Shown here piece after piece: positions 1-54,596 of a DNA stretch of 54,596 bases. How positions within the stretch are numbered: position 1 is the stretch's first letter; the number at the start of each line of letters is the position of its first letter. The stretch comes from Chitinophagales bacterium (GTDB lineage Bacteria > Bacteroidota > Bacteroidia > Chitinophagales > JADIYW01), in NCBI GenBank assembly GCA_044357355.1, contig JBIKPT010000003.1, positions 1 to 54,596 on the forward strand, in the 5' to 3' direction. Under the pieces are notes generated by a model that was not told the DNA's origin, searched no databases, and was given only the letters and a program-made list of their open reading frames with translations. The position numbers and the translations under genes were made by a program.

Positions 1-858
1 ACACCTTATCTGGTGGATAAATCATTTACTAAAATAAAAGATTTGTACAATATTTTTGAAGGCCCTTACAGCGAAGGCCTGGCTAAGGCAAAACAATCAT
101 ATGGCAACATAAGATTTTTTTATGATAAGAAAGGAGATGTTGCTGTTTCAATTTATTCTTGTTCTGAAACAGGAAATTTTAAAAATGGCAGAGCATCGGT
201 GAAACAGCAATATGGCAATAAATTTTACTTTATCGATAAATCCGGCAAAAAAATTAATAACGAAGAATACGATGAAGTTGGGCCATTTTCAGAATATCTC
301 GCAGGCGTAAAAAAGGAGGGGAAATCCGGTTATATAGATACTGCCGGTAAATGGATTATTCCGAATAAGTTTGATGTAGGTTCGCCTTTTTACAATGGTG
401 TTGCCATTGTAAAAGCTGGTAACGAATTTTATTTAATCAATAAAAAGGGGGAAAAGATAAATCAGGACGTATACAATGGTGCAAGCAATCCTGAAAATGG
501 AACTTATCCGGTACAGAAAGGAACAACTTATGGTTTGATTGACGACAAAGGCAAAACGTTGATTGATTTTAAATATCAGGAAGTAAAACCATTATATGAA
601 GGCTTTGCCTGGGCAAAAAAAGAGGGCAAATGGGGTTTAATAAATAGCAGCAACAAAACCATTGCCAACTTCGAGTACGACGGCGGCGATAATTGTAAAA
701 ACGGCTATGTTAAAGTATTGAAGGATAAAAAATCCGGATTGTTGGACAAATCAGGAAAGCAGATTTTGCCGGTTCAGTATGATATAATTGGTTCTGCCTA
801 TAAGGGAAGAATATTGTTGGTGCTCAATGAAGGAACGGATAAGGTGTCTTTGAAATAA
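1..858 (+). CDS. WG-repeat (KWG Leptospira-type) protein, 5'-truncated by window edge
   Basis: Frame is open from base 1; repeated units such as GKSGYIDTAGKWII, YGLIDDKGKTLI, GKWGLINSS, KSGLLDKSGKQIL, with F.EG.A.V linkers. Confidence 0.85.
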   Translation, partial: TPYLVDKSFTKIKDLYNIFEGPYSEGLAKAKQSYGNIRFFYDKKGDVAVSIYSCSETGNFKNGRASVKQQYGNKFYFIDKSGKKINNEEYDEVGPFSEYLAGVKKEGKSGYIDTAGKWIIPNKFDVGSPFYNGVAIVKAGNEFYLINKKGEKINQDVYNGASNPENGTYPVQKGTTYGLIDDKGKTLIDFKYQEVKPLYEGFAWAKKEGKWGLINSSNKTIANFEYDGGDNCKNGYVKVLKDKKSGLLDKSGKQILPVQYDIIGSAYKGRILLVLNEGTDKVSLK

Positions 859-865
859 ATACCAT

Positions 866-2362
866 TTACACCAACTCAGCTTCTTCTTTCTTCACACTAA
901 TTTTCTCTAAACTATAGTCGTTCAGGTTGATATTTTTTGTTCTGTTTCTGAATTCGAGCGTAAAGCCAGGCCATACGGTATGGTTTTTACCATCCGCGCT
1001 CAGATACCAGCTTTTGCAGCCTGAAAGCCAGATGGTGCCTTCCAGTTTTTTCTGAATTTCCTCATTAAACTTCTTTTGCACTTCTTTTTTTACATCTATA
1101 GATTTGATGTTTTGTTGTATCATTTTCTGCACCGCATCCAGAATATAATTGGTCTGCGATTCAATCATATAAATCATGGAATTGTGACCTAGACCGGTAT
1201 TCGGTCCCAGCATGATAAACAGATTCGGAAATTGATGTACACTGGTGCCGTAATACGCTTCCGGTGCATCGTGCAGCACATCTTTTAATTGTACGCCATT
1301 TTTTCCAGTCACGTTATAGTATTGGAAACTATCAGCCACATGGAAGCCGGTTCCTAAAATAACCGTGTCAATCTTACGTGATTTCCCGTCATTCGTCACC
1401 ACGCTGTCTTTCGTAAATTTCTGAATGCCATCCGTTACTACTTCCAGATTGGGTTGTGCCAGCGCCTGATAATAATTATTGGATAACAAGACACGTTTGC
1501 AGCCTAGCTTAAACATTGGTGTCAGTTTTCTGCGCAACTCAGGATCTTTAATATATTTGTTGATATGGCGTTTGCCAATCACTTCCCCTAATTTCAAAAT
1601 ATTGTCGTTATACATCATGCCCACCACCTGCGCTTCATTCAGGTAGTATATAAAATCCCGATTGAGTTTCTGAATCAGTGGAATTTTTTCAAATAAAGTA
1701 CTTTCTGTTGGTGTAAATTCACCGTCTGGTTTTGGCAAAACCCAGGGTGCAGTGCGCTGCATTAAGTATAGCTTCTTTACTTTCGGTTGAATTTCCGGTA
1801 CAAATTGTATCGCACTGGCACCGGTGCCGATTACACATACATTTTTATCGTTAAAATCGAAATCGTGCTTCCATTGAGCCGAATGAAAAACGGCTCCTTT
1901 AAAATCTTCGATGCCTTCAATATCCGGCAAGCTTGGAATATGTAAAGGTCCGTTGCCCACAATTGCTACATTCGCCTTAATGGTTTCGTTGTGCTGATTG
2001 GTCACTTCCCACATTGCTTTTTTTTCGTCGTATTTCGCCGCTTTCACTTCCCAGTCGAACAGGATATGCTTGCCTAAATCGTATTTCTTTACACAATGTT
2101 TTATATATGCCAGAATTTCCGCTTGCGGCGAGTATGCACGCGTCCAGTTCGGATTCGGTTCAAAGGAATAAGAATATAAATTTGATTTTACGTCACAAGC
2201 TGCACCGGGATAGGTATTGTCGCGCCAGGTGCCGCCTACATCATTGGCTTTTTCTACAATAGTAAAATTATGAATGCCAGCTTTTTTCAACTGGATGCCT
2301 ACACAAATACCTGAAAAACCGGTGCCGGTAATCAGGATAGAAAAATCTTTTTGGGTTGCCAT
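866..2362 (-). CDS. Flavin-dependent monooxygenase, type I Baeyer-Villiger family
   Basis: GxGxxG (GTGFSG), GGTWRDNTYPG, BVMO fingerprint FxGxxxHxxxW (FKGAVFHSAQW), second Rossmann motif IGTGASA, GCKR, GCKSWY. Confidence 0.9.
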   Translation of the reverse strand: MATQKDFSILITGTGFSGICVGIQLKKAGIHNFTIVEKANDVGGTWRDNTYPGAACDVKSNLYSYSFEPNPNWTRAYSPQAEILAYIKHCVKKYDLGKHILFDWEVKAAKYDEKKAMWEVTNQHNETIKANVAIVGNGPLHIPSLPDIEGIEDFKGAVFHSAQWKHDFDFNDKNVCVIGTGASAIQFVPEIQPKVKKLYLMQRTAPWVLPKPDGEFTPTESTLFEKIPLIQKLNRDFIYYLNEAQVVGMMYNDNILKLGEVIGKRHINKYIKDPELRRKLTPMFKLGCKRVLLSNNYYQALAQPNLEVVTDGIQKFTKDSVVTNDGKSRKIDTVILGTGFHVADSFQYYNVTGKNGVQLKDVLHDAPEAYYGTSVHQFPNLFIMLGPNTGLGHNSMIYMIESQTNYILDAVQKMIQQNIKSIDVKKEVQKKFNEEIQKKLEGTIWLSGCKSWYLSADGKNHTVWPGFTLEFRNRTKNINLNDYSLEKISVKKEEAELV

Positions 2363-2454
2363 ATTGCAAAAATTAATTGAAGTAAAGTTAGGTGTTAATG
2401 TTATCTTTCATCTGTACAAAAGCTAATTTATTTATTACAAAGAAGTATGTATAC

Positions 2455-2484
2455 GAAAACCGCCGGATTGATTTGTCCGGCGGT
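2455..2484 (-). terminator. Intrinsic terminator of the cytochrome-c lipoprotein gene
   Basis: 9-bp stem ACCGCCGGA/TCCGGCGGT with 8-nt loop, followed by a short T run on the minus strand. Confidence 0.7.
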
Positions 2485-2510
2485 CAGGTATTAGTTTTTA
2501 TAAAAGGCTA

Positions 2511-3134
2511 TTAATCTGTAATTCTGCCTCCGGCATTAATCCAGTCCATGATTTTTTGTTTGTCGTCCGCACTTAACGCTGGTCCACCTGGAGGCATATT
2601 TCCCTGGTCAATTACTCTTATTTTAATTTTCGCTTTAGAATTAACAATGTTGCAGTCAACGGATAAATCTAGCCCGCCATCTGCTGAACTGCCTCCTCTA
2701 TGGCAGTAATTACATCTGTTAATCATTAAACTTTTGACAGCATTAAATTTTGGTCCGGGTGTTCCGGTGCATGGGTTAAAGGGGGCTCCTTTGAACGGAA
2801 CTATTACCGATTTTGTTTTTTCGCAACCAGTACTGTCTTTAACAAACACAGTATATGAATTGGCAGCTAAGCCGGAAAAAACAGAAGTTGTACTATATGT
2901 TCCTGTAGAATTAAGTTTATAGGTAAAGCCAGTGCTTCCGGATGCATTTACAGAAATTCTTCCATCTGAAGAAAAAGAACTGGATGTGCTGTCAGTACTT
3001 GTGTTGATTACTATAGTTTTTCCTTCACAAGCTTTATTGGATGTAGTGTCTTCTTTGTCACAGGAAATAAAAAACATACTTAAGATAAATAACATACTTA
3101 AAGTGCTTTTTTGTTTATATGAGTTATCTGCCAT
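2511..3134 (-). CDS. Lipoprotein with SprB-like repeat and C-terminal monoheme cytochrome c domain
   Basis: Lipobox FISC followed by acidic DKED; DGRISVNASG...FSGLAANSYTVFVKDSTGC (SprB-repeat pattern); CNYCH heme motif; GNMPPGG axial Met; ...IMDWINAG C-terminal helix. Confidence 0.75.
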   Translation of the reverse strand: MADNSYKQKSTLSMLFILSMFFISCDKEDTTSNKACEGKTIVINTSTDSTSSSFSSDGRISVNASGSTGFTYKLNSTGTYSTTSVFSGLAANSYTVFVKDSTGCEKTKSVIVPFKGAPFNPCTGTPGPKFNAVKSLMINRCNYCHRGGSSADGGLDLSVDCNIVNSKAKIKIRVIDQGNMPPGGPALSADDKQKIMDWINAGGRITD

Positions 3135-3329
3135 GGTTTGTCTTTTTACAAATAATAAAATAGTTTTTTGTAATAATAATATCTATATTAACAGTTACGT
3201 TTATTTAAAACACAAAAAATAACACGTAAAAAAAGGAATTGTTTTCATGCTACTGTTTTTTACACTGACAGCTAACGACAATTACAGTCTTTTATGTAAA
3301 TCAAAAACAGATATTTCATTGCTTTGCAA

Positions 3330-3337
3330 TATCTTTG
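3330..3337 (+). promoter_or_regulatory. Bacteroidota primary-sigma -7 element TATCTTTG
   Basis: Matches TAnnTTTG; 4 nt upstream of ATG 3342. Confidence 0.65.
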
Positions 3338-3341
3338 TAAC

Positions 3342-4535
3342 ATGCTTACTCAGCGACAGCTTTTTCTGCAACACGTAGCGCAAACCAGCGATGCTCCATT
3401 AGGATTGGAAATCGAAAAGGCTGAAGGTATTTATTTATATGATGTTGCAGGAAAGAAATATATAGATCTGATTTCCGGCATCGGTGTGAGTGCGCTCGGT
3501 CATTGTCATCCAAAAGTGGTGCAGGCGGTACAGGTGCAAGCTGCCAAATACATGCACACTATGGTGTACGGCGAGTATGTGCAAAGTCCGCAGGTGCAGC
3601 TGGCGAAATTACTTGGTGATTTGCTGCCATCAACCCTGAACGCTGTGTATTTCACCAATTCAGGAACTGAAGCCACGGAAGGTGCCATGAAACTGGCAAA
3701 GCGTTACACCGGAAAAACAGAAATTATATCTTGTTACAATTCTTATCACGGCAGCACACAAGGTGCAATGAGTTTGAACGGCGATGAATATTTCAAATCT
3801 GCTTACAGACCTTTATTGCCGGATGTTCGTCAAATTCGATATAATAATTTTGAGGACATTTACTTAATTACCAATAGAACTGCAGCTGTATTTTTAGAAC
3901 CAATACAGGCAGAAGCTGGTGTCATTGTTCCGGAAAAAGGTTATCTGGAAGCCGTGCGAAAACGATGTGACGAAACAGGCACACTTTTAGTATTTGATGA
4001 AATACAAACCGGTTGCGGCAGAACGGGAAACCTGTTTCGCTTCCAAACGGAAGATGTTGTTCCGGATATTTTACTTGTTGGAAAAGCCTTTGGTGGAGGC
4101 TTGCCTTTAGCAGCTTTTATTGCAGATATAAAAATAATGCAGGTGCTGCAAAACAATCCGGTGCTTGGTCACATCACCACCTTTGGCGGAAATGCGGTTT
4201 GCTGTGCGGCAGGTCTGGCTTCTTTGCAAATTATTTCTGAGCAAAGATTGTATGAGCAGGCAGCGCAAAAAGCGCAGTTATTTATTAAGCTGCTGAACCA
4301 TGCTGCAATACAGAAAATTCATCACTGCGGATTGATGATGGCTTTGTATTTAGACAACTTTGACAATCTGAGAAAAGTAATAAATGAATGTCTGGAAAAT
4401 GGATTAGTAACCGATTGGTTTCTGTTTGCCGATAATTGTATGCGCATCGCACCGCCTTTAATTATTACGGAAGAAGAAATTCAGAAAGCATGCGGCATTA
4501 TTAATAAAGCTTTAGATAAAGTGTATACAAAATGA
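3342..4535 (+). CDS. Class III PLP aminotransferase (acetylornithine aminotransferase-like)
   Basis: FTNSGTEATEGA, SYHGST, FDEIQTGCGRTG, PDILLVGKAFGGG, HITTFGGN; start moved from TTG 3324 to ATG 3342. Confidence 0.9.
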   Translation: MLTQRQLFLQHVAQTSDAPLGLEIEKAEGIYLYDVAGKKYIDLISGIGVSALGHCHPKVVQAVQVQAAKYMHTMVYGEYVQSPQVQLAKLLGDLLPSTLNAVYFTNSGTEATEGAMKLAKRYTGKTEIISCYNSYHGSTQGAMSLNGDEYFKSAYRPLLPDVRQIRYNNFEDIYLITNRTAAVFLEPIQAEAGVIVPEKGYLEAVRKRCDETGTLLVFDEIQTGCGRTGNLFRFQTEDVVPDILLVGKAFGGGLPLAAFIADIKIMQVLQNNPVLGHITTFGGNAVCCAAGLASLQIISEQRLYEQAAQKAQLFIKLLNHAAIQKIHHCGLMMALYLDNFDNLRKVINECLENGLVTDWFLFADNCMRIAPPLIITEEEIQKACGIINKALDKVYTK

Positions 4536-4969
4536 GCAGGAAGCAGCTAAATACAAACATTATATTCAAACAATGGATGCTTGGTATTCTATTGCTGTCG
4601 CTAAATATTCTTTCTTTTGCAAAAAATTCACTGGCTGTAAAATTATCGCAGTCTGTTTTTTTGCAGATGATAAATTCTACTCAGAAATTTGATATCAATC
4701 ATGCTGCTGAATTTAAACATGTGGATGTGCCTAAAAGTTACTATAACTCTTTTCTAAGTTACATTAAAGATTCTGTTGCAGCAGAAATTCCGGAATTAAA
4801 ATCATTAGTGTATTATAGTTTTACACTCAACAATGGTACTATTTTAAACGGCGATATTTTCTGGAATAATCAGTCGAGTTATATTGTTTTTAAAATTGAT
4901 GAAAAAAAGTATGTGAATTACTTTACCAAAGATGGTGTAGCACAACTAAAAACCATATTTAAATTATAA
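4532..4969 (+). CDS. Hypothetical exported protein
   Basis: ATGA overlap with upstream stop; hydrophobic signal-like segment ending SFA; no recognisable motif. Confidence 0.65.
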   Translation: MSRKQLNTNIIFKQWMLGILLLSLNILSFAKNSLAVKLSQSVFLQMINSTQKFDINHAAEFKHVDVPKSYYNSFLSYIKDSVAAEIPELKSLVYYSFTLNNGTILNGDIFWNNQSSYIVFKIDEKKYVNYFTKDGVAQLKTIFKL

Positions 4970-4971
4970 GC

Positions 4972-6432
4972 TTGCGGAAATCATTTGTATTCAATGTCTT
5001 TTTTATGGTCTTTGTCAATTTATTGATAAAGCCGTTCTGGGTATTTGGCATCGACAGAACCGTGCAGAATAAAGTTGGCGAAGCAGAATATGGTATTTAT
5101 TTCGCGATTTTTAATTTTACCTATCTGTTTCAGATTTTACTGGATTTTGGTTTTCAGAATTACAGCAACCGAGAAGTAGCCGCAGATAATAAACGAATCA
5201 ATGAGCTGCTGCCAAACATCCTGGTTTTCAAAACAATCTTGTTTTTAATTTATCTTGTTATATGCGTGGCAGTTGCTTATCCGTTAGGTTATTTGTCTAA
5301 ACCGTTTATCTGGATTATTCTGGCGAATCAGATTTTATTGTCGTTTAATATTTACCTGCGTTCCAACGTATCGGCACATCAGCATTTTATTACAGATGCG
5401 CTCTTGTCTGTGTTGGATAAATTACTGATGATTGTTTTTTGTGCCATTTTAATTTGGGGAAATTTTGCATCCTTTCAATTGTCAATTTTCAATTTTGCAG
5501 TGGCACAGCTGGCTGCTTATTGCATCACTTTCGCGGTTTGTCTGGTGTTTGCATTAAGACTTACAGATAAATTTATAATTACGTTTAACTTGCGGCAGTT
5601 TTATGTAATCGCAAAACAAACGATGCCGTATGCGGTGATTCATTTTTTAATGACCACCTATTACAGAGTTGATGGTGTGATGCTGGAACGCTTGCAAGGT
5701 GCCAACGGAGCTGCAGAATCCGGTGTTTATGCGCAAGGCTACAGAATTATGGAGTCGCTGAATAATATCGGTTACTTATTTGCCACTATTTTATTGCCAT
5801 TGTTTGCTTATCGTCTTTCTAAAAAAACAGAAATTATAACCTTGCTCAAATCAGGTGTTTCAATCATATTTTGCGTTTCGGTTTCTTTAATCGTATGTTT
5901 ATTTGCCTATCGTTTAGAGATTATGCAATTACTTTACAGCACTTCCAATGTTCAGTATTCAGCAGAAGTCTTCGGTTATTTATTACTAAATTTCTTTCCG
6001 GTTGCCATCTTGTATGTTATCGGAACGCTGCTCACTGCCAATCAGAATTTCAGGTTAATGATTTATACCTTAGTGTTAGCTGTTATCCTAAATATCAGTC
6101 TGAATTTTATTTTGATAACACGATTTGGTGCAAAAGGAGCCGGTCAGGCAACGCTCATTACTCAAATTTTTATGCTGGTAAGCTATACCATATATAGTAT
6201 CCGTATTTTTAAATTAAAAATGAATGTATTCTATGTTTTTCAGCTATTCTCTTTCATATTATTGTGTTTACTGGTCATCGTGTTGTTGAAAAACAATATT
6301 TTTTCTGAAAATCAGATGACTGATTTCTTGATGCATGTTGCCGCTTATTTTATAACTATACCATTTATTTCTTTTTTTACAGGATTAATTGGAAAACATA
6401 CCTTTCAGTTGAAAGTGGGCGCAAACGGGTAA
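4972..6432 (+). CDS. wzx: Polysaccharide flippase (Wzx/MOP family)
   Basis: ~13-14 TM segments; YGIYFA..F..LLDFG, YYRVDGVML, GVYAQGYRI, LNFILITRFGAKGA; TTG start. Confidence 0.8.
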   Translation: MRKSFVFNVFFMVFVNLLIKPFWVFGIDRTVQNKVGEAEYGIYFAIFNFTYLFQILLDFGFQNYSNREVAADNKRINELLPNILVFKTILFLIYLVICVAVAYPLGYLSKPFIWIILANQILLSFNIYLRSNVSAHQHFITDALLSVLDKLLMIVFCAILIWGNFASFQLSIFNFAVAQLAAYCITFAVCLVFALRLTDKFIITFNLRQFYVIAKQTMPYAVIHFLMTTYYRVDGVMLERLQGANGAAESGVYAQGYRIMESLNNIGYLFATILLPLFAYRLSKKTEIITLLKSGVSIIFCVSVSLIVCLFAYRLEIMQLLYSTSNVQYSAEVFGYLLLNFFPVAILYVIGTLLTANQNFRLMIYTLVLAVILNISLNFILITRFGAKGAGQATLITQIFMLVSYTIYSIRIFKLKMNVFYVFQLFSFILLCLLVIVLLKNNIFSENQMTDFLMHVAAYFITIPFISFFTGLIGKHTFQLKVGANG

Positions 6433-6481
6433 AATCGATAAGTTTTGTTATTTTTGATGAATATTAAACTAAATTAAACAG

Positions 6482-7291
6482 ATGTTAGAAATTCTGAAAA
6501 TAGTCTTAAAATGGAAAAATCAGATTCTGATATTTACCGTTATTGCCGTTTTGGCTAGTGTCATCATTACAATGCCATTTATAATGCCTCCGTATTATAA
6601 ATCGAATATGGTCTTTTATTTATCGAATCCAACCAGTACAGACAGAGCAGCATTGTTTAACGAAAAAGAAGTTGGTGGTGTTGGTATCTTTGGCGGAAAA
6701 GAAGATATCAATCGTTTTCTGAATATTCTGAACTCTGCGGTCGTTAACCTGTATGTTATCCAAAAATACAACCTGACCAAACATTACAAGCTGGATGGTG
6801 AAGATAAATCAATGGCAACTTATTATACGCAACGAGAATTCAACAGCAACTTCGATGCCGTTCGAGATGATTTAGGTGCCATTGGTGTAAGTATGTTAGA
6901 TGTGGATCCTGTATTGGCTGCCAATATTGTAAAAGATGTGGTGGGAAAATCGGATTCTATCTATAGAAATATGTTGCAGGAAAACAAGACAACCGTGATG
7001 TCTTTGCTGGATAAACAAATTGAAGAGAAGAAAACGATTGCAAACGGAAAAGATATGGATGAATTAAAAAAACTGATTACTATCAGAGATCAGTATGCGG
7101 TTTCATCTTCAGCAGCTTTCAAAACATTATACGTGGTAGAAGAACCTGTTCCTGCAGTTAAAAAATACAAGCCGGTTCGTTGGTTGATAGTATTGGCAAC
7201 GGCAGTGGCTTCTTTTTTCCTGGCTTCCTTTTCAGCATTAGTGATAGAATTGTATAAGCATGCAGACAAATACGGATTTCAGCGTTCCTGA
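6482..7291 (+). CDS. wzz: Wzz-like chain-length determinant / polysaccharide co-polymerase
   Basis: N-terminal TM followed by PPYYKS, periplasmic coiled region, Pro-rich VVEEPVPAVKKYKPVRWLIV before C-terminal TM. Confidence 0.75.
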   Translation: MLEILKIVLKWKNQILIFTVIAVLASVIITMPFIMPPYYKSNMVFYLSNPTSTDRAALFNEKEVGGVGIFGGKEDINRFLNILNSAVVNLYVIQKYNLTKHYKLDGEDKSMATYYTQREFNSNFDAVRDDLGAIGVSMLDVDPVLAANIVKDVVGKSDSIYRNMLQENKTTVMSLLDKQIEEKKTIANGKDMDELKKLITIRDQYAVSSSAAFKTLYVVEEPVPAVKKYKPVRWLIVLATAVASFFLASFSALVIELYKHADKYGFQRS

Positions 7292-8729
7292 TTTTTTTGC
7301 CAAATATGAAAAACCGCTCTTTTGGTCAAGCGGTGTTATGGCAGTAGCATGCTTTTTAGCCGGAATTTATTATCATTTCCAATTGCTTTTTGTGCTTCCT
7401 TTTGCCTTGCTTTTTCCTGCCTTGCTTATCCTTAATTTTCGGATAGTCTTTTTTCTGATGCTCTTTGTGATGCCGGTTTCTGTTGAGACTTATCTCGGTA
7501 GTTTCGGTACAGATTTGCCTTCGGAGCCATTGGTGATGGTCTTGGCTGTTTGCACGCTTTTTTATCTTATTTTTCATTACGATGAAATCAGAAATCCGGT
7601 ATACAAACATCCAATTGCAGTATTGCTTTTGCTGATGTTTGGCTGGAGCATTTTCGCAACACTTTTTTCTACAGATGTTTTCTTGTCGATAAAATACCTG
7701 CTGGCAAAATCCTGGTACTTGCTTGGTTTTTTTATACTGCCGATAATTTTACTTCGCACAAAAAACAGCCTGAAACTATTTTTCTGGTGTTTGTTTATTC
7801 CAACATTATTGTCAGTGATTTTTGTGATGATTCGTCATGGAATTATGGGATTTACTTTTGATACGATCACCAATGCGGTACATCCGATTTATAGAAATCA
7901 TGTAAATTATGCAGTTTTTATTACGATGTTGCTGCCGTTTATTTTTCTGGCGAAAAGCTGGTATGCTTCAAATTCGTTGCTGCATAAATTATTGAAATTT
8001 TCCATTCCGTTGTTTTTGGCAGCCATCTATTTGTCTTATACGCGTGGTGCCTGGCTGGCGGTTGTTGCAATGATGGTTTATTTTCTGGTTCTAAAGTACA
8101 ACCTTACAAAGTACGTGTTGGTAGCCGTAAGTGTAGTTGCTATGTTGTTTTCTGCTTATATCCTGAAAGATAATAATTACCTGAAATACGCACCCAATTA
8201 TGAACATACCATTTACCACGATGAGCTGGCAGATCATTTATCTTCCACTTTTGAGATGGAAGATATGAGTACAGTAGAGCGTTTTTACAGATGGATAGCC
8301 GCTGTACATTTATTTAAAGAACATCCTTTAGTTGGTGTGGGTCCTAATAATTTTGTCTCCAATTATAAACAATATACTGTCACTGCATACGAAACGTATA
8401 TCAGTGATAACGAGGAAAAATCTACCGTGCATAATTATTTCTTATTGTTGCTGACAGAACAGGGCTTGCCGGCGTTTTTTCTGTATGTGGTTTTATTATG
8501 TGTAATATTATTGACAGCACAAAAATCCTATACTTCAGGTACTGAAATTCAAAAGAACTATATTGCTGCCATCACACTTTGTATCATTGTTTTTTTATTG
8601 AATAATACACTGAGTGATTTGGTGGAAGCCAATAAATTAGGGTCGCTGTTTTTTATGTGTCTGGCGTTACTGGTTAATTTCAGTGTAAATACTATTGAAC
8701 TGGAAGAAAAGAAATCATCTGTCAACTAA
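7260..8729 (+). CDS. O-antigen ligase/polymerase family protein (Wzy_C)
   Basis: Multi-TM; SYTRGAWLA, STVERFYRW, HPLVGVGPNNF, VHNYFL..LTEQG motifs. Confidence 0.85.
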   Translation: MQTNTDFSVPDFFAKYEKPLFWSSGVMAVACFLAGIYYHFQLLFVLPFALLFPALLILNFRIVFFLMLFVMPVSVETYLGSFGTDLPSEPLVMVLAVCTLFYLIFHYDEIRNPVYKHPIAVLLLLMFGWSIFATLFSTDVFLSIKYLLAKSWYLLGFFILPIILLRTKNSLKLFFWCLFIPTLLSVIFVMIRHGIMGFTFDTITNAVHPIYRNHVNYAVFITMLLPFIFLAKSWYASNSLLHKLLKFSIPLFLAAIYLSYTRGAWLAVVAMMVYFLVLKYNLTKYVLVAVSVVAMLFSAYILKDNNYLKYAPNYEHTIYHDELADHLSSTFEMEDMSTVERFYRWIAAVHLFKEHPLVGVGPNNFVSNYKQYTVTAYETYISDNEEKSTVHNYFLLLLTEQGLPAFFLYVVLLCVILLTAQKSYTSGTEIQKNYIAAITLCIIVFLLNNTLSDLVEANKLGSLFFMCLALLVNFSVNTIELEEKKSSVN

Positions 8730-9807
8730 CTGCTTTGAATTTTTTTCTGGCAAAAAGTATCATTGGTTTTTCTACTGCATAATATACTATTGTTGAAATA
8801 AGTAAGGTAGCAAACAATGTGCTGATGGTGTAAAATAACATCAGCTGAAATTCATTCTTAAAAAATGGATAAAAGAAATTCCAATTGTCCAGTAAAACCG
8901 TTATAAAAAACCAGTGCGTCAGGTAGATGCTGTAAGATATTTTTCCTATAAATAAGAGTGGTCTTGCAGATAAAAAAGCTTGTACGTTTTTGTTTTGAAT
9001 GACAAATACAAGAATACCGGCAGCACCTATTCCGGTAAACATAAATTCATCCAGAAAAAATAATTTTGATAATTCATCGTAAACATCGGTGTTCTCCATT
9101 AATGACAGCAAATGCCGAAATCCGTACAAAATAAAAATACTGCTATAAAGAAGAAACCTGTATTTGTACCAACCGGATTCTTTAAAATTAAAATTGGCTA
9201 TTTTATCGTAATAAAATGCAATGGCAATACCTAAACAAAAGTGCAAGGTAAATATAGAAATGTAATGTTTGTTCAATAAAATAGCAGCGACTGTAAAAGC
9301 AGCAAACAGTTTTTTATCATACTTAAATAATAATACTAAAAACGGAAGAAAGGCAGATAGTGCCACTTCAATTCCTAAACTCCAGCCCGGTAAATATAGA
9401 TTATGATTTTCTCTGATGAGCACTAATTCCTGAATAAGATTGTATTTATTGTGTAACGTATTTATCACAAAATCTGTAAGTGATAAATTGGCGTACGTAT
9501 AGATATAATAGATAAGCAGACAAATGATATATGCAGGATAAATTCTGAATAATCGTTTTAAAATAAAGTTTTTGTATTCCATCCATCGAAAGTCCTTTCC
9601 GGCTGATTGGTTGATATTTAAGGTGAGCACCAATCCGCTTAAAACAAAAAATAAAGAGACCGCATCGCTGCCATTAAACAACAGGAAACTAATCTTCGCA
9701 TCTGTGCGGTAGCCCCAATGATTGGAAATGCAATGAAAGATAACAACAGATAGCGCAGCCAACCCGCGAATGCTGTCTAAATACTGTATTCTGTTGGTCG
9801 TATTCAA
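8722..9807 (-). CDS. Acyltransferase family 3 (OafA-like O-acetyltransferase)
   Basis: YLDSIRGLAALSVVIFH, VSLFFVLSG, KRLFRIYP, WSLGIE, GKISYSIYLTH, VEKP. Confidence 0.9.
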   Translation of the reverse strand: MNTTNRIQYLDSIRGLAALSVVIFHCISNHWGYRTDAKISFLLFNGSDAVSLFFVLSGLVLTLNINQSAGKDFRWMEYKNFILKRLFRIYPAYIICLLIYYIYTYANLSLTDFVINTLHNKYNLIQELVLIRENHNLYLPGWSLGIEVALSAFLPFLVLLFKYDKKLFAAFTVAAILLNKHYISIFTLHFCLGIAIAFYYDKIANFNFKESGWYKYRFLLYSSIFILYGFRHLLSLMENTDVYDELSKLFFLDEFMFTGIGAAGILVFVIQNKNVQAFLSARPLLFIGKISYSIYLTHWFFITVLLDNWNFFYPFFKNEFQLMLFYTISTLFATLLISTIVYYAVEKPMILFARKKFKAVS

Positions 9808-9825
9808 AATAAAGAATAAGGAAAA

Positions 9826-11058
9826 TTACATAAACTTAGCAGTCAGTACGCTGATGTCGTCACTGAAAAGCACATTGCCTTTGAATTTACTTACATAATC
9901 GTATAAGATTTTATTGAAAATTTCCGGACCTAAGCGGTAATTGATTCTGCTGAATTCCAGCAAGCGTTCATGTCCAAACTGCACTTCATCTTCATTTTCC
10001 ATTTCAGTAAGACCATCTGTAAAGGTTACTATCGTAGTATTCGGTTGGATGGTAATATTTCCAAACTCAATTTTTGGCAGTTCTTCAAAAATACCTAATA
10101 AAGTGCTGCCTTTTTCTAACAATTCTACCTGATCTTCGTGAATTAATAAAGGTGGCACATGTCCGGCATTCAGGTATTCAAGTTCACGCGTGATAATGTT
10201 GTATTTAGCAATAAAAAGCGTAATGAAATTTTCACCGTTGGTAATGGAATAAATTTTCTGATTTAGTTTTTCTATTAATTTTTCTTTGGCAAAGCCCAAA
10301 CCTAACGTTGCGTTCAAATATGCCTGCAGGTTTGCCATCACCAAAGCCGCCGCCACACCTTTTCCGGAAATATCACCTATGCAAAATACAAATTCATCTT
10401 TATTGATATGAATGACATCGTAGTAATCACCGCCAATTCCTTTAAACGGCAAATATAAACCTGCAAATTCGTACATATTGTTTTTGGGCAGCTTTTTAGG
10501 GATAAGCATACCTTGCACTTTAGAAGCCAGATCCAGTTCTTTGTCAAATTGCTTCTTCTCCACTTCTTTTCGAAACAGTCGTTTATTTTCTACGGCAACC
10601 GTAATAATATTGGTGAATATCTGTGTAAATTCTAACAGTTCATTTTTCTGATGAGAGATATCTTCATCCATGTTGCCCAATAAAGCTAAGGCTAAGGGCT
10701 GCTGTTTATGGTAAACCGGCACTATAAATTTAAAGCCGCCAAAAATGACCTGCTCTTCAGCAGATAATTCTTTTGCTGTTTTATACTTTTCAAAATGAGA
10801 TTGAATCGGAATATAAAAATCCTGTTCCTGTTTTTCCCAAACCACACGTTTCCATGCCTGGTCATACATAAACAAGGCAATTTCTTTTACACGGATTTGT
10901 TCGTGTAAGGTAAACTTGTAAATCTGATACAATCCTTCTGAAGATACATTGTCGTTGATGGCTTTCGTGGCTTCAAGCAACGCATTCAACTGACTGTATT
11001 TCACCTGCAGTAGTACTTTTAGGACAGTTATTTCTGAATCGGTTTCCGGCAAATCCAT
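9826..11058 (-). CDS. PP2C-family (SpoIIE/RsbU-like) phosphatase with N-terminal GAF-like region
   Basis: IGGDYYD, IGDISGKGVAAAL, NAGHVPP, FTDGLTE, DDIS; the track start TTG 11166 lies inside a TAGTTTTG promoter box, so ATG 11088 or 11058 is preferred. Confidence 0.85.
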   Translation of the reverse strand: MDLPETDSEITVLKVLLQVKYSQLNALLEATKAINDNVSSEGLYQIYKFTLHEQIRVKEIALFMYDQAWKRVVWEKQEQDFYIPIQSHFEKYKTAKELSAEEQVIFGGFKFIVPVYHKQQPLALALLGNMDEDISHQKNELLEFTQIFTNIITVAVENKRLFRKEVEKKQFDKELDLASKVQGMLIPKKLPKNNMYEFAGLYLPFKGIGGDYYDVIHINKDEFVFCIGDISGKGVAAALVMANLQAYLNATLGLGFAKEKLIEKLNQKIYSITNGENFITLFIAKYNIITRELEYLNAGHVPPLLIHEDQVELLEKGSTLLGIFEELPKIEFGNITIQPNTTIVTFTDGLTEMENEDEVQFGHERLLEFSRINYRLGPEIFNKILYDYVSKFKGNVLFSDDISVLTAKFM

Positions 11059-11186
11059 TAAAAATAAATCTACGGAAATAAATTTCATTTTCCTATTAAG
11101 GAAATAAATAATTTGTGTGAAAAGAAAATTATTACGATTTATAGTGATGCCTCGACAAGTCAGCAAAACTAAAATAATGAATTATT

Positions 11187-11330
11187 AACCACATAGAATC
11201 ATAGAATTATTTTGATTTAAAAGATTTGTATAGGAATTAAAATTCCAACATAGCAGTATCTATGTAAAGCATTGCTTCTATGAATCCTATTTTATCATAG
11301 CATCTTTTGAAACTATGTTTCTATGTGGTT
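11187..11330. repeat. 144-bp MITE/REP-like element with 18-bp terminal inverted repeats
   Basis: AACCACATAGAATCATAG (11187-11204) vs CTATGTTTCTATGTGGTT (11313-11330), 17/18 complementary; internal hairpins. Confidence 0.7.
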
Positions 11331-11339
11331 TAAATTTTA

Positions 11340-11768
11340 TTATTTTGCAATAACTTCTAATAATTGTTTGGTAGAATTTTTGGTGTCAACTTTTTCAATT
11401 ACTTTTTCAATAACACTTTTGCCGTTAATGACGAAAGTAGTGCGCAGAATGCCTTCATATTCTTTGCCCATAAATTTTTTCTTGCCCCAAACTTCGTAAG
11501 CCTGCGCAATGGTTTTATCGGTGTCCGGAATTAATTCGAAAGGCAAATCGTATTTTGTTTTAAACTTATTGTGCGATTTTTCATCTTGCGGCGAAACACC
11601 GATGATGGTAAATCCTTTTTTGGTGAGCGTTGCGTAGTTATCTCTGAAGTCGCAGGCATTGGCGGTGCAGCCCGGTGTATCATCTTTCGGATAAAAATAA
11701 AGAACGGTGGTTTTGTCTTTAAAATCGACGCCTTTGATTTTTGGTGCTTTGGTTCCTTCGGTTAGCAT
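11340..11768 (-). CDS. bcp: Thioredoxin-dependent thiol peroxidase (Bcp/PrxQ)
   Basis: LYFYPKDDTPGCTANACDFRD, GVSPQ, RTTFVI. Confidence 0.95.
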   Translation of the reverse strand: MLTEGTKAPKIKGVDFKDKTTVLYFYPKDDTPGCTANACDFRDNYATLTKKGFTIIGVSPQDEKSHNKFKTKYDLPFELIPDTDKTIAQAYEVWGKKKFMGKEYEGILRTTFVINGKSVIEKVIEKVDTKNSTKQLLEVIAK

Positions 11769-11795
11769 AATGGTAGAATTAATGAATTATAGAAT

Positions 11796-13529
11796 TTAAT
11801 AGCTGAATTTTTGTTGAACAGTTGTTTTATTTCCAACTTTATCAGTAACAATGATTTTTAGAAGATGTTCACCTTTGCTGCAATACTCGTCAAATTTGTA
11901 TTCTATCACGTCATTTTTAGCATCGTAATAAAAATTGACCCATTGGTTATCGATGTAACCATTGTAGCTGTCAATGCCAGATAGATTGTCTGTAATACCG
12001 ATATTTAAGATTTCAGTTCCGATAGCTATCGGAATCTGATTTAAGATTTTTATTTCAGGTTTTGTAGTATCGTATTTTAAATAAAAAGAACCAAGCTCTT
12101 TAGTTTCAGCAAAAAATTTAGTTTTATCAAATGTAGTTTTCAATGCCCTTTCTTTTCCTTTTTGATCTTGCCTTACAATAACAACTTTGTTTCTGTTTTT
12201 TTTGATGGTAGATTTGAATTCTATTTTTGCAGGTTTGTGAAGAGGAATATAAATTGAAAATGCATTAACATCAAATTTTATTGTCGGTTGTTGTTCTATT
12301 AATTCAATATTTAAATAAACGTTTTCATAAAATGTATTTGGTGCAATTTTAAATTTAAAATCATTATTAATTATAGAATCTGATTTTAATGTCTTAATTT
12401 CTTTTGTAGTTAATTTAGAAAAGTCAACCAAAACAGAATCAAATATAGTTCCATGATTATCTTTTACTATTCTTAAAATAATATCAGTAGCATTGCTATT
12501 ATAATCATATGTTATGATATTAAAAATATTTAATCCTTTATCTAATGTATAATATCCATCACCATTAGAATAATAAGATAGCTTGTTATTTGGTAATTGA
12601 TAACAATTATAAAAATATCCATTATCAATCATCATTTCATGGTAATCTACAAAAGCATTACACATTCTGGTTCTGTCAAAATCTATTTCAGTTAAATCGT
12701 ATTTGAAAACAAGATTATTATTTTGAAAAACTTCTATTTTTTTAATGCCATTTTTATTTTCCGAATTATCTTGTTTGTCAAAACCTTCTAAAGAAAATGA
12801 AATTATGGAATCGTTTGAAAGAAATATGGTATCTGAATTAACAAAATAAATTCCTTCTTTTTTAAGATTATAAACAAATGAAAATGAATTGTAATTTTTA
12901 TCATAAATACTATAAACTTTCACCTTATTAATCTGCGGCGGAATCGTATCAACATAAAAATCTCTTGGATAAAAATCCAATGGATTTAATGCGTGATCTG
13001 TTTTCGTGTTTCTGATTTCAAAATGTAAATGCGGTGCCGAACTTCCACCGGTGTTGCCGGAAAATGCAATTGTATCGTTTTGCTTCAAAGGAAAAACAGT
13101 TGGGTCTAACGTTAAATCCAGTTCTGATTTTTTAAGTGCGTAGTGTTTTGTATGAATATAGTTTTCAATGGCTCCGTTAAATCTGCTTAAATGTCCGTAT
13201 ACACTGGTAAAACCGTTTGTATGCGTAATGTAAATGGCTTTCCCATAACCATACGGCGAAACACGAATCCTGGAAATATAACCATCACCAATAGCAAATA
13301 CAGGCTCGCCTTCCACGCCATTCGTTTTTATATCGATTCCGGAATGAAAATGATCTTTACGTGGCTCGCCGAAACTTCCGGCTAAATTAAACGGCAGCTG
13401 CATCGGCTTAATAAAACCTGCGTTTCTGTATTCTTGTGAAAATAAGTACGTAGAAAAAAATACGCAAAAAGCAGTTAGAATAAATCCTGTATTTTTAGGT
13501 ATGCACACGTCTTTCAAAAATAGAAACAA
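11796..13529 (-). CDS. M23 family metallopeptidase (long Bacteroidota type)
   Basis: FGEPRKDHFHSGID (HxxxD), YGHL, SGNTGGSSAPHLHFEIR (HxH), NPL; C-terminal Ig-like ITDNLSGI...VTDKVGN; start uncertain. Confidence 0.85.
   Translation of the reverse strand: MFLFLKDVCIPKNTGFILTAFCVFFSTYLFSQEYRNAGFIKPMQLPFNLAGSFGEPRKDHFHSGIDIKTNGVEGEPVFAIGDGYISRIRVSPYGYGKAIYITHTNGFTSVYGHLSRFNGAIENYIHTKHYALKKSELDLTLDPTVFPLKQNDTIAFSGNTGGSSAPHLHFEIRNTKTDHALNPLDFYPRDFYVDTIPPQINKVKVYSIYDKNYNSFSFVYNLKKEGIYFVNSDTIFLSNDSIISFSLEGFDKQDNSENKNGIKKIEVFQNNNLVFKYDLTEIDFDRTRMCNAFVDYHEMMIDNGYFYNCYQLPNNKLSYYSNGDGYYTLDKGLNIFNIITYDYNSNATDIILRIVKDNHGTIFDSVLVDFSKLTTKEIKTLKSDSIINNDFKFKIAPNTFYENVYLNIELIEQQPTIKFDVNAFSIYIPLHKPAKIEFKSTIKKNRNKVVIVRQDQKGKERALKTTFDKTKFFAETKELGSFYLKYDTTKPEIKILNQIPIAIGTEILNIGITDNLSGIDSYNGYIDNQWVNFYYDAKNDVIEYKFDEYCSKGEHLLKIIVTDKVGNKTTVQQKFSY
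12003..12049. repeat. 18-bp perfect palindrome TTCCGATAGCTATCGGAA flanked by 11-bp direct repeats, inside CDS
   Basis: Palindrome 12017-12034; ATTTAAGATTT at 12003-12013 and 12039-12049. Confidence 0.8.
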
Positions 13530-13544
13530 ATTATCAAACTATAC

Positions 13545-13576
13545 AAAAAAAGAAGCTCCGAAAAATCGGACCTTCT
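13545..13576 (-). terminator. Intrinsic terminator downstream of the frameshifted lipoprotein gene
   Basis: Minus strand AGAAGGTCCGA-TTTT-TCGGAGCTTCT followed by a T tract. Confidence 0.7.
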
Positions 13577-13633
13577 GGTGAACTAAGTTATAGAAAATAA
13601 CTACTAAATGTTCTGAGTTGCTTTGTTAGCAGT

Positions 13634-14451
13634 TTAGTATTTAAACTGATAAAACAGCGTATCGGTAGAAAATCTGATATTTCGTTTAGTGATTTCTAAA
13701 TTATTGTTGAACGTATAGCCATAATTGTATTGCTCGTTTACATCGCCGGTAGCTGCAATTATTTCAGTGCGACGAATAAGCTTATTTTTGGAAACTTTTC
13801 CATAGTTTAAACCGAGTTTCATCATTAAGTCTAAACCACCGAGATAGATGAATTTGATTTCTTTTTTTAAAAAGCGACTGTCAAATTCCGATGCCATCAA
13901 TTGATTATCATAATCCAAAACAGCACGACCTGCAATCTGATTTCCGATTTTTAATTCATATTGAAGCAGGTTGTCATTGTCGTCATAAATAAAATTAAGG
14001 TACTCATCGTTGCCAGGCAGAATTTTTAATTGGAAATCCTGTCATTAAAATAATTTAAGTATAACCCGTTACTATCAGGTAATGTAACTGTTGTCACCTG
14101 CATTTTATCGTTGAAGCCAACATAATAGGTAACATTGCCAATCGTATCCAGATAGCTGTCTACCACTATTTTATCAGACAGATAAGTAAGCTCGATTTCT
14201 TTTAATAAATGTGCAGTGGTGCTGGTGTCATCATAGACAGTAGCACTAATTAACCTTCCATTTTCATTATAAAAAAAGTTCACAGACTCAATTACATTAT
14301 TTGGTGGCGGTGTTCGTCCGTTTACATTGTCTTCGTATACCAGATTAGATTGAATAATCTTCGGACTTTCTGCTGCAGGTTTAGAACAAGCCACCGCAAT
14401 AAGTTTACTGCAGATAAGGACCAAAACTGCATGTTTAAAGCTTCGTTGCAT
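13634..14451 (-). pseudogene. Lipoprotein gene split by a 1-bp frameshift near 14028 (pseudogene or sequence error)
   Basis: ORF 14451-14026 (lipobox AVAC) ends ...DRISN*; an overlapping frame reads LKILPGNDEYLNFIYDDNDNLLQYELK... without stops into ORF 13918-13634; one added base gives a 272-aa protein with Y-N/D-x-x-G-R/N-L repeats. Confidence 0.75.
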
Positions 14452-14565
14452 GATTAATCAATTTTATTTCTCAGCTCAGAACAAATAGTGTCATCTTTTT
14501 TTAACTTTCCGGTACAAATTTAAGGCTGTGTCATAAAAAAATTACGGTATTTTATCTTAATATGT

Positions 14566-15960
14566 ATGCAAGATTCAAAATTAATTAGTTTAATATCAAT
14601 GCTTTCAGCAGAAGAAAGACGAAAGCTGCGCAAGTGGATAAAGTCTGATTTTGTCAATAAAAATGAAGACATTATAGCTTTTTTTGAATTTATTGATACC
14701 AGAAGTTCGCTCACCGAACCTACCGTATCTAAAGAAAAGGCACATGAATATCTCTATCCTAATACACCTTATCATGATTTAAGAATCCGGCATTTGCTAT
14801 GGATGACTACGGAAATCATAGAAAATTTTATTATTTACAATAGTGTTGCACAACAGCCTTCCTTGAAAATGCAGTTGCTGTCGCAATATTATACCGAAAA
14901 TGAATTATATAAATTTGCGCATAACAGCGTGGAAGAAGGTATTGCAATGATGGAGAAAATTAAACTCAGAAATGCTTCTTATCATTTACAGCAATATCAG
15001 ATTCAGGCACTTTACTTTCAAATCAATTCAAAAAACAACAGAAGCAAAGAATTTAACCTGCAGGAAGTTATTGACCATGCTACCCTATTTTCCATTATTG
15101 AGACACTGAAATATGCCTGTATTATTCAGTCGTTACAAAAAATTTCAGAGCTGAAAGTGGAGAATTACCTGTTAGATGCCACTCTAACCTTGCTGGAAAA
15201 TCCATTCTTCTTAAATGATATAGCGGTTCGGATTTATTATAATATCTATCTGGTTATAAGAGATGAAAATGAGGCGGCATTTAATTCATTTATCAAAGAT
15301 ATTAAAGCAAATGAAGCTTATTTCACAGCACATGATTTAAAAGATTTATACTTGATGGCGATTAATTTTTGTGTTAAAAAATCCAACCAGAATTTAAAGG
15401 AATACACACAACAGGCTTTTGAGTTGTATATCTATGCCATTGACAAAGGATACTTGCTGGAGCATCGGGAAATTAGCAGATTCAGCTTTACAAATGTAGT
15501 CACTTTAGGAATCAAACTTAAAGAGTTTTCTAAAACAGAAAATTTTATAAAGCAGTATGCAAATTTCATTGCGGCAGAGTACAGACAGAATACAGTTGAT
15601 TTTAACAGCGCTAAAGTGTTTTTTTCAAAAGAACAGCCTCAGAAAGCACTAAAAATATTACTGACTAATGAGTTTAAGGATATGCTCTGGAACCTGAACG
15701 CAAAATATCTTGTTCTGAAAATCTTGTTTGAAATGAATGATTGGGTTCTTTTTGCTAATCATTTAAAGGCTTTTAAGAATTATGTCAGAAGAAAAACGAA
15801 TATTGGCTATCATCAAACGTATTTTATAAATGTTGGTATTGCGTTGACCTCTTTAATGGATATTTACAAAAAACCGGAAAATTTTAAAAGCTTTGAATTT
15901 GATGCAACCACACCGGATATTGAGTGGTTTAGAAAAGCCTTGAAAAATTTGGAGAAATAA
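14566..15960 (+). CDS. Conserved-type hypothetical all-helical (TPR-like) cytoplasmic protein
   Basis: 464-aa ORF starting MQDSKLISLISMLSAEE; resembles the ~470-aa hypothetical family I recall from Saprospirales/Chitinophagales; no TM or signal peptide. Confidence 0.75.
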   Translation: MQDSKLISLISMLSAEERRKLRKWIKSDFVNKNEDIIAFFEFIDTRSSLTEPTVSKEKAHEYLYPNTPYHDLRIRHLLWMTTEIIENFIIYNSVAQQPSLKMQLLSQYYTENELYKFAHNSVEEGIAMMEKIKLRNASYHLQQYQIQALYFQINSKNNRSKEFNLQEVIDHATLFSIIETLKYACIIQSLQKISELKVENYLLDATLTLLENPFFLNDIAVRIYYNIYLVIRDENEAAFNSFIKDIKANEAYFTAHDLKDLYLMAINFCVKKSNQNLKEYTQQAFELYIYAIDKGYLLEHREISRFSFTNVVTLGIKLKEFSKTENFIKQYANFIAAEYRQNTVDFNSAKVFFSKEQPQKALKILLTNEFKDMLWNLNAKYLVLKILFEMNDWVLFANHLKAFKNYVRRKTNIGYHQTYFINVGIALTSLMDIYKKPENFKSFEFDATTPDIEWFRKALKNLEK

Positions 15961-15993
15961 AAAAAGGTCTGTATACACTTGCATACAGACCTT
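15958..15993 (-). terminator. Intrinsic terminator between convergent genes
   Basis: 11-bp stem AAGGTCTGTAT/ATACAGACCTT with 8-nt loop and an A tract on the left (T tract on minus strand). Confidence 0.8.
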
Positions 15994-16015
15994 AAGATAT
16001 ATTGAGTTTTTTCTG

Positions 16016-16729
16016 TTAAGAGAAGTTTGGTGCCAAATCGTGTTCCGTATAGAAATTGTTAATGTACGTGATGGCTTCTTCCACATCATCCGTAACTAAA
16101 AATAAATCAAAATCATTTGCACCGATATTGTGCTGATTTTCCAGAACTTCCGTTTTCATCCATTCCAGCATTCCAGCCCAGAAGGAAGTGCCCATCAACA
16201 CAATTGGTACTCTGTCGATTTTTTTAGTTTGAACTAAAGTCATTACTTCAAATAACTCATCAAATGTGCCAAAACCACCAGGCAGGTAAACGAACCCTTG
16301 TGCATACTTTACAAATACGACTTTGCGCACAAAAAAGTAATGATGCGATATCAGTTTGTCGTTGTCGATATATGGATTGTGACCTTGCTCAAAAGGCAAT
16401 TCAATATTCAATCCAACGGATTTTCCTTCTTTGTTTTGTGCACCTAAGTTGCCTGCTTCCATGATGCCGGGACCGCCGCCTGTAATCACACCATAGCCTT
16501 CTTCAGATAAACGTTCTGCTACCTTTACTGCCAGTTGGTAATATGGATTGTACGGTTTGGTGCGCGCAGAACCGAAAATGGAAATGCACGGACCTATCTT
16601 ATCCATCTTATCATATGCATCCACAAATTCACTCATAATGCGAAACATGCTCCAGCTGTTAGAAGCATTTACTTGTGTCCAGTTTCTTTGTTTAAAAGGT
16701 CTTTTTTTCTTAAAATCATCTAATGACAT
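16016..16729 (-). CDS. LOG family protein (TIGR00730, nucleotide phosphoribohydrolase-like)
   Basis: SIFGSAR, ITGGGPGIMEA, FFVRK, PGGFGTFDE; start ATG 16729 preferred over 16759. Confidence 0.92.
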   Translation of the reverse strand: MSLDDFKKKRPFKQRNWTQVNASNSWSMFRIMSEFVDAYDKMDKIGPCISIFGSARTKPYNPYYQLAVKVAERLSEEGYGVITGGGPGIMEAGNLGAQNKEGKSVGLNIELPFEQGHNPYIDNDKLISHHYFFVRKVVFVKYAQGFVYLPGGFGTFDELFEVMTLVQTKKIDRVPIVLMGTSFWAGMLEWMKTEVLENQHNIGANDFDLFLVTDDVEEAITYINNFYTEHDLAPNFS

Positions 16730-16843
16730 ACTTTCTAATTTATTTTTTACAATGTACAATTTACGATGACAAAAAACGGCAGCGTAAAATGAAGAATTTT
16801 ATAAAAATTCGGACTTGCAAGATAATAATAAATAGTGGTTTTT

Positions 16844-18307
16844 CTATGAAGTTAACTTTTTGTTTGATTTACTGATAAGCCATAAGCCAAGGAAGGTTAA
16901 TGTGCCGTTTATTATTAATAATTCCTGTCCGAATGAATAACCGGACAACCAGGCTGCCTTGTGTTTTGATGAAACATATAAGAACATACAGATGCCTGCA
17001 CTTAGCAAACAAATAAACGGAACAAATTTGTCTTTAGGTAATTTTTTAGTCAGGATACCAAATGCAAATAAACCTAACAAAGGTCCGTAAGTAATACCGG
17101 CAATATCCATCACTAAAAATATCATAGACTGATCATTAAATAATCCAAACAATAAAACGGTAATGAACAACACAACGGCAAAACCGGCATGTATAGACAT
17201 TCTTAACTTTGTATGTTGTTCTGTATCATCTGTTTTTTTTCTTAAAAAATCAATGTAAAATGAAGTAGTCAGTGTGGTTAAAACTGAATCGGCACTGTTA
17301 AAAGTGGCTGCCGTTAAACCAATAACAAAAACTAAACCGGCAAAAGTGCCTAAATGATTAAAAGCCAAAAACGGAAATAATTCGTCGCCTCTTTCCGGAA
17401 TGGCAATTTGTTTGCTGTTGGCATAGATATATAACAAAGCACCTAATCCTAAAAACAATAGATTTACAAAAACTACGATGATGCTGAAGGCGTTGATGTT
17501 TTTCTGTGCTTCACCAAGCGATTTGCAGCTCAGGTTTTTTTGCATCATATTCTGATCTAAACCAGTCATGCAGATGGCAATAAAAGCACCACCCAAAAAT
17601 TGTTTCCAGAAATAATTTTTAGCTTTCCAGTCCCAAAAAAATACTTGCGAATATTCAGAATCTTTAATAGTGTTTATTAAACCGCTAAACGATAAATCTA
17701 ATTGAGTGCAAATGAAAACTATAGAGAAAATAACACCAAGCAGCAGAAAAGAAGATTGAAGCATATCTGTCCAAACCAACGTCTTGATTCCGCCTTTATA
17801 AGTATACACCAGCATTAAAAAGATGATAACAGCCACCGTTACAGGAAACGGTATGCCGAAACCATCAAATACGAAACGCTGCAATACTATGGATGCTAAA
17901 TATAATCTTGCGCCTGCGCCAATAATTCTGGATAAAATAAAGAAAAAAGCACCTGTTCGTTGAGACACACTGCCAATTCTGTCATGTAAATACGTATAGA
18001 TGGACGTTAGCTGCATTTTATAATATACAGGCAGTAGCACAAACGAAATGATCCAGTAGCCAATCACATAACCTAATACCATCTGGAAATAATTGAACTG
18101 TGCACCATTCACAGAGCCAGGTACGGAAATATAGGTTACTCCTGAAAGCGAATCGCCAATTAATCCAAATGCCACCACAAACCAAAGCGATTTTTTATTG
18201 CCTACAAAGTAGGATGCACTGTTGGCATTTTTTCCGGTGAAATAGGCAATGCCAACCAGCAGGCAAAAATATAAAACGATGCAAATTAAGATGATGGTTG
18301 ATGACAT
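16844..18307 (-). CDS. Sodium:solute symporter (SLC5/SSS family)
   Basis: ~13 TM; SLSGVTYISVPG, YTYKGGIKTLVWTD, GLDQNMMQKNL, SADS. Confidence 0.9.
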   Translation of the reverse strand: MSSTIILICIVLYFCLLVGIAYFTGKNANSASYFVGNKKSLWFVVAFGLIGDSLSGVTYISVPGSVNGAQFNYFQMVLGYVIGYWIISFVLLPVYYKMQLTSIYTYLHDRIGSVSQRTGAFFFILSRIIGAGARLYLASIVLQRFVFDGFGIPFPVTVAVIIFLMLVYTYKGGIKTLVWTDMLQSSFLLLGVIFSIVFICTQLDLSFSGLINTIKDSEYSQVFFWDWKAKNYFWKQFLGGAFIAICMTGLDQNMMQKNLSCKSLGEAQKNINAFSIIVVFVNLLFLGLGALLYIYANSKQIAIPERGDELFPFLAFNHLGTFAGLVFVIGLTAATFNSADSVLTTLTTSFYIDFLRKKTDDTEQHTKLRMSIHAGFAVVLFITVLLFGLFNDQSMIFLVMDIAGITYGPLLGLFAFGILTKKLPKDKFVPFICLLSAGICMFLYVSSKHKAAWLSGYSFGQELLIINGTLTFLGLWLISKSNKKLTS

Positions 18308-18412
18308 AAATTTGGTGGTTTGTGTTTAAACGGAATGAAGTTAGTAAAAAATCTAAACTTACCCATTAACTACTTATTCAGAAGTTTCGGAACTTATGGC
18401 TACCTTTATGCT

Positions 18413-19033
18413 ATGCAATTTCCATCTAAATTAATAGAAGATGCGGTAAACGCTTTTGCGACGTTGCCGGGCATTGGTAAAAAAACAGCCTTGCGACTGG
18501 TGATGCATTTATTGCAAAAGGAAGCCAATGACACCAAAAGCTTATCGGAAGCAATACTTAAAATGCGTATGGAAATAAAATTCTGTAAAACCTGTCACAA
18601 TGTTTCTGACGAAGATATTTGCAGTATTTGTTCAAATTCCTATCGCGATAAAAGCGTGGTGTGTATCGTGGAAAATTTCAGAGATATAATTGCTATTGAA
18701 AACACACGTCATTACAATGGATTGTATCATGTGCTGGAAGGTTTAATTTCGCCGATGGATGGTATTGGTCCTGAGCAGTTAAATATTCAAACGTTAGTAC
18801 AAAGAATGGAAAGCGGTGAAGTAAAGGAGATTATTATGGCATTGAATCCAACGATAGATGGTGACACCACTATTTTTTATTTATCCAAAATGCTGGCAAA
18901 ATACGAATTGAAAATTACCTCTATTGCACGTGGGATAGCCTTTGGCGGTGAACTGGAATATGTGGATGAAATAACGTTGGCGCGTAGTATTCAGTCTAGG
19001 TTGCCTTATGAAAATTACCTGAATAAGAATTGA
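18413..19033 (+). CDS. recR: Recombination mediator RecR
   Basis: LPGIGKKTALRL, C4 zinc finger (CKTCHN...CSIC), TOPRIM YHVLEGLISP, GGELEYVDE; start ATG 18413. Confidence 0.97.
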   Translation: MQFPSKLIEDAVNAFATLPGIGKKTALRLVMHLLQKEANDTKSLSEAILKMRMEIKFCKTCHNVSDEDICSICSNSYRDKSVVCIVENFRDIIAIENTRHYNGLYHVLEGLISPMDGIGPEQLNIQTLVQRMESGEVKEIIMALNPTIDGDTTIFYLSKMLAKYELKITSIARGIAFGGELEYVDEITLARSIQSRLPYENYLNKN

Positions 19034-20667
19034 AACTCACTATAGTCATAGTAAATTATAATGTGCGCTATTTTTTAGAGCAAACGATTTCGTCTGTTTA
19101 TAAATCGAATATAAATTTTGACTTTGAAATTTTTGTAGTCGATAATAATTCTTCGGATGATTCACTGAACATGCTCGCACAAAAATTTCCAAATGTTACA
19201 GTCATTGCAAATAATGAAAATGCAGGATTTTCTAAAGCCAATAATCAGGCAATAAGATTGTCAACTTCGGAATTTATTTTATTACTAAATCCGGATACAA
19301 TTATACAGGAAGATACCCTGCAAAAGTGTATCGATAAAATGGAAACAGATCCAACTGTTGGTGGTTTAGGTGTGAAAATGGTAGACGGAGCCGGTAATTT
19401 TTTGCCTGAGTCAAAACGCGGATTTCCGTCTCCGATGGCAGCCTTTGCAAAGATGAGCGGCTTGTCAAAACTCTTTCCGAAATCAAAAACGTTTGGCCAA
19501 TATCACTTAACCTATCTCGATAAAAATGAATCTCATGAAATTGATGTGTTAAGCGGCGCCTTCATGTTGCTTCGAAAAAGTGTACTGGATAAAGTAGGCT
19601 TGTTAGATGAAGATTATTTTATGTATGGCGAAGACATAGATTTATCTTATCGCATCAGAAAAGCAAATTTTAAGAACTATTATTTCGCCGATACGTCTAT
19701 TATTCATTTTAAAGGTGAAAGCACAAAAAAAGGTAGCTTAAATTATATCAAAGTGTTTTATAATGCGATGATCATTTTTGCGAACAAACATGTAACCGGC
19801 ACACGCGGCAAAATGCTGACATTTTTATTGAAAATCGCCATCTATTTAAGGGCGTTTTTGGCTGTAGTACAAAAGATAGTAACTCCATTTGGCATGCCGG
19901 TAATGGATGTGTTGCTGATGTCCGGTAATTTGTATGTTTTGCAATTGCTTTGGGAAAATTATATAAAAGTAAGCGAACACGTCATTTTTCCGGCAACGTT
20001 CTTTTATGTGAATATGCCTATCTATATTGCTATTTGGCTGTCATCGATGTTGTTGTTTGGCGTATATGCTAAAAATACGAAGTGGAAGCGTTTATTAATT
20101 GGCTTGACTTTCGGAACGCTGGTTATTGCAATAGTATACGCTTTTTTTCCTAATTTCCTGCGTACATCGAGAGGTGTGATATTAGTGGGGTTTTTCGTAA
20201 ACCTACTTTTGTTGTCGGCTTACCGTTTTCTTTTCCATTATTTTAATAATACGTTGTATGCATTTATAAAAGAAGAAAAGAAGTATATCATCATCGGAAG
20301 TGAAAAAGAAGCAACTACTATTTCGGAACAAATTGAGAAATCGCACCTGAAGCATACGTATGCAGGATTTATTTCATTGCATAATGGCATTAAGAATACA
20401 AAAAATTTAGGTTCTATTGATAATCTGAATGATATTCTGGAGGCCTATAAACCCAACGAGATACTGTTTTCTACCGAAGAATTATCGACGCAGTTTATCA
20501 TTGAAACCATGTCGAAAATAAATGAACCAATTGTGTTCAGGTTAGTAACGAAAAATAATACCATTATCAGCAGTACTTCCAAAAATACATCCGGAGAAAT
20601 CTATTCGTTTGACATCAACCTTTCACCGCAGAAATCCTGGATATATAAGTTAAGAGATTGGATTTAA
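19030..20667 (+). CDS. Glycosyltransferase family 2 with C-terminal membrane and Rossmann-like region
   Basis: IVIVNYN, VVDNNSSD, GFSKANN, LLNPD, LSGAFML, FMYGEDIDL, HFKGES. Confidence 0.9.
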   Translation: MKLTIVIVNYNVRYFLEQTISSVYKSNINFDFEIFVVDNNSSDDSLNMLAQKFPNVTVIANNENAGFSKANNQAIRLSTSEFILLLNPDTIIQEDTLQKCIDKMETDPTVGGLGVKMVDGAGNFLPESKRGFPSPMAAFAKMSGLSKLFPKSKTFGQYHLTYLDKNESHEIDVLSGAFMLLRKSVLDKVGLLDEDYFMYGEDIDLSYRIRKANFKNYYFADTSIIHFKGESTKKGSLNYIKVFYNAMIIFANKHVTGTRGKMLTFLLKIAIYLRAFLAVVQKIVTPFGMPVMDVLLMSGNLYVLQLLWENYIKVSEHVIFPATFFYVNMPIYIAIWLSSMLLFGVYAKNTKWKRLLIGLTFGTLVIAIVYAFFPNFLRTSRGVILVGFFVNLLLLSAYRFLFHYFNNTLYAFIKEEKKYIIIGSEKEATTISEQIEKSHLKHTYAGFISLHNGIKNTKNLGSIDNLNDILEAYKPNEILFSTEELSTQFIIETMSKINEPIVFRLVTKNNTIISSTSKNTSGEIYSFDINLSPQKSWIYKLRDWI

Positions 20668-20712
20668 GAAAGATATTCACTATCTTTAGAAATACATCAA
20701 TTTAGAAACATC

Positions 20713-21132
20713 ATGAAATCCTACCTTCTTACACTCGTTGTTTTATTTATAGCGCTTAACAGCAAAGCTCAAGCCATGCCAGATGTTTTAGGTGTTTGGT
20801 GTTCCGGTAAAAAGGACTGCAAAGTGCAGTTGTATAAAAACGGAAATACCATTGAAGGAAAAGTAGTCTGGCTGCTGGAAGATAAAGATGAACATGGCAA
20901 TCTCTTGCTCGATTCAAAATATAAAAAGCCCTTGGTTGGCTTAAAAATCCTTTGGGATGCTGTTTATAATCCAATTACGAATTATTTTGAAAACGGCATT
21001 GCCTATGTAAAAGGCCATGAGTTTTGTGGTAAATTCAAACTAAACAAAGACGGAACCTTAGACGTCACCGGTTTTATCTGCAGCCTGAAATTTCTGAAAA
21101 AAACAGATACCTGGACACGAGTGATAGATTAA
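20713..21132 (+). CDS. DUF2147-family exported protein
   Basis: Signal peptide; LGVW, IEGKVVWL, PLVGLKIL, L.V.G.I.....K.DTWTR. Confidence 0.75.
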   Translation: MKSYLLTLVVLFIALNSKAQAMPDVLGVWCSGKKDCKVQLYKNGNTIEGKVVWLLEDKDEHGNLLLDSKYKKPLVGLKILWDAVYNPITNYFENGIAYVKGHEFCGKFKLNKDGTLDVTGFICSLKFLKKTDTWTRVID

Positions 21133-21182
21133 TATTGACAGATTGTAAAAATATCTTGTTATGAATACAATGGATTTTTTTT

Positions 21183-21680
21183 ATGACGAAAATATGTAAA
21201 AGCAGTTTTATTGTTCTGATTTTATTAATAAATCATTTTTCAATTTTTGCACAAACAAAGAGTGAAATGTTTTTTGAAATCGGCAATTACTAATCAATAA
21301 GTGGAGATTTTAAAAATGCAATTATAAGCTATGACAGCGCAATTGTTTTAAATTCAAAGTATAAGGAAGAATATTATTTTCGCGGCATGGCTTATCAAGA
21401 ATTAGAAGAATTCAATCTAGCTATAGGTGATTTTAACAAAGCAATAGAATTAGATTCAGATTATTTAGATGTTTACATAAGTAATGCTATTTGTAAAAAT
21501 AAAATTAAAGATTATAAAGGTGCTTTAATAGATTATAGTAATGCTGAATCATGCCAAGCAAGCGGTCTTATCAAAGCAATCTTGTATGATGATAGTGGTG
21601 CCTGTTTAGGTTTTAAGAAAGCTAAAAGTCTTTATAGTTCTAATGATATTGATGAACTAATTAGAAAATATTGTAAATAA
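21183..21680 (+). pseudogene. TPR-repeat exported protein with premature TAA at 21291-21293
   Basis: ATG 21183 gives MTKICKSSFIVLILL...FAQ...GNY*SISGDFKNAIISYDSAIVLNSKYKEEYYFRGMAYQELEEFNLAIGDFNKAIEL, in frame with ORF 21387-21680; TPR consensus on both sides of the stop. Confidence 0.8.
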
Positions 21681-21682
21681 CC

Positions 21683-21718
21683 AATGCCTTGGTTCGTGTC
21701 CTCACGAACCAAGGCATT
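21683..21718. repeat. 16-bp perfect inverted repeat (REP-like or bidirectional terminator)
   Basis: AATGCCTTGGTTCGTG-TCCT-CACGAACCAAGGCATT between convergent genes; no U tract. Confidence 0.7.
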
Positions 21719-23204
21719 ACCTGCTGTAATTCGGTGCTTCATTCGTAATGGTCACATCATGCGGATGGCTTTCGTTTACGCCAGCTTGTGTGATTTTTAC
21801 AAATTGAGCTTCATCCTGCAAGCTTGGAATGTCTTTTGCGCCACAATAACCCATACCGGCACGTAAGCCACCAATAAACTGATAAATTACTTCGCTCAAT
21901 GTTCCTTTGTATGGCACGCGTCCTACAATGCCTTCCGGCACCAACTTCTTGATATCTTCTTCCACATCCTGGAAATATCTGTCTTTTGAACCTTCCTGCA
22001 TCGCTTCCAAACTTCCCATTCCACGGTACGTCTTGAATTTTCGTCCTTCAAAAATTACCGTTTTACCCGGACTTTCTTCTGTACCGGCAAACAAGGAACC
22101 TGCCATAATCGTATTGGCACCAGCAGCCAGTGCTTTCACCATATCGCCGGTGTAGCGAATGCCACCATCGCCGATAATCGGAACACCTGTATTTTTTAAA
22201 GAAACAGCAGCGTCATAAATGGCACTAAGTTGTGGTACACCAACGCCGGCCACCACACGTGTAGTACAAATTGAACCCGGACCAACACCAACCTTCACGG
22301 CATCTACACCGGCATCAGCCAGTGCTTTTGCTGCAGCACCGGTGGCCACATTGCCGCCAACAATATCCAAATGCGGAAAAGTTTGTTTGGCGTTTTTAAT
22401 GGCTGTCAGTACACCATGCGAATGTCCGTGTGCCGTATCAATGCATATAAAATCCACACCAACGCTCACCAACGCTTCGATGCGCTGCATCATATCTGTG
22501 GTAACGCCAACAGCTGCGGCTACACGCAATCTGCCAGAATCATCTTTGGAAGAGTTCGGGTAGTTTTTTACTTTTAAAATATCTTTGTACGTAATTAAAC
22601 CTACCAGTTTGTCGTTTTTGTCAACGATGGGTAGTTTTTCAATTCTGTATTGATGCAGAATATCTTCCGCTTGTTTTAAGGTGGTTTTTTCAGGAGCTGT
22701 AATCAATCTGTCTTTTGTCATTAAATCCTGAATCAGCATGGAAGCATCTTTGCAAAAGCGCAAATCGCGGTTGGTTAAAATACCCACTAAAATACCACTC
22801 TCGCTGGTAATCGGAATGCCGCCGATTCTGTTTTCCGACATCAGAGCAAAGGCTTCAGCCACTTTTGCGGTCGGTCTCAGCGTAATCGGGTCGGTAATCA
22901 AGCCGCTTTCAGAGCGTTTTACCTTGCGTACTTCTGCTGCCTGTGCCTCAATCGGCATATTCTTATGCAAAACACCAATTCCACCTTCACGTGCCAGCGC
23001 AATCGCCAGGTTAGATTCCGTTACCGTATCCATCGCAGCAGATAATATCGGAATGTTGATGGTGATATTGCGCGTTACTTTTGTACGGATGTCCGTTTCT
23101 CTTGGTAATACCTGTGAGTAAGCCGGTAATAATAATACATCGTCAAATGTAAATCCGTCGCCAGCAAATTTGTGTTGAGAAGAAAAATGAGAGAGTGTTT
23201 CCAT
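21717..23204 (-). CDS. guaB: Inosine-5'-monophosphate dehydrogenase
   Basis: [20 protein letters not shown] pair, [16 protein letters not shown] (catalytic Cys), DGGI, YRGMGS, PEG. Confidence 0.98.
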
Positions 23205-23318
23205 GTGCAAAAATATGGAAAAGTTATAAGTTATACGTTAATAGTGCGCAGTTTTTTTGTAAAAATACATTTAACATTCATAATTTGTCAGGAATACCAG
23301 CTTTTGTCAGGCTAAGTA

Positions 23319-23864
23319 TTATAGTTTTCCTTTTGCCTGTTCCAGTGTTTTTTGTAGTTCTTCAATGTCATCATTGGATAGAATCTCAATTGTTTTATCA
23401 TTATGAATGTCGGTTTGAGCTGTAAAACTCCAGTCTAATTTATTTTGAGTATTCAACACCGTATTCAGCATTAATTGAAATCCGGATTTAGTCGTGAATT
23501 TTATTTCTGTATAGCTTCCGGGCGTGGTCTTGCTTTTCAGAATTGTCTTCATGTATTGCAAAGTAGTAAGCAGCCCGTCAATTTCTTCCGCATCGATATA
23601 ATTGTTGTAAGTTTTTAGTTCTTTTCCAATCTGCACTTTGTGAATGACGCGTAATCCGGTGGTGGTGCTAAATTTTTCCAGATTGGTTACTTTAATGGCA
23701 TCCAGACGAAAGGCAGGAATATTGTCTACTGAAAATACTTCCTGTTTGTACAAAAAGCCTTTGGTTAAAACCGCCTCTTCTATTTTTGTTTTTAGCAAGT
23801 TGTCTTCTGCAAAAGAGACAGACATAAATAAACAAAACAGTAAAAATAAAACGGAACGTTTCAT
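23319..23864 (-). CDS. Hypothetical exported protein
   Basis: MKRSVLFLLFCLFMSVSFA signal peptide from ATG 23864. Confidence 0.7.
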   Translation of the reverse strand: MKRSVLFLLFCLFMSVSFAEDNLLKTKIEEAVLTKGFLYKQEVFSVDNIPAFRLDAIKVTNLEKFSTTTGLRVIHKVQIGKELKTYNNYIDAEEIDGLLTTLQYMKTILKSKTTPGSYTEIKFTTKSGFQLMLNTVLNTQNKLDWSFTAQTDIHNDKTIEILSNDDIEELQKTLEQAKGKL

Positions 23865-23922
23865 AAAGAAATTATTTTTGATAAAGATACAAATAAGCAA
23901 TAACTATGAGCGTATAACTTTC

Positions 23923-25161
23923 TTACGATAAATAGGATAAATACTCTTTTTCAACGGAAGTTGCTGCTTTTCTGGCAGGCAAATAAGCAGCAACTAGACT
24001 AATCAGCACAACAACCAAGGCCACAACGGCAAAGTCTGTAAATTGCATTTTTACCGGATAATATTGCACCAGAAAGGAGGAGCCAGGCATTGGAACTAAT
24101 CCAGCTTTTTGTTGTAGAATACATAAAATAAATGCCAGAAACATACCGATAAAAGCACCAACACACGACATTAAAATACCTTCCAGTAAGAACAGTTTAA
24201 TAATGCTGTTTTTGTGAATGCCTAATGCGGTAAGTGTGGCTATGTCTTTTTTCTTTTCAAGCACCAGCATAGACAAAGCACCGATTATATTGAAAGAAGC
24301 AATAATCATGATGAGTACCAGAATGGCAAAAGTAATCCATTTTTCACTTTTCAGGATCTTGTATAATACTTCATTTTGCTCATAACGACTTTTTATTACA
24401 AAGGCTGTTCCCAATTGTTGCTGCAATTCTTGGATGGCAAGTTCCGATTTCGTAATGTCTTTTAATCGTATCTCAATTTGAGAGGCTTTATCATAATTAT
24501 CGGTCAGTTGCTGAAAAAAATCTAATGGCACAAACGTGTATTTGGTGTCAAACTCATCCGATACGGCAAAAGCACCGGCTGGAGTTACATAGCTTTTATT
24601 AAAGGCATTTTCCATCGATGCAAAAGAACCTGCCGTTTTTTTAGGCATATAAATGGATAATGGATTAAAGGATTGAGATGGATTCATGCCTAATTTTTGA
24701 GCCACACCTACACCAACGATGCAATAATTGATACTGTCTTTTTGCAGTATTTTCTTGCCGTCGACCAGAAACGTATCAAACTTTTTAACTACATTAAAAT
24801 AGTTTTTGTCGACACCTTTTACCGTGCAAATATGCTGGCGATCTGAATATTCTAGTAAGGCATTTTCTTCCAGTACAAAACTATAAGCATCTATATAATT
24901 GATGGCTTTTAATTTTTGCCGTAAATCCGTGGAGGTCTCAAACGTTTTTCCTTCAACCGCTGTAATGGCAATGTCCGGATAAAAAACAGCATACAGCGAT
25001 TTTACCAAATCTTCCAATCCATTGAAAACGGAAAGCACCAGAATCAACGCCATGGTGCCAAACAACATAGCAACACCACTCACCAGCGAAATGATATTAA
25101 TCGCATTGGTGGACTTTTTACTGAATAAGTAACGTTTGGCTATATTGAGTTCAAGATTCAT
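23923..25161 (-). CDS. ABC transporter permease, LolC/E-FtsX family
   Basis: IAKRYLFSKKS, LSVFNG, MacB-type periplasmic domain, ASFNIIGALSMLVLEKKKDI, YLPARKA. Confidence 0.9.
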   Translation of the reverse strand: MNLELNIAKRYLFSKKSTNAINIISLVSGVAMLFGTMALILVLSVFNGLEDLVKSLYAVFYPDIAITAVEGKTFETSTDLRQKLKAINYIDAYSFVLEENALLEYSDRQHICTVKGVDKNYFNVVKKFDTFLVDGKKILQKDSINYCIVGVGVAQKLGMNPSQSFNPLSIYMPKKTAGSFASMENAFNKSYVTPAGAFAVSDEFDTKYTFVPLDFFQQLTDNYDKASQIEIRLKDITKSELAIQELQQQLGTAFVIKSRYEQNEVLYKILKSEKWITFAILVLIMIIASFNIIGALSMLVLEKKKDIATLTALGIHKNSIIKLFLLEGILMSCVGAFIGMFLAFILCILQQKAGLVPMPGSSFLVQYYPVKMQFTDFAVVALVVVLISLVAAYLPARKAATSVEKEYLSYLS

Positions 25162-25214
25162 GTTGGTTTATTGGTCAATGGCATTGGTCAATAGTTATTG
25201 ATTAATAGTCTAAA

Positions 25215-25607
25215 CTATTCACTTTTTTCACCATTTCTCAACTTATCCAACTCCGCGTCTTTTTTCTTGATTTCGCTGAAAATACGTTCCAGGTTCTGTA
25301 CATCTTCCAACGTATCATCTTTGAAGAATTCCAATTGAGGTATGGAGCGAACCTTGTTTCGTATCTTTTTCCCTAAAAAACCACGGATTAGCTTATTGTA
25401 TTTATCCAGATTATCCAGAATAGTTTCTGGTTTAGGATGGTTGTAAATACTCACATATATTCTTGCCGTATACAAATCCGGCGTGATGCGAACTCCAGAA
25501 ATGGTAATCAGCGCGCCTTCTAAAATAGTATTCAGGTCTTTCTGTACAATTTCGCTCATTGCCACTTGTATCGTTTTTGCCACTTGTCTTTGTCTGATAG
25601 ATTCCAT
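25215..25607 (-). CDS. rbfA: 30S ribosome-binding factor A
   Basis: MESIRQRQVAKTIQ, ITISGVRITPDLYTARIYVSI, IRNKVRSIPQLEFFKDD; start ATG 25607. Confidence 0.95.
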   Translation of the reverse strand: MESIRQRQVAKTIQVAMSEIVQKDLNTILEGALITISGVRITPDLYTARIYVSIYNHPKPETILDNLDKYNKLIRGFLGKKIRNKVRSIPQLEFFKDDTLEDVQNLERIFSEIKKKDAELDKLRNGEKSE

Positions 25608-25639
25608 AAAACAAAAGTAAATAATATCTTTACACTTCA
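25608..25639. promoter_or_regulatory. Back-to-back divergent -7 promoter boxes
   Basis: TACTTTTG on minus strand (25619-25612) and TATCTTTA on plus strand (25625-25632) within a 32-bp gap. Confidence 0.6.
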
Positions 25640-27484
25640 ATGCAAGATTTACGCAGTTTATTAAAATATTGCCGACCGTACATTCCGAATGTAATCCTGA
25701 ACATCGTTTTCAACCTGTTTTCGACGATTTTTTCTATTTTTTCCTTTCTGATGCTGATTCCATTTCTGAACCTGATTTTTAATTCAGACAAGATGGTAGC
25801 TACAGATATAAAGGATGTGCCTTTCAGTTTGCTTAATTTAAAAGATTTTATGGGTTCCACATTTAACAATAGGGTTATTCATTTCATACAGAACAGTGAA
25901 AGCATTGAAATCGGAAAATCAAAAGCCTTGTTGTTTATTTGCTTGTTTACGGTATTCGTGTTCCTGGTGAAGAATTTCTTTCGCTACTTTGCCGTGCATT
26001 TTCTGGCACCCATGCGAACAGGTATAGCCAGCAACATCCGTCAGCAGCTATACGATAAGATTCTGAGTTTGCATGTGTTGTATTTTTCCGACCAGCGCAA
26101 GGGTGACGTGTTAACTCGTCTGACAAACGATGTGCAGGAAGTAGAATACGGAATTTTACATTTTCTGGAAGTGGCGTTTAAAGAACCGGTAACCATTATT
26201 GCAACATTGGTTACGATGTTGTTGCTGAGTCCGCAACTTACTTTATTTGTGTTAATCATTTTACCAGTTTCCGGATATATTATAGGCAAGATTGGGAAAA
26301 CATTAAAAAATGCATCTACAAAATCACAGCAATTACAAGGCATTATCAATTCTATTGTAGATGAAACCATTTCCGGTATCAGAATCATAAAATCTTTCAC
26401 TGCAGAAAAAAACCTGTCGGAGAAGTTTAAAAACATCAATCAGCAACACAACAAGATTGGCACCGGCATGATTCGCAAACGCGATTTGTCGACGCCTTTG
26501 TCTGAATTCTTAGGAATAACGGTTGTTGTCATCGTTTTATATGTTGGTGGAAAGATGATTATTCATCATACGTCACCATTAAGCGCAGAAGCCTTTATTG
26601 CTTTTATTGTTATTTTCTCTCAAATTATCCAACCGGCAAAAGCATTTTCCAACGCCTTCTATTTTATACAAAAAGGTATGGCTTCTCTGAGAAGAATTGA
26701 AGAAGTTTTACTGGAAGAAAATAAAATAAACGACCTGCCAAATGCTGTTACAGTTTCTGATTTTAATGATAAAGTAGAATTAAAAAATGTCTCCTTTTCA
26801 TATGAAGATAGTGCTGTTCTGAAAAATATTAGCCTGAAAATTCCTAAAGGAAGAAAGATAGCCATAGTTGGTGTTTCAGGTTCCGGAAAGTCAACGTTCA
26901 TTCAGTTGTTAATGCGGTTTTTTGATGTTACAGATGGTGAAATTTTGCTTGATGGAAAAAATATTAAATCAATTCCGCAGAAGGATTTACGCAGTTTAAT
27001 TGCCTTGGTATCGCAGCAGTCGGTATTGTTTAATGATACGGTTGCAAGTAATATTTCTTTTGGGAAAATGGATAGTACTAATGCCATTCAGCAGGCAGCA
27101 AAATTGGCACATGCAGACGAATTTATCCGGAAAATGCCACTGCAATACGAAACCAATATTGGCGACAACGGTGTAAAGTTAAGCGGTGGAGAACAGCAGC
27201 GATTGTCAATTGCTCGCGCCATCTATAAAAATGCGCCAATTTTAATTCTGGATGAAGCCACTTCTCACCTGGATAGTAATTCTGAAAAGCTGGTACAAGA
27301 TGCCTTGCAGAATCTATTGAAAGATAAAACAGCTATCATCATCGCACATAGATTGTCTACCGTGCAGTTTGCAGATGAAATTATAGTATTAAAAGAAGGC
27401 AACATGCTTGAAAGAGGCACGCATCAGCAATTGATGCAGCAAAACGGCGAATACAAGAAACTGGTGGATTTGCAACAACTATAG
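25640..27484 (+). CDS. ABC exporter ATP-binding/permease fusion (MsbA-like)
   Basis: TM domain, Walker A GVSGSGKST, signature LSGGEQQRL, Walker B ILILDEATS, IAHRLST. Confidence 0.93.
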   Translation: MQDLRSLLKYCRPYIPNVILNIVFNLFSTIFSIFSFLMLIPFLNLIFNSDKMVATDIKDVPFSLLNLKDFMGSTFNNRVIHFIQNSESIEIGKSKALLFICLFTVFVFLVKNFFRYFAVHFLAPMRTGIASNIRQQLYDKILSLHVLYFSDQRKGDVLTRLTNDVQEVEYGILHFLEVAFKEPVTIIATLVTMLLLSPQLTLFVLIILPVSGYIIGKIGKTLKNASTKSQQLQGIINSIVDETISGIRIIKSFTAEKNLSEKFKNINQQHNKIGTGMIRKRDLSTPLSEFLGITVVVIVLYVGGKMIIHHTSPLSAEAFIAFIVIFSQIIQPAKAFSNAFYFIQKGMASLRRIEEVLLEENKINDLPNAVTVSDFNDKVELKNVSFSYEDSAVLKNISLKIPKGRKIAIVGVSGSGKSTFIQLLMRFFDVTDGEILLDGKNIKSIPQKDLRSLIALVSQQSVLFNDTVASNISFGKMDSTNAIQQAAKLAHADEFIRKMPLQYETNIGDNGVKLSGGEQQRLSIARAIYKNAPILILDEATSHLDSNSEKLVQDALQNLLKDKTAIIIAHRLSTVQFADEIIVLKEGNMLERGTHQQLMQQNGEYKKLVDLQQL

Positions 27485-27654
27485 TGAAAAGTAATAAGGA
27501 GCAAGTAATAAGTAAAAGTGGTTATTACAAGATGCAGGTTGTTGAATTTGCCTTAGTGTATTTTAATAATCGTAAAATCAAAAATCCATTAATCTTCTAA
27601 TCTGACGAATCCGGATTCAGACGACATACCGTGTTTTGATAAGTACGAACCGCC

Positions 27655-27693
27655 TAAAGAATGACTAGTCCGACCCAAAGGATCGGACTAGCC
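27655..27693 (-). terminator. Terminator of yceI
   Basis: Minus strand GGCTAGTCCGATCC-TTT-GGGTCGGACTAGTC (14 bp with G-U pairs) then ATTCTTT. Confidence 0.7.
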
Positions 27694-27753
27694 ACAAAAA
27701 CCATAAAACTATGAAAAACCCAATTGCCTCTCGGCAATCAATAGAGTTCGAAA

Positions 27754-28368
27754 TTAATTAGATGCAAGATTCACGTTCAATTCAATCTCATTTTTGATGG
27801 CTTTGTCACCTAAACCTTCGAAAAAGTTGGATGAACCATACTTAATGTCCCACAATGTTCTGTCTATCATGATCTTTGCATTTCCTTCAAAACCATTTCC
27901 TGTTGCTTTAAATGTTGCAGGAAATGTTATACTCTTTGTAATACCTTTGATGGTTAAATCAGCGGTAAGGTTGTATGTATTCGGTTTATTTGTCAATTTT
28001 AACACTTTTGTAATCTTTACATTAGCTGTTGGAAACTCGCTAACATTAAAAAAATCTGTACTGTTTAAATGACCAACCAGTTTTTTACTGTAATCCGCAT
28101 CTGTGATATCATCACAAGTAATGGATTTCATGTCGATAACAAATGCACCTCCTGTAAGAACATCACTTTTAGTGTTTAAAGTTCCTGATTGTATTTTTAC
28201 TTTTCCATTATGTTGTCCAAGAACTTTTTTTCCAATCCATTCAATTCCACTTTTCTCAGTATTAACCGCTACTGCTTTAACTTCTGCATTTCCTTTAGCA
28301 AAAACAGATAAACCGGAGTTTGTTATCAGTGAAAAAATGATTGTTGCAAATAAAAATTGTTTTTTCAT
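27754..28368 (-). CDS. yceI: YceI-family lipid/polyisoprenoid-binding protein
   Basis: Signal peptide; S.IEW.GKKV.G.H.G, IDMKSI, GHLNSTDFFNV..FPTA, LTIKGIT, IDRT.WDIKYGS. Confidence 0.92.
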   Translation of the reverse strand: MKKQFLFATIIFSLITNSGLSVFAKGNAEVKAVAVNTEKSGIEWIGKKVLGQHNGKVKIQSGTLNTKSDVLTGGAFVIDMKSITCDDITDADYSKKLVGHLNSTDFFNVSEFPTANVKITKVLKLTNKPNTYNLTADLTIKGITKSITFPATFKATGNGFEGNAKIMIDRTLWDIKYGSSNFFEGLGDKAIKNEIELNVNLASN

Positions 28369-28383
28369 ATCTACTATTTATAC

Positions 28384-28395
28384 TTGTATATACAA
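28384..28395. promoter_or_regulatory. Palindromic operator candidate TTGTATATACAA upstream of yceI
   Basis: Perfect 12-bp palindrome 15 nt upstream of the ATG, overlapping a GATATTTG -7-like box on the minus strand. Confidence 0.5.
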
Positions 28396-28520
28396 ATATC
28401 GCACCATTTTGTTTATTACAACGTTAAAAATAATAAAAATGTATGTATGAATTCCTTTTTTACATGTGTTTAGTGCATTAATTGATGCAAATCAATACCT
28501 TGGCACAAAATATAAAAAGA

Positions 28521-29336
28521 ATGAAAAATTTTAAAGACAAAATTGCAGTTATCACCGGAGCAGGTTCCGGTATTGGTCAGGCACTTGCCATTGAGTTAGG
28601 AAAAAGAGGTGCTAAGCTGATTTTGTCGGATAAAGATGAAGACACATTGGCAAACACGCAAGGTTTGGTTAAAACAATTGGAGCAAGTTGTAAGATATAT
28701 AGGGTAGATGTATCCGATGAAAATCAAATCACCGGATTTGTTAAAGACGTATTGAAAGAAAATAAGCACATTGACTTGTTATTTAATAATGCTGGTTTTG
28801 CACTCGGAAAAATATCGATGAAAAACGTGAAAATGGAAGATTTTCATAAAATAATGGATGTAAATGTTTGGGGCGTTATCAATCATACGAAAGCATTCTT
28901 GGATGTTTTATTATGCAGGCCTGAAGCAGTTGTTGTAAATATTTCCAGCCTTTTCGGTTTGGTAGGTGTTGCAGATCAGGTGCCTTATTGTACTACTAAG
29001 TTTGCTGTTCGTGGTTTTACAGAAGCTTTACGAATGGAATTAATTGATACGAATGTTGAAGTATATTGCGTGCATCCTGGCGGCATCAATACCAATATTT
29101 ACAAAAATGCTGTTCATTATGAGTCTAATCCGACATTAGATAAAAAATTTCAGAAAGCGCTTGAACGTACGTCACCTGAACAGGCTGCAAAAACAATTCT
29201 TAAGCATATAGAACGCAAAGACGAAAAAGTTTTAATTGGTATAGATGCAGTTTTAGGTGATCGTCTTGCGCGCACGATGCCGGTTGGCTATACTTCTATT
29301 GTGAAAAAGATTTACGATTATACGACTAAGAGTTGA
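28521..29336 (+). CDS. Short-chain dehydrogenase/reductase
   Basis: TGAGSGIG, NNAG, NISS, YxxxK (YCTTK), VHPGGINT; start ATG 28521. Confidence 0.93.
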   Translation: MKNFKDKIAVITGAGSGIGQALAIELGKRGAKLILSDKDEDTLANTQGLVKTIGASCKIYRVDVSDENQITGFVKDVLKENKHIDLLFNNAGFALGKISMKNVKMEDFHKIMDVNVWGVINHTKAFLDVLLCRPEAVVVNISSLFGLVGVADQVPYCTTKFAVRGFTEALRMELIDTNVEVYCVHPGGINTNIYKNAVHYESNPTLDKKFQKALERTSPEQAAKTILKHIERKDEKVLIGIDAVLGDRLARTMPVGYTSIVKKIYDYTTKS

Positions 29337-31314
29337 TGGTGGTATCCTTCATCTCAGTAAAGACCTCTTCTTCTATTCGTTCTGTTTTTGGCGGATAGAA
29401 AAAATCTAACGGATATTTTCTTAAGTAGATAAAAAGCAAGTTGGGTAATTTAAATAGTTGTTCTATCTCGATATTTCTGGATTTAATGGCTACATAAAAA
29501 GCGAGTCCAAAGCTTATAATGATATTAAAAAATCCAATACTGAAGATGCCGAGCAGCAGCCAGCCTATACTTGTCAAATCAATGTTGAATAAAGTACTTT
29601 GAAGCGTTACCGCCAACAAGCCCATTGAAAAGGTAACATGTCGGATGTCAAAAGGCAACCCAACTGTTTTTCCAATAAATGCTGCCGTTCCGAGAAAAAT
29701 TCCTATCATCACGTTTCCCATAATGGCACCAAGATTGTGGTTTAAATACGTAGCTATTTTATCCAGCCTTGAAGCACTGAATACAGATTTTAGAAAAGGA
29801 TGTTCGCTAATCCGTTCCGGAATTTTGCTGTAGACAACTTCATTATCGAAATATCCTGCAAAAATTCCTGATAAAAATAAATACATACCTGCAATTCCAC
29901 CATAAAACCAGCATAATGAATGTAAAGGATGCATTTCATCCATGTATTTCAATGCGTGTTTTTCATCCGTTATTGTAGTTCCGGTTAGTAAGCTGAACAA
30001 AAATGCTATTAGCAATGCCATTGGAAAAACTGCTATCAGATTTCCAAGTACGGAAATAAATTGACTTCTGCTGACTTTTGCCATTAACAATGCTTCGCTG
30101 TATAAATTAGTTTTACTTTTCCTGTTGTCTAATGCACTTGCAAGAGCAGAAGCAGTCATTGCAGGTTGTTTGGTCGCAACGGAAAATCCCGTCAGGTGAA
30201 TGGCGATGAATCCAATGCCATAAATTAAACTGTAGCAAACAGCCATCCAAAAGTCTGTTATTGGCAGTTTGCCGGCAAAAATCTTTATCACAACTAAAAA
30301 TGCGATGACGACACCACCTCCAAATGCTGCCTTGAAAAATTGCAAATATTCTTTTTTATCATTCGTGATATAATGTTCGCCAATATTGCCTTTGTGTTCT
30401 GCTATTTGATAGGCGAGGTAGCCAATGTTGGCAGAAAGTAAATAGCCAATATCATTCCGGTGATTTTCATTATAGATGATTTCTTTAAAGAATTCAACTA
30501 TTCGATGACTGTCAAATTCCTTTTCATCTACTATGTCAATTAAAATTTTAAGACGGTTGATCTTGTTTTCAATCCTGTTTAATAAATAAGATTGTTTAAG
30601 ACTCGTCCCGTAAATCAGGGTGTTTTTTCTGATGGTCGTTATATTATCAAGACACTGGTTCAGCATCACCAGCAAATGGCTGAGCGTATCCGGTTGGTGG
30701 TTTTCTGAAAGTGCAGCATTTTCCACATTTTCAATAAATACGGCAACTTCCTTATTCTGTTCAATAAACGGAGAAATGATTTCGTCATTCACCATAAATC
30801 TGGCACTTAATTCTTCGTCCAGACCGAGTGCAGCAATTTGATACGAAAGAATCGTGAACATACTGAGCAGTACATTTCTGAAATTTTCCTGCATAAAAGC
30901 ATTATTGATTCCGGACAACGAGAACAATTCCAGCCATACGTCATTTGGAACGGCTGTCACCCATCTGTAATCATCTTTTTTGTAAAATAAACGCGTGATT
31001 TTGTAATTAATGAAATCTTTGTCTTCCAGTGGCGGAAGTATTTTGTGCTTGATATCTTTAAATAATTGTTGGAATAAGCTATCACTGCTGTAAACACCCA
31101 TATTGTCTGAGAATAAGTGTCTGATATTAGAAGTGAGTAGTAAGTCTTTGCAGTGTTGCTGAAATTCATGTAAGGCATCCGAATTTGCAGACAACCGATT
31201 GATCATGTCGCGTATTTTCTGTTCTGCAGAGGCTGCATCTGATGATTTTTCGGGTCTGATATCCTGTAAAAAGGCATAGAAATAAGTCATGTTTTTACTT
31301 CTATGTGGTTTCAT
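29326..31314 (-). CDS. Gcr/'SpecificRecomb'-family multi-pass membrane protein
   Basis: GEHYIT, ATKQPAMTASALA, RSQFISVLGN, LFLSGIFAGYFDN, GLPFDIRHVTFS; start uncertain (31341/31314/31290). Confidence 0.8.
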   Translation of the reverse strand: MKPHRSKNMTYFYAFLQDIRPEKSSDAASAEQKIRDMINRLSANSDALHEFQQHCKDLLLTSNIRHLFSDNMGVYSSDSLFQQLFKDIKHKILPPLEDKDFINYKITRLFYKKDDYRWVTAVPNDVWLELFSLSGINNAFMQENFRNVLLSMFTILSYQIAALGLDEELSARFMVNDEIISPFIEQNKEVAVFIENVENAALSENHQPDTLSHLLVMLNQCLDNITTIRKNTLIYGTSLKQSYLLNRIENKINRLKILIDIVDEKEFDSHRIVEFFKEIIYNENHRNDIGYLLSANIGYLAYQIAEHKGNIGEHYITNDKKEYLQFFKAAFGGGVVIAFLVVIKIFAGKLPITDFWMAVCYSLIYGIGFIAIHLTGFSVATKQPAMTASALASALDNRKSKTNLYSEALLMAKVSRSQFISVLGNLIAVFPMALLIAFLFSLLTGTTITDEKHALKYMDEMHPLHSLCWFYGGIAGMYLFLSGIFAGYFDNEVVYSKIPERISEHPFLKSVFSASRLDKIATYLNHNLGAIMGNVMIGIFLGTAAFIGKTVGLPFDIRHVTFSMGLLAVTLQSTLFNIDLTSIGWLLLGIFSIGFFNIIISFGLAFYVAIKSRNIEIEQLFKLPNLLFIYLRKYPLDFFYPPKTERIEEEVFTEMKDTTINS

Positions 31315-31395
31315 GTAGTGTGCTTTTTGGTTCAGTATCAATAATTGCTTCTTGTAAAGAACGCTATTTTAAATCAGTGTCATGCCTGAAATAAC

Positions 31396-31869
31396 TTAAT
31401 AATTGTTACTGATTTTTTTAAATTGCATTTCAGAAGATGAAGGTGAAAATAATTTCCAAAATGTGCTATCGGTTTCTTTGTAATGGCGAAGTATAAATAA
31501 AGTGTCACCGCTTTTAAAACCTAATGGACTTGCATCCATTTGAAAGTTATTCAAAAACCGGATACAAATGGAAGAGTCAGCATCATTGGCATCATAAATG
31601 GAGCTTTTATAAAGCTCCGTGTTTTGTTGATTGTTGTAAAATTGCATTTCATAGCTGCCATCCACACTGCGTTTATGAAGTTTTAGAACGAATAGATTTT
31701 CACCGTCTTTCAGTTCATACGAGCCTGTCCAGTCGTAATTAGTATTTAAGCTGCCTTTATCATAGCCTTCACTATCCGTCTGAGCTGTTTGTGCTACGGG
31801 TTTGTTTTGACAAGCCGCTGCACACAAAATAATTCCGATAAAAATCTTATTTAAATTCCTGAATTTCAT
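31396..31869 (-). CDS. Hypothetical lipoprotein
   Basis: MKFRNLNKIFIGIILCAAAC lipoprotein signal from ATG 31869; overlaps end of the upstream gene. Confidence 0.7.
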   Translation of the reverse strand: MKFRNLNKIFIGIILCAAACQNKPVAQTAQTDSEGYDKGSLNTNYDWTGSYELKDGENLFVLKLHKRSVDGSYEMQFYNNQQNTELYKSSIYDANDADSSICIRFLNNFQMDASPLGFKSGDTLFILRHYKETDSTFWKLFSPSSSEMQFKKISNNY

Positions 31870-32260
31870 TGATGAGTGGATCGTTATCCGTGTAAATATA
31901 TTTTGAATCACTGAATGCTAAAATTGGATAGAATATAATAGGTAATAAAATAATACCAATTGTGAAACCGACATCTTTACCAAATGCTCTGGATAAACCA
32001 TGAATGTGTTTGATGCCAAAATAAATGTTTACAAAAGGGATAAAGAAATACAACAACCAGATAGTTGGCTGTTTAGTAATTTGCAATTGTACATAGGCGT
32101 TATAAAATGGAATTAAGCTTTTCCATCCTTCTTGTCCTGCCTTAGTAAATATTTTCCAATGGCAGATAATAAAGAAAACAAAAAATGCAAAGAAAAAAAG
32201 TAAAAAAATGCCCAATCCTGCAACGATGGCAGCAATGGTGCCTGCATCTGAACTTTCCAT
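31847..32260 (-). CDS. DUF5684-type membrane protein
   Basis: WKIFTKAGQEGWKSLIPFYN, IPFVN, LSRAFGKDVGFTIG..LLP.IF..ILAF. Confidence 0.85.
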   Translation of the reverse strand: MESSDAGTIAAIVAGLGIFLLFFFAFFVFFIICHWKIFTKAGQEGWKSLIPFYNAYVQLQITKQPTIWLLYFFIPFVNIYFGIKHIHGLSRAFGKDVGFTIGIILLPIIFYPILAFSDSKYIYTDNDPLINEIQEFK

Positions 32261-32379
32261 AGATTATAATTTTAACACAATATAATAATAAGTTGTTATT
32301 TCACCAATCATTGTTGTACGAATTTATTGCTTCAAAATCACTATTTTTGCTGCCGAATAATCAGCACGATTACAAAGTT

Positions 32380-33450
32380 ATGTTAGACAAGTTAGAACTT
32401 ATTTATTTCAGGTATAAAGATTTAGAATCACAGCTCGGCGACCCTGGTGTGGTGAGTGATATGCAAAAATTTAAGAAAACATCTAAAGAATATAAAGATT
32501 TAGAGCCTATCGTAAACGCGTATCTGGAATATAAGAACCTGTTTTCTAATATTGATTTTAATAAGCAGGTTTTAGCAGAGGAGAAAGATGCAGAAATGCG
32601 CGAGATGGCAAAAGCGGAATTGGACGAACAGCTGGAACAATTGCCCAAATTAGAAGAGGATATCCGGTTTCTGTTAATTCCTAAAGATCCGGAAGACGAC
32701 AAAAATGCCATTTTGGAAATTCGCGCCGGAACCGGTGGTGATGAAGCCAGTATTTTTGCAGGTGATTTATTGCGTATGTACTTAAAATACTGTGAAAACA
32801 AAGGCTGGACGACGGAAATAATGAACGAAAACGCTGGAACGGCAGGTGGTTTTAAAGAAGTAGTCGTGGAGGTTTCCGGTGATGGTGTATACGGTGTCTT
32901 GAAATATGAATCAGGTGTGCATCGTGTGCAGCGCGTACCGGAAACGGAATCGCAGGGACGTGTACATACGTCTGCAGCATCCGTTGCCGTATTGCCGGAA
33001 GCAGAAGAAGTAGACGTAGATATCAATCCTGCCGATATAAAGAAAGACGTATATAGAGCATCCGGTGCAGGCGGACAGCACGTAAATAAAACGGAATCTG
33101 CCGTTCGTTTAACGCATATACCAACCAATACTATTGCAGAATGTCAGGACGGACGTTCGCAGCATAAAAACTACGAAAGCGCCATGAAGGTATTGCGCAC
33201 ACGTTTATATGAAAAAGCATTGGCAGTTCATAACGAAGCCATTGCCAAGCAAAGAAAAACACTAGTAAGTACCGGTGACAGAAGTGCCAAAATCAGAACA
33301 TATAATTATCCGCAAGGCCGTGTTACCGATCATCGTATCAACTTAACGATGTATAATTTAGGTGAAATTATGAACGGCGATTTGCAGTCTATCATCGATA
33401 AACTCAACTTTGAGGAAAATGCCGAGAAACTGAAAGTGGGTGGATTGTAA
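32380..33450 (+). CDS. prfA: Peptide chain release factor 1
   Basis: EIRAGTGGDEA, ESGVHRVQRVPET (PxT anticodon loop), GAGGQHVN, IRTYNYPQGR; start ATG 32380; TATTTTTG box at 32342. Confidence 0.98.
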   Translation: MLDKLELIYFRYKDLESQLGDPGVVSDMQKFKKTSKEYKDLEPIVNAYLEYKNLFSNIDFNKQVLAEEKDAEMREMAKAELDEQLEQLPKLEEDIRFLLIPKDPEDDKNAILEIRAGTGGDEASIFAGDLLRMYLKYCENKGWTTEIMNENAGTAGGFKEVVVEVSGDGVYGVLKYESGVHRVQRVPETESQGRVHTSAASVAVLPEAEEVDVDINPADIKKDVYRASGAGGQHVNKTESAVRLTHIPTNTIAECQDGRSQHKNYESAMKVLRTRLYEKALAVHNEAIAKQRKTLVSTGDRSAKIRTYNYPQGRVTDHRINLTMYNLGEIMNGDLQSIIDKLNFEENAEKLKVGGL

Positions 33451-33535
33451 CTAGTTTGCAGTTGGCAAATGATTAATTTGCAAATTTTCTATGTTGTAGT
33501 TCTTGCTAACTGATATTTTGCGAACTGTCAACAAC

Positions 33536-34255
33536 TTACCTCAGTACTTCACTTAATATTCCTGGAGACTTTAAATTCGAAAAATCAGCTATGTGCCAGC
33601 GAAAATAGAGCAGCATTTTTTCCAGTAAAATTTTTCGTTCGGCATTAGTTAGTTTCAATTCATTCTTTTCATAATAGACAGCCATCATTTTTTTTAGCGT
33701 GTTGGTTTCCTGTGCATCCAGCATATTGGTAGAAGTTATGGTGTCTTCAAATCTGCCACTTTCCAGATTGAAGTATGTGCCATGTAAGATGTTTTGAAGC
33801 GAAGGTTCAAATCCAAGAATACTTGCCGTTTCGAGCAGAAAGAATAAAGGTTTATTTTCAATGCTGTCAGTTTCAGCATCCAGTTCCATCAGAAATAAAG
33901 AAACATAATCGTAGAGTCGTTCATTTATTTCGTGTTCTTTCACGCATTTGGAAATCAACTCTATACAAAAAACAGCGACACTTTGTTTGGCAAAATCAAG
34001 GTGCAGGTGCTTATAGATATAACTGGTAGAATATTCTTTAATACGATTCAGGTTGCGTTGTTCCTTCAGGTAAATTTCCATGTTCAGCATATTTAACGGC
34101 TGAATCATATTTCCTTTTTGCTTGCTTCTTGAACTTCGAATGCCTTGTACAATAAAACTTAACATTCCATATTTTTTAGTAAAAATGGAAGTTATAACAC
34201 TCGACTCGGAGTATTTGGTGGTTTTCAGAACGATACCTTCTGTTTTGTCGAGCAT
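33536..34255 (-). CDS. recO: DNA repair protein RecO
   Basis: TEGIVLKTTKYSESSVI..IFT..YG, QPL, ILGFEP, F.LESG.F, LKS..IL.EV. Confidence 0.93.
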   Translation of the reverse strand: MLDKTEGIVLKTTKYSESSVITSIFTKKYGMLSFIVQGIRSSRSKQKGNMIQPLNMLNMEIYLKEQRNLNRIKEYSTSYIYKHLHLDFAKQSVAVFCIELISKCVKEHEINERLYDYVSLFLMELDAETDSIENKPLFFLLETASILGFEPSLQNILHGTYFNLESGRFEDTITSTNMLDAQETNTLKKMMAVYYEKNELKLTNAERKILLEKMLLYFRWHIADFSNLKSPGILSEVLR

Positions 34256-34379
34256 AGTGTAAATATAATTTTTTGAGACCGGATACTATATCTAAATACA
34301 GAAAAATGTATCTGTGGTTCTCAAAATTTTATTGTCTTTTTAAGAAACATTTGTATCTTTATAAAACTAATTACAGAAG

Positions 34380-34598
34380 ATGAAAAAAAATCAGTTGTTC
34401 GTTTTATTGTCGTTTATCGTATTGTTAAGTGCAATGTCCTGCAATAAAACCTGGGATTGTGTGTGTTCATCATCAGGAACAGTCGTACAGGTAAAACCTA
34501 TAAAATCATTAGGTAAATGGGGCGCAAAGAGTGTATGTAATTCCTATCAGGAAGAAAACAACAGAAATGGTGCAAGACAAGTTTGCGTTATAAAGTAA
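34380..34598 (+). CDS. Small Cys-rich lipoprotein
   Basis: MKK + hydrophobic stretch + AMSC lipobox; CxC...C...C; TATCTTTA box upstream. Confidence 0.75.
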   Translation: MKKNQLFVLLSFIVLLSAMSCNKTWDCVCSSSGTVVQVKPIKSLGKWGAKSVCNSYQEENNRNGARQVCVIK

Positions 34599-34658
34599 TT
34601 AAACCAGTTTTGAAATATCAGCAGCTATTTTTTTTGTAGTTGTTTAAAAATGCAATCG

Positions 34659-35951
34659 CTATTTCGAATTCATCAAATACTCAATTTCTTCCACTTCTAC
34701 AGGAATATCAGCCATTAGATCTATTACACCATTTTCTGTAATTAAAATATCATTTTCAATTCGGATACCGAGTTTCTCTTCAGGAATGTAAATGCCAGGT
34801 TCGCAGGTAAACACATTGCCCGCTTGCATCGGCGCATACCGATTGCCAATATCATGTACATCTATGCCTAGAAAATGCGAAGTGCCGTGCATGAAATATT
34901 TTTTGTATAGAGGATTGTCTTTGTCTTGCTTCGCAACCGCATCTTTATCCAGTAAGCCTAGCCCAATTAATTCGGCTTCCATGATGTTGCCCACTTCTTT
35001 ATTGTATTCGGCTAAAATAACACCTGGTTTCAGCATCGTTTTTGCCTGTTTCATTACACGTAAAACAGCATTATAGACCTCTTTTTGTCGCTGTGTAAAT
35101 CTGCCGTTTGCCGGAATGGTTCTCGTTAAATCAGCTGCATAATTGGCATATTCTGCACCGAAGTCCATCAATACTAAGTCGCCGTCGTTGCAGACTTTAT
35201 TATTTTCGATATAATGCAAGACGCATGCATTATACCCGCTTGCAATGATTGGTGTATAGGCGTGGTTGGTGGCACGCTGACGAATAAATTCGTGAATGAT
35301 TTCTGCTTCAATTTCATATTCCATCACGCCTGGTTTCATAAACGTAAGTACACGTTTAAAGGCATCGCGCGTTATGTTGCAGGCTTGTTTAATTAAGTCC
35401 ACTTCCACAGGATGTTTCACACTGCGCAACTTCGCCATGATTGGACCGAGTCTTTTTATTTCGTGACCAGGATAGTTATATTTTAATTCATTGGCAAAGC
35501 GAATATCTTTATACGGAACCTGATTTTCACTTCTGTCGTTTTCATTTATGTTTACGAATACTTTATCGCAATACGTCATCAAACTTTTTAGGGCAACTTC
35601 AAAACTTTCGTCCCAGAAAATCTGCTGAATACCGGATGCTTCACGTGCTTCAGGCATGGTATATTTATGGCCTTCCCAAACGGCAATGACTTCGTTGGTT
35701 TTTCTTAAAAATAAGGCTTCACGATACAAAGGATTTGGACAATCCGGATAAATAATCAACGCCGTTTTTTCCTGATCGATGCCACTTAACCAAAACAAAT
35801 CCGGATTTTGACGAAACACAAATGCCTGATCGGCACTGCGCGGCATTTCATCGCTTGCCAATAAAATGGCCATCGAATTTGGTGGCAATTCAGCAATGAA
35901 TTTTTTACGATTATCTATAAAAAGTTGAGAATTGATGGGTAAGTATTTCAT
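34659..35951 (-). CDS. pepP: Xaa-Pro aminopeptidase (M24B)
   Basis: FRQNPD..WLSG, LRSVK, LMDFGAE, YAADLTRT, HGTSHFLGIDVHD, TCEPGIY, GIRIEND. Confidence 0.95.
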   Translation of the reverse strand: MKYLPINSQLFIDNRKKFIAELPPNSMAILLASDEMPRSADQAFVFRQNPDLFWLSGIDQEKTALIIYPDCPNPLYREALFLRKTNEVIAVWEGHKYTMPEAREASGIQQIFWDESFEVALKSLMTYCDKVFVNINENDRSENQVPYKDIRFANELKYNYPGHEIKRLGPIMAKLRSVKHPVEVDLIKQACNITRDAFKRVLTFMKPGVMEYEIEAEIIHEFIRQRATNHAYTPIIASGYNACVLHYIENNKVCNDGDLVLMDFGAEYANYAADLTRTIPANGRFTQRQKEVYNAVLRVMKQAKTMLKPGVILAEYNKEVGNIMEAELIGLGLLDKDAVAKQDKDNPLYKKYFMHGTSHFLGIDVHDIGNRYAPMQAGNVFTCEPGIYIPEEKLGIRIENDILITENGVIDLMADIPVEVEEIEYLMNSK

Positions 35952-35956
35952 GTAAT

Positions 35957-36040
35957 AATTATAGAATTAATGAATAGTTGAATAACAGAATAAAGGTATA
36001 AAAATATTCTGCAATTCTCTAATTCAACAATTCAGTAATT
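35957..36040. repeat. Inverted arrays of 8-bp AATnnnnG units (4 + 4)
   Basis: AATTATAG AATTAATG AATAGTTG AATAACAG ... ATTCTGCA ATTCTCTA ATTCAACA ATTCAGTA. Confidence 0.65.
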
Positions 36041-36042
36041 AG

Positions 36043-36699
36043 TTAAGCTCTTGCCATCTGCTTATTGATATCTTTCAGGTGTTTTTTGATTTCTTCGTTT
36101 TTCACCTTTAATAAATTGGCGCGGCGCAGGTATTCTTTTGATACTTTTATTTCTCTGCGTTGTGCATAAATAGTGCATATTTGAAGGTAGGCTGTTGCTA
36201 GGTTATCGTCGTCCGGCAAGCCTTTCTGTACGGCGATTTTTAAATTTTTAAGCGCTTCTTTGTTGTCGCCTTTTTGCAAAGCAATACCACCTAGTTGTAA
36301 ATACGATACGCCTTCCTGAGAAGAACCTAACATATCGCTCTTGTTGGCTAAGCTTTTACGGATATTGGCTTCTGCAGCATCCAAATCCTGATTAGCCATA
36401 TCGAAATTAGATTGCAGCATATAGTAACCCTGACGAACAGGTTTTATCAGCAATTTTGGAAATTTAATCCAGCTCATCACTTCTTTGGCACCTTCTATGT
36501 CACCGGATTCTACTTTATTTTGTAAGTATCGCATAGGTCCGATAAAAATATCAAACGCAATAATTGTGACAGAAACAAGGTATAACAAGATGGACCATTG
36601 CCAGCCTTTGTGCACAAAAATATGCAACAGAATGCCAATGGCTAAAATTACAAAGGAGGCATAAAAACGATATTTGACAAATAATTTCTGGAAATCCAT
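36043..36699 (-). CDS. Membrane-anchored TPR protein
   Basis: Two N-terminal TM helices; TPR-like YLQLGGIALQKGDNKEALKNLKIA, AYLQICTIYAQ. Confidence 0.8.
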   Translation of the reverse strand: MDFQKLFVKYRFYASFVILAIGILLHIFVHKGWQWSILLYLVSVTIIAFDIFIGPMRYLQNKVESGDIEGAKEVMSWIKFPKLLIKPVRQGYYMLQSNFDMANQDLDAAEANIRKSLANKSDMLGSSQEGVSYLQLGGIALQKGDNKEALKNLKIAVQKGLPDDDNLATAYLQICTIYAQRREIKVSKEYLRRANLLKVKNEEIKKHLKDINKQMARA

Positions 36700-36782
36700 A
36701 TTCTTTTAAATTGAACTGCAAAAATAGCCTTTTTTAAAGTAAGTAACAAGAAATAAGTCAGGAGAAAAATGAAGCCACATTT

Positions 36783-39488
36783 CTAAAAACCAGGTGAGAA
36801 GCTGAGTGTCCAGCGGAATTTTTTAATATCAGGTTGGTCTTTTTGTGTTAGACGCCAGCTGAAATCAACACGCAATAGTTTAAAGATATTTTCGATGCCA
36901 AAGCCAATTTCTGCATAAAAACCATTCAACCCTTTCAGTTCTGTTGGTAAATCCGAAAAAGAAATCTTCTTAGGGTCAAGACTGGAAACTGCCATTTTTG
37001 TAGTGAATACTTCTCGTAATCCTAGTCTTCGCCATACGGGAATTTTATTAAAAAAGAATCCGTCAAAATGATGTTCAATCATCAATGTGAGCTGCTGGTC
37101 AGCAATAAATTCCGTTTCCAGCATATTCGTAAAGCGCTCTTTATTATAAATGAACGATTGATTTCCGGAATGGATATGCAACAACGGATAAGGTGCAGCA
37201 CCAAAAAGTTTTGTGCCTATTAATCTTATGTTGGTATGTCCAATCGGAGAAGGCAAGCGCTCGTCCATAATTAATTCCATCTTATGGAAATTAAAATCAC
37301 TGCCAAGTTTTTTAGCACTAAACACATAGGTAAAATTAAAGCGTGGCAATTTTCCCTTTAAGAAACGTACGCGTTCACTGCCTTGCAAAAACTTCGCACC
37401 AGGTGTGTAAACAATGTTAATTCCTGGCGAGAAAACACGGAAACTCTTAATTGTGTCTTTCGTGTTGAATTCATTTGTTTTTATAAATTCAATTCTGCCA
37501 GGTATGGTTTGATAAATTTTGTAGTTGAAATTAAGAGTTGTCGTAAAATTCGGAACCCATTCCCGCATATAAGAAAGTCGCACATCTTTTAAATACACCA
37601 AATCGGCAATGGCATTTCGTCGCAGTAAAGACATGTAAATAAAATCGTAACTTAGTCCGCCGTTGTTTAAAGTAAAGCGCTGATAATCGTCTTTAAAGGA
37701 TAATGTAATACTGTGTTTTTTTTGTTTTTTGTCCGGCAAATTAACACTCACCGTTGCACCATATTTAAATCGTTTGTCTTTAATGCCATATGCACCGTAT
37801 ACATTCCAGTTTACCCATTTCCCTATGCGCCAGTTGTTTCTTAAGTTGAAACGCAAACGCACGCCTTCCAAATCATTCCAGGTCACTAACTGATAGAGAT
37901 TTCCGTATTCTAGTGTTTTGGTTTTATAATAACCACTGGCAAAAAAACTTCCAATGCCGGACATAGCTTTGTAAAATCTTGTTTTTTTCAAAGAATCCAG
38001 TAAGAAATAAACTTTTCCTTCTTGTGTAGAAAGCGTATCATGACGACGATTTAGCCAAAATGAGTCCGTTTGCTTTCTGTAGTTTTTTAGAAAAACAGTA
38101 TTTTCCTGTGCAAGAATAGTGTCTGCAATAGGCTGGTTAATTTGGATATCGTTTCTGTGTAAATATCTTGAAATACGGACACTTTTTGCTTTTTTGCGTT
38201 TTGTTATAGCGATGTTGGTGCTGCGCGATTCTTCATTTTTGAACCAGCCTTTTCCGTTGTTTGCAAAAGCTTGCTTCAGCGAAAACTCATTCATAAAATT
38301 GATATTGGATCGCTTGTCTATGCCTAATTCTATTTTGGTAATGGCAAAAGAAGCATCGCGAATGGTTGCTTTTCCGTTAAACAGTAAATCGCCTTTCGCT
38401 TTTGGCACAAATGCCAGATTGTATATCCAGACACTATCACGTACAACGATAGTGTCAATTTCAATAAGACTGTCTAAAACAAGCACACTGTCAATCTTTA
38501 CAGTATACACAGGTTGCAGGCTGTCTGTTTGGTAAATGCTGTCTGTTAATACATTCGTGATGGTGCTGTCAACAGGAATTTGTTTTATTAAGCTGGTGTC
38601 ATACACCATATTTTTTGTATAGACGGTTCTGTTTTTATAAATAAACTTGCTGCTGTCAATTGCTTTTAAAGTGTCAACTATTTTTACACTATCAATTAAA
38701 TAATAATTGTATAAGGCTAAAGCACCATCTGCAAACGGCATCACAAAAGCCTTTTCCTGCACCATAGCCTGATTGTCGTAAGCGTCAATTTCATCAAAAG
38801 CAATATCTAGTAAATCAGAAAACTTCAGCTGTTCAATTCCGGAAATTTTGCTGGCTTTTACAACACTTTTATTCTTTTTAGGATCGTTGTTGAAGTAATA
38901 ATCGGTCAGTGTTTCTTTTAAAATCAATGGAATAAACCGCGTGCCTTCAGCAGTACTGTCCTGGTTTTCTAAAATAAAGCGAAATGGTTTAAATATTTTA
39001 CGTTTGGTGATTTTTGAACTGATGTTATATAAGGAAGCAACCGTTTTCTGGTATTCTTCATATTGATAACTGTCGTATGATTTGGGTTTGTTTTCTTCTT
39101 TGTGTTTCACCACATTTCTGAAAATTCGGATAGCAGCCGTATCTTTTGGAATTTTGGTACGTTTGGCCTTTACCGTAAATTCTTCCAGCATGTAATCTTC
39201 CAGTTGTAGCCTGACAATTATAGAATCTTTCTTGAAGAAACGCTTTTTCAGTACTTCATCTTTGTAACCTAAATAGGTAAAAATAACAGAGTCCGTTTTT
39301 GCATTTACAAAAAAATCAAATCTGCCGCTGTCATCTGTGGTGCCGCCAAGACCGGAACTTACCGTATAATTTACGTAAGGAAGCGGTTCTTTGGTTTTAG
39401 CATCTATGACAACACCTTTGAGGTCTATCTGTCCAAAACTAATCAGAGAAACTAAACTAAAAGATATGTATAAGATGAATTTACGCAC
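36783..39488 (-). CDS. Outer-membrane protein with CarboxypepD_reg-like N-terminus and DUF5686 barrel
   Basis: LKGVVIDAKTKEPLPYVN, GTTDDSGRF, FTYLGY, L.E..V; YQYEEY, EHHFDG, EIGFGIENIFKLLRVDF, C-terminal F; TTG 39512 lies in a TAATTTTG box, so GTG 39488 is preferred. Confidence 0.85.
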   Translation of the reverse strand: MRKFILYISFSLVSLISFGQIDLKGVVIDAKTKEPLPYVNYTVSSGLGGTTDDSGRFDFFVNAKTDSVIFTYLGYKDEVLKKRFFKKDSIIVRLQLEDYMLEEFTVKAKRTKIPKDTAAIRIFRNVVKHKEENKPKSYDSYQYEEYQKTVASLYNISSKITKRKIFKPFRFILENQDSTAEGTRFIPLILKETLTDYYFNNDPKKNKSVVKASKISGIEQLKFSDLLDIAFDEIDAYDNQAMVQEKAFVMPFADGALALYNYYLIDSVKIVDTLKAIDSSKFIYKNRTVYTKNMVYDTSLIKQIPVDSTITNVLTDSIYQTDSLQPVYTVKIDSVLVLDSLIEIDTIVVRDSVWIYNLAFVPKAKGDLLFNGKATIRDASFAITKIELGIDKRSNINFMNEFSLKQAFANNGKGWFKNEESRSTNIAITKRKKAKSVRISRYLHRNDIQINQPIADTILAQENTVFLKNYRKQTDSFWLNRRHDTLSTQEGKVYFLLDSLKKTRFYKAMSGIGSFFASGYYKTKTLEYGNLYQLVTWNDLEGVRLRFNLRNNWRIGKWVNWNVYGAYGIKDKRFKYGATVSVNLPDKKQKKHSITLSFKDDYQRFTLNNGGLSYDFIYMSLLRRNAIADLVYLKDVRLSYMREWVPNFTTTLNFNYKIYQTIPGRIEFIKTNEFNTKDTIKSFRVFSPGINIVYTPGAKFLQGSERVRFLKGKLPRFNFTYVFSAKKLGSDFNFHKMELIMDERLPSPIGHTNIRLIGTKLFGAAPYPLLHIHSGNQSFIYNKERFTNMLETEFIADQQLTLMIEHHFDGFFFNKIPVWRRLGLREVFTTKMAVSSLDPKKISFSDLPTELKGLNGFYAEIGFGIENIFKLLRVDFSWRLTQKDQPDIKKFRWTLSFSPGF

Positions 39489-39641
39489 TACAATGATTCT
39501 ATGAACGCACAAAATTAGAGATTAGTTTGCTGCGATATCGTTTATTTAATTAGTTTAAAGTATTCATAACAAATCATTTGCCAAAAATCCGGTGATGGTG
39601 CATTTTTTGATAATATTTCTTAATATTGAAACGTAATTTAT

Positions 39642-40673
39642 ATGCAACTCAATAAAGAAAAAGCGGAGTTTCTGTTAAAAACAATAGATGAATGGCAGTC
39701 GCAGCAACTGCTTTCAGATGAGCAGGCTTTGAAACTAAAGCAAAATATAACCGTTCGAAAGTTCGACTGGAAACAGGTTACGGTGTATGCTTTCATTATT
39801 GCGGTAGCCTGTGCGGTGTTGTCTGTTATTGTGCTGTTGGCAGATAAACCGTTACGTGCGCTCATCGAAAAGTTTACCCAAATCACAGATGTCGGAATCA
39901 GCGGTATTCTGACTGTTTTTACAGGATTGGTTTTCTGGTATACCAAAAGAAGATTCGAGAAACATCCGAATACGCCATTCAGCAATAGCAGTTTTTTATT
40001 GTTTGGTGCTTTTCTGAGTTTGGCCACTATTTCTTATTGGGCCAAAACATTGCAGGTTTTTCAACACAACTATGCTATTGTTTTTCTCTTATCTGCTTTG
40101 GTTTACGCTTTAATGGCAATTTATTTTAAATCGCAGACTATTTGGGTATTGTATATGTTAATGCTGGCACTGGCGTTCGGTACTTTTACCGGAAACAGCG
40201 AAGAATTATACCTTGGAATGAATTTTCCAATGCGGTATATACCATTTAGTATATTACTGTTGTCATTTTTGATCTATATAAAGAAGAGCAAGCGATTGAA
40301 TCCATTCTATAAAATACATTACGTCACAGGCTTGTTGATTTTTTTCGTAGCATTATGGCTGGTGACCATTTTCGGCAATTTTAGCAGTTATGAGCGCTGG
40401 CAGGAAGTGAAACAATTGCAATTTTTGGTTTATGATGGCGCACTGTTTACAGTGGCTGCTGCTGGTATGTATCTTGGATTAAAACGGAATGATTTTGTAT
40501 TAGGCAATATATCTTTAGTGTTTTTCATATTGAACCTGGTGACGCGCTACTTTGAATACTTTTGGGAGCCACTGCACAAGTCTGTTTTCTTTATGATTTT
40601 GGCATTTATCTTCTGGTTTATAGGCAGCCGTGCAGAAAAACTGTGGAATCTGAAGTTTTTAGAGGAGAAATAA
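39642..40673 (+). CDS. DUF2157-type multi-pass membrane protein
   Basis: IDEW....L.S.EQA..L N-terminus, ~9 TM, TRYFEYFW...HKS.FF. Confidence 0.75.
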   Translation: MQLNKEKAEFLLKTIDEWQSQQLLSDEQALKLKQNITVRKFDWKQVTVYAFIIAVACAVLSVIVLLADKPLRALIEKFTQITDVGISGILTVFTGLVFWYTKRRFEKHPNTPFSNSSFLLFGAFLSLATISYWAKTLQVFQHNYAIVFLLSALVYALMAIYFKSQTIWVLYMLMLALAFGTFTGNSEELYLGMNFPMRYIPFSILLLSFLIYIKKSKRLNPFYKIHYVTGLLIFFVALWLVTIFGNFSSYERWQEVKQLQFLVYDGALFTVAAAGMYLGLKRNDFVLGNISLVFFILNLVTRYFEYFWEPLHKSVFFMILAFIFWFIGSRAEKLWNLKFLEEK

Positions 40674-40845
40674 GACCCAAAGACTATTTAACTTTTCACT
40701 GAATGTTTAGTATTGTACTTATAATCAATTAATTAGCTAAATAAATACTCTTTATTCTTTCTAATTGCTATCCTTATTACTACCAAAACACAATCTTAAC
40801 CCGAAATTAATATGCAATAATTTTCCACAATTGAGAATAAATTGC

Positions 40846-40853
40846 TATCTTTG
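40846..40853 (+). promoter_or_regulatory. Upstream (P1) -7 element of the ribosomal operon
   Basis: TATCTTTG followed by CGCCC; no canonical -33 box found. Confidence 0.55.
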
Positions 40854-40963
40854 CGCCCACTTCAGGAGGAACATTCCATATTTAGGAAACATTCTTCTTG
40901 TAGTTACTGCCTTCGCTGGGAAGGTAAGACTACAAAAAAATACAATCTTTCTACAAGATTTTA

Positions 40964-40995
40964 TTTGGTTTTCTTACTTTAAATCCCTACCTTTG
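40964..40995 (+). promoter_or_regulatory. Canonical Bacteroidota promoter (P2) of the rpsL operon
   Basis: -33 TTTG (40964-40967), 20-bp spacer, -7 TACCTTTG (40988-40995). Confidence 0.85.
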
Positions 40996-41031
40996 CAGTC
41001 CGAAATTTTTAAAAAGTAACGAAAGTAACGA

Positions 41032-41445
41032 ATGCCTACAATTCAACAATTAGTAAGAAAAGGAAGACAAGAGCTTCATTATGCTTCAAAATCAAGAGCG
41101 TTAGATGCATGTCCGCAACGTAGAGGTGTATGTACACGTGTGTACACAACAACTCCTAAAAAGCCGAATTCGGCTTTACGTAAAGTAGCGAAAGTACGTC
41201 TGACTAATAAATTTGAAGTAATCGCATACATTCCGGGTGAAGGTCATAATTTACAGGAACACTCTATCGTAATGATTCGTGGTGGTCGTGTGAAAGATTT
41301 ACCAGGTGTGCGTTACCACATTGTACGTGGTGCATTAGATACGGCAGGTGTAAACAACCGTCAGAAAAGCCGTTCTAAATATGGTACTAAAAAAGGTAAA
41401 GCAGGCGCAGCAGCAGCAGCTCCGGCAAAAGGTAAAAAGAAATAA
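41032..41445 (+). CDS. rpsL: 30S ribosomal protein S12
   Basis: [35 protein letters not shown]. Confidence 0.99.
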
Positions 41446-41473
41446 AAGTTCTAATAAATAGAATAATAAATAA

Positions 41474-41941
41474 ATGAGAAAGCAAAAAGCAAAGAAAAGA
41501 TATTTAGCACCGGATCCGGTTTACGGAGATCCTTTGGTAACTCGTTTTGTAAACAATCTGATGATTGGTGGCAAAAAAAGTACGGCATACACTTCTTTCT
41601 ATGAAGCAATGGAGCGTATCAAAAAATCTACCAATGAAGAAGGTTACGATATCTGGAGAAAAGCAATGGACAACGCAATGCCTGCAGTAGAAGTAAAAAG
41701 CCGAAGAATCGGTGGTGCTACTTTCCAGATTCCAACGCCTATCCGTGAAGACAGAAAATTATTTATGACAATTCGTTGGTTGATTCAGTATACTCGCAAG
41801 AGAAACGGAAAATCAATGGGTGATAAATTAGCGGCAGAATTAATTGCAGCATCAAAAGGAGAAGGTGCCGCAGTAAAAAGAAAAGAAGACACTCATAAAA
41901 TGGCAGAAGCAAATAAAGCATTCTCGCACTTTAAAGTATAA
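41474..41941 (+). CDS. rpsG: 30S ribosomal protein S7
   Basis: PDPVYG, VEVKSRRIGGATFQ, HKMAEANKAFSHF. Confidence 0.99.
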   Translation: MRKQKAKKRYLAPDPVYGDPLVTRFVNNLMIGGKKSTAYTSFYEAMERIKKSTNEEGYDIWRKAMDNAMPAVEVKSRRIGGATFQIPTPIREDRKLFMTIRWLIQYTRKRNGKSMGDKLAAELIAASKGEGAAVKRKEDTHKMAEANKAFSHFKV

Positions 41942-41993
41942 AAAATAATTGTAGAGACACAAAGTAGTGTGTCTAACGAAAGGAAAAAACAAA

Positions 41994-44099
41994 ATGGCAC
42001 GCGATTTAAAATATACAAGAAACATTGGTATTGCAGCTCACATTGATGCAGGTAAAACTACAACAACAGAGCGTATTTTATACTATGCAGGTGTAAACCA
42101 CAAAATTGGTGAGGTGCATGATGGCGCGTCAACAATGGACTGGATGGTACAGGAAGCTGAGCGTGGAATCACCATCACTTCTGCAGCTACAACAGTTGGT
42201 TGGAAATACAGAGGTCAGGATTACCACGTTAATATTATCGACACGCCTGGTCACGTTGACTTTACTGTAGAGGTAAATCGTTCTTTACGTGTATTAGATG
42301 GTTTAGTTTTCTTGTTCTCTGCTGTGGACGGTGTTGAGCCTCAGTCAGAAACTAACTGGCGACTGGCAAACAATTATAATGTAGCTCGTTTGGGCTTCGT
42401 GAATAAAATGGACCGTTCCGGTGCTGATTTCTTAATGGTGGTTGAGCAGGTGAAAAAGATGTTAGGTTCTAACGCTGTTCCTTTGCAATTACCTATCGGT
42501 GCGGAAGATACATTTAAAGGTGTGGTAGATTTAATCAACTTCCGTGGTATCGTTTGGAACGATCACGACAGAGGTATGACATACAATGAAGTAGAGATTC
42601 CTGCTGATATGGTAGAAGAAGCTACTATGTGGAGAGAAAGATTATTAGAAGCTGTTTCTGAATACGATGATAAATTGATGGAGAAATTCTTCGAAGATCC
42701 AACATCCATCACAGAAAGAGAAATATTAGATGCATTACGTGCAGCTTGCTTAGATATGAAAATCGTTCCAATGTTGTGCGGTTCATCTTTCAAAGATAAA
42801 GGTGTCCAAACAATGTTAGACCTGGTAATGGAATTAATGCCATCACCAATGGATAGACCAAATATTATTGGAACACATCCGGATACTGGTGCAGAAATTA
42901 TTCGTAAACCTAGTTATGATGAACCATTTGCAGCTTTAGCATTTAAAATTGCTACAGATCCATATGTTGGTCGTTTAGCATTCACACGCGTGTATTCAGG
43001 TATGTTGGATGCTGGTTCTTATGTTTTGAACACAAGAAGCGGAAACAAAGAACGTATTTCTCGTATTTTCCAGATGCATGCTAATAAACAAAATCCAATT
43101 GATAAATTAGGAGCTGGTGATATTGGCGCAGTAGTAGGATTTAAAGACATCAGAACAGGTGATACATTATGTGCTGAAAGTAATCCAATCGTATTAGAGT
43201 CTATGGTATTTCCTGATCCGGTTATCGGTTTGGCGATTGAGCCTAAAACTCAGAAAGATGCTGATAAATTAGGTATGGCTTTGGGTAAACTGGCTGAAGA
43301 AGATCCAACATTTAAAGTAAAATACGATGAAGATACTGCTCAAACAGTAATCTCAGGTATGGGTGAGTTGCACTTGGAAATTATCGTTGACCGTTTATTA
43401 CGTGAATTCAAAGTAGAGTGTAATCAGGGTGCACCACAGGTAAACTATAAAGAAACAATTACACAAACGATTGATCATAGAGAAAAATACGCTAAACAAT
43501 CAGGTGGTCGTGGTAAGTTCGCTGATATTCAAATTGAAATCGGACCTGGTGATGAAGGTAAAGATGGCTTGACATTCGTTAATGATATCTTTGGTGGTTC
43601 AATTCCTCGTGAGTTCATTCCATCTGTTGAGAAAGGTTTCAAAGAAGCAATGAAATCAGGTGTTTTGGCTGGTTATGAAGTACCAAGTCTGAAAGTTCGT
43701 TTATATGATGGTTCATTCCACCAGGTGGATTCGGATTCATTCTCTTTCGAACAGGCCGCTAAATTTGCATTCCGTGAAGCTTGCAGAAAAGCAAACCCAA
43801 TCTTATTGGAGCCTATCATGAAACTGGAAGTTATCACACCGGAAGAAAATACAGGTGATGTAGTAGGTGACTTAAATCGTCGTCGCGGAATGATGGAAGG
43901 CATGGAAATGAAAAATAATGCAAATGTTATTAAAGCAAAAGTTCCATTGTCAGAGATGTTTGGTTATGTAACCGATTTGAGAACAATAACATCAGGAAGA
44001 GCAACTTCTATCATGGAATTCTCTCACTATGCTCAGGCTCCAAATAACATTACAGAACAAGTAGTATCAAAAGCAAAATCTAAAGTAAAAGCTGATTAA
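41994..44099 (+). CDS. fusA: Elongation factor G
   Basis: [41 protein letters not shown]; start ATG 41994. Confidence 0.99.
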
Positions 44100-44114
44100 T
44101 AGATAATATATATC

Positions 44115-44420
44115 ATGGCACAAAAAATTAGAATAAAATTAAAATCATACGACCACAATTTGGTAGACAAGTCTGCTGAAAAAATCGTAAAAACGGTACG
44201 CAGTGCCGGAGCAGTAGTTACTGGTCCTATTCCATTGCCGACCAACAAAAAGATTTTTACAGTATTGAAATCTCCGCACGTAAATAAAGTAGCGCGCGAG
44301 CAATTCAAATTATGTACGTATAAACGATTGTTGGACATCTATAGCGCAACACCTAAAACTGTAGATGCATTAATGAAATTAGAATTACCAAGTGGTGTTG
44401 ATGTAGAAATTAAAGTGTAA
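44115..44420 (+). CDS. rpsJ: 30S ribosomal protein S10
   Basis: [24 protein letters not shown]. Confidence 0.99.
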
Positions 44421-44426
44421 TAAGTC

Positions 44427-45047
44427 ATGGCAGGATTAATAGGAACAAAAATAGGTATGACCAGTATTTTCGGCGAAGGCGGTGCAATAATTCCTTGCAC
44501 GGTTATTCAGGCTGGTCCATGTGTTGTAACACAAAAAAAATCAAAAGATAAAGATGGTTACGATGCAGTACAATTAGGTTACGGTGATAAGAAAGAAAAA
44601 AACACTACAAAACCATTGTTAAAACACTTCGAAAAATCCGGAGCAGCTCCTAAAGCAAAATTAGTAGAGTTTAGCGGAATGGATAATTTGAATGTAGGTG
44701 ATGTGGTAACCTCTGAAATCTTGGCAGAAGGAGAAAAAGTAGCAATTATCGGTACTTCCAAAGGTAAAGGTTTTCAGGGTGTAGTAAAACGACACAACTT
44801 TGGTGGTGTGGGTGGTCAAACACACGGTCAGCATAATCGTTTACGTGCACCGGGTTCATTAGGAGCTTGTTCTACACCAGCTCGTGTTATGAAAGGCATG
44901 AAAATGGGCGGAAGAATGGGAACTGACAGAGTGAAAGAATTGAACATCAAGATTGTAAAATTAATTGCAGAAGAAAATTTAATCATCGTAAAAGGAGCTA
45001 TCCCTGGTCACAATGGTTCTTATGTAATAATCGAGAAGAAAAAATAA
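44427..45047 (+). CDS. rplC: 50S ribosomal protein L3
   Basis: [24 protein letters not shown]. Confidence 0.99.
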
Positions 45048-45048
45048 G

Positions 45049-45675
45049 ATGAAAGCAGAAGTATATAATATCAACGGACAAGCCACTGGTCGCAGCATCG
45101 AATTGCCTGAAGCAATTTTCGGCATCGAACCAAATGAGCATGTTATCTACTTAGCTGTTAAACAATATTTAGCAGGAAGAAGAAGCGGTACACATAAAAC
45201 GTTGGAAAAATCTGAATTATCGGGTTCTACCAGAAAGTTGCACAAACAGAAAGGTACCGGTGGATCAAGAAAAGGTAGCATCAAGAATCCATTATTTAAA
45301 GGTGGTGCACGTATTTTCGGACCGCGTCCAAGATCATATGATTTCAAGTTAAACAAAAAAGTAAAATCATTAGCGAAATACTCAGCATTATCAGTAAAAG
45401 CAGCTGGTAGTTCTATTAAAATTGTGGAAGATTTTTCTTTTGATGCTCCAAAAACTAAAGAATACATTAAATTCTTAACTGCATTTGGATTGGAAAATAA
45501 AAAATCATTATTGGTTTTACCGGAATTAAACGACAACGTTTATTTGTCAAGCAGAAATGTACAGGGAGCAGCTATCGCAATAGCAGAAAACCTGAATACA
45601 TATGAGATTATGAACAACAATACGATTTTGATTAGCGAGAAATCAATCGAAGCAATTGCAAATTCACAAAATTAA
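45049..45675 (+). CDS. rplD: 50S ribosomal protein L4
   Basis: GTHKT, QKGTGGSR, GGARIFGPRPR. Confidence 0.99.
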   Translation: MKAEVYNINGQATGRSIELPEAIFGIEPNEHVIYLAVKQYLAGRRSGTHKTLEKSELSGSTRKLHKQKGTGGSRKGSIKNPLFKGGARIFGPRPRSYDFKLNKKVKSLAKYSALSVKAAGSSIKIVEDFSFDAPKTKEYIKFLTAFGLENKKSLLVLPELNDNVYLSSRNVQGAAIAIAENLNTYEIMNNNTILISEKSIEAIANSQN

Positions 45676-45681
45676 TATAGA

Positions 45682-45972
45682 ATGGAAATTCTGAAAAAAC
45701 CTTTAATCACCGAAAAAGCATCTGCACTTTCTGAAAAGTCAGGCAAGTATACTTTTTTAGTAGAAAAGAAGGCAAACAAAGTAGAGATTAAGAAAGCGGT
45801 AGAGAAAATGTACGGCGTTAATGTTGAAGAAGTTAATACTCTTATTATTGCTTCCAAACCTAAAAACCGTAACACTAAAACCAGAGTAATCTCAGGAAGA
45901 AAAAGTAGCTACAAGAAAGCAATCGTAAAAGTAGCTGCAGGCGAAACAATTGATTTCTACAACGAAATTTAA
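45682..45972 (+). CDS. rplW: 50S ribosomal protein L23
   Basis: PLITEK, ANKVEIKKAVE, KKAIV. Confidence 0.99.
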   Translation: MEILKKPLITEKASALSEKSGKYTFLVEKKANKVEIKKAVEKMYGVNVEEVNTLIIASKPKNRNTKTRVISGRKSSYKKAIVKVAAGETIDFYNEI

Positions 45973-45991
45973 TTAAAAAGAAGTTTAAGCA

Positions 45992-46816
45992 ATGTCAACT
46001 AAAAAATACAATCCGATAACGCCCAGTTTGAGATACAGAATCTCTAACTCGTTCGCTGAAATTACGACAAATGTACCTGAAAAGTCTTTGTTAGCACCTA
46101 ACAGACGTTCTGGTGGTCGTAACCAAAAAGGTGAAATGACAATGCGTTACATTGGTGGCGGTCACAAAAAACAATATCGTATTATCGATTTCAAAAGAAA
46201 TAAATTCGATATTCCTGCTACCGTAAAATCTATCGAATACGATCCAAACCGTTCTGCATTTATCGCATTAGTGGTATATAAAGATGGTGAGAAAAAATAT
46301 ATCATCTCTCCGGAAGGTTTGAAAGTTGGTCAGGAAATCGTTTCAGGACAAAACGTACAACCGGAAGTTGGAAATACCTTGCCATTGGCAAACATGCCTT
46401 TAGGTTCTGTAATCCATAACATCGAATTACAACCTGGAAAAGGTGCATCTATCTGCAGAAGCGCTGGAACATTCGCACAGCTTTCTGGTAAAGACGGAAA
46501 ATACGTAAACGTGAAATTGCCTTCAGGCGAAGCAAGACAAATCTTAGGAACTTGTTTGGCAACAATCGGAACAGTTTCAAACTCCGATCACAGTTTGACA
46601 ATCCGCGGAAAAGCAGGTGCTTCCCGTTGGAAAGGAAGAAGACCTCGTACTCGTCCGGTTGTGATGAACCCGGTAGATCACCCGATGGGTGGTGGTGAAG
46701 GTAGAGCTTCAGGTGGTCACCCACGTTCTAGAAAAGGTATTCCTTCAAAAGGTTACAAAACAAGAACAAAAAATAAAGCATCGAATAAATACATCATTTC
46801 AAGAGCTAAAAAATAA
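45992..46816 (+). CDS. rplB: 50S ribosomal protein L2
   Basis: [34 protein letters not shown]. Confidence 0.99.
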
Positions 46817-46827
46817 TAGACAGTAGA

Positions 46828-47094
46828 ATGGCAAGAAGTTTAAAAAAAGGTCCTTACATAGCATACCATTTACAAGGTAAAGTGGACGCTATGAATGCCG
46901 CGAGTAAAAAAACAGTAATCAAAACATGGTCAAGAGCCTCTATGATTACACCGGAATTTGTAGGACATACATTTGCAGTACATAACGGAAATAAATTTAT
47001 ACCTGTGTACATAACAGAAAATATGGTTGGACATAAACTAGGTGAGTTCTCTCCAACCAGACAATTTAAAGGACATTCAGGTAACAGAAAATAA
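46828..47094 (+). CDS. rpsS: 30S ribosomal protein S19
   Basis: [23 protein letters not shown]. Confidence 0.99.
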
Positions 47095-47102
47095 ACTAAA
47101 CC

Positions 47103-47540
47103 ATGGGCGCAAGAAAAAGATTGGTAGCGGAAGCTAGAAAAGAAGCAAAAAAAACAGTTTGCGATGCGAAAGCAGTTGGTGTTCCAACTTCTCCACGTAA
47201 AATGAGATTGCTGGCTGATGTGATACGCGAAAAAAATGTACTGGACGCATTAAATATTTTAACGTTCTCTACAAAACATGCATCTAAAACATTAGAAAAA
47301 TTAGTTCGTTCTGCAGTAGCAAATTGGGAACAAAAATTTGAAACTAAAGCAGAAGACAGTGAGTTATTTATAAAATCTATCACTATTGACAGCGGTAGAA
47401 TGTTAAAACGATTTCAACCGGCACCGCAAGGAAGAGCATACAGAATTCGTAAACGTTCTAACCATATTACCTTGCAATTAGCAAGCCGTACATTGGCAAA
47501 CGCAGAAACAGTAACTGAAGATTCAACAAACGAAAATTAA
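47103..47540 (+). CDS. rplV: 50S ribosomal protein L22
   Basis: [27 protein letters not shown]; Bacteroidota N-terminal extension. Confidence 0.99.
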
Positions 47541-47555
47541 AATAAAAGATAATTA

Positions 47556-48368
47556 ATGGGTACTAAAGCAAATCCGATAGCAAATAGGTTAGGTATCATC
47601 AGAGGATGGGATTCTAACTGGTACGGCGGCAAAGATTTCAGCGATAAACTGATCGAAGATCAAAAAATTCGTAAATACTTAAACGCACGTATCCAGAAAG
47701 GCGGTATATCTAAAATAGTAATCGAAAGAACATTAAACAGAATCACGATTTCTATCAATACATCACGTCCTGGTATCATCATCGGAAAAGGTGGAAATGA
47801 GGTTGACAGAATCAAAGAAGAAATCAAGAAATTAACGAAAAAAGATGTTCAAATCAATATCGTTGAAATCAGAAGACCGGAAATAGATGCTGCTATCGTG
47901 GGTGAAACAGTTTGCAAACAATTAGAAGCACGTGTAAATTTCCGTCGTGCAGTGAAAATGGCAATCGCTTCAGCAATGCGTTTAGGTGTGGAGGGTATTA
48001 AAATTAAATGTTCAGGTCGTTTAGGCGGTGCTGAAATGGCAAGAAGTGAAGAATATAAAGAAGGTCGTACACCTTTACATACATTCAGAGCAGATATTGA
48101 TTATGCCTGGAAAGAAGCAGAAACCATCTACGGTAAAATTGGTGTAAAAGTGTGGATTTGTAAAGGTGAAATATTTACAAAACGCGATTTATCTCCAAAT
48201 ATCGGAATGGATGAAGGCAGCAAAAAAGGCAGCGACAGACGTGACGACAGAAGAGGTGGCGGCGACAGAAGAGATGACAGAAGAGGTGGTGGCGACAAAC
48301 GCGGCGGTGCCGGCGGTGGAAAACCAAGAGGAGAAAGAACTGAAAATAGAGGACCAAGAAAAAAATAA
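47556..48368 (+). CDS. rpsC: 30S ribosomal protein S3
   Basis: [43 protein letters not shown]; RG-rich tail. Confidence 0.99.
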
Positions 48369-48390
48369 TAACAAGAATAATTAAGGTGTC

Positions 48391-48816
48391 ATGTTACAAC
48401 CGAAGAGAGTAAAATTTAGAAGAGTTCACAAAATGAAAATGAAAGGCATTGCGTACAAAGGTTCGCAATTGTCATTCGGATCATTCGGTCTGAAATCCTT
48501 AGACGAAGGATGGTTAACCGACCGTCAGATTGAAGCAGCTCGTATCGCACTTACCAGACACATGAAACGTGAAGGTAAAGTATGGATTAACATTTTTCCG
48601 GATAAACCAATTACCAAAAAACCAGCCGAAGTTCGTATGGGTAAAGGTAAAGGTTCCTTAGACCACTGGGTTGCAGTAGTTAAGCCGGGAAGAATCCTTT
48701 TCGAAATAGAAGGAGTATCCAGACAAATTGCAGAAGAGTCTTTAAAATTGGCAGCACAAAAATTGCCGGTGTTAACCAAATTCATCGTAAGAAGAGATTA
48801 CGACGCAGCTAATTAA
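48391..48816 (+). CDS. rplP: 50S ribosomal protein L16
   Basis: MLQPKR.KFR, QIEAAR, RMGKGKG. Confidence 0.99.
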
Positions 48817-48831
48817 TAAAAATCAGAAACA

Positions 48832-49044
48832 ATGGCAGCAACAGTAGCATATAGCGAAATAACAGGATGGAGTGAAGAAGAGTTGAACAATGAATTGTCA
48901 GCATCTAAAATGAAATTGACAAAATTACGTTTCAACCACGCAATTACTCCGTTGGAAAACACCAATGTGTTAAAAGAAACAAAAAGACACATTGCACGTA
49001 TTCACACAGAATTGAAGAAAAGAAAATTATCTAAACAAGCATAA
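48832..49044 (+). CDS. rpmC: 50S ribosomal protein L29
   Basis: LRFNHAITPLEN, IARI.TEL; operon position. Confidence 0.97.
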   Translation: MAATVAYSEITGWSEEELNNELSASKMKLTKLRFNHAITPLENTNVLKETKRHIARIHTELKKRKLSKQA

Positions 49045-49048
49045 ATAA

Positions 49049-49327
49049 ATGCAAATGTCAACAGAGATAACAACAGAAAGACAATTAAGAAAAACAAGAG
49101 TTGGAGTAGTTTCTTCTAATAAAATGGAAAAAACAATAACAGTTTCTGTCGTTCGTAAATTGAAACATCCGAAGTACGGAAAATTCTTAAAGAAAACTAA
49201 GAAATTTCATGCACACGATGAAAAAAATGAATGCAACATCGGTGATACCGTAAAAATTATGGAAACACGTCCGTTGAGTGCAACAAAAAGATGGAGATTA
49301 GTAGAAATCGTTGAAAAGGCTAAATAA
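49049..49327 (+). CDS. rpsQ: 30S ribosomal protein S17
   Basis: [31 protein letters not shown] (start 49049 or 49055). Confidence 0.99.
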
Positions 49328-49329
49328 AC

Positions 49330-49698
49330 ATGGTACAACAAGAATCAAGATTAAGAGTAGCTGACAACAGCGGAGCCAAAGAAGTACTTTGCATCAGAGT
49401 ATTGAAAGGCACAAGAGCACGTTATGCATCTATCGGCGATAAGATCGTAGTGTCTGTAAAAGATGCAATGCCGGGCGGTAACGTGAAGAAAAAACAAGTA
49501 TCCAAAGCGGTAGTTGTTAGAACTAAAAAAGAAATCAAACGCAAAGACGGAACATACATTCGTTTTGATGACAATGCAGTAGTATTGTTAAACAATAACG
49601 ACGAGCCACGTGGCACACGTATCTTCGGACCTGTTGCAAGAGAATTGCGAGATAAAGATTTTATGAAAATTATTTCATTAGCACCAGAAGTTTTATAA
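49330..49698 (+). CDS. rplN: 50S ribosomal protein L14
   Basis: [27 protein letters not shown]. Confidence 0.99.
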
Positions 49699-49699
49699 C

Positions 49700-50038
49700 A
49701 TGAGCACACAAGCACAAAAGCGTTTTGCGCCGAAATTAAAAATAAAGAAAGGAGATACAGTTATCGTTATCACCGGTGAAGATCGTGGCAAAAGCGGTAA
49801 AGTACTGGAAGTATTTCCTAAAGAAAACAGAGCATTGGTTCAGGGTATCAGAATAATATCTAAACACACTAAACCAAATGCACAAAATCAACAAGGCGGA
49901 ATCGTGAAAAAAGAATCGCCTATCAACATCTCTAACTTAATGTTATCCGTTGGCGGAAACGCTACCAGAGTCGGCAGAAAAATAGAAGATGGTAAATCAG
50001 TAAGAATTGCAAAATCAACAGGAGAAATAGTTAAGTAA
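49700..50038 (+). CDS. rplX: 50S ribosomal protein L24
   Basis: [16 protein letters not shown] (KOW), GGI..KE.PI.ISN. Confidence 0.99.
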
Positions 50039-50589
50039 TGAGTTACATTCCTACATTAAAGAAAAAATATACTGCAGACGTAGTACCAGCCCTTATGGCA
50101 AAGTACAACTACAAGTCAGTAATGCAAGTGCCAAAATTATCCAAGATTGTAATCAATCAGGGTGTAGGTGCTGCCGTTGGAGATAAGAAATTAATAGACA
50201 ACGCGATCGATGAAATTTCAAGAATTTCAGGTCAGAAAGCAGTGGCTACCAAATCTAAAAAAGCAATCTCTAACTTCAAATTAAGAGAAGATTTACCAAT
50301 CGGTGTAAGAGTTACATTACGTGGCGAACGTATGTATGAATTCCTGGAAAGATTAATGGCGGTGGCATTACCACAAGTTCGTGATTTTAAAGGTATCAAC
50401 GACAAATCTTTTGACGGAAGAGGAAATTATACATTAGGTATTACGGAGCATATCATCTTCCCTGAAATTGATATCGATAAAATATCAAAAATCAGTGGTA
50501 TGGATATCACATTCGTTACGACTGCTTTGACAGATGACGAAGCTCATTCATTATTAAAAGAAATTGGTTTACCGTTTAAGAAAAAATAA
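50038..50589 (+). CDS. rplE: 50S ribosomal protein L5
   Basis: VPKL.KIVIN.G, FKLRE, FDGRGNY, GMDIT. Confidence 0.99.
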
Positions 50590-50591
50590 GC

Positions 50592-50861
50592 ATGGCAAAA
50601 GAATCAATGAAAGCACGCGACGCTAAGCGTTTAAAGTTAATCACTAAGTACAAAGCTAAGCGTGATCAGTTAAAAAAAGAAGGCGACTATGCAGCATTGG
50701 ATAAACTTCCGAAAAATGCTTCACCTGTACGCTACAGAAACAGATGTAAACTAACAGGTCGTCCTCGCGGATATATCGGTTTCTTCGGATTGTCCAGAAT
50801 ACAATTCAGAGATTTAGCAAGCTACGGTAAAATCCCGGGTTTAACCAAAGCAAGCTGGTAA
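50592..50861 (+). CDS. rpsN: 30S ribosomal protein S14 (89-aa, Zn-independent form)
   Basis: [35 protein letters not shown]; only one Cys. Confidence 0.99.
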
Positions 50862-50894
50862 GAGATAATAAATTATTCAAAAATAAAAGTGAAG

Positions 50895-50929
50895 GTGGGA
50901 AACTGAACTGAAACCGGTTTAAGTCTCAC
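50895..50929 (+). promoter_or_regulatory. Candidate S8-binding mRNA hairpin (16S helix-21 mimic)
   Basis: GUGGGAAACUGA-ACUG-AAAC-CGGU-UUAAGUCUCAC folds with the UUAAGUC/GAAACUGA core of the rRNA S8 site, 30 nt upstream of rpsH. Confidence 0.7.
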
Positions 50930-50959
50930 ATCTAAGCGATCTAAAACAAAAAAATAGAA

Positions 50960-51358
50960 ATGGTTACAGATCCAATAGCAGATTTTCTAACAAGAATCAG
51001 AAATGCACAACTCGCTGGTCACACCATCGTTGACATTCCTGCTTCTAACATGAAGAAAAAATTAACTGAAATCTTACATGATAACGGTTATATCTTAAAA
51101 TTCAAATTCGAAGAAGACGGTCCTCAGGGAACTATCAAGATTGCATTAAAATACAATCCTGAAACCAAAGAACCGGCTATCAGAGAACTGATCAGAATAT
51201 CAAAACCGGGTTTGCGTCGTTATGCACACGTGGCAGGTATTCCTAGAGTAAAAAATGGCTTAGGTATCGCCATCTTATCTACTTCAAGAGGAATCTTGAC
51301 GGATAAGCAAGCGAAAAACCTGAAAGTAGGTGGTGAAATTATTTGCATAGTATCTTAA
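50960..51358 (+). CDS. rpsH: 30S ribosomal protein S8
   Basis: [39 protein letters not shown]. Confidence 0.99.
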
Positions 51359-51368
51359 ATTAACAGGA

Positions 51369-51926
51369 ATGTCACGCGTAGGAAAATTACCAATAACAAT
51401 ACCGGCAAAAACAGAAGTAAGCGTTGCAGATAATAACGTTGTCACTGTAAAAGGGCCAAAAGGAACTTTAACTGAAAAAGTAGATAGAGATATCATCGTT
51501 AAAGTAGAAGATGGAAAAATCGTGTTCGAGCGTCCAACTGAACAAAAACGTCATAAAGCATTACACGGATTATACAGATCGCTGGTAAATAATATGATTG
51601 TTGGAGCTAGCGAAGGTTTCAAAAAAACATTAGACGTAGTCGGTGTAGGTTTTCGTGCAAGTAATCAGGGACAGTTATTAGAATTGTCTATTGGTTTCTC
51701 TCACCCGATTTATGTTATGTTGCCGGATGAAATCAAAGTTACAACGGAAACTGTAAAAGGACAGCCGCCACGTATCATCTTGGAAAGTACAGACAAACAA
51801 TTAATCGGACAGGTAGCTGCTAAAATAAGAAGCTTAAGAAAACCTGAACCATACAAAGGAAAAGGTATTAAATATACTGAAGAGATATTGCGTAAAAAAG
51901 CAGGTAAATCAGCAGGTAAAAAATAA
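51369..51926 (+). CDS. rplF: 50S ribosomal protein L6
   Basis: MSRVGKLPI, VKGPKG, GFSHP, RKPEPYKGKG. Confidence 0.99.
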   Translation: MSRVGKLPITIPAKTEVSVADNNVVTVKGPKGTLTEKVDRDIIVKVEDGKIVFERPTEQKRHKALHGLYRSLVNNMIVGASEGFKKTLDVVGVGFRASNQGQLLELSIGFSHPIYVMLPDEIKVTTETVKGQPPRIILESTDKQLIGQVAAKIRSLRKPEPYKGKGIKYTEEILRKKAGKSAGKK

Positions 51927-51977
51927 TCGGTAGGCACGCCAAATAACGTGTAACCATAAAAAATAAATAGTATTGTC

Positions 51978-52322
51978 ATGGCAGTAACAAATAAATTATC
52001 TCGCAGAGAAAGAATTAAATACAGTATCCGCAAAAAATTAAGTGGTACAGCTGGTCGTCCTCGATTAACTGTTTTCAGAAGCAACAGTGAAATCTACGCT
52101 CAGATTATAGATGATACAACTAAGAAAACAGTGCTTTCCGTATCTTCTTTAAAATCTACCGGAACAAAAACGGAGAAAGCAAAAGCAGTAGGCGCAGCAG
52201 TAGCAGAAAAAGCAAAAGCAGCAAATATAACTCATGTGGTTTTCGATAGAAATGGATTTTTATATCATGGCAGAGTGAAAGCTTTAGCGGATGCTGCAAG
52301 AGAAAATGGTTTACAATTCTAG
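51978..52322 (+). CDS. rplR: 50S ribosomal protein L18
   Basis: [36 protein letters not shown]. Confidence 0.99.
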
Positions 52323-52363
52323 TAAATACACATGGATGTGTGTATCAAAAAAATAAATTAGAT

Positions 52364-52885
52364 ATGTCAAAAGTAAAAGAAAATAAAGTTAGAGCAGCAG
52401 CTGAGCTGGAATTAAAAGAAAAAGTGGTGGGTATCCAGCGTGTAGCGAAAGTTACAAAAGGTGGTCGTACATTCAGCTTTTCAGCTTTAGTTGTCGTTGG
52501 TGATGGTAACGGAACAGTAGGTCATGGCTTAGGTAAAGCACGTGAGGTTCAGGAAGCAATCGCAAAAGGAATTGATGATGCTAAGAAAAATCTGGTGAAA
52601 GTTCCAATTTTAAAAGGAACTATTCCTCATGATCAGTTAGCTGAATTTGACGGAGCAAAAGTATTAATCAAACCAGCTTCTCATGGTACAGGTGTTATCG
52701 CCGGAGGTTCTATGCGTGCGGTATTGGAAAGTGCCGGAGTACATGACGTGTTGGCAAAATCATTAGGTTCTGCAAATCCGCACAATGTTGTAAAAGCAAC
52801 TATCAGTGCATTAACATTATTAAGAGATCCATTCCGTGTTGCAAAAGACAGAGGAATCAAACTTTCAAAAGTATTTAACGGCTAA
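52364..52885 (+). CDS. rpsE: 30S ribosomal protein S5
   Basis: [35 protein letters not shown]; start ATG 52364. Confidence 0.99.
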
Positions 52886-52889
52886 TATT

Positions 52890-53069
52890 ATGGCGAAGAT
52901 AAAAATCACTCAGGTTAAAAGTACCATCGACAGAAGTCAGCGTCAAAAAGATACCATCAAAGCATTGGGTATCCAAAAAGTAAACAGAAGCGTTGAAAAA
53001 GAAGCTACACCACAGGTATTGGGTATGGTAGCAAAAGTAAAACATTTAGTAACGGTAGAAAATATCTAA
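52890..53069 (+). CDS. rpmD: 50S ribosomal protein L30
   Basis: MAKIKITQVKS.I, T..ALG, GMV.KV.HLV; start ATG 52890. Confidence 0.98.
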   Translation: MAKIKITQVKSTIDRSQRQKDTIKALGIQKVNRSVEKEATPQVLGMVAKVKHLVTVENI

Positions 53070-53071
53070 TA

Positions 53072-53527
53072 ATGAGTATCAGTTTAAATAACTTAAAACC
53101 TGCTAAAGGTGCCACTAAAAATCGCAAACGTATTGCACGTGGTGAAGGTTCTGGTTCTGGCGGTACAGCCGGCAAAGGTCACAAAGGTGCAAAGTCTCGT
53201 TCAGGTTATAAATCAAAAAGAGGTTTTGAAGGTGGTCAAATGCCATTACAACGTCGTTTGCCAAAGCGTGGATTTAAAAACCCAAACAGAGTTGAATTCA
53301 GAACGATTAACTTGTCTGAATTAACAGCTTTAGCAGAAAAAAATAACATTACTGAATTCAATTTTGAAACATACAGAGCATTGAAATTAGTTAAAGCATC
53401 TGACAAAATTAAAGTTTTGGCAAATGGTGAACTAAAAGGTGCATTGAACATTTCAGCACATGCTTTCAGTGATAAAGCAAAAGAAGCAATTGAAAAAAAT
53501 AGTGGTACAACCACCCTTATAGCATAA
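53072..53527 (+). CDS. rplO: 50S ribosomal protein L15
   Basis: LKPA.G, GHKGAKSRSG, GFEGGQMPL.RRLPK.GF. Confidence 0.99.
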   Translation: MSISLNNLKPAKGATKNRKRIARGEGSGSGGTAGKGHKGAKSRSGYKSKRGFEGGQMPLQRRLPKRGFKNPNRVEFRTINLSELTALAEKNNITEFNFETYRALKLVKASDKIKVLANGELKGALNISAHAFSDKAKEAIEKNSGTTTLIA

Positions 53528-53531
53528 GCTT

Positions 53532-54596
53532 ATGAAGCAGTTTTTCGATACATTAAAAAACATCTTCAGCATAGAAGACTTAAGAAAAAGAATATTCTTG
53601 ACCTTAGGTCTTATTTTTATCTATCGACTGGGATGTTTTGTGGTATTACCTGGAGTAGACCCTATCAGCGTAGCCAGTCAGGACACTAGCGCCAAAGGGC
53701 TCTTTCAAATCTTTGATTTATTTGCAGGTGGTGCTTTTTCTAAAGCATCCGTTTTTGCATTAGGTATTATGCCTTACATCTCTACGTCAATTGTAATGCA
53801 ATTATTGACTTTAGCAGTTCCTTATTTCCAGAAATTACAAAAAGAAGGAGAAAGCGGTCGTAAAAAAATTACCCAATACACAAGATACGGTACAGTAGCA
53901 GTAACAGCATTTCAAGGTTTCGCCTATGTGAAGTTCTTATACTCACAAAATATTGTGTCTGCAGAAATTTCTCCTGCTTTATTTTCCTTGTCAACCATGA
54001 TTATTCTAATTGCAGGTACTATTTTCGTAATGTGGTTAGGTGAGCAAATACAGGAAAGAGGTTTAGGAAACGGAACGTCATTAATTATCATGGCTAATAT
54101 TATTGCAAGACTTCCGGCATCTATCTGGGCAGAAGCAAAAGCAAGAGCCATAACAGGAAGCGGTATATTGATGCTTGTTTTAGAATTAGCTATTCTTGGT
54201 TTGGTCATTATCGCTACGATCATGTTAATTCAGGCAATTAGAAAAGTACCTTTGAGTTATGCTAAGCAAATGTCTGGTGGAAACAACGCATATACACAAC
54301 GTCGTGGTTTCTTACCATTAAAAGTTAATATAGCTGGTGTAATGCCTATCATCTTCGCACAGGCATTTTTATTCATACCAGGTACAATAGCTCAATTATT
54401 TCCGGATAGTTCAGCTTCAGGATTTTTACGTCAATTAACAGACTTTACATCATTACCATACAACATTGTAATGTTTTTAATGGTGGTTTTATTTACATAC
54501 TTCTATACAGCATTAATAATGAATCCTGTACAGATGGCAGATGATTTAAAAAGAAACAGCGGGTTTATACCAGGTGTAAAACCAGGTGCTAACACG
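53532..54596 (+). CDS. secY: Preprotein translocase SecY, 3'-truncated by window edge
   Basis: Not in the ORF track (no stop in window); translates MKQFFDTLKNIFSIEDLRKRI..., FALGIMPYIS.SI..QLL, EGESGRKKI.Q.TRY, GLGNGTSLII, GVMPIIFAQA. Confidence 0.98.
   Translation, partial: MKQFFDTLKNIFSIEDLRKRIFLTLGLIFIYRLGCFVVLPGVDPISVASQDTSAKGLFQIFDLFAGGAFSKASVFALGIMPYISTSIVMQLLTLAVPYFQKLQKEGESGRKKITQYTRYGTVAVTAFQGFAYVKFLYSQNIVSAEISPALFSLSTMIILIAGTIFVMWLGEQIQERGLGNGTSLIIMANIIARLPASIWAEAKARAITGSGILMLVLELAILGLVIIATIMLIQAIRKVPLSYAKQMSGGNNAYTQRRGFLPLKVNIAGVMPIIFAQAFLFIPGTIAQLFPDSSASGFLRQLTDFTSLPYNIVMFLMVVLFTYFYTALIMNPVQMADDLKRNSGFIPGVKPGANT

Follow-up and report, generated by a model that had tools for sequence, protein, structure and literature searches.

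The window, a stretch of 54,596 nucleotides from a Chitinophagales bacterium, carries a ribosomal protein gene cluster in which rpsN (S14) is followed on the same strand by rpsH (S8) (Table 1). These two genes are separated by a spacer of 98 nt, which is the largest gap from rpsL (41032) to secY. The second-largest gap, between rplF and rplR, comprises 51 nt, the remaining gaps do not exceed 41 nt, and rplF starts 10 nt past the rpsH stop codon. A preliminary description of this DNA had named the rpsN-rpsH spacer as the only long gap in the operon, which agrees with these values, and had placed in it a hairpin as candidate S8 autoregulatory element. It had also stated that the mRNAs are devoid of Shine-Dalgarno sequences. 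Indeed, neither GGAG nor GAGG was found within 20 nt upstream of the start codon in any of the 24 cluster genes checked (0/24), whose leaders are A-rich. In Bacteroidia, initiation has been described to depend on mRNA structure and upstream adenines and not on Shine-Dalgarno sequences (PMC6847099).

The S8 protein encoded here is 42% identical to that of E. coli and has retained the C-terminal RNA-binding region including the Ser-Thr-Ser residues; its best match among solved structures had an E value of 1e-54. In four studies, RNA libraries yielded contigs that span rpsN, the spacer and rpsH without a break, with zero to six differences. Since such contigs can contain DNA, they are weak evidence for an RNA element; transcript ends, strand and level are beyond their reach, and they were not counted as evidence for expression or processing.

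Two other observations were made in the cluster. The rplF-rplR spacer (window 51927-51977) harbors a small hairpin (CACG..CGTG), and most relatives (L005-L019) possess a hairpin at this position whose sequence differs between species (e.g., GATACT..AGTATC and TTTCGA..TCGAAA). It is followed by a conserved ATTATTGTC directly in front of the rplR ATG; in one species this spacer is only 11 nt long. The rpsC gene (window 47556-48368) encodes an S3 protein of 270 aa that ends at its C terminus in a low-complexity tail with many Arg, Gly and Asp residues and a repeated 14-residue unit.

Table 1. Positions of genes, blocks and motifs in and around the rpsN-rpsH spacer (window coordinates)
Feature	Position	Strand	Remarks
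rpsN (S14)	50592..50861	+	CDS ending with TAA; from ORF list; tblastn query
Variable A/T-rich spacer, 5' of the element	50862..50886	+	length not conserved; insertions of 50-70 nt in two species
Whole conserved RNA element, 59 nt	50887..50945	+	alignments A2 and A3; covariance model R1
Invariant 5' block GUGAAGGUGGGAAACUGA	50889..50906	+	one A/G column variable in 28 distinct sequences
Hairpin of the preliminary description (register 1, helix 21-like)	50895..50929	+	all pairs present in the sequence; -11.5 kcal/mol
GAAACUG	50899..50905	+	equals 16S G639-G645 with A for U641; invariant in 28/28
Variable apical stem-loop	50907..50918	+	4 pairs, loop of 4-6 nt with free sequence
Near-invariant 3' block (U)UAAGUCUCACAUCUAAGCGRUCUAAA	50919..50945	+	alignment A3
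UAAGUC	50920..50925	+	equals 16S U594-C599; AAGUC invariant in 28/28, U50920 replaced by A in 3/28
GRUCU	50938..50942	+	predicted partner AGAUC 50968-50972 (rpsH codons 3-5); inferred pairing
A-rich linker to rpsH start codon	50946..50959	+	sequence variable, length 11-14 nt
rpsH (S8), 132 aa	50960..51358	+	ORF list
Core map, 3' strand			C599=C50925, U598=U50924, G597=G50923, A596=A50922, A595=A50921 (bulged), U594=U50920
Core map, 5' strand			G639=G50899, A640=A50900, 641=A50901, A642=A50902, C643=C50903, U644=U50904, G645=G50905

The hairpin could be followed pair by pair in the sequence. Its lower part extends from G50895-C50929 to A50900-U50924 and is followed by the unpaired nucleotides A50901 and A50902. 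The upper part consists of the pairs C50903-G50923, U50904-A50922, G50905-U50920 and A50906-U50919 with a bulged A50921, and the structure is capped by four pairs (ACUG/CGGU) and the loop AAAC (50911-50914). Every pair drawn in the preliminary description is of the Watson-Crick or G-U type, and the distance of 30 nt between the end of the hairpin and the rpsH AUG was also given correctly. The element itself had been underestimated. The stretch under conservation comprises 59 instead of 35 nt and ends 14 nt in front of the AUG; its 3' block includes a 16-nt tail past the hairpin, which holds two AUCUAA/RUCUAA repeats. Taken by itself, the folding energy of the spacer is only modestly unusual (MFE -14.9 kcal/mol, z = -2.3, equalled by 2 of 200 shuffles).

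Similarity to S8-binding sites of 16S rRNA and E. coli rplE mRNA

That S8 regulates the spc operon by feedback is a textbook case, which to our knowledge has been described solely in E. coli and close relatives. The S8 site of 16S rRNA resides in helix 21, whose numbering in the preliminary description proved accurate: in E. coli rrsH, UUAAGUC occupies positions 593-599 and GAUACUGG positions 639-646. The 16S rRNA of the organism itself (locus L001) contains AUAAGUC and GAUACUG. At 12 of the 13 core positions the element equals this rRNA, the sole difference being A50901 in place of U641, and the match to helix 21 of E. coli likewise amounts to 12/13. Element and rRNA site have the same pairing partners, an equivalent of the bulged A595 and helices of five to six pairs on both sides. 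They differ in that the element exhibits A for U641, lies in an mRNA spacer and has its strands in reversed order, so that the loop closes the opposite end. The 35-nt hairpin presumably corresponds helix for helix, in reversed strand order, to the minimal S8 fragment of 16S rRNA (588-603/635-651). The site belongs to the mRNA of the operon that encodes S8, is situated beside the rpsH start and resembles helix 21 in sequence as well as in pairing. The presence of U at 641 in the organism's own rRNA was counted against an S8 operator; with A at this position, the mRNA may compete less strongly than the rRNA.

To what extent such a match might arise by chance was estimated with the pattern GAAACTG-N4-34-AAGTC. 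With both strands counted, the window contains it once, where 0.13 occurrences were expected, and 12 of 100 shuffled sequences had it at least once; scaled by simple arithmetic to one 98-nt spacer, the chance is approximately 1e-4. Even when any base was admitted at 641 and the gap was extended to 4-120 nt, the same site was the sole match in the 54.6-kb window. The invariant tail did not disclose further rRNA mimicry, only common shared words such as GGGAAACUG.

The regular expression also recovered the E. coli S8 operator, which served as positive control. The E. coli rplE gene starts with AUGGCGAAACUG; here GAAACUG (+6 to +12) is located 5' of AAGUC (+80 to +84) and A-A is found at 641/642. 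The two cores are identical at 12 of 13 positions, differing by C+79 versus U50920. The preliminary description had emphasized the reversed strand order of the hairpin. This is right with respect to the rRNA and not novel, as the E. coli rplE operator shows the same order; the permutation therefore has a precedent in the spc operon of E. coli. Binding of S8 to the latter is documented (PMC4176348, PMC3616713, PMC10931766), and a crystal structure of the operator with S8 is cited as Merianos 2004. Two of these papers confirm that the core nucleotides contact S8: the A-A at 641/642 is described as bulged A8 and A9 of the S8-interacting RNA in PMC3616713, and the triple A+80-(A+81-U+11), an 'N641-A642' and the stacking of the S8 Ser-Thr-Ser on A642 are given in PMC4176348.

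The element and the E. coli operator thus have in common the GAAACUG/AAGUC core, the strand order, A-A at 641/642 and a location in the spc cluster, as well as an invariant core combined with a variable distal or apical stem (PMC3616713). Their positions are not the same, as had been stated before. The element lies in the rpsN-rpsH spacer, whereas the E. coli operator overlaps the rplE AUG, and at the rplE start of the window (50038) an S8-like motif pair was not found, the sole pair in the window being that at 50899-50925. The element is a compact hairpin of 35-59 nt that stops 30 nt upstream of the AUG without overlapping it; its E. coli counterpart is a long-range helix of about 80 nt within coding sequence. 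The E. coli operator controls rplE and rpsN, whereas the element would control rpsH and later genes, and it would do so in a translation context lacking Shine-Dalgarno sequences, unlike the operator of E. coli. The E. coli-type operator has been reported to be narrowly distributed to Gammaproteobacteria (Fu et al. 2013, PMC3616713). Since the lineages are unrelated and the element is absent from sister clades (see below), it is not homologous to the E. coli site. The identity of the cores is probably due to convergence, the element being independent in origin. The agreement with the E. coli operator includes an A that is absent from the rRNA and would make this a clean case of convergent molecular mimicry.

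Conservation, distribution and relation to known leaders

S8 neighbourhoods were taken from 41 related genomes; one locus (L025) was left out as it gave no S14 hit. In the 19 loci with the element, the rpsN-rpsH spacer has a length of 89-169 nt. Nucleotide diversity was determined for 18 genomes, with the 25 nt upstream of the element aligned from the right and the apical part defined as the 13 nt 50907-50919. The 5' block yielded a pi of 0.006 (1/18 sites variable) and the 3' block a pi of 0.036 (3/26 sites variable). By comparison, four-fold degenerate sites of rpsH gave 0.364 (36/41 variable), the apical 13 nt 0.358 (10/13 variable) and the 25 nt upstream 0.377 (24/25 variable). Both blocks evolve 10- to 60-fold slower than the neighbouring neutral-like sites. 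Thus, the hairpin first noticed as a candidate belongs to a real element, whose near-invariant blocks lie amid freely varying neighbours and are under strong purifying selection.

Pooling of copies from genomes, MAGs and metagenomes resulted in 58 sequences, 28 of which are distinct. The AAGUC/GAAACU core, whose conservation in relatives had been proposed as a check, is present in all 28, and the element is absent outside one genus. Covariation, which had been suggested as another check, was detected for three apical pairs (50907-50918, 50908-50917 and 50909-50916) that change on both sides (28 cells; 28 sequences), the middle one being a mismatch in 12/28; the basal stem never covaries. In register 1, 97.0% of the cells are paired (19 pairs counted, five of them from a predicted helix at the start codon), compared to 16-48% when the partner was slid. 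The covariation score was not reached by any of 500 shuffles.

These data also bear on the possibility that the spacer contains a DNA-level signal, i.e. an internal promoter, a terminator or a protein-binding site. The spacer is A/T-rich, and weak sigma-70-like matches lie nearby. The apical stem, with its compensatory changes, points to an RNA structure instead, and the RNA-library contigs, though weak evidence, run through rpsN, the spacer and rpsH. Terminator-like sites were not found in the region 50500-51100, where the hairpin is followed by CAUCUAAGCG, which is not of the terminator type. The motif TAnnTTTG, the -7 promoter consensus of Bacteroidetes, was not found on the + strand of the rpsN-rpsH spacer. 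We therefore consider a DNA-level signal very unlikely.

Another explanation for the invariance of the 5' block might be a five-codon upstream open reading frame, GUG AAG GUG GGA AAC UGA (50889-50906), which controls rpsH by translation and reinitiation. This frame is open in all 28 sequences, with AAG to AGG as the sole change, and is preceded by A-rich sequence resembling the initiation regions of the cluster. Its start would be GUG, though, and all of its synonymous positions are invariant, which indicates a constraint on the RNA rather than on a peptide. Moreover, neither the invariant 3' block nor the apical covariation is explained by a short peptide. Control of rpsH by such a frame is hardly probable.

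The distance between element and AUG is held at 11-14 nt and that on the rpsN side is free, implying that the element is functionally tied to the rpsH start. Two species, represented by L015 and L016 (genomes G019 and G015), carry an extra 50-70 nt downstream of rpsN, ahead of the element, so that their spacers reach 169 and 149 nt, respectively. The inserts share the motif CAAAGAGTC; neither the element nor its spacing from the AUG is affected.

Covariance model R1 gave one match of 77-90 bits in each of 26 out of 33 genomes of the genus, which rules out a repeat. Seven genomes remained without a match; three are without an rpsH locus (83-89% complete) and four have a short spacer, so that the element is present in 26 of the 30 genomes holding rpsH. 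In the four loci of the same genus without the element, the spacer measures 28-32 nt and S8 is 77-80% identical. Six loci from other families of the order, with spacers of 10-61 nt, are likewise without it. R1 gave no matches in 12 genomes of five other genera of the family, nor in 144 genomes outside the genus out of an order sample of 151 genomes (82 genera, 26 families). Relatives without the element did not reveal a motif in operator order within 3.4 kb of rpsH, only scattered matches in rRNA order.

The phylum was searched for the core in operator order within 20-50 nt of the codons for the S8 N-terminus, using 401 genomes. Real matches before S8 came from the genus with the element, and none from the approximately 398 genomes outside it; matches in G178 and G380 are due to chance, as neither adjoins an S8 gene. 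The exact pattern was found at 25 loci in about 185,000 species genomes, 24 of which represent the element in front of rpsH, and the remaining one (L065) was set aside as a chance match. The 24 loci belong to uncultured MAGs labelled Chitinophagales, Sphingobacteriales, Saprospirales or Bacteroidota and to one Paceibacterota contig. The latter (L046), a 4.8-kb contig of a MAG labelled Candidatus Paceibacterota, contains a Chitinophagales-type rpsN-element-rpsH arrangement with matching flanks and is probably mis-binned. A scan of metagenomes yielded no loci when the run of N was fixed and 17 when the gap was variable, of which 15 are real and two (L069, L078) are chance matches; new variants of the basal stem did not emerge.

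In a tree of S14 and S8, which rests on two small genes adjoining the element, the 18 carriers group together as a single clade (100/99 support), to which the four non-carriers are external. This monophyly suggests a single gain, which would have taken place in the common ancestor of the carrier clade within an uncultured Chitinophagales genus. The element is lineage-specific and, contrary to the assumption of the preliminary description, not Bacteroidota-wide. Restriction to a lineage is the usual pattern of ribosomal protein leaders (PMC3616713, PMC7247131). The absence from close relatives, which evidently manage without the element, was nevertheless counted against an S8 operator.

In agreement with the preliminary description, no leader at this position was found in Rfam or in the literature searched. 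Rfam 15 gave no match at E <= 10 in the window section 44000-54596, including the spacer 50862-50959. It also assigned no family to the E. coli S8 operator (L040, NC_000913, rplE start), so that the absent match says nothing about the class of S8 operators. The experimentally proven E. coli operator thus appears to be without a covariance model in Rfam 15. The full-text literature searched, consisting of main texts, did not disclose any S8 leader outside the E. coli type. Eckert and Weinberg (2020, PMC7247131) described leaders of Bacteroidia and Flavobacteria for S4, L13, S15, S16 and L19, which are contained in Rfam; none of the 20 leaders of this paper is for S8, none being listed in its Table 1, and rpsH and uS8 are never mentioned in it. 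Like those leaders, the element is a short, lineage-restricted structured RNA beside a ribosomal protein gene of the same phylum; none of those leaders is for S8 or located upstream of rpsH. In Flavobacteriales, bS21 (rpsU) is autoregulated through a Shine-Dalgarno sequence (PMC9976891). In both cases a ribosomal protein would control its own synthesis in a phylum lacking Shine-Dalgarno sequences; the mechanism for bS21 relies on the availability of the anti-Shine-Dalgarno sequence on the ribosome, whereas the element would mimic an rRNA site bound by the protein. According to a review of 2024 (PMC10931766), spc regulation outside E. coli and Vibrio is unknown and phylogenetic work has stalled. 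What is new here is probably the position, architecture, lineage and independent origin of the element, while the protein, the mimicry and the core were already known.

Registers of the basal stem and proposed control of rpsH

By the nearest-neighbour model, a basal stem with its register shifted by two nucleotides is more stable (-14.9 versus -11.5 kcal/mol). This alternative comprises the pairs G50899-C50927 (P 0.78), A50900-U50926 and A50902-U50924 (P 0.85), and further outside AGGUG 50893-97/CAUCU 50929-33 and GU 50889-90/GC 50936-37. It abolishes the equivalents of 599-639 (G50899-C50925) and 598-640, which retain probabilities of 0.12 and 0.10, respectively. The same model assigned a P of only 0.05 to pair 597-643 of the real E. 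coli helix 21 and of 0.05-0.21 to pairs of the E. coli operator, and is hence a poor judge of S8 sites. Since variation is missing from the basal stem, the alignment fits one register as well as the other, 97.0% and 97.5% of the cells being paired in register 1 and in the alternative, respectively (28 sequences). Two rare changes affect this stem: U50926 to G (1/28) breaks a basal pair in both registers, and A50893 to G (2/28) keeps a pair in the alternative one. The former was counted against an S8 operator, as was U50920 to A (3/28), by which the equivalent of 594-645 is broken.

Eight invariant nucleotides on the 5' side and sixteen on the 3' side extend beyond the hairpin and exceed what a minimal S8 site requires. 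The alternative register accommodates them better, so that another function or ligand has to be considered. The element may be a conserved structured RNA whose true fold is the alternative register (50889-50937) and whose S8-like loop is coincidental, acting for instance by determining RNase processing or stability, by enhancing translation, by insulating rpsH from rpsN and so uncoupling the two, or as a site for another protein. Besides the otherwise unexplained flanks, the gain of 3.4 kcal/mol and the preserved pair at A50893 speak for this explanation. Coincidence is difficult to reconcile with the core, which directly in front of rpsH matches the S8 site at 12/13 positions with the right partners and the bulged A (chance about 1e-4), is as similar to the proven E. 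coli operator, and stays invariant in 28/28 while the neighbouring stem varies. Furthermore, a plain stabiliser hairpin needs no invariant internal loop, and the rplF-rplR hairpins change their sequence freely. We therefore regard another role as rather unlikely.

Taken together, the comparison of sequences points to the 59-nt element as a cis-acting S8 operator, an interpretation to which we assign a probability of roughly two thirds; binding of S8 and repression are inferred. S8 present in excess over free 16S rRNA would bind to the GAAACUG/UAAGUC internal loop, the mimic of helix 21, and would thereby lower initiation at the rpsH AUG 30 nt downstream. Where initiation relies on mRNA structure and upstream adenines, and not on a Shine-Dalgarno sequence, the leader must stay open (PMC6847099). 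A likely route is that S8 stabilises the hairpin together with an adjoining GRUCU:AGAUC helix, by which the start codon would be closed into a loop. Expression of rplF and later genes may follow that of rpsH by translational coupling.

If this assumption is true, the element would represent the first candidate for an S8 operator from outside Gammaproteobacteria; it occupies another gene junction, in a phylum that initiates translation without Shine-Dalgarno pairing. Its gain would be recent enough to allow comparison with sister lineages that lack it, and the convergent core suggests which features S8 truly requires. From a practical point of view, its host range is narrow and uncultured.

The putative start helix formed by GRUCU (50938-42) and AGAUC (50968-72) has a predicted pair probability of 0.85-0.91 and would place the AUG within a loop of 25 nt. 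In all 28 sequences the A or G at 50939 pairs with U50971 (13 A-U, 15 G-U). Since the protein dictates the coding side, the pattern at 50939 is compatible with the predicted helix and does not prove it. When one or the other register was imposed, neither the predicted accessibility of the start region nor the GAUCU:AGAUC helix changed; this was counted against an S8 operator, as was the lack of overlap between hairpin and start codon.

The two registers could also be states of one and the same operator. As GGUGGGAAA lies opposite UCUCACAUCU, two helices might form, of which S8 would capture the helix 21-like one. The free RNA would then adopt the more stable register making use of the invariant flanks, and the shift, along with the GRUCU:AGAUC helix around the AUG, would turn off initiation without a Shine-Dalgarno sequence. 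Given the unchanged accessibility in the model, this protein-driven switch is doubtful and is kept as a speculation.

A pairing imagined between AUCU 50930-33 and AGAU 50980-83 received a probability of only 0.00-0.02 and was discarded. The invariant tail (50930-50945) contains a direct repeat of the form AUCUAA..GCG..RUCUAA, the second copy of which is the only one predicted to pair with the coding region. In the first codons of rpsH, AGAU occurs twice (50968-71 and 50980-83), corresponding to the two Asp codons of the sequence DPIAD.
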